Assembly (NCBI GenBank): GCA_976226885.1 | Contig: OZ320317.1 | Span: 33,604,001-33,668,000, forward strand | Length of the DNA stretch: 64,000 bases | DNA from: Iphione sp. A-MEVVRFRX5 | Lineage: Eukaryota | Direction of reading: 5' to 3' | Shown here: piece by piece, positions 1 through 64,000 of the stretch | Layout of the letters: each line of letters starts with the position of its first letter | Numbering within the stretch: the first letter of the stretch is position 1 | Made by a program: the position numbers and the translations under genes | The notes under the pieces: model-generated | The model's input: only the letters and a program-made list of their open reading frames with translations | What the model was told of the DNA's origin: nothing | Databases searched by the model: none

Positions 1-1
1 C

Positions 2-814
2 GTGCTCCCTAAGAGCTGCAAAGCTGTCATCTATGCAGATGACCTATCAGTCATGTGCTACGCGAGAGATCTACTCTGCCTGCGCGGGACTGCAGATCAG
101 GTGCTGAATGCTGTGGCTACGTGGTGCAGGCATGAAAGGTTGGTGCTCAGTGAGTCCAAGTGTGCATACCTACCAATGCTAAAGGCTAAGGGTATTCCTC
201 TTGACCTGAGCCTCAACGGGTCAGATCTCAAGATGGAAAGAGTGATAACCCTACTGGGCTATAGGCTTGATGGTGGTCTCAGAATGCGAGATAGTTGCAG
301 GGACGTCAAGAAAAAGACGTGGGGCATTGCCCTAAGGGTAGGAAGGACAAAGAGCTTCCTCCCATTCTCAGCACGACTTCATCTCTTCAAATCGCTGCTG
401 TTGGCCATCTACCACTACAATGCGATACTCTGGTATGGGTTACCGGCGTCTGCGGTGGTTGACCTACAGGTACACCTAAACCGTTGTGCCCGGGTGTGCC
501 TTCAAGGCAAACAGTATCTGTCGTCTACACGGATCGAGCGGCAATGTGGTGTGAAAAGAGTTAGCGACATAGTGTCAGTCAAGGGGATTTGTGCAATCCA
601 CAAACAGAAGAATCTTGGCCTTCTACCAGTGGATAAATGCACGAAAACAAGACAAGGGAGGGACGTGAGAATAGCTGTGAGCAAACCAAAAAGCTCCTCG
701 TATGCCTCTTCTCTGAGGTATCTGGGGGTAAAAAGGTGGAATCAGTTGCCTACGCTCCTTAAAGGCTGTCCGAGACTTGCACCTAGGGCGGTAAGGCAAG
801 CACTGTACCAGTGA
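2..814 (+). CDS. 3' part of a non-LTR retrotransposon (LINE; L2/CR1/Jockey-group-like) reverse transcriptase ORF, cut by the window start
   Basis: Open 270-codon frame with the RT catalytic motif VIYADDL, a downstream LGY-LD thumb-like segment and a C-terminal 'GVKRWNQLP' typical of LINE ORF2 ends. Clade assignment is tentative. Confidence 0.85.
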   Translation: MLPKSCKAVIYADDLSVMCYARDLLCLRGTADQVLNAVATWCRHERLVLSESKCAYLPMLKAKGIPLDLSLNGSDLKMERVITLLGYRLDGGLRMRDSCRDVKKKTWGIALRVGRTKSFLPFSARLHLFKSLLLAIYHYNAILWYGLPASAVVDLQVHLNRCARVCLQGKQYLSSTRIERQCGVKRVSDIVSVKGICAIHKQKNLGLLPVDKCTKTRQGRDVRIAVSKPKSSSYASSLRYLGVKRWNQLPTLLKGCPRLAPRAVRQALYQ

Positions 815-3800
815 ACTGTCTTGGGCCAACGAACCGGTGGTAGAACTCTCTGAATTCCACAAACGGGATTGGCATTTGTATGGCTTTGATGGATGAATGC
901 GTATATGTGCGTATATGTGAATGCGTGATAAATTGCTTTGAGTTAGTGGGGGTCTGATTGGCTCCACTGTCTCATGTAAGATTTTGACGGGATGCTATTC
1001 AGCCTATGTCTCATACCGTGCACTAACCAGCGAGATTTTTTTGATCACTCACTTCGGTAAGATCGAGCATTCTGTGGATTTTACTGTGATATCTGTGAAA
1101 CATACAATTGTGGAATATGCTTTGTGTCTTGAGAAGTGTAGAATATGGCTTTTGTACCGATGTCCAGATCAGGAATGACTTTAAATAATTTACCTGTTGG
1201 TTTACTGTGAGATTTCCTCTGTGATGATTAGTTGAATTTTTGATGCATACTACAGAGATTGCCATGATGACCTTTTCCATGATGCTATTAGTAGTTCAAG
1301 CTATTGTATGTGATCTTTATTCTATCATATCCACTATGTTGCACCTCGTATAATGCTGTGTATTGTTCTTCATTCACTATTCGACGTTAATAGCTCTAAT
1401 GTACTTGGAGATGTTGAATAAACAATTACAATTACAACTGTTAAAAGTCATGCAAAATGGTTGAAATTCTCCATATTATCCTTTTTATTGAAAACTAGGG
1501 GAAGAAAGTGGAAAAAAAATTAAAAAAGATACCTCTCTCCCTACCTAGGTTTTTGTCTGGTTGTTACCAAAAACACACCTTTTTTTGGAGGGGGGATAGG
1601 GGGTGGCCTTAGTGAAGCAAGGTAAGAGAATGCAGTTGTGATGTGATGTCTGCAACAACATGTAAGATATACCCAGGCAGAAACAAGAATAGGGGAGTAT
1701 TCCCGTGCTGGCCTAAAAAAGTGCAGTCCCTGTCACTTGTCTTTTTGATTAAATGGTAATAAGAAGGATACAAATACTTCTAGTTTCCACTTTTTTTATA
1801 TAACTGATTGCTTTGTATATTCCTAATAAATTATATTTCTTAAACCACATAGCTATGATAATTGTCTAGGAAGGACATCTGTCAGCAATTTTAATTGAGG
1901 TAGCATAACAATGTCCATATACTAAAGTCCGACCTGAGCCTTTCTTAAGAGCGGATGTATACATACATTTATACAGTCAGGATCTGATATCCAAATAATT
2001 ACTTATTCACCTGTCATCAAAAAGATATCGAATGAAGTCTGATGTGGAGTCATGCTACTGTTGTCAAAGGACAACTGGCAGGATGTTAACGTGTTCTGAA
2101 ATGACATTCCTATGCAATTCCTACTTGGCAGATGTCTTTAAGTCCAAGAGAAGCAAGGAGAGGGAGGGAGGCAGAGTTTACGGATAGACAGATAGACAGA
2201 GACAAAGAGAGAGTGAGGCTGAAGATTGGCATATCAACCGACAGACAGGATTAACATAGACACAGGAAGGAACAACTAATGGGAAGAAGGAAGTAAGAAG
2301 GAGGGAGAGAGACAGAGAGAAATAAAAAGATACAGAGAGAGATTTATGTGGCAGGTCTTTCGAGAAACAAAACTGGGCAGAAGTGAGACACGTTCATGCA
2401 GTGTTCAACACTGTCATATCCTTCCTATACTCCAGCCTAACGCTTACAGCCAGCTGACAGTATCAAATAGTCTGTATTGGGGTTTATACTTTATCTAACT
2501 CATAAGAGATAATTGACCTTTGATTACACAGATTTGACGCATGGATTAAAGTGTAAAATTCACTCATATTAGTAATTTTCCCTGACTTACTACCAAATAA
2601 ACACTAATTTGGAGGTCGGTTTGTCTAAGCATCCTCCATCAGTTCTACTAATACCAATGTCATACTTCAAGCCCCTTCCTCCAGTATTTAACAGCTGTTT
2701 AAGTCCTCCTGTCTGTTAACAATCCTTTTGTATGGAATGGACGGTTAACTGTCATAAGTGAAATATAATCCCCACTTTGAGCCCCTCATCACAAGTCTCC
2801 GCAAAGAGGGATTTAGCCCGTCATGTTCGGCCGGGAGCTAGCCGGGCCAGGATTCCAGACTATTGATGAGCCAGAGATATTTTTTGTTGCTGGAAGTTGA
2901 GATGCAGGTTTAGAAATGACTACTCTAGCTGACATTAGTGCCAAAACCCACGTCTGATTTATTGATATGTTTGGCGTTATTTATTCGATAGTTGAACTGC
3001 ATGTGCAGTGTGTACTGTGTACGATTCGGCTAGGGAAGTGCTGACCTTATAGTGTGCTTGATGTGCATGCATATTCATACAGTTGAAAGACTGTCTTGTC
3101 ATAGGATGCCGCAGCCTGAAATGTATATTGTGTAAAGGTCAGATTACAATGTAAGATGAGACAGGATGGTATTCACTTTGATAAAATGGCATTCTCTGAG
3201 ACATTCATCCAGATAAAATTATATGGGGTCAACATATCGAAACGATTTTTATAGGAGGATTGTAGGAAATGTTCCTTCCTTCAGAGAAATACACTGGGAT
3301 ACATGATATGATGTTTAATCATACCCGAGGGATATTTTCTTTCACGAATACATCTAAACCTACCTTTCCAGCGCAAAATAATACAATGAAAGGTCGATCT
3401 TGTACCTGAATGTACAAAATAGGCTAAATCCGCACTCTCGGAAAAAATGCAGAAATCAGAAAGATCAACATTGACTGACTTATCAATATTGCCATCGTTA
3501 GTAAAACAGTGAATATGTGCGCAATTCGATGGCCTACCTGAACGCATAGATTATTCCACTTATTCAAACTATAAAGTATTTATTAGGTTGCCGTGAGGAT
3601 TATTATTTATGGATGTCACTAAGCTTTCATATACTGACAGAGATATGAAACAAGGTTTATTACTTCTAGCCTTTACAAATCCTAAACGCACTATTGCCGA
3701 ACAGGAGCCTCAGTATCACTACAAATTGTCATGCCAACATATCATACAGTCAATGACTCCTTCTCTTTATGTGCAATAAGTGTCATTTTATGTCAGCGAA

Positions 3801-5943
3801 TATCATTTACATATTGATAAAAGGAATTCAAAGATAGGTAAATGCACTCATGAATCACTCATCAGATATGGTCTTCGATTACACTAGCACCCAGTAATTG
3901 GCAAGATGCCACAAAGTGACGGACTTTAAGCTATACGATTTTCGCCCTTGACTCGTTCACATTATTGAGTCGCAGGATCAAGGTTCCCCCGTCAAACAAG
4001 TACCTTAGTTTAGGACACTTTTTCAGAAATCACCGAGGAAGGCTGCCATCTATTCACTGTCACGACACATCGAAAGAAGGCAATATTCATAAAACGAAAT
4101 AACGTGCCGCGTATCTTTCTACATACAACCTTAACCAAGGACTAAAGAGACAACAGAGGGTATTGCATCAACAGAGATCAAAGCAGCCATTTCCTTGCAA
4201 CAAATCACGTAGAAACATTAGGAACCTACATGCTTTCTAATTTCTCTAATTGCTCATTCCCTGAGTCAGGGGTGAACTTTCAGCAAACTAGACGCATCAA
4301 CCTCCAGCTCCAGGTCTTCACTATCAACTCCACATCCACAAGCAGCTACATACAAGCTAGCGATCATCACTCAAGGCTAATCTCCCTTCTCTGGTGGGCA
4401 CCGGTCTTTAAATGGCAGGTTATTTATTGCTGGGTTATGCTTCTCAAGTTGCGGCATCAGGAGGAGCCAGAGGAGGAAATGAGGAGGGGGAGGAGGGATG
4501 GAGGTCTTCCCTATGGTGCCATGGGCTAGGATACCGACCCCAGCAATCATTCATAACAGGATAAGCTTAAAGTGAGAAGGGTCCGGACCGAGAGGGTGGC
4601 AACTCGTTTCAAAGCGGCTGCAGTTTTGAGTCTTCGCCGGCCGGAAAGTCTTTTCTAGTGGTCAACCGTACATGATCCCTTACCGGCGTTTAAGGATCAA
4701 ACAGTCAGGTTTTTATGCCTTTACTTCCCGTCGACTTCCACACCTCTATCTGAAATAATATTGCATTGACCTGACCCTCTGGCAGGAGATTTTATTTCAA
4801 ATGTAGACCGTGGGTTCATTCGGTATCAACAGACTTCTATCTGTTATTTACCTTTGTATAATTAATTGTAGAATAACGTGGCAAGATAGGATACATTTCA
4901 CCTGTGACAGATACTATTCGATGAAGTTCGTTCATGGGTAAAAACCAATTCATCATTTTACAAATGTGTACACATATACATCTATATATTCACGATAAAT
5001 GTAAACAGTAAGAAGACACATGGCAAGGGAAAGGTATAACAGGCCGAACGAAAGGAAATAGCAGCTGATACTTATATTGGCAACGTCCAAAAACTGTTGT
5101 CCGGTTATTCCAGTTTACAACCCCGTACCGGTACAAAGACTTTAAGCAGCAAGTGTAGGTAATTAATGGGGGAACACATCAACAAGCCCCTGTACAACTC
5201 CCTCCCATCAAGGAGGGTCTCAGGCTGACCCCGGGTGCCATGAGCAGCTCATAGTAATCCGGGTCAAATGGTCATAGGAGTAATATTTTAGCGAATAGGA
5301 GGCTGTTTCGGCTTAGCTGTTAAAAGGTACAGAGCAAATGGAGTAAAGATGGGGGAAAGGAGGACGGGAAAGAGTGGACGGCGAAAGTATGGACATGGTT
5401 CCTAATTAAAAAGTACTGTCCGGCCAGCTTAAAGACATTGGGAAGAGATCCGGGCAGGTGGATGCATTCGCAGATGGTGACGATTTAGTTATCTCGTCAG
5501 AGGTCAGTCAAAATGGTGTGCGATGACTGACAAATCATTAGACTTGTTCCACAGGAAGTAATGATCATACAGTTCTCCAAGTGACATGATGCTGGTTGAC
5601 GTTCAGGTCATCAGAGTGCTTTTTTGAAAAGTACGCCAAAATGATCGCTGACCAGAGAAATATTCTAAGGCATCTATCGACAGAATATAGATCAGACAGC
5701 TTTTCTTACACCACATCAATCCTAATAGCATGAATAATGGTTAGAGTGAAGCAATGCTGTTTTATATAATTCTAGTAATCATATATTGCTGCTAATATGT
5801 GGTTATGCTTTAACATATGGTTACTTAATTGTGTGTTGATAAGAGTTGCTGTGTTGTAAGAAATAATTTTATTTTAGTGGACATGTTGGTCCGTCCCTTA
5901 TATCCTATATTCCATAAGTCGTCGGTAGGTATTAGCTCAGATT

Positions 5944-6300
5944 AATGGTTTCTGGGAGGCTGTTGAAAATAGCTGCTCCAGTTGGTAGTAATCCGTACTA
6001 TTTTGTAGCTAGAGGGTGTTTTAATAGTATTGAAAAAGCGGTTGCTAGCTGTTGTTTCAGTCGACAGTAATTACCAAGGGTTTGCAATTAGTGAGTATTC
6101 ATTTGATGGAGGATGATCGGTAGCAGTCTGCAGATATTGGTCCACTGCACACTGGTTGGTAGGTGGTTTGTGCCTGGAGGGCATGTGTTGGCCTGGTGCA
6201 TGATTGTTTGTAGTTGTTGGTAGTGAACAGCAGGTAGCGAGTGTATATATGGTTTACGTAAAGGTACTGGGTGTTAGAGTGTGGTGACTGGCAGATGTTG
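5944..6300 (-). pseudogene. Possible fossil LINE ORF2 C-terminus
   Basis: Minus-strand peptide GAAIFNSLPETI (5944-5979) resembles the LINE C-terminal G-x-x-L/W-N-S-L-P motif; the surrounding frame is full of stops. Confidence 0.25.
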
Positions 6301-6338
6301 GTCGAAATCGCCAGTCGCTGCTACTTCTGTTGATGAAC

Positions 6339-6358
6339 ATGATGATGATGATGATGAT
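6339..6358. repeat. (ATG)n microsatellite
   Basis: Direct reading: atgatgatgatgatgatgat. Confidence 0.9.
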
Positions 6359-9289
6359 TACCCAGGGAGTGATTATACGTTGCTTCATTACCAGCTTACA
6401 CCGAGCAGAGAAAGTAGACAAAGTAACTAAAAGACAAATGAAGCTCCCTTCACCTCACTCCCTATTTCTCTCCATCACCGCGGTCTCTTCTCTCCCACCC
6501 ATCATCAGCCAACTATCCACTGTGCTAACCTCCTCCCTATTACCCCTCAGCCCCCTCTGTCTTCAGCGTCCCGCCTTACAACTCCTCAATGGTATCTCTA
6601 GAGTACCACATACTAAGGCTAATTGCAAGAACGTGCTGTACCTGGAAATAGGTTAATCCTATCAGTACGTACTGAGCGACACTTGCAGGAATGTCACCCA
6701 TGGAGTATTACATATGTAATTAGTACCCTGGTTAACAATATGGCATGGCACAGGATTAAATATTCATGGAGGACCGCATATCAGGTACGTGTCTGTAAAC
6801 GTTTCTTGCTCCGTATATTGTACTTCCTTGGAATTTATAATGTCATGAATATGTGACGAGGTTGACAATTGTCATTAGATATATCTAGGAAATATTTTAT
6901 ACTTGTGCAGCTGAGAGATAATCCGTAAACTAATTTCTTTCCCGAGAATTTGCTGAAATTATGATTTATATTTGGCCTGGATATTAAGTATACTCCACGG
7001 CAGGGCGAGCCCAAACACATTTTCCCCTTCAAACTTTAGGTGCCACCCATATCGTAAAACCCCTTTCCTAGACAGTCTTCATGATTTTGCTTTGCACTGA
7101 TTTTTTCACGAATGTTAACCAAAGCAAGGGTCGTGTAAGCTTTCAGTCCCATATCCTGCATGAGGATGTTGAACTGTTCTTTAAATTCAATTGCCTGTCT
7201 CCCTGTGTTGTATCAGGTCTGTCCGATGTAACCAATATTTGCCAAGGGGCGTTGGAATGTATTCATGTGTTGCAAGGCAGAGTGCATAATATGTGTGTAA
7301 ATAGAAAGAACATCACAGAAACCTGAGTATGATCATTTGAGATACAATATGCAACCACCAGATTTGTCCTTATCTTCAAATTTGCGCATGGCCGAAGGTA
7401 GCAGAGTTCCTCCCGTGCACATATTGCCCTGTTTCCTTCCCTTCTCTAATTCACGATCCAATCAGCCGACTAAACCAACTAACAACTAACGAACAGGCAA
7501 ATTAACTAACGAAGCCGCCGATTGGTGATAGGCCGACCTTGCTAGCAGCATACCCAACAAGGACGTAAATAGCAAACGGGCAAAGCACGTGCAAAAAAGA
7601 CGTACAGCGATTTTTTTTAGCTACTGTGATGCCAACATCCGCAAATGATAAGGATACATGTAGCTTTACTACGTGCCTTTTATTTGACCTCTTTCAGTAC
7701 AAATACGGTTTGGTCTGCCCATTCTTAATTTTACATCTCATAACATTACATTGTTCCCACCACCGCTGCTGTTTCACCCACTAATACATGTACTACCATG
7801 TTGCGTGACCTGAACCAAATCGGTTAGGATTCATTCATGTATACAACATATTCGGAAAAATTAGGACCTATGATGAAAACTTATTACCAAAACAGTATAC
7901 CTAACTTCATCCCATATCACCTCTGTCCACCCAGCAAAGTAATTTATGAACTATATTGTAAACCCCCTGTTCCAACAATACAGTTTTATCTCCCACTCAT
8001 TCAACCACAAGCATGTCCATTCAGCCCTACAAGTCATCTCAACAACGAACCGTATGTATGCCCATAAATTGGTTCGGCTGTTCATCTAAAGAGCGAACTA
8101 GACCTAAAGATTTCCTGCCCCCTGACGTAAAGATTACGCATGCAAATATCCAACCACATCCATGTCTCTCCATCTATCGTGCAGGTTACCTGCCAACTTA
8201 TCATATTTATGCTCAACCACCGAGCATTCGAACGCGTAATGAACTATCTGGCGAAATATCCAAGTATCTTGCAGAGAAAAGTTGCCTAATTGGGCAAGCA
8301 CTTGTTCTAATGATGAAAGACATAAATAGATCAAGCTGAGTCATTCACCATTCCAGCAACCATGTCTGCACACCAGCGAAATACTGAACCAGAGATTTAC
8401 CAGGTCATTCACCCTGCTTCTAATTAGTTAAAGAAAATCTAGTATAACGGGCTTTGATCAAATAGCCGCAGAGATAGAGATTAAAGGGTAACATTATACA
8501 CATACTCACATACAGTGGAAACTCTATTTGTGACGGCTCCTATTTGTGACCATTCTTGCTGATATGACCACCTGAAGTCGGACCCAAAGTATTGATTTCT
8601 ATAATAAAAAATTATCAATTTCCGACCATTCTTGCCATTACAGCCATTTGATCTTGGACCACAGTGGTGGTTGCAAATAGAGATTCCACTGTACACGTCC
8701 AAGGTATTGTACAAACACAGCAAATACCAAATAATTCACGATACAACTAACCAACCAATCACAGAAAAGCAATTATACATACACACACACAACACACACA
8801 TTGCTGACAGTACCTCCCTCACTGATCTCCTCCAGCAAGTAGCCAGAATCCCTGCTCATAGAGAGGAGGACGCTTTGTCTTAGAAGTAGCTTTTGTCTTG
8901 ATAGAGGAGCCTGCTGCTCCTACTCTTGCTCTGGGGGTCCAGCTTCCTTGAGCTGCTCACAGCGCGGGAGATGGGAGGGTGTGAGCCGCTCAGCTTGACC
9001 TGCTCGCTCCTTCTGCCTGACTGATTGGTGTTTGGATTGGCGTAATGGGTGCCGCTAAGTGTCGCTGCCACCTCCACGCATACGTAGGAGGGAAAAATAG
9101 AAAATGAGGGAGTGCTGCATTGGAGGAGATGAGGGATGGCTCAAAAGGGGGAGGGTGCAGTGAAGAGAGGACAGAAGAGAAGGGTTACTTTGAGAAGGAT
9201 TAGCGGGAATGGGAAAAGGAAACGAAAGAGAACCACATGCGAGGATTCAGCGAAAGAGGTGGACGGATAAGGGGAATCGAAAGCACACT

Positions 9290-9760
9290 GTTAGCCTATG
9301 AAAACGTTACTAGGGATATACAATAAGGAAAGCCAGGGGAGAGGATACGAGCTGGGATGAGAGCAGGAGGCTGTAGTAGGGCAAGGAGAGGTATTATGGA
9401 GCAAACGAAAAAAAAACAAAATGAAAAGGCTATATTGAAGATCGTGTGTAGGGTTAAGAATGAAGGATATATGTAGAAGGGGGGGGGCAGGTTCGTTAAA
9501 GTATATGACAAATAGCTTGTGGAGCAAGACACAGAAGACAAAGATGTAGTAAAGCGTCAATAAAATTAAAGATGGATGAAAAAGTGATCAGGAGGAAGAG
9601 AGGCCTTGAGTCGTAGAGAATTTTAGAAGCAGTAAAGAGCATAGACAGACAAAGTGAAGTCTTTCTGGGAGGACTATATGGAAAGATGATATACGGCGGA
9701 AGAGCTGATGTTCTCAACGGCTAAGAGCGCTGAGGATCAAGGGATCAAAACATGTTGAGG
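9290..9760 (+). mobile_element. Possible fossil Penelope-like element 3' end (GIY-YIG remnant plus hammerhead-like motif)
   Basis: Degenerate peptides AILKIVCRVKNEGYM*KGG (~9429) and RKRGLES*RILEAVKSIDRQ (~9593) resemble the GIY-YIG start and end of PLE ORFs. They are followed by CTGAGGATC-AAGG-GATC-AAAAC-ATGTT (9730-9756). Confidence 0.3.
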
Positions 9761-12700
9761 AACAGGACGGTCAACCTTATGTCAGTGTTTAACATTCTGA
9801 GAAAATAAAAAGAATATTCTAATAGCATATGTCAAAAGATCATCGAGTAATATTGGAGCTAGGGCAAGAAAAGGTCATACATATTTTGCAATGATTCAGT
9901 GATAGTTTCACAGATGTATACCGAGATAATTAACATTGTTTTGTTTAATATTACTTGCTAACTTTCTGGCAGCATGTTACGATTTCCTCCTGGTTTTCCT
10001 CCGACTTGAACCGCTACTTCGTCACAGAACACAATTACCTTAGCATTATACATCATGTGTGGATACCAAATCAAAAGAAGAGATTGCAGCTTCAAATCCC
10101 CGACTGCTAGCCACTGGAACACGAAAAAGTTTCGAGTGAAAAGACTAACTGCGAACTGCCAGTCGAAGGGTAATGGAGGGCGAAGACAAAGCGAGTAACA
10201 AAGGCTTCCAGGAGGAGTGACGGCTAATTGATGTAGGCAGAAAGCGAAAATGGAGAGCATTACCTCTGTAGGAAATGCCACTGAAGGTGGCAGAATCTGG
10301 GGTGTTAGGGCTGGGAGCCGTTGGTTGTTGATGTAAGTAAAGCAAGGAAGGGTAAAAGTAGAGGCTAAAGAAGGGCGAAGACAGCATGATAAGAGGAGGG
10401 ATAGAAAGGACAGCAGGGAGAAGGGGCACAATGAGTTGCAGGAGGCGGGGGGGGGCAAGAAGGAGGAAACACACAGGATATTTGTAGTAAAATTCGGAAA
10501 GGCAGAGGAGGAGGAGAAGGAGGGGATTGGAAGGGGCGATTGAGAGGAATATGGTTGATGATGAGAAAGAGTTGGATAGGTAGAAGGTGAGAAAAACAAC
10601 GAGGAAGGGGAAAGGAGGTTTGGCAAAACGATAACAGAATAGACATGGGGAATAGATTGCAAAAAAGGGAGAACATATGGAATGTGCTGAAGAGAGGAAG
10701 GGCCACGAGGAAGAGTGTCACTAATCAGAGAAGAGGAAGAACTAAGGCCATATGCAGCAGAGAAGACGGACGTTGCCTCATAGAAGAACAGAGAGAGAGA
10801 GTAGAGAAACGAACCAGGGAATTGGACAATGCTTGTAGGTTAGAATAGTTCGACAGTGGGATTTAGCGATGTAATCTTTATATTAATACCTAAGGAATGA
10901 CCTGTCATCTCAACAACTGAATTCACTGAAAAGGAGAGCGATGACTGGTACATGAATAGTTGCTGTTGCCATGACTTTGGTTCGAGGTACACACTCTTGA
11001 ACTCAGCCGTCTATCATGTTACGAGTGATGTAATATTATTGCCTAATTTTGATGTTGGATGCTCATTGAAACTTTGCATTGAAAATAAGAGTGTGGAATA
11101 GATAAAGGCAAACTAAGGAAAGGGATGAGGGAAGCGATACGAGGACGATACAAGGAAGATGTGCAGACGAGTAGGGTGTGTCAGGAGCGAAAGAATTTGT
11201 GGGGTAGTCGAGGTAAGGGGGAGGGAGGGAGGAAGGGAGGGAGGGTGGGTGGGAAAGGGCGAACCAGAAAAGGCCAGTGGATTATTTGCTTCGTGAGTGT
11301 GGCCGGCCATTTGGACCGGGCTTATTACGGACAGCACAATAACCTTGTGTTTGGTGCTCATTGTTCTGTGATTTACTGGGCAGTCAGCGCGGAAAGCTAC
11401 CCATCTGTACATGTCAGCGCCGCCTACCGCCCCCAGCCCTTAATATGGACGTAAACGGGCACTGGTAAACATTACTTCTGTTTGTTATCAAATGGGCCCC
11501 CAACTAAGACTGTTCAGCGGCCAGCTGGAAAAGCCATGAATCTGAGCGCGAGTTGTGCTCATTAGGGGCCTATACATAAGGCATGGGTGGCTTGAGACAG
11601 AAGACAAACAAATAGGCAACCACCCAAGATGAAATCACATTTGGCGGTGTCTTCTGAAAGTTACAAATAGCCATGAGCAAATCCCCTAGTTAAATCAACT
11701 CGTTTATGAAACTGTCCCCGCAGACTGATTTTGGTATTTTCAGTAGCGATTCCGTGTCATTCATTGACTTATTTGTTATTGAAAGATTTCCATCATTATC
11801 TTGTCAGCTTCACATACAGATTTCTATTTTGAGTTTCGCACTTTATTTAAGGCGATCAGTTTCATCTCTTGCATTTCTGTTCTTTTCAATCTTATCAGTT
11901 TTTCGGTTTCTTAATCCCATAAACTTTCCACAGTGTAAACTGATTCACACACAATTACTGTTCCTACACGCAACGACCAAACAAGACAGGGAACTTGGAG
12001 AAGGAGGTTGAGGAAAGAAAGGAAAGAGAACATCATTCAAATCATTATACATTTATTTCAATTTGCGGAGTTGCCTCCTTCCAAGCACAGCCCCCTCCCG
12101 AGAGGTGAGTTATGTGATGCTAAGAAATCAAAACAAATTCGCTGGCGAGAAGCTATCGCTTCCATATTCATCCATTATTTTGTGCTTTAGGTGCATTCGA
12201 TGATGCCCCCGTTAGGTCTGAATCGCGATGGAATCATTATTCATTGCGTTCTCTGGCCTCCAGGGAGAGTCCCTTGAACAGCCGATCACCGATGTGCTAC
12301 TACATGGCAGAATGGTACAGGCCAGCAGGTGGTCGTGGATATTTAAAGGTATGAGTGGTCCCGTGCCAAGGACTTCAAATATTGGCCTAATCAAGAGGAG
12401 CCATGGTGAGGGGGAGGAACTATGGTCGGGTGCCATGTGGTCGTAGAGTTCTTTTCGGATCGTCCATGTTTCTCACGTGTCTCTCATGTGCCTCTCATGT
12501 ACTAAGAACGATTTTTTTCTTTGTGGAGTCTTGTTATATGATTCAGGAGATTAATTGATTCATTGCCCCACCTTTTCCCGCTTCCAGTTTGCCTACTCGT
12601 CAGTTAGCTCAAACCACAACCCTACACGATAGCCTCAGTCTTACTCTCAATGAGATACGGCAATGGTTCACAACAACGTACCGTAAAGCACCCATAGAAG

Positions 12701-15700
12701 TCATGGCCCATATCTAAAAGGCAACTGTTTGATTTATGATTATGCAACATGATTTAATTGCTTGCATTTTTTATGAAATTACCTAGCACTATCCTTGTGC
12801 CAGTCAGAATCACCTGAGAAGGCAGGATGTGACCTTGGCTAAAATTACTCTTCTTGAGATTCGATGGTCAGGTTTTACTTCTCTGAACTGATGATCTATA
12901 TCGCTCTGGTGAAATATGCTACAAACATTGTAGATTTTTTGCTGAAGATAAAGGGGCGTTAGAATACATGCGTTGGACACTTTTTTTTATTTCTGAGAGA
13001 ATTCTTGGGGAATTTGTTCACACGTAACAGTATTCCATGTAAGCACAAACTTCAACATCGTGTTCCCTTTCACTCCCCGTCGGAGCGATATCTGCCAGAA
13101 GGGCCTCGTCAATCCGTCCCGAATGCAGCTGGAACATTGGACCTTTGGCTTAGTGAAGTAGCACTCCTTTCACCCGAGCTAACTCCCCTGCGGCCCTATT
13201 TTTTACGGTTGACGTGCATTTAACCCACACATACATCACACCTTTATGGCCAATGAGCAGTCGCCTTTTTCCCCCTCAACTCAACCCATGTGGCCACCAC
13301 TCCTAATATTCTTACTTCCGAACGTGACAGGCGCTTTTTTCTCCTCTTGTTTTTCTTACCCTTATCAAGCGGGGAAGAAGTCTCGCGAGATGTCACCTTG
13401 CGGCAGGCGAGACTTGGCATGGACCGACATGGTACATGTCAGCGGGCGTGTATTGACCAATGAGAGGCCAGATGACATCAATCTGCAGGCCAGGTTGGCT
13501 GTTGGGAGCGTGGCTGGGGGTCTTTGCATGGGGGGAGGCCGGTGACCATTTGGACTGTGAGACCATTAGGTCCACTCCTGTATCCATCAGTCAAACATCT
13601 TCAGCGGGTAACGTGGGGTTTAGAAGAGCAGCCACAGCTGACCAGTGGCTTGCTGCTGACCGTGTCTGACCATTATGGATAATATGTGTATCAGTTTGTG
13701 ACCGTTATGTAAATGACTGTGTGAAGACTCTGTTGATTTATCCCTATGTGCATTTGCGTGTTAGTACATATGCCTCAGACTATTTGTCAGCATACGTGTA
13801 TTTACAGTGTGTGTTTATTCGCGTGTATAAACTTTCGATCTGATACATCCCTTCACATGAGGAAATTTGTATCCGTGGTTCTGTGTTTATGATAATCCGT
13901 GCCTCCAAGTGTGTATCTATTGGCTCGCCTGTGAGTACATGTGGCTCTCAAAAGGTAGTATCACATGTACGTTTATGTCGCCGTTCGTCTGATTGTGATT
14001 CCGTGAGCTCCGAGTGGCTGAATGGTGGAGTCAGCAGTATTTGTGACGACCCCCTCAGCAGGTCACCATCGAGACGCGGCCAGTTTGTCTTAATACTACG
14101 TGGAAGGGGGGCTTGACAGATTAGGGGATTTGCCTTCGGTGACGTGTGTGACTGTGGGAAGGGGACGATGGAACCATAGCGGGCTCATGGGAACGTGAAA
14201 TGTGTAGAAGGGAAACAAAAAGCACACAAGAGACCTGTGTATGTGCCTGTTTATGGGGCGTTGGGTGTTTGCATGAATTCGGAGGGACAGGGTTGGAAAT
14301 GTATGCTGTACTGGGAAATATGTCGATATGTTTGGTGTGAGGATGTGGCATAGGTTGGCTAACATGGATATCTTGGCAGACAATTTGTTCGTGCGAAGGT
14401 TATTCTCCGTGGAGTGATATACATACAGATAAATACATATTCCAGAGACTAACGAGAGAAACGTGTGAAAGCCTGGGTGGACACAAAGTGCAGAGAGCCA
14501 AAATGTTCTGGAAGAAAAGCTGGTTAATGCAGACAGGCAGCGCAAAAGTGACAGAGAGAAAGATATGTTTAAGTCGAACAACAAGAGACAGGGCAGGAAC
14601 CATGAGAAAGACCACGCCTTCATTGTGAATCAATCGTTGAAGCAAGGGAGAAAATAAAAGAGGACGGGTCAGAGAGCACGCGAGAAAAGGTGTTGGGGAA
14701 CAACAGGGACAAATTAACGGCATAGGAAGCCAGAATGAGAGAAACGAAGAACAGGCCCATTCAATGGTTTGGTTTTTATTTCCTTTCCATTATTCCCATA
14801 CATAATACACAGCATTGATCACACCAACATACACACAAACAAACCGTCCAGCTCTGGGAGAGTGAGTTGGGTAGGGGGAGACAAACGCTCTCTCGGAGGA
14901 ATGGAGGAGTTTTTAGCTAGTAGGACGTTCCCAGTGAATGGCAGGCACTTTCATCGGCGATCGAATCATTTCAGCCCCCGCCATGTGTAGCGGAGGTCGT
15001 GGACCCCAACAGTGAGAATCAATACCAATGGCCGGCCTGCGTTTTAGTTCTCTCACGCATTCACGCACGGACGTACACGTACCCACGAGTACTCATGCAC
15101 GCACAGACAGAAACACGTAGACACTCACAGTACGCACCCAACGAGGGTGACAAATTGCTGACAAGGCGGGGTGTGAATTATGGTACAGGCGCCAAGAATT
15201 ACATGCATGCATTCATATTAATGCACATGCATGCAAAATGTGACAGAACAGGCATAGCAAGGCATAATACTTGGTCCAACAGAGAAAATGTATGATCATA
15301 TTTGGTTATATTCATATCTTTTGTCTATACGAGCGCAACAGAAGGGAACAGCTTATCAGCTGGGAACGTTGCGAAAAGGATTCTAGAAGTAGAGAAGAGA
15401 AAGTTAATAGAGGAAATGTCAGGAGAAGATCAAGGGAGAGAAAATGAGCGGGAGAACCCGACGAGAAGCGGGTTTAGTGAAAGAGAGACAGAGAGACATA
15501 AATACCTTAAAAAATCAACATAGATGGAGAGTAACAAGCAGTTTGGCATATCACAACACATTACTTGATGAAAGACTTTTTTTTTAAGAATATGATTTAT
15601 ACGCCAGGCTTTTATCTACGCCAGTATTTTATAAAGTTATGTGAAGAACGAAATTTCTGAGCAGCGGTGCTTTTGGACAATGGCGTTTTCTTGCTTCACG

Positions 15701-18700
15701 TCCAAATTGCTCTGGATATTGCATGAGAGACCCACTTCTCTCTCGTGTGGCACGCACCTTGGTGTAACCCCTGCAGCCAGACGGATGGTGTCTCGACGCA
15801 AGCTCCAGTTTTTAAAGGCTATTTCTTTTAAGAAAAGGATAGTCTTTTTAATAATTGCTGTTTGCAAGAGCATTTCATGCATTGGTTCGACAATACTTCC
15901 CCGTGTAAGGCTGCACCAAGCCTGCTCAGCCTTCGGGACCCGCAATATGAAAGACTGGGTGAAAAACTTACCGTGATTAAATGTAGCTGTCAAACTTATA
16001 TGACTACAAGAGTTTATCGGGATATATTTTTAAGTTGAATTATCCTTGGTTGATGACAACCAGATAATCGTTTTATCATTTATCATCAAATCACTCATGC
16101 AACATCTCATATATGGTATAATCAAAGGAGAAAAAAATCCACTAGAAGAAGGATATAGAAGGATATACATATTTTAGAGGACCAATGTGCCACACATATT
16201 ATATTGAATACTGAAATTACCCGTATGAAAAGAAAGATTCATTGTAAATCAGGGAATACATGTATATCTAAACAGATCTAGACAAATATATCATAATACA
16301 GAATCAGTATAGAAACCAAAATGCTAAATAAATATGCAGCATTTATGCAGGTGAAGCACATCAAAAGGACAGAATCATTCCATACATTTTAAACTCCTTT
16401 TACTTCTGGTGTCTAGATGTATGAATAGCTTTGATGATAAAGAAAAAATCCAAGTAATGACTAAAAATAATGTTGGCTCTGAGAACGTTCAATTTCAAAC
16501 ATATCATGGTTGTGAAAATCCATCTATATGCAGTGGTGATACTTGTGATGGTAGAGGTCTACAACTATGGACGGAAACAAACGCACTAATCCGAAGAAAT
16601 GTTCTGCGGTACTGGAAGAGAATCAATGACAGCAAACACATAAAACCAAATAATGACAAAACCTTGTGTGATTGAGGCCCAGACAGGCGTCAATATTATG
16701 AGTTAAGTCTCTGTTAGTGCCTCTGGGCTGCGTCGGCTAAGCGACTACACCATTAGTCGGACCATTACACTAGGTGGTGTATTCAACATAATGCGGCTAC
16801 TCAATGGCTTACGATGGATGGTATTAGGTGGCGGCCGGGGTAAGAAGCAGCCATTGTTGGTGTAAGTCGGTGGGGTGAGCTACAATGATTCGCTCTATTT
16901 GGTAGTTGGTGAGGTAAAGATTTGTGTATGCTTGTGTTCGGTGGGAAATAGTGCTAGTTTTAATAGTTTTAGTAGTAGGGATCTTGGGCAGAATCAGTGA
17001 CTACTATTGTGCCATCGTGAGTGAGGATAAAAAAATGTGTTATCTGGTGCCAGGTGCTGCGTTGGGTTAATACATGGGGATTGGTGGTGTTATGTAATGG
17101 TGTGGGCTGGATGAATGGCCTATTTATGAGATCTAGAAATTATGATCTGTAGTGTTGGGTGGTGGATGCGGGTGTTATGATGATGAGTTGTGTTACATGC
17201 TAGTGACACAGCAAAATGGTCACTGTTGCCTATTATGCGACATATTGGGGTTATACATAGGTTTCTAGAGAGTATTGTAAAGTAAACAAATAGAAGTTCA
17301 CACCAGACCTATGGATTAAAAAAATCAGTTTATTTCCTTCCAAGGCCCAGCTTTATATAAGCCTTCAGGTGGGCTCTTGACCAATCGGAGCATTAATCTG
17401 ATGAAGATGGACAAATGGCCAATAAAATAATTCCTTGCCTTGTGAGCAAAATTTCAAATTATTCTAATTATTAAACATACTAGGGAGTAAAAAGACCATT
17501 TGATTGACCGATCGCTGAGCATAAGCGCAAGGAGCTAGCTTGACAATATTTCATCATAACATGAAAGTTTAAACGCCAGTGGTTTCATATTCTTTAGCAA
17601 TGCTGAGTCATTCAGTCACCTCACTGGTAGCCAGTATCACATATTAATCTGAAAACAATGTAAATATGAACAATAAAAAGTAGGATGATGTCCTCACCTC
17701 ATAGCGACGGGTGATGAAGTAGTATGCTAGAGCAAACTGCATTTGACATTCAACAGCACAAGAACCTGAGTTCAGTCACCAACTACACTGATGTCATAAA
17801 ACGTACAAGCTGGCCCTGACCTTGTACTTAAAATGATCCTGAGCATTACACACTCAAAGTGAGAGTCCAACACGAACTATGAAACCCATATATTCAGATT
17901 ACTTGCAAAGGATTTGACAGGTCATTTAAAACCATCGAATGAGTAAAGTGCATTATCCCCGTCGAATGTCTCAAGTCGGCGACTTTTGTAATGAAACATT
18001 TTCCTGACTCAATTGGAAGGCCTTGCATGCAGCAATAAAGTTTAATAGGTAATAAAGAGCATGTCTTATTCGGACATAATTGCCGTCTTAAATTATGCCA
18101 TTATGGATCAATATGAATGTTAGCCTGCTCGCGTTTTCTTCCCTGTAACCACCCATCCTCTACGACAAATCTACCAAGCTGCCTGTTCATGTGTACCTAA
18201 TGCAGTGTCACTGTAGATTGCATGATTTGATAGCAATTCTATAAGGTGAAAGTTTCATCAGGTCTAAAGAAAGGAAACAGACCTGGATGGTCTTGTAGAA
18301 GGCAAAGAGCTGTTTCTTTTAGTTAAGACCCGATCAGTGACGAAGGATTATCCACTAACTGAAAGACCTATAGTTTGATCACAGGCTGTGCCCGCGGGCC
18401 TTTCGGGGTATGGGATTTTCTTCGTGTTTCATATGAAGCTGTTTTTCTTATTAATCACTCCACGATACAACGTATTACCATTTAACTCTTCCCAAAATGG
18501 AACGTGACCATTTTCTCCTTAATTGTAATGTTAATTTCAACATATTTTTGAACAAACACATCATTGGGTTTTGGGGGAGAACTAACCCGAAAATGACTCT
18601 GCTGGAGTCAGTATGCAGAGTAAACACAAAAACGTCAATCTGGTGGGTATTACCAATCATGTTCGGAGATTCTTCGCCGACAGTGGCTTGTCTTGATGTA

Positions 18701-19657
18701 TAATGACAGCTTTTAAAGCAACGTGCATGGAATGCAACCTGAACTCCATGCATGCTGCAATCCTAGTGTGGAGTCAAGACCCAATTCAGTTTAAACCTCA
18801 CAATTTGTCAAAAGTGTTTTATAGGAAAACCATCAACCTGTGATTGGCGTTGCTCATGCCGTACGTGAGGTTATTAACTTTGAATTATGTCAAAATTTGT
18901 TGTGTTTTTACACGGAATGTTACAATTCTAAATATTCGGACTAATACAGCACGGAATACACCGTGCTGACAGTGGATACTTAAGTAGCTGAGAGAGACAA
19001 TCCATCTTACACGTTTGTCCATATTGGCCGGCTAACAACAGACATGCAGCACAATTGATCATGTCCTTTGACGTCGGGGCCTGTTTCATCCGGACAGGAA
19101 ATAAAATGAAAGAACCTGAAGAAATACTTAGCGTTGTTCGTACGATGGCTTGTCCTCATTACGGGACTGTCCATATTGTCGCCTTGTCCACAGTATGGGT
19201 TGTCCATATTAGACCGTTAAATTGCCCCCTCAAAGGATCCGATTGAAAGGTACATTTTTACCACCCACTTCTTCGGATAATGCAAATGATATGTAATATT
19301 GAAGTACCAATTTAAATACCATACGATTAAGAGCTGAAGAGAGATATCGCGAGGGTATCTGGGTATTTTTTCGTCTCAAAAGGACTGCACCTGCGTGAAG
19401 CTGTGGTGTTGAGTATAGATCAGGACGGAAGAATGCTACAGAAAGAGTCATACAACCACTGATTCGTTTGCTCCGAAGCGAGGTAAATGTCATAAGTAAG
19501 CTTGTCTAGAGACCTCTCTCAATGCAAAAGCAAACCAGAGGGGTTGTTTACCTGGGACAATGTGTCCATTAGTTGGTAAGCAATATGGCATCAGTAACTC
19601 AATTTCAGTTGCCATAAAAATCGGCACACTCAAAGGATGTGTATTTATACACGATAC

Positions 19658-19850
19658 TGTAGCGACAGCGGGGAATACGGAGGGACATTACGCGGAGGGG
19701 CGGAGGGTACGGAGGGAGTCTTGCAGAGGGATCTCAATTGCTATAAATATGCATTGTTTTTCGAATTTGTGGTCAGTTGTGCCTGTGCTCTTCAACAATA
19801 AACTTCATCTTCCTCAACTTATGTCGCCTTCATTATGGCGGAGGCCAACA
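19658..19850 (+). mobile_element. Solo LTR (193 bp) of a sister Gypsy family
   Basis: Starts TGT, ends ACA, and has a perfect 4-bp TSD ATAC (19654-57 and 19851-54). Contains an (A/G)CGGAGGG array, TATAAA (19742-47) and AATAAA (19797-802), and ends ATGGCGGAGGCCAACA, the same MAEAN end as the full element's LTR. Confidence 0.85.
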
Positions 19851-19924
19851 ATACAGAAGACTATAATCCACAATGAACACTTTGCTGTATATTACAATGG
19901 CCAATCGATATTGTTTGGATGGAA

Positions 19925-19942
19925 ATATATATATATATATAT
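19925..19942. repeat. (TA)n microsatellite
   Basis: Direct reading; lies between the solo LTR and the full-length element. Confidence 0.85.
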
Positions 19943-19982
19943 GTACATACGCTTGACATGAAAATCGTCAAAGGCAACGTAT

Positions 19983-20242
19983 TGTTAGCTTCGGCCATAG
20001 CGGAAATAATAAACGTCCAGACTGATCCAAATTTGACTTGAGTTTTTATTCCTGAGGAGTAACATCAACGACAAGATACAGGCGACAACTGAACTTCCCT
20101 CCGCGAACCCCACTCTTATATAGACAAACCATCCCTCCGTCCCTCCGCGGTCCTCCGCACCTCCGCACCTCCGCTAAACCAACAACGACAACCATAACTC
20201 CGCTAACCCCAGAAACTCCGCGAACCAACCAACCCCGCAACA
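19983..20242 (-). repeat. 3' LTR (260 bp)
   Basis: Matches 28393-28668 except for 2 substitutions and two fewer 8-bp CTCCGCAC units. Confidence 0.97.
20045..20050 (-). terminator. Polyadenylation signal AATAAA in the 3' LTR
   Basis: TTTATT on the + strand, downstream of the LTR TATA box in element orientation. Confidence 0.65.
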
Positions 20243-20252
20243 CTGCCCCCCC
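20243..20252 (-). other. Polypurine tract (GGGGGGGCAG)
   Basis: Purine-rich run immediately 5' of the 3' LTR on the minus strand. Confidence 0.8.
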
Positions 20253-20279
20253 GCAACACTTTTCTCGTCCCGAGAAAAA

Positions 20280-21308
20280 CTACACATAGTCATCCAATAC
20301 AACAGAAAACACTTCTTCTACCTCTAGAATGGCTAACTCATCATCGGTATAGAGTTCCAGGTCGTGATCCTCTATACTCAGTTCGTCAGGCCGTTCCATT
20401 TGCCGATGGAACCAAACGAGTATGTCTTTGGTATCCGTCTCGACGGAGTCTCTGTACAGTCTTAAAGTGTGACTCACACTGATGGTTAATCCGTGCACTT
20501 GTCGGGATAGTCTGCCCCTGCCCCGGGCGGAGCGGAGCTCCCAGCCGCGCGGAGGCGGTACATCGGCCGTCAGCGGTCGTGGTGACGCCCATCGCGACCA
20601 GATTTCCGCGTCCAACCGTCCCTCACGGGGCCGCCGGACTGCCTCAGCGGATAAGGTTTCTCTTCGCCTCCTCCGCGGCTCACGCTGCGCGTCGTGGGGG
20701 GCAGCCGGCCTGGCTGGCCCCCCATGTTCGCCCTCCCCCGGTCGTGAGGGAGGTTCCTCTCGATCCTCGCGCCCGAGCCCCTCAGGCAATGTCGGTGGTG
20801 GAGGGGCCGGCCTGGCCCCTTGCTGCACGTTGTGGGGGGTAGCCGGCCTGGCTGGCCCCCCGTGTTCGCCCTCCCCCGGTCGTGAGGGAGGTTCTCCGCG
20901 ATTCTCTTGCCCGGGTCTCTCGGGCAATGTCGGTGGTGGAGGGGCCGGCCTGGCCCCTGGCTGCGCGTCGTGGGGGGTAGCCGGCCTGGCTGGCCCCCCG
21001 TGTTCACCCTCCCCCGGTCGTGAGGGAGGTTCTCCGCGGTTCTCCTGCCCGGGCCTCGCCGACGATGTTGGCGGTGGCAGGACCGGCGGCGTGCCGTGGG
21101 GGGTAGCCGGCCTGGCTGGCCCCCTGTGCTCGTCCTCCCCCGGTCGTGAGGGAGGTTCTCCGCGATTCCCTTGCCCGGGTCTCGCAGGCGAGGTCTGCGG
21201 CGGAGGGGCCGGCCTGGCCCCTTGCTGCGCGTCGTGGGGGGTAGCCGGCCTGGCTGGCCCCCCGTGTTCGCCCTCCCCCGGTCGTGAGGGAGGTTCTCCG
21301 CGGTTCTC
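20280..21308 (-). CDS. C-terminal continuation of the pol/zinc-finger frame beyond a single in-frame TGA
   Basis: Same frame as 21309..27239 (27239-20927 is divisible by 3). Traced by hand with no further stop until TAG at 20280-82. Encodes the remaining Pro-rich repeats and an acidic tail ending ...EVEEVFSVVLDDYV. Confidence 0.75.
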   Translation of the reverse strand, partial: ENRGEPPSRPGEGEHGGPARPATPHDAQQGARPAPPPQTSPARPGQGNRGEPPSRPGEDEHRGPARPATPHGTPPVLPPPTSSARPGQENRGEPPSRPGEGEHGGPARPATPHDAQPGARPAPPPPTLPERPGQENRGEPPSRPGEGEHGGPARPATPHNVQQGARPAPPPPTLPEGLGREDREEPPSRPGEGEHGGPARPAAPHDAQREPRRRRRETLSAEAVRRPREGRLDAEIWSRWASPRPLTADVPPPRGWELRSARGRGRLSRQVHGLTISVSHTLRLYRDSVETDTKDILVWFHRQMERPDELSIEDHDLELYTDDELAILEVEEVFSVVLDDYV

Positions 21309-21614
21309 TCACCCGGGCCTCGCCGGCGATGTTGGCGGTGGAGGGACCGGTGGCGTGTCGTGGGGGGTAGCCGGCCTGGCTTTCCCCCCGTGTTCGCCCT
21401 CCCCCGGTCGTGAGGGAGGTTCCCCGCAATTCTCTTGCCCGGGTCTCGCAGGCGAGGTCTGCGGCGGAGGGGCCGGCCTGGCCTCTTGCTGCGCGTCGTG
21501 GGGGGTAGCCGGCCTGGCTGGCCCCCCGTGTTCGCCCTCCCCCGGTCGTGAGGGAGGTTCTCCGCGGTTCTCCTGCCCGGGCCTCGCCGGCGACGTCGGC
21601 GGCGGAGGGACCGG
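20682..21614 (-). repeat. Coding tandem repeat, about 7 units of 138/126 bp (46/42 aa; PARPGQENRGEPPSRPGEGEHGGPARPATPH...)
   Basis: First-codon + strand positions 21588, 21450, 21324, 21186, 21060, 20922 and 20784 give spacings of 138, 126, 138, 126, 138 and 138. Confidence 0.95.
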
Positions 21615-24600
21615 CTCGACCCTTTCCAGCGTAGAAGTCGGGGAGCCAGCCGAGTGGCCTCCCTGGCCGTGGGAGCTGTCCCCGGGTAGCGGTGAAGCGC
21701 TCATCGTTGCTACCAAGGCTCTCGTAGCCGTTGCCGTCTCAGTGGCTGGCGACGGCTGGCCCCCCTGGTTCGGCGGAGGAGGCTGGAGCTCCCCCGCCTG
21801 GCCCTTGGTCGTTTCACCTTCGGCAGCCCTCCTTCCTTGCCACTCTAGGACCTCTCGTGCCAGGCTTCTCGGGTCCCGCTGCGGTAGCCTCGTCGGTGGC
21901 TGCTGAACCGGTGGGGAGTCCCGGGAGCCTTCCTCCGCACCTGCTGGGGTGATGGCCTCATGGACCTCCACCACGCCTCCGACCTCCACGTACTGTAATT
22001 CCGTCGACGCCTGGGCCTTCTTCGTGGGTACATCCTCTTCCTCCTCCCCCGACACTGGCAACTTGTCAGCTAACTCTTCCTCGGAGGAGCTCTCCTTCCT
22101 TCCCCCGGTAACGCTCACCGGACCTTCGGCGGGGACGACTTGGAAGGTATCCCCAAACAAGCTCCTCAAGGTAGCGGCCACTGTTGCCACGTCCTGGGGG
22201 GAGGCTCGGGGGCCCTCCTCCTCGAGCCGCTTGATGATATCGCTGAGGCTTGCTGGCGTTGGGGGCAAGCTTGGTGTCGACAAATTCGATAGACGCCCGG
22301 CCCGCTGGTTCCTCGTCTCCGGTGTTTGTAACCGCGGAGTGGCTGCCCGGTCGGGCAAGGCCGGCGGTGTCCTCTGCTCGATGGACAAGGGCGAGGGAAC
22401 GGAGGGCAGCTGCCCCCCCTTCTTGCTGATCAAAGGGGAGAGAGCACGCCCTCGACCTCGCCCTCGCTTGGGGGCCAGCCCCCCTTCAGCTGCCCCCAAT
22501 CTTCTCTTCGCTGCCGGGCTGCCCTTCGCTGCTGCCTCCGCCGTCGTCGCTGGCGGCCCCAGCATTGCCCGTTCGAGGGCCTCCGCCGCCTCCACCACCC
22601 TCGCCACCGTAGCGGGGGAGCTGCCCGGGGTACCGGGGTGTCTAACCTGCAAGTCGGAGATAGTCCCCCTCAGTTCCTTGCAAAGCGATCTTGGGGATTT
22701 TTCCTCCGCCGCCATCTGCTTCTTCCTTGGGGGAGACCTCGCCGTCGCTCTCCTAGGGGTCCCTCCGCGGGTCCGCACCCCTTTCCTCTTACGGGGAGGC
22801 GAAACTGCTGTTGAGGTGGAGGCCTCAGGCTCCCACTCACTGTCACTTGCCTCAGTTACCGCGGTGCCCTCCTCGCTCGTCTCGCTATCAGCAGGTTTGG
22901 CCGCCGCTGCTACTGCCACCGACTTGGGTCGACCTCCGGAACTCCCCTCACTCTCTTCCCCCGAGCCTCCGTCCTCTCCCTCCTCCTCGACTGCTTCGAC
23001 CCTTGCTCCCTGTGCCGCCACGGCTGGGCTCTTCTTCTTCTTTCCCCGACCGGTCTTCACCTCCGCCGCCTTGCCCTCCGCTTTCTTCGTCGGTGGCTCG
23101 CTGGGCCGCCCTCTGAGGGTGCTCGAACCCCCCACTCTGAAGAACTTGAAGTAGCCCTCCTTCGACTTCTTAAGGAGGGCTTTTACTCCGCCCTCCTCCT
23201 CGTGCTGCCTCGTCTCCAAATGTCTTTTGAGATCCTCCCAGCGTGAGAAGACCTTCTCTTTACACCGGGCCGACGGACACGGCCACGCATAACCTTCCTC
23301 TGCGTGCAATCGGGTATGCCTCTGAAGATTATCCTTTCGGTCGCATGTATAGGTGCATTGATCGCATTTATACACGAGGTCCTTCTTCCTAGTCATCTTA
23401 GCGGGTCGAGAGGAGTTATGAAGTCCTTCGAACGGTGCAGGCGACTTTATACTTCGCTGACCGCGGAGGTGTGAGTTGCTTCCCTCCGCCGAGCTTTGAT
23501 TGGCTGAGGGTTCCCGCCTCAAACTCGCCAGCGTAACGGTCGCTGTCGCCGGGGAATCCCTCACCGCGGAGGCCGTAGACACCTTTCCTGGCTTCAGTAA
23601 GTCTGCATGGACCACCTTCTCGTGTCGCCCTTTCTGTACTCGATAGACGGCGGAGGATAGAGCCTCCCTCACGACCCACGGCCCTTGCCAGAACCTCTGC
23701 AGCTTCGGAGACAGTCCTTTCTTCTTTAGTGGGTGGAACAGATAAACCGTGTCCCCTGGTTGGTAGTCGGTGTGCCTGACCTTTTTGTTATACCAGTCTG
23801 TCTGGCGGGCAATCCCCTCGTTCATGCGATGATAGGTCAGATCGTGTGCCGCCCTAACTCGCTCCCTCAGGTCAGCTGCGTAGGAGTACACATTCCCCTC
23901 TTCCTCATCCTCCTCCGCGGGTGGGCCTCCGTAGGCCAACTGAAGGGGGAGGGTGGTTTCCCTGTGAAGCATCAGGAAGTTTGGCGAGTATCCGGTCGTT
24001 CGATGAGGCGTAGCACGATAGGCCGCCGTTACGAATGGTAGCCGTAGATCCCAATCAGACTGGTTATCTTCCGCCGAGGTAGCGAGCATATGCTGGAGAG
24101 TTCGATTAAACCTCTCTACCTGGCCGTCGGCTTGAGGGTGGTAGGGGGTGGTCCGAGTCTTCTCTACTCCACATAGGCGTAGCACCTCCGCGACCAGCCT
24201 GGCCTCGAAATTTCTTCCTTGGTCACTATGTAGCACCCGTGGGGGCCCAAACCGACACACCAACTCCCTCACCAGAACGTCGGCGGTGTCCTCCGCTGTC
24301 AAGGTACTCAAGGGGAAAGCCTCGGACCATTTAGTGAAGTGGTCTGAGGCTACTAGTACATACTTGGCACCACGAGCTGTCTCGGGGAAAGGACCCAGCA
24401 CATCAACAGCCACCATCTCCCACGGTCCCCCGGGCTGCCTCCGCTGTAGCCGGGTACGCCGCCGACAGTTGGGACTCCTCCGCTCCAAACACGAACGGCA
24501 TCCGCTTCCCCAGACTTGGATATCGCGCGACATTCCTGGCCAGAAGTACTTCGTTCTCAGGAGCCCCGCCGTCTTCTCCGGTCCTAGATGCCCTCCAAAG

Positions 24601-31485: not shown

Positions 31486-34400
31486 CCCAGTCCTCCCATC
31501 CTTCCTTCGTTCTCTTATCTCATTTCATCTTTCATACTCCCACATCACCCCTTCTATGCCTTTCCCCTCGGCCCGCTCGTTACCCTCAAACCTTACATCC
31601 TCCGCCCAATCGACCGCAACCTTAATGATTTTCGCCCTAGTATGCCTCACACAGCACGTCACTCAACCAGCTTTCAACTCGTCTCGACTTACATCATAAC
31701 TTTTCCCGACCCTCGGCTGAAGCATCACAGTCGCTATCTCTTCAAGGTTCCCGTCCCTAAGCGTCCCTCTAGCAACAACCTCTTCTCGTGCGTTCCTGTT
31801 CTGCCACTTTCCTTCTCTGTTTTCAAACACTGTCCCTTTCTGTGTTATCGAATACCGCCATTCAGTAGGATTATTCTAACCCTGTGTTGCTCCATGTAAT
31901 TAGATTATCTCTACAGTCGTAAGCCTTAAGCAGTCTGGTGAATTACTTCTTTGTTGCTCTGTATGCTTTTCACGTTCGTTCCGAAATAGTTTCGAGAAAT
32001 GCCATGCCCTTAAATGGGACACTCGTTTAGCTAACCTTCTGAAGTGCTCAATGCCTTAATTTTTGGCCTTTCCTCAAACGTGCTTGTAAAATTTTTGTCA
32101 GTCGTTTTCTTTTAGCCACTTTATTTTTACGTAAATATGACATGTATATCAATAAACATGCCCCCGCTGCTAGATTATCCCATTCACTGGGTGTTCCCTG
32201 CGACGGTTTGTTTCGTGAGGCTATCTGGACCTCTATGGAATGTAATTGGAAAGTTTGTAAAAGGTAAAATGACTTGCACACCCACTCTTCAACTGCTAAC
32301 TCGAGACTGATTTGTTCATTGCCTTTAAATTCTTTGTAGTCCGCATGGCTAAAATGAGTTGTCATATGTAACCTTGTACGTTATGTCTAGGCTTCACACC
32401 GAGCACAACCGCCATTTGTTCATACTACTCACAGTACCACTGGTGTACTCACATCTGAATAGTCTTAGACTACTGACGTCTGTCCTTTTTAATGTAAGAG
32501 GGTATAATGCATATATATAGATTATTGTTTAACTCTTCAGGATCAACAATTTTCATTATGAAGGGTGCGTTATCCAGCTGTATTCTCGTAATATACTAAG
32601 AATCCGCTACACCCAATGTAAATGTAGCATTGACTTCATGAAGAAAATTGTTCAATAAAAGACCATTTTTTTCCTCAACTTAAAAGTCGGCATAAATATA
32701 TTCCTTGAACTTTGTCGCTACTTTTACCATTAGGTGTTTTCACTCTACCTTCCTCTTCCCATCGCCAATTTCCTATTTCTCTTTGTCATTTCTACAATAG
32801 TCCCATTATGTGCTCCTTTTCTACTTCCTGTTTCAAAATAAATATACACTGCCCCCTCGGATGTGCCTCGTATATATCCGCTGGTTGTTTGTAGGTTTCT
32901 TGTGATCTTAATTTCACTTTATCCTCCTCCTTCCATCGCCTATTTCCTATTACTTCTTTTCATTTCTACAATTGTCCCATTAGTAGTCTCCGAACCTTCT
33001 TTTCCCGCTCTTTACTTCCTTCCCACTTTCCTTCCTGATTTCAAGGCATTCCTGTGAAAAAGGCGCGCACATTCTCCCATCACCATAACCTTCAAGTCAC
33101 CTCCGCTTTCCCATCCTTCCCCATGCTTCCCGCCCGCACGCGCCACTCCGCCAATGATAATAGCTGTAACCTCAACCTAATGACCCACTCTTCCTTTACA
33201 CACAGCACACCCTCTCCCCCCCTCCTCCCGACTCCCTCCTTCCCACCTACACCACTCATGTCTCTCCCTTCACCCTCCACCGGCGGCCGGCGTGGCCTCT
33301 CAGCCAATGAGAATGTCCGTAATCTGTTGGCGCGCGGCAGTCATTTGTACCCCTTAACTTCGATTTGCCGAGCACATAAACCAGCACAATCACCATTCAT
33401 CATGCTGCGCCCTGAATAAGTTACACCGCGGCCTGCCTGCTTCCCTTCTTCTCTTCTCTCCCTCCAAGCCCCCATTCACAACCCAACAACCTACCCTCGT
33501 TTACCCCCTTCCTTCGCTCTACCTATAAGTGGGTCTAGGAGATTCCGCTCGAGATTGTCAGAGAAATATTCGACAGCGGAATCCACATCAGAATGAATTA
33601 ATTCGAGTACCATAATAGGCAACCGATCATGTTTCGACTTCAATGCTAGAGGTCAAATACAAACTGGATGTGAACTGACGGGAGATTTTTTACGGAATGA
33701 ACATATTTGTATCTTTTCGGTGGTTCCCTTCATCTGGGATCATTCGGTGGCGGTGGGATGCCTCCTGCAGCAGGGTGGAGCAAGAGCCCCTTTTTAAGGT
33801 TATTTTTCTGCGTGCTCGGCCTGTTATTAACTTGTCAGCTGGCGTTACACAGCTTTCCCTGGTTCGCAGCATGCCCTCATTATCGTCTATGCCAGGGAGA
33901 CGCTGGGGAGACGTTGCTGACATGCGCACTGCGCGTGTTATCTAATTAAATGTGATCTCGCGTTGTTTCCCAGTGTCTGGCCGACTTTGCTTGTTGAGCT
34001 ACTCCAAGCCACAGTGTGTACACTCCGAGTCGATCTTTCTCCTCGCTCTCTTGTCCCTGCCGATCACTGCTGTTTAAGCAAACAGGGCAGTGTGATGACT
34101 TCACCGGGAACACAGTCACCCTACGCTCTCTGTTTGAGGGAAAAAAACGATTTCTTTTTCGAATTTGTCGACAACCTGATGTTCTGTGATACAATGTGAG
34201 AGATTTTTAATTATTCTTCAATGCACAAAGATCCGTTTTGGATTGTCCATCAAATGCCCACGGTAAAGTTGTTGATATCTTTTAATGGTAAATTATAGTG
34301 CGATCCTACACATGTTTCCCTTTCTCTCTTCTGCACTGACGCACTCCATTTTTTGTCACTGATTTACCAGTCGAATGTGGTAGACCTCTCTCTACAGTTT

Positions 34401-37400
34401 GACTCTTCGACCTCTCCTTGTGAGCCGTCCTTAGTTCAACATGATAATCACTTGCCCATGATAATGCACTGATCCACTCATACCATCTTCTCTACGCAAT
34501 TATTTTTCGCCGGTCATCATAAGAAGCAATAAATCTGTCTCAATTCTTTGACTTCCCTCTACGCTGACTTAAACAATCCTTTGCAAGTGAGAGTGGTCCA
34601 CCCCTGACCCTTTGACCTATCTATATCCAGCTGTAACTCACTCATTCTGGACCAAAGTATAAGAAATCTCTCCTTCCTTATTCATCCTTTCACACAAATC
34701 GTCCCGAACCGACTTAATGGCTAGCTGAATACAACGAATTTAGACCAGTTAGAGGTCCACCACCACAAAGGATCAGTCTGATTTAATAATTTGCTCACAA
34801 GAAGTTGATAATCCGCTCACATTTGGCTCACCCAAAAGACTCCAGCAAGGTCACCTGAGGATGTTTATGCAGAAAGGTATTTCTTTAAGCCATGGCACTG
34901 GAAGCCTGGTTTCTACGATAAGGATTCACTGAATTATGGCCTGAATGACAATTTAAGAACCTAATATCAATCTTACAGATATTAAACCATCATATTCAGG
35001 GTCAGTTCTGCTTAGTCTATGACAACTGAGTCAGGCTACTACAAACATGCTGTGTACCTAACCCCAGTCTCTTGACCATGGGCCTTAATACCGATGTCAT
35101 TCTGGACTACTGAATCACTACAGATGGAAATACACAAACACACACGCATATCGCTAACAACATTATTTCGTTGTTTTCAAACAATAACAGCCGGCGTTTA
35201 TAAGTGACGTGTTTCCTTTCCAAGGCGTTATTTGGCTTAGATCGTAGACTACGTAGACCAATAGTACATAGCATATGGCACGTTTGACATTTGACCTGCC
35301 ATCGCATTGGAACATACGAACAAGAGTTGGATGAGGGTCTGACTATTCACGTGTGTGGCATGTCATTCGTCCGCCACTAGAAGTAATAATACTTCATTAT
35401 CCCAAAATATATAAATGCAAAGTACCAGTAATGAGTGCAATAACTATCCTTGGCTGCAGGTATGGTATGACATGCTATGTACATAACCTGGTGAATCCTA
35501 GATAAGCTACATCAAAGTGTTTTGTGAGGAAGTACATTTTCATCATAACGAATCACCACATTCTATTGATTAAATCCATATCATTGTGACGTGTTTTTGT
35601 GAGGGATTATCTCTAAAAGACCAAGTACATACAATATCATTTGCAAATCCAACAGAAATAAAGAATGAAGAAATAATAGAATCATAAGGTTCGATCGATG
35701 GTTCTACATGAAATTACGTCAACCTTCCTCCAAGTATAGGAAGCGTTAGTTAATACAGTCACGAACGTTCCGTCATTCTGTATTGTAAAGGAATACTTAT
35801 CAATGGGGATCCTATACGTCAAAAGCAGAAATTATTCGTGGTACAAGATGGCAATGAAATGACTTGGTTATGGTGCAAGCTGTGATATGGGTGGAAAAAA
35901 TCTTGTTTCACATAGAGTTTTAAGGTTGTTATTCTGTCTGGATTGATTCTAGATAAAAACATCATATCCATTTGCCTGACATGCAGAATTAGGTTTTCCA
36001 CTAAGTGCACGCACAGGTAAAGCTGCCTATGTAATGTTTCGTTTCCTCACCAGTATTCAAAGCTGGAATGCATGTTTGCATGCCTGGAAAGCGGCTACGG
36101 TTGCCTCCCACCTAAGCCACTAAGCCGCGGTTCGGGTAGTTGATATCTATCTTGTTTCTTGACTACTGAACGATGTAGCAGGAATGCAAGAGTGTTGAGC
36201 ATCATGGTGATTTGAGGCTACAAGAATAACCAAGGGAACGGGAAAAGCCCCAGTTTGATGTATACACGAAAATATGAGAGACACATTACGTAGTTCTTAT
36301 CCTCGGTACCTCTCAATATATAGTCTCTGTTCCCATCTGAAGGGAGACGTCTTTGTAGATCCATGGTTCTTTTTCTCCCGAGCTTATGCTCGACATGCAC
36401 TCATAATAGATTTCAGGTCTCACCATCCACTATTCAAGCGTCTGACTGTATAGCCATCTACAGTTGTGCGTGGGTAGATAAGAGCGACGATAACTACCTT
36501 TGAAGTGAATAAAGCATTGCACCTGCCGGGGCAGATTGACCTGCCATGATATAGCTTCACTAAGGTAGCCATAGACGTAGATGACACGTGTGATATTGGC
36601 AAACATGGCCGTAAAGCATCTCTTGACGGCAGATCCTGAAAGGAGGCTCTGAGTAGAATGATGCCTGCCTTGTCGGAGGCTGGAGGAAACTGGCAGCAGC
36701 TGTGTGTGTCTGTGTGTATGTGTGTGAGGAGGCTGAGTAGTTGAAAGACCTGTAGGTGTGGCTGGCTAGATAAGATATTCAATCAATGGTTGATATGGTG
36801 GTGATAGGTGCAGGGAGCGAGCGAAGGGGACGACAGGTTGACTTTCATAGAAATGACCCTAGGATAGTGGGAGATCGGTGGGTTTGAATGGGATGGAGCC
36901 CGTTTGTTTGGGTCATAGGAGATTTTATGAGACTACTAACGTCAACGTCAGGGTATATATGCCCTCCCCAGTGCCTGGTTTTCTTTATACCCTCCCTTCT
37001 GGCCTGCTCGCGCCCGCCCCCTACAACTACCAGCACTAGGTCATACCTATGAGTTATGTGTTGACGGGGTAGCCCCTCTGGTTGACCATGCCCCGTTTTA
37101 TACATACAAGCACTTTTGGTGCTTGCACTAGTTGTCTGTATGTGTGTGTGTCTAGTCTCCTTCACTTTCCTCTTTGCTCCATCCCTCTCTGTTTACATTC
37201 GAAGATCAAGACCATTGGTCTTTTACACTTAGCTGAATAATTAGTGCAAGATATATCATGGTATTGGTAAATAAGCTCTCTTCTGAAAAAACTATCTGGT
37301 AATATCTATTAATTTAATATACCTCCAAAGCAACTTTACTTAACTCACATTATTGTAAGAGAGATACTAGGAAGGAAGCAATGGACCACGTTCCCGTCCA

Positions 37401-38945
37401 TGTCTTTCTTATTTCTATTCGCGCTCTGTTCTAGGCCACCGAACTAACTTCCTCTATCTTTGGCCGCAGATGTCTTTTTCTCCGCACTATGAACCTCAAC
37501 GAACCCACCATTTTTCCTGCATCTTTTACGTAAGTGGCCACACTGTTTCCCCTCGCCAGGGTCCCTCGCCATAATATCCCTATTGCCTTCCTCTGAAACA
37601 CTTCGTCCTTTCAACCAAGAGATCATCCATTGACTCGCTACAGCCGAAAGGCAAGGCGTCTTTGCCATATACCCTCGATCCGCAACTTTTTCTCAAATCT
37701 ACCTTTTTTTTCAATTCATCAACCTCACTCTCCCTTTCTGCCAGTTCTCAGTGGTTTGCACCTTGTAAACCCCCCTCACATAACCTTCTCAAAGACGTGT
37801 CTATTCTTTACCTTTCCCTTCCTTTCCTAGAACGTTTTATTTAACGTCTCGGTAACAATTCCTTTCTCCTTCATTATTCTCCTTGACTGACTCCTTCTTT
37901 CTCCCCTCTTTACCGTAGATACCTATTGCCTTCAGTTCTCTGAATTTTTCCTCGTTCTGTATATCTTCCTTCTTACCTTAGCACACTCCTATATCCCTTC
38001 ACCCATCTTTGTCTTCCATTTTTTACCTGTCGGTGCATCCTTTCCTCTCTCCTCAAACTCAACCTTCTTTCCGGCTTTCGGGAGCTTCACGGCTTGCTAC
38101 CCCCTTCCTCCTCCCTCCCCCTTTCCCTCCCGCCTCCGGCTCTGACCTCCAGTAACCCACCTCTTCCCTAAGTGCCTTTCAAGTCGTGTTTTTCATGTGT
38201 TCTATAGCATGCAGGCCAGGCTTCCCTCGAGGGAGAGGCTGATGCTTATACATATAGTAGACATATAATACATCGGGCACTTTCAACCTTCATCGTTCTG
38301 TATATCACATATAGAACGCCTATGTCCATCCCACCCATTTATGTCACATGATTCACACGTAACAAACTACATCGCATAATGTCACAACGGTAGCTGCTAC
38401 AGTGATTGTCAGGAAATTGAGACATTACTACATGGGATAATCATCTATATAATTATATATATATATCATAACCATTTAAGTCACACGTCACATAATTACC
38501 TTAGGTTTATTAACTTCAGCTGCATCACAATTTCTGCACTAGGAAATGTAAGGACATTTCTAATATAGCACCAATCGTAGCTATATCGATGAATGTTACT
38601 AGGTTATAAAACACGAGTCACATCATATGCACAACATCAACTGGAGATTGTATTACTATAACTTAGCACGTACAATATGTAGAAAAGTTATGAACCGTTG
38701 AAAGTAACCAATATTTATAGTTTAATACGTGTCATAGACGTATGGAATGGATAACACATCGCACCGTTTCAGCCTTAAGCGTTCTATTCATAGTATCAGT
38801 CGATTTGAGCCGATCTATCTTGACATGTTTTAATACGCACATGTTCCCTAACTATTGTCATTTAATATAAGGAAATGTTACCGTTCTCTGCGTTGTCCCT
38901 ATGATTAATATCAGACCGTTTAAATTGGATATATCGAATTACGAT

Positions 38946-39007
<62 letters not shown>
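38946..39007. repeat. (AG)n microsatellite
   Basis: Direct reading. Confidence 0.95.
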
Positions 39008-39390
39008 TTGAGTGTAGCGGAGGAATACTGTAAAGCTATGACTGCACGTGATATACCCATATAACACTTTTAATTCCTTTCATAAATCACTAATACACGG
39101 CATGACTGTTCGTGGCAACCATCCATAGACAGACACCTTATCCCTAGAATCAAAACTAATACCTAATTCATTTGATTCACACACATCACATACACCACCG
39201 GGCTAGCTATACATTATGAATGATTTACGTCATTATTGTATGATAAGGCTTTTTCTTTCCCTCTTCTTTCCCTTTAACACCTACCGGGTTGTACTTACAG
39301 CCATACCTCCCTTGTATTAGGTTTTGTTACGTCAAATGTCGTCAGAATAACCGGGATTTTTCAGTATTTGTTAACAATGTTCGTTCGTTC

Positions 39391-39642
39391 CCATGTGGGT
39401 ACATCTAAAACCAAAGTCTAATTATGAAACTAGTCTCCACACAGAACAGTATTTTTGTCCGAGCAAAATTAAGGGAAGCGCCATAGGCGTTTGGACATCT
39501 GACAAAAGTTGAACACTCCAAATGTTGATTCCATCAGTCTGGCACCCTTGTACCGCACAGGTTTGCCAGCTCCCTCTCCTAATACTCCCCCTAAACCTCT
39601 CTTTCTCTGATGACCTTTGACCTCCTCGGCGTGATCCGCCAT
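39391..39642 (-). pseudogene. Possible degenerate THAP-domain coding relic (DNA transposon-type)
   Basis: Across two frames: TCAVQGC ... FNF...R.W ... VLCGD*F ... DVPTW, resembling the THAP C2CH and AVPT boxes. Upstream are an AATATGGCGG start and a GC-rich promoter-like stretch. Confidence 0.3.
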
Positions 39643-41275
39643 ATTGGATTGGACCCCAATCATCGCCCAGAAGCGCATGCGGCGGGCGTCTATCTCTGCC
39701 TCTTCCGATTCTGCGGCAGCGCCGGACGACTGCCCCTCCGGGCCCTTGCCTGAGTAGGTTACTATGGCTACACAGCCGGGAGGGAATGGCCTGCATTGAC
39801 ATTGGTAGGGAATCTGGCTGACCTGTGAAGGTCATTGGGGAGAACACATGGTGGCCAATGAGATGGCTCATCACGCATTACTCGACCCGACGTGCGAAAG
39901 TGAGCCGTTTGCGGGTCGATATGAGTCGACTGTTTAGTTATGTTGGCATGAGTTACACACAGGTTGCTCCAGTTGAAGTTTAATTAAGTTAATTTAGTAG
40001 TCTATTTAAGATTTTTACAATGAAATGTTGAACGCTATCAATTTCTATTGTTCCTATCGAAAAGTACATTATGGAAATGTTACTAGAATTGCCTCTCTAA
40101 TAGTTGTGTACATATACTTCAGTAAACAGGTACTCTGGGAATTTTGGTTTGAAACTGTCCCTAATGAAGGTTGTCTTGTATAAGGCAAGTTCAAAAGCAT
40201 CGTAAAAGAGACAGAAATTACACGACCTTCATATCTATCATGTAGTAATCTTCATGAGGCAGCCTGTTAAGTGTGGCACCAATCTGTAGATATGTATATG
40301 CAGGTGCGTGGGAATGTGCGTTGCGGGGTGCTTTATGGCCGCAGTTAACCCATCGCTCGAGGGAAGGAATCACATTGACATCGCCTACCACTGCGTCGTG
40401 GCCCCTCTCCTTCGGCATCACCCCGCGCCCCAGTTCTAGGACAACTACTGCTAATACTGATATCCCCAGGGAGAGGCTGCCGGTATTTGACACAGGCAAA
40501 GTCGAACACATGTCCTAATCCTATTCTGGTAGAACGTGTGATTTATCCGCGCATACTTCGTGAGCAGTTAGCATATAAGGTTTCAACAATGATGTGGAAG
40601 CACTGCAGTACTTGAGGTTATGATAATGATAATCTTATTTCTCCCACTGGACGTTTCTCATAATGTGGAAGGTAGATACAAGACTATGCCTGACAATTTT
40701 CTCAGATAGTGAGGTGAAATGAAATGGCATGAAAATCTATACAGAGGATATGCAAAAACCGAAAACTCCAAAACTGAATTTTTTCAAAATCCAAATGAAT
40801 TTCACTGGAAGAAATTGTTTTCCTCTGTGTAGCCACTCATATAACCAAAATATTTTATTTCCTAATCTGAACACCATTATTTAGTAAAAAATACATTGAA
40901 ATTTCACTCAAAAACCGAATGCTGCTCTCCCCACAAGTTCATTATGAACCAAAGGGTTGACCAACACATTAAATGTGTCATTTGACGTGGCTTTGCTCCT
41001 CTCTCTCTGACATTCTACCAAATTGTTGAATGGTTCACGCCTCCTCCGCGTGTTGGCCATTCTCCCCCAAGTTCACTAAGAATCAAAGGGTTAAGCTTCT
41101 CATTGAATGTTTCACCAGTCCCGCCGATTTTGGGATGAATTTGGCTGAGTTTCACCGAATTTTGGATGAATTTGGAACTATTCAAAATCCCCCAAATCGA
41201 AAATCTGAACGATTTTGGCTGAAACGGCGATCATCCGGCTTTTTAATATTGACTGTAATCAGATAAACAGCACAA

Positions 41276-42788
41276 CACTGAAAAAATTAACTTGTCCTGG
41301 CATGGTCTATATGACAATTTTTAGGGTTGTCATTGAGTTTTTGACAAACTAAATGATGAATGACAATGGTATAGTCAAACTGACAATATTGTCTTGTCAT
41401 AAATATGTCACACACTTGTCAAATCGTCCTTTAGGTCTCACTGCAACAGTTATTTTATAAGCAAAGTGACAGAATCTAAAAGCACATTATTTCAGGGAAA
41501 TCAATACATATACAACCATGAAATATATCAGTATTACTAATAGAATTACTTAACTCCCTATCAATGTATTCCTGAGATCAGTGAAAGAAAGAAAAATATG
41601 TCATTCAAATTCAACTACAGCATACCTTGAAAAACAGTTATGGAGTTAGGAGCCACTTGTCTGAGGTGAGTGAACATATCAACTCATTACATACCTTTAA
41701 AATGGTCCTAGAAAGAAGTGCTTTATACCAAAATGAAGCTAATAACCTCCTCTACACTGCTGTTGCATTGGTTTTGCTCTTACATGAGGCTTAGGGCCTT
41801 AGATTTATGAAAATGTGCGATCGCGATATATCGCAAATACTGCACAGCCAAAAATCTGACAAACTTTTTTCTTACTTCATCTTCTTGATACAAGATTTTT
41901 TTTCTCATATCAAGAAGATGAAGTAAGAAAAAAGTTTGTCAGTCAGACAAGAAACATTTACAATTACAAGAAGAAAAGTACTTATAACAAGTAAAATTAT
42001 CTTTAAATATCTTAATCAACCTCCTACTTACTAAGAAACTATCTTGTTTTGTGATACAAAATCTTAAAATAGGAAAATTTTCTAGACCAAGAAAGTGATT
42101 TTTGGCTGTGTGAGGGCAACTATCCCAGCCAGTACACAACATTTTAAGAACGTTTTCATGTAGTTACAATGTTTGATACCATTTTACAACATTTTATGAT
42201 AAGTTTTCTGTTGGGTACAATGTTTGCATCCATTTTAAAACATTTTAAGAACTTTTTCTGGGGGGAACAGGAGATGGCCAAGGCAGGGGGAGCACCTGAC
42301 AAGGTCTGAGGACTTCTAGGAGCAGCAGGAGGACAGCCAAGGTGGGGGAAGAAACTGATGAGGTGTAGGGGCTTCTAAGAGCAGCAGGAGGATGTCCAAT
42401 GTCTGTTTTGCATTGTCCATTTGATATATCAGTCTAGTAGTATAAATGATCTTATGACAAGTGTCTTTTTCATTGTGACAAGGATAAAATTGTTATTTTG
42501 ACAAGTTTATGACAACCTCATAGTCAAAAACTTTGAGCGACGATGCTAAACTTGTACATTGTATGACAGTCAATTGGATGAGGTAAAACTTGTCACTAGA
42601 GACAACCCTATGACAAGTTTAGTCCTTCATAGTGACAAATTTAACCTTGTTATATTAACAAGTTTATGACAACCTTCCTTGTCACAAACTTACCGACAAT
42701 GCTAAACTTGTACATTGTATGACCGTCAACAGGACAAGGCAAAACTTGTTACTAGAGACAAGGCCAGGACAAGTTTATTTTTTCAGTG
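41276..42788. mobile_element. Non-autonomous EnSpm/CACTA-type DNA transposon (1513 bp)
   Basis: TIRs CACTGAAAAAAT(T/A)AACTTGTCCTGG (24/25 match), a 2-bp TSD AA, dense subterminal TGACAA/TTGTCA repeats at both ends, and a ~156-bp tandem duplication (42453-42764). Confidence 0.85.
41843..42110. mobile_element. Nested 268-bp EnSpm-like MITE
   Basis: Perfect 14-bp TIRs CACAGCCAAAAATC / GATTTTTGGCTGTG with a 2-bp TSD TG; contains a 35-bp perfect inverted repeat. Confidence 0.75.
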
Positions 42789-45700
42789 AATGGATAATAG
42801 GAAACTATAATATTCTCGGCCTGTTTCATCCTAATATTTCTTAAATTTCTTTCATAACATTTTATAAAGCTCTTAGGTCTTTCGGCCACATCATTAGAAC
42901 ATATGAACATATTATAAAAAATGTATTTTGTAATATTTTAATACGTTTTGATCAAGATGCTATGAAAATATTACTAAAACATTTTAAAAATACCATTTCA
43001 TACCTTTTTAGAAACCTCTTTTGGAAATCTTTTAGAAATGTTCTGAAAACATTATAGCTCTATAAAGCTGTTTGTGAAAATGCCATGTGTTTGTTGGGAT
43101 GGGAAGACCCGAAATCGAGCATACTTTGATCAGTCATCTATGTGTATTTTAAATCTATACAGGAAGTAAAGGAACTTTATTACATATTCCTAAAAGGAAT
43201 GTGGCTCGTATAATACCTGTTAGAGCTTGTCTTCCACTTGACCCAGTGCAAATTGTTTATTCAACGCAGTTGATGTCTTTAACTGAACTTCCGTTGTATG
43301 GAAACGAGATAATAACAAAGCACATCATGTTTTTTATCCATCGCAAGTAAATAAATCTGATGTACTTACAGCTATTCGTTGAGATCATCATTTAAGAGCA
43401 GAGTACAAAAACCTCAACAGATCAACATACCGTATAAATCTCCACATACAGAGTGGGTCGAGGTATACTGGCTGTTGCTATTCAGACGTGCAGGTAATAG
43501 ACGGGTTGCATTGTGGTGACCGAATATAAATGATATGTATCTATAATCTGGATACCCATAGGGAGAAGGGCACATGTCTAATCCCTCTCAGACGGAAATG
43601 TGTCCAATCGTAAGTTTTTTTATATAATTGGGTGCACTAGATATTCTTATGAACTCACTTAGAGTATCACTCGGGATTCTTTATCGTAGAACAGCTTTCC
43701 ATTATTGATGAAGTTACTCAGGGGACCGAATTTCACCTTTATTGGTAAAACAAATGACTTGTTGAGCGGTGTGCAGATGGTGCCACTGACGCCGACGCTA
43801 TTGGTCAGTTTCTTCACGGCGAGAAGCGTCATCCCCGGACTGACGGGAGGTCCAAGGTGATCACAAAGACCACCCACGTGACTTCCTGTCCGTCCATATT
43901 GGCAATGGGTGTATCCCTCAGTGAGACGGAGCCATGACTCAACCTCTCAGGATGGACTCTCCTTACATTAACGCGCAGTGTTTAAAGAATCTTTACTTGT
44001 TACAATTTTTGCTTATCTTAATTCTGCATTAATCTTTTTGAACTTTGGGAAATGTGTATTTTTATCGTGAAAAAGGGAGTTAACCCTCTCAAAGATTGGT
44101 TGTAATATACGATTGAAATGAGATTCCCATCTAATTGGTATAAACGGTCATCAACTCCTAGACTACATGTATACAATTTGAACATGACCTTGGCTTTGTC
44201 TATAAAGCCAGACTATCGTTCCTGTAAAAAGCTTGAAAGATCAACGAAACTCAAAGAGGGTAAGAATCAGAAACGATCACAAACTCATGTAGCAATAAGG
44301 GATCCTTTTGTGCATAATCATCCTCGTCATACTGTTTCGTTTAGGCTAGAAGAAATATTTTAGCGGTCCGGTATTGCTGGTTATACAAGGCCAAGTAGTT
44401 GTTCGTATGATTGATTTTCACATATAGAGCTCGCAAAAGTAATGATGCTCGATCTCCCGGTACAGATAGGGACCAAAAGTACTTACATCCTTGAAAATGA
44501 TGTGGCCCCGGGGTCAGGAATTCACTATGGCTCTTGGAGTGAGTGGCCAGCTGGCCCATTTATTTCACAGCTTTGATTTTTTTCTAACTCGTTCATTGTT
44601 CCGCCTTATCCAGATATTATTTTTGCCTTCCCACGGCCCTCTACTTCGTTCTCTCATAGCCATCGTCCTATCGGAAAATGCTGTAATCTTTCACTGTAAT
44701 AGCTTCTTTTTCCTTGCCATTTCCGTGTCATTTTCTATTCCTTAATTGTCTTCATTCACCTGTTGTTTTTTCTCCATTATATTTTTTGTGTGTATTTCTT
44801 CGAAGTTCCAGGCTTGTTTTCTACCTCTTAGTCAGACTCTTCCGCTCGTTCTCAACCTGTATTTTTTTACAGTTTTCTTTTAAGTTGTCTTTTTTCGGTC
44901 TCATTTTTTCTTTTCCTTTCAGCAACTGTTCATTGGTTAAATGGGCTTTGTTTTACTTATACATCTTTCTGGCTGGAATCTTTATTGTTTCCCCTCTCTT
45001 CCTCTAGTGTTTCTTCAATTTCCCTCAGTCAGTCTGTTTATTGGTCTTTATCCCTGTTTCTAGTTCCTGCTCTATTTCTCCTATCCTCTGCATCTCATTT
45101 CTAGTCCTTTCCTTGACTATTTTCTGTTGTTCATTTTGCATTTTCTCTTTTTGCCATTCCCCATCTATTCAACTCCTCTTCCCCTGCATCTCTTTCTCCT
45201 CTTCCCCCTATTTCCGATCGCCATATTGGCATCAGATGGAGACGCCGTGTTTTCTTATCCCGCCATCTTCACCGCGCCCTTGACCTTGGGGCCTCAGGCA
45301 GGTTCCCTAGGGGATAACGCCTCGTCTCTGACGAGATTTCCGCCGAGATTTCCGCCAAGATTTGCCGCCTGTCGATTTGACAGCTGATGCCCTGCGCGTC
45401 TCGGCGGCTTTCCCGATTCCTGCACGTTAGTATTCATAAATCAGTGGACCTTCTCTACCTCGGGCCCCGACACTCTTCATAATGGACCCTTACAGGAGGA
45501 GGACTAAGCAAGAGGAGGGCGGGATTGGCGTCATAGGGTGTGTATGTGTGTGCAATACAGGCAGGAACATGAGGGAAGGCAAAATGGGGCTCCCGCCCCC
45601 TCCTTCTTAGCTGCCCCCTATAGAGAAATTCTACAACGCTCACTACTAATGCCATACATTTTGCATTATTAGGTGCCCGCGTGGAGTCTTAAAGACCATT

Positions 45701-60180: not shown

Positions 60181-63100
60181 CAAGGGACGTATAGAGGATG
60201 ACAGCGATGTAGGAAGAGGCCGGGAAGAGAAAGACGCAATGATAGAACTGATTCATATTTTGTATCAGAAAAAATGAAAGACTGACGTAAAGGAAACAAT
60301 ATACAGAGAGGAGCAAGAACTCCTCCGTGGAGTGACAGTTGGTAATTAGATAGACGTGCAGGTGCATACCTCTATATATAAAGTAGTCCCCGATGGCTTA
60401 TGAAATCCAATCAAAATGATCCTTCCTCAAAACTGATTGAAGCGCGATGCTGTGTGTTCAAGTGGTAATACCCAAACGTTAGGATTGTTATCATACACGT
60501 GTCAAGATTGGTTTGGGGTTTCAATGATTCATATTATGAAAAGCAACATGTGTGTATGAGCAGTGCTGACACTGAAACGCCTCTTTTATGCATAATAAAA
60601 CGTTTCCTTTGCTTCCTTTATCGCCCACTCTGTTAAATCAATCCTTTTTCTCTCGCGATATTTTCTATTCTTTTTTCACTAGTCGGGTTTTCGTTGGCTT
60701 AATTCCCATGCACCCATGTCTCCATGTTTCATGTTTGTCCATGCAGGTGTTTGCACAGACAACAGGGGAAACACAGAGCGCAGATAGCATATGACTTAGT
60801 CTGTGTTTTACATCCATGTTTGAGTATTTTCTGACAGAGGATGTATGTGTGTAAATGTATGTGAAGATGTGAATACAGTAGGAACTCACCTTGTGGGTAA
60901 CTCAACTAGGAGAGCAATGCAAGAATAAGACAAGTTTGGTTCGTCCCAGTGGTATATTCTCTATAATATTACAACTCAGGTATTGGAGCAACTTACAGTC
61001 AAGGGCAATTTTGTCTGGTCCAATTGGTGGTCTTAATCCTGAGTTGCTACTGTATGTGCTACAAAAATTGAAATTGTGTAATTTGTTGTGTCAGTTTCAT
61101 GAATTCATGCCACATACTTTGAAATGGAGGGGAATTGTGTGAAAATTTGTGTTTCTGTCAAATACCCACTAAACATGATCACAATCACCAGGAAACAACC
61201 ATTTCTCATGTATTTCTAGAATGAGCACAGACACACACACGGCCCTGAAAATTGGAACATGCCCAAAGCTGTCTGTATTTATCCATGTTAGATATAGCAT
61301 GCACGAACACATGGAATCACTTCAGGTTATAGGCATAGATGTCAAAAATTATTTAAGCACAATACCAAACACAGCCGTGAAAAAACGGGTATATGAAAAT
61401 CAGGCCCTCCGATCCAAGTTCTTTTTCCTAACTCTATAAAATGCTCCTGCATATGCCGTATCTTATGATCCCTGTCCGGCTATTCTCCCTCCTTACCGTT
61501 CCAATGCCAATCCCAGGTCTACTATATTCAACCATTCCTGTTACAACACCGAGAGAGCAATGGTAATAGTTAGGCCTAATTTATATGTACCTGTGTTTTC
61601 GCGGTCATGTTTTCACCATATCACTTTGTATTTATCGGAATCTTTAGATTACCACTGGAGTGCTTACATCGACCGTCAGAAACATGACTAATCACAGAGG
61701 AGCATAGCATTTTAGAACAGGTATCATTCCTCATGGTACATGGCCAGCAGAACAGGAATATGAAGGAACATCATGCCGACAATATGGTGACAGTAACAAC
61801 AGATCATCACTGTCCACTGTGCTGCATGGTAGTAAATAACACCGTGAAAGCGTCGTCACAACCAACTAATGATTTATTTGAGTTCCTACAACCTGCATTT
61901 TCTCCTGTGATTCATACTCAAACTCATAGCTCAGTCCACTCTAAAGCACTTCGATGTTTGAGAACTTAGGCAATTTAATCCTTGATGAAGAAATGAATGG
62001 TGAGGACGATGTGTTGCAGAATCAGCGATTTTTATCGTGGTCCTATTCATTTTCTATCACTATGTGGGAAACCGGCTTGGGAAAATCTTTACGTCTGCTG
62101 TGGATCGCTTTCGTTGGCAAGCATATCTCTTGGGGAGCACTTGGTAGCTTCTGAAGCAATATTCGATGTTCCCAAAGAAAATAATCCGAAAGAAAAATAC
62201 CGAACTGAAGAAGCGATCGAGAAAAAAAGTACACCAGCCTATGGAGGAAGGAAGACCACATTTACCGTTCTGTGAGTACTCCAATAGTAACGTCAACGGC
62301 AATGACTAACTGAGCTGGGACCTCATAACTACAGCTTACCCCCCCTCCCCCGTACCTCCCTCCCACCTCCCCTACCACAGCCTGTTCCTCTCCACCGCTG
62401 GCGGTAGTAGGAGGAGCAGGCAAGCGACAGAGGACTGGGCTATCTCAATCTTTGCTTTTATTTGTTTGCCAGTGGTAAACACCTCGGAAGAGAGAGAGAG
62501 AGGGATAGAGTCTGCGAGATGGAGGGAAGGGATCGGTGCCCGCAAGTTAGTCATTAGGAGTGGTCTGCACAGGCGTGGTGGAGAGGAAAGAGAGAGAGAG
62601 AGGAAAAAGAGCATATTAGATATCAGATAAAGGGATAAGCGAGAGGGATCTACAGAAAAGTAAAGAAACTGAAAAGTGGACAGAGATTCGGAAAGAGTAA
62701 CAGAACAAAAGGACGATGTGTGCGTACATGAAACGGACAATGTTTCCAGAGAGATGGTTTTCAGAGAATGGGAGTGGGTGCAAGAGCGAAACATAGCAGA
62801 TAGGGCAGCTGAGAAGGCAACGGAGGGTGAGGATATAGAAGCAAAAAGATACGACAAAGAAAGCCCAACGGAATGGTGACCAGAGGCGAACAGGCGATGA
62901 TAAGTGAATAGAACATGTATAGTACTGTGTGAGAAACGGGGCAAGGAGTATCCGTAGGTAATGCGACGTCGAACCTAAAAAAGGAAATAAAATACAAAAA
63001 AAGAACCATTATACAGTAATAGACGTACTTTGTTAGGAGAGCAGGGGATAATAGAGGCGATGAGACGAAAACGGAATACAGAGGCCGACAGAGAAACACA

Positions 63101-64000
63101 TAGGTAAACGGCAATCTGGACAGGGACAAAACAAAAAGTAGGGAACGAAAAAAAGATAAATTACAAAGATATGGATAGTCAATATAGACATATATTTTCT
63201 CATACGTATATGTCTTTATCTGGATGGATCGATGGTATCTGATGTTTGACAGCTAAAATACATACATGTACATGTATAAGCATTTAACCACAGCCGTGTT
63301 GGGAAGATGATTAAAGTTGTGTTTAGTATGTTTTAAAAAAGTGCCAGAGAAATGGACAGACAGACAGGGCGCCGCTGGTGGTGCCACTCGGGCAGCTTAC
63401 AGGGCGGAATGTCAGTATAGCAGCTGGCAGTATCCGCGGTAGGAGTAAGGCTGCCACAGATACTTGTTATTCCAAGTGCATCACGCTCTCACTACCTTAG
63501 CCGCCGGCGGCGCTGGCGCAGACAGCGTCTGGAACTTGCACGTCCTTTGCACGTGCGCCACTTCCACACCCTATTTATCTAGTCTACTTCCACTTCTTGG
63601 ACACTTCGGTGTTTTCCTATCATTGCTTCGCCCTCTCGCTGTTTTTTTCCCCTCATTTTCCTTCCCTACTTCTAGTGTTTATGCTATTTCTCTCTTTCTA
63701 TCGAAACCTTCGCCGGTCGAATGGCGTCTTTCTTCTCTTGCTTCTGCTCTCTCTTCTGGTACGTCTCACTACCGTTTTCCGTCTCTAACTCCATTTAATT
63801 ACCATGTCATTCTTTTTCACTGCCGCGGTCCTCACAATACCTCAGATGGATGATGCGAATCCTATTTTGACTTGAGATCCTAATCTCCGGTGAGCCATCA
63901 ACCCTTATCAAACAGAACACTAATATAGTTTCAGTCTTGGCACATATGGAATCTCCCCCTGCACTACATACCTTACTATGTTTGTTTCAGGGAGATAAAA

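Follow-up and report, generated by a model that had tools for sequence, protein, structure and literature searches.

Simple LTR retrotransposons are usually taken to depend on host transcription factors, and where integration is tethered, as with chromodomain integrases, Ty5-Sir4, and Ty3-TFIIIB, insertions are enriched at the bait. Examples of elements that encode a sequence-specific regulator of their own come from complex retroviruses and from plant DNA transposons. According to the accessible parts of the reports concerned, the foamy-virus protein Tas/Bel1 has response elements in two places, namely, the LTR and an internal promoter that precedes its own gene, and carries an acidic C-terminal activation domain (PMC517496, PMC8670036, PMC13220597); Arabidopsis VANDAL elements encode an anti-silencer, VANC, whose motif is present at high density on the cognate elements (PMC5735166, PMC6719617); and Spm TnpA represents a further self-encoded, motif-binding case (bioRxiv 10.64898/2026.08.24.746577). 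As for target choice, the accessible text on the Drosophila gypsy, ZAM, and Idefix groups describes sequence-biased targets, namely, TATA, CGCG, and ATAT (PMC5408687). Our literature search, which covered neither Repbase nor most subscription journals, found no animal Gypsy element with C2H2 fingers matched to sites in its own promoter, and the accessible parts of the papers by Wells et al. (PMC10547256) and on Troyka (PMC12440569) held nothing relevant.

The feature under study is a 193-bp solo LTR of Gypsy family B (positions 19658 to 19850, plus strand), located in the window, i.e., the whole 64,000-nucleotide stretch of DNA analyzed here. It starts with TG and ends with CA, and the best other copies are 94% identical to it. 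As the initial annotation had stated, it is bordered on both sides by ATAC, the left copy of which was found by sequence inspection at 19654 to 19657 (plus strand); a single LTR between the two copies of a target site duplication, it has neither a primer-binding site nor a polypurine tract. Its U3 array (19677 to 19716, plus strand), consisting of predicted binding sites for the finger pair discussed below, contains the four (A/G)CGGAGGG units described earlier, at 19677, 19692, 19700, and 19709, and these are indeed followed by a TATA box (TATAAA, 19742 to 19747, plus strand) and then by AATAAA (19797 to 19802). GCGGAG is present three times in this LTR, against an expectation of 0.08 and a maximum of two in 300 dinucleotide shuffles. 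Two of the four array units read GCGGAG and the other two ACGGAG, and a young B copy has seven GCGGAG sites; moreover, in a comparison of 30 copies, the solo LTR has a letter other than the most frequent one in 16 of the 193 columns. These ACGGAG units and departures indicate that the solo copy is decaying and that motif retention is a family-level fact. The suggestion that retention of the motif reflects function is supported at the level of the family.

Between the solo LTR and its neighbor, a family A element, lies an AT-rich host spacer of 132 bp with an (AT)n run (19851 to 19982, strand not assigned), which starts with the right ATAC of the B element and ends with GTAT, the duplication of the A element (ATAC on the minus strand). 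The distance of 132 bp reported before is thus the correct gap between the solo LTR and the 3' LTR of A, which begins at 19983, with both duplication copies counted. No match to the spacer was found among other flanks or in the background. The two LTRs are, as noted previously, too diverged to be aligned end to end, a BLASTN comparison with the A LTR yielding only 17- to 24-bp matches, and the 17-mer that they had been said to share occurs once per strand in the window, at 19691 (plus) and at 28559 (minus), within the 5' LTR of A. All in all, there is nothing unusual about the solo LTR or about where it lies.

The A element occupies positions 19983 to 28668 and lies, with all of its parts, on the minus strand. 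Its 5' LTR (28393 to 28668), containing 10 GCGGAG sites, is followed by a primer-binding site (28374 to 28392), which we take to be of the tRNA-Leu type, a gag frame with a CCHC knuckle (27149 to 28474), and a pol frame (21309 to 27305) that specifies protease, reverse transcriptase (RT), RNase H, integrase, two C2H2 fingers (23202 to 23372), and a low-complexity tail. One stop parts this frame, in this copy, from the end of the tail frame (20280 to 21308), which contains tandem repeats and an acidic-hydrophobic stretch of 40 residues (15 acidic, 1 basic, and 16 hydrophobic) at its very end; accordingly, the pol frame measures 1998 amino acids (aa) in the window copy and 2341 aa in two other copies. 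A polypurine tract at about 20243 to 20252 adjoins the 3' LTR (19983 to 20242). With gag, the order PR-RT-RH-IN, LTRs, a primer-binding site, a polypurine tract, and a target duplication, the element, like full-length B copies, has the makeup of Ty3/Gypsy (Metaviridae). Domain searches revealed no env family in the three long frames of A and no catalytic domain in the tail that follows the fingers. The two LTRs differ by two substitutions, and the 5' LTR has two extra 8-bp array units. The target duplication is imperfect, reading ATAG at the 5' end (28669 to 28672, minus strand) and ATAC at the 3' end. Mismatched duplications were seen in 9 of 40 full-length copies and are all accounted for by AG at the 5' end (seven copies) or TT at the 3' end (two copies); AG and TT are the dinucleotides adjoining the LTR at the polypurine tract and the primer site, which suggests that an unprocessed end overhang is sometimes retained in gap repair. 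Elsewhere in the window, an open frame (49996 to 50535, plus strand), possibly a host exon, matches the immunoglobulin V-set weakly, with an E value of 2.5e-4 that does not pass the cutoff, and a region with inverted repeats and internal 156-bp repeats (41276 to 42788), resembling a nonautonomous DNA transposon, includes a 40-bp hairpin (41856 to 41942).

The finger pair of A has the C2H2 ligands and the helix contact positions (-1, 2, 3, and 6) of classical fingers. Finger 1 scored below the cutoff of Pfam zf-C2H2, and a PDB sequence match had an E value of 1.6e-11; in a model of the pair (mean pLDDT of 78), helices were formed by residues 21 to 31 and 53 to 60. A fold search returned nothing at E ≤ 0.001, only weak C2H2 rows, and a protein atlas search gave generic C2H2 clusters and nothing more specific. 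Twelve sequences that are 23 to 88% identical to A agree without exception only at the zinc ligands, at one glycine, and at four positions that contact bases: +6 in finger 1 (R) and -1, +3, and +6 in finger 2 (R, D, and R). A pair of fingers by itself binds weakly, and the linker here is one residue longer than the canonical one. The helices of A, RKDNLQR and RWEDLKR, resemble engineered modules, for which the accessible listings give RSDNLVR for GAG, RSDDLVR for GCG, and RKDNLKN for AAG (PMC5260015, PMC7317221); on the basis of these listings, GCG GAG is the predicted site of the pair in A, B, and C, with a further G at its end predicted for A.

Pairs of this kind follow the integrase in at least eight families: A, B, C, and five more. 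All family counts are lower bounds, resting as they do on exact patterns or listed matches. For B, there were at least 252 exact LTR-end matches and at least 144 finger loci; for A, at least 202 and at least 127; and for C, at least 123 matches. A primer-site pattern had at least 499 further matches, and 13 of the 20 that were fetched contained the finger pair and fall into families D to H; from another set of at least 565 matches, 20 were fetched, mostly Gypsy elements about 55% identical in RT and without fingers after the integrase. In a tree of 11 elements, all from this genome, A, B, and C form one clade. The helices read RKDNL(Q/R)R/RWEDLKR in A, where the contact residues are intact in 28 of 30 copies for finger 1 and 29 of 30 for finger 2, and RKDNLKR/RKDDLRR in C. 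The initial annotation had called the solo LTR a member of a sister family and had proposed reading the helices of a full-length sister element; the label proved right, and the fingers of family B are of the GAG/GCG type, with RKDNLKR and RKDDLRR in four of four young copies and RKDDLRR as finger 2 in eight of the nine older copies having a match. Among the matches listed from other species, P0048 combines an integrase with two fingers (RKGGLTR/RWGDMAR) and P0109 (Mytilus) the C-terminal part of an integrase with a finger; in P0091 as well as in these two, C2H2-like fingers with other helices follow integrase C-terminal regions in other organisms, so the arrangement may be widespread. A separate search for relatives, limited to lengths of 1098 to 3497 aa, gave one integrase-only match. 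Six Gypsy loci from families without integrase-linked fingers (L261, L265, L267, L272, L273, and L275) have long LTRs with other tandem repeats and a third frame, devoid of Pfam matches, in which there is one C2H2-like finger of another kind; its product may play the part of a parallel accessory regulator.

No hexamer outnumbers GCGGAG in the LTRs of A, young B, and C, where it occurs 10, 7, and 9 times against an expectation of 0.1 to 0.3. An aspartate at helix position +2 is known to govern the base neighboring a finger's site, and finger 1 of these three families carries one: the base after GCG-G(A/G)G is G or T in 27 of 27 of their sites, compared to 7 of 20 in families D to H, which lack Asp(+2) in finger 1 (Fisher P = 5.5e-7, a value that overstates the evidence, because A, B, and C are one clade and the correlation amounts to a single evolutionary contrast). 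The solo LTR in the window, with G at three of four sites, was left out of this count as a family B duplicate. In family H, where finger 1 is IQYRLER, 5 of 15 GCG sites are of the GCG-GGN kind and just one has GAG. The LTR sites thus appear to shift along with the helices of each family.

A second set of sites might serve a promoter inside pol. In A, the putative internal promoter (23394 to 23503, minus strand) includes sequence features that suggest such an activity, namely, CCAAT (23499 to 23503), GCGGAG (23484 to 23489), a reverse site (23463 to 23468), a TATA box (23445 to 23451), and a conserved ATG (23394 to 23396). A methionine 5 to 14 residues ahead of finger 1 was found in nine of nine elements, CCAAT upstream of it in eight, and a TATA-like box 44 to 347 nucleotides upstream in seven (44 to 58 nucleotides in A, B, and C and 260 to 347 in D1, D2, E, and F2), and the bodies of B, C, E, and F2 contain no other box of this type; G and H had no upstream TATA match. 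Sites cluster in the 400 bp before the methionine in D1, D2, E, F2, and H (P from 4e-4 to 1e-9) and marginally in B (P = 0.028); the clustering was not significant in A (P = 0.46), C (P = 0.064), or G (P = 0.055). Since autonomous copies have the fingers and the integrase in one frame, a fused product is possible as well.

Family F2 is large and nonautonomous. Two copies were read (L296, G000:C1:74907000-74916900; L282, C1:9269000-9278900), and both encode gag, protease, and the fingers and are missing RT and integrase. This family has at least 150 matches, about 48 of which (counted by hand) share the same 1350-aa frame, with none exceeding 1415 aa among the matches listed. A targeting domain would be expected to go together with an integrase; F2 keeps its fingers without one, although these may act in trans on an integrase. 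The one autonomous relative of F2 that was sampled (L280) has degenerate finger helices.

Taken together, the reading that we regard as reasonably probable, judging from the sequences, is that the solo LTR is a decaying Gypsy end-repeat, that the C2H2 pair of its family serves the element as a transcriptional activator of its own, with the GCGGAG arrays of the LTRs as the predicted binding sites, and that the nearness to A reflects shared ATAT-type targeting plus chance. Self-regulation of this kind is likely in view of the LTR sites tracking the helices, the TATA box and methionine before the fingers, the integrase-less F2, and the acidic C terminus of A. A short transcript from the internal promoter would give a separate finger-plus-tail protein of roughly 1000 aa, which would bind the LTR array and so turn on the full-length RNA; by binding the internal promoter, it would also provide feedback. 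As the site is common to all three, A, B, and C would cross-activate one another, with solo LTRs as passive response elements.

The initial annotation had seen in the 132-bp pair a possible case of tethering, in which fingers fused to integrase lead it to existing GCGGAG clusters, an idea in keeping with their in-frame position, and had proposed comparing insertion distances to GCGGAG and between families. The lack of enrichment, which it had itself named as speaking against the idea, is what we found. With 20 random 9.9-kb stretches as the background and the two index flanks excluded, 2 of 162 flanks had GCGGAG at a distance of up to 200 bp (2.9 expected) and 6 at up to 500 bp (7.8 expected); for A, with the index locus excluded, the respective numbers were 0 of 56 (1.0 expected) and 1 of 56 (2.7 expected). 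Within 1.2 kb, sites were found in 27 of 162 flanks (18.7 expected, P = 0.03), and four flanks had at least three sites (0.64 expected), but these four turned out to be misassigned element interior (L204), a local tandem duplication (L018/L019), a true A-B pair on C4, and host DNA. Among 117 A and 142 B finger loci on 11 large contigs (solos left out), A-B pairs numbered 1 versus 0.34 expected within 12 kb, 2 versus 3.1 within 100 kb, and 27 versus 29.9 within 1 Mb. On contig C1, solos included, A, B, and C had no neighbors within 2 kb among themselves (0.27 expected) or among D to H (0.70 expected) and two from other primer-site families (0.60 expected), i.e., they are no closer than chance to each other or to their finger-bearing sisters. 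At up to 100 kb, there were more A-A pairs than expected (6 versus 1.2), a count that includes old copies and possible duplicates, but clustering at 50 to 100 kb was seen in other families, too. The A-B pair on C4 (L171, G000:C4:70602712-70603535) is on one strand, with an 823-bp AT-rich spacer that lacks GCGGAG; it has a chance probability of about 0.04, and for an A-B gap below 150 bp the expectation is 0.006. However, with about 870 clade members, any pair closer than 150 bp is expected at about 0.1, and the window was chosen for showing one. One copy of A, at C1:35957939 (L259), has as its neighbor, at 530 bp, an LTR from a family that lacks these fingers; another, at C1:85420746 (L258), lies several hundred base pairs from an old and decayed relative in which no array is intact. 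Strong tethering is largely refuted, since the enrichment near the recognized feature that marks tethered integrases was absent, and tethering is a quite improbable explanation of the pair, all the more so as the integrase-less family keeps its fingers; a weak local insertion bias, e.g., toward open chromatin at a bound LTR, may exist. The four bases adjoining the LTR in 164 distinct flanks of A, B, and C were ATAT in 104, ATAC in 17, ATAG in 16, and GTAT in 11, and ATAT flanks extended to ATATAT in 48% of cases versus 16% in the background; element bodies are poor in AT-type sites, which leaves a test for nested insertions little power. A host-repeat hotspot was considered as well and rejected, as only 14 of 163 flanks fell into clusters, seven in all with two members each, and nothing else matched the 132-bp spacer. 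Copies of one host repeat contain one A solo and two B elements (flanks L134, L107, and L177).

A more serious rival to the activator reading is raised by the coding sequences of A, B, and C, the long frames of which hold, on both strands, 55, 51, and 57 GCGGAG sites versus 14, 16, and 18 under synonymous shuffles (three to four times as many), with GCGGAG ranking first or second among all hexamers. The enzyme core alone, delimited in A and C, showed the same (25 versus 6.9 and 29 versus 7.1), and control hexamers had no excess or a slight one; together, synonymous shuffles with these controls and the core-only test ruled out codon or amino acid bias as the cause. These bodies have about 7 sites per kb, compared with 0.19 per kb for random DNA (198 kb). 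Self-recognition might therefore be mainly a matter of anti-silencing or self-limiting repression, with the finger protein coating the element body and keeping it open or unmethylated in the manner of VANC, the specificity of which rests on motif density according to the accessible text (PMC5735166), or else capping expression. GCGGAG contains a CpG, and the observed/expected CpG ratio is 0.82 to 0.91 in the elements versus 0.55 in the background; the body excess was also absent from five families without integrase-linked fingers, as this explanation would have it. On the other hand, E shows no more than a weak excess, D, F2, G, and H, which have fingers and promoter sites all the same, show none, and the tail has no catalytic domain. 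We consider anti-silencing or repression unlikely to be the main role, and it would be either the principal rival of the activator or an addition to it. A role in coating the element's own double-stranded cDNA in the preintegration complex (for end pairing, nuclear import, or protection from self-integration) in place of regulating transcription would suit sites running along the whole of A, B, and C and fingers that can be made within pol; given that the sites of D to H concentrate at two TATA-bearing regions without body painting and that a separate start signal precedes the fingers, it seems the most improbable of all. Hardly better placed is the notion that host Sp/KLF/Egr factors use the arrays as GC-box-like sites, the element's fingers doing something else. 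LTRs commonly have GC-rich boxes ahead of TATA, and the array in the window includes GGGGCGGAG, but the sites move with the element's own helices, the coding excess is confined to finger-bearing families, and the contact residues are invariant.

If the activator reading is taken further, one might picture a Gypsy clade of animals that recognizes itself by means of a C2H2 factor expressed from a promoter within pol, with LTR arrays, about 55 coding-sequence sites maintained by synonymous choice in one subclade, activation combined with a VANC-like anti-silencing function, helix coevolution, and supply in trans by a large integrase-less helper family; this complete picture is offered as a tentative and rather doubtful one. 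With a readable finger code, matching sites, and eight helix/site variants in one genome, the clade would make self-regulation or shielding of an animal transposon testable, and hundreds of solo LTRs would, if the reading is true, be ready-made response elements.

Compared with known systems, the elements share with Ty3/Gypsy a gag with CCHC, the order PR-RT-RH-IN, LTRs, a primer-binding site, a polypurine tract, and a 4-bp palindrome-like target; they differ in having no env, TG...CA ends, a tandem C2H2 pair plus a tail of about 1000 aa after the integrase, and cognate sites in the LTR, in an internal promoter-like region, and (in A, B, and C) in the coding sequence. Tethered integrases likewise have an extra domain at the C terminus, but their enrichment at the bait has no counterpart here. 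Resemblance to VANC and TnpA is seen in the dense short motif, sparse outside the cognate elements, in arrays varying in unit number (as between the two LTRs of A), and in the family-specific combination of protein and motif. VANC and TnpA, however, belong to plant DNA transposons (Mutator-like ones in the case of VANC), with mainly noncoding motifs and proteins that the accessible texts do not describe as C2H2, whereas here a retrotransposon has the motif in excess in its coding sequence. At the sequence level, the layout of our elements is the one described for Tas, with sites both in the LTR and before the start of the factor and, in A, an acidic C terminus. Tas is encoded after env in Spumaretrovirinae, a group to which the env-less A does not belong; in A, the C2H2 pair is in frame with the pol of a Gypsy element, and we claim a likeness of arrangement with Tas, not homology.
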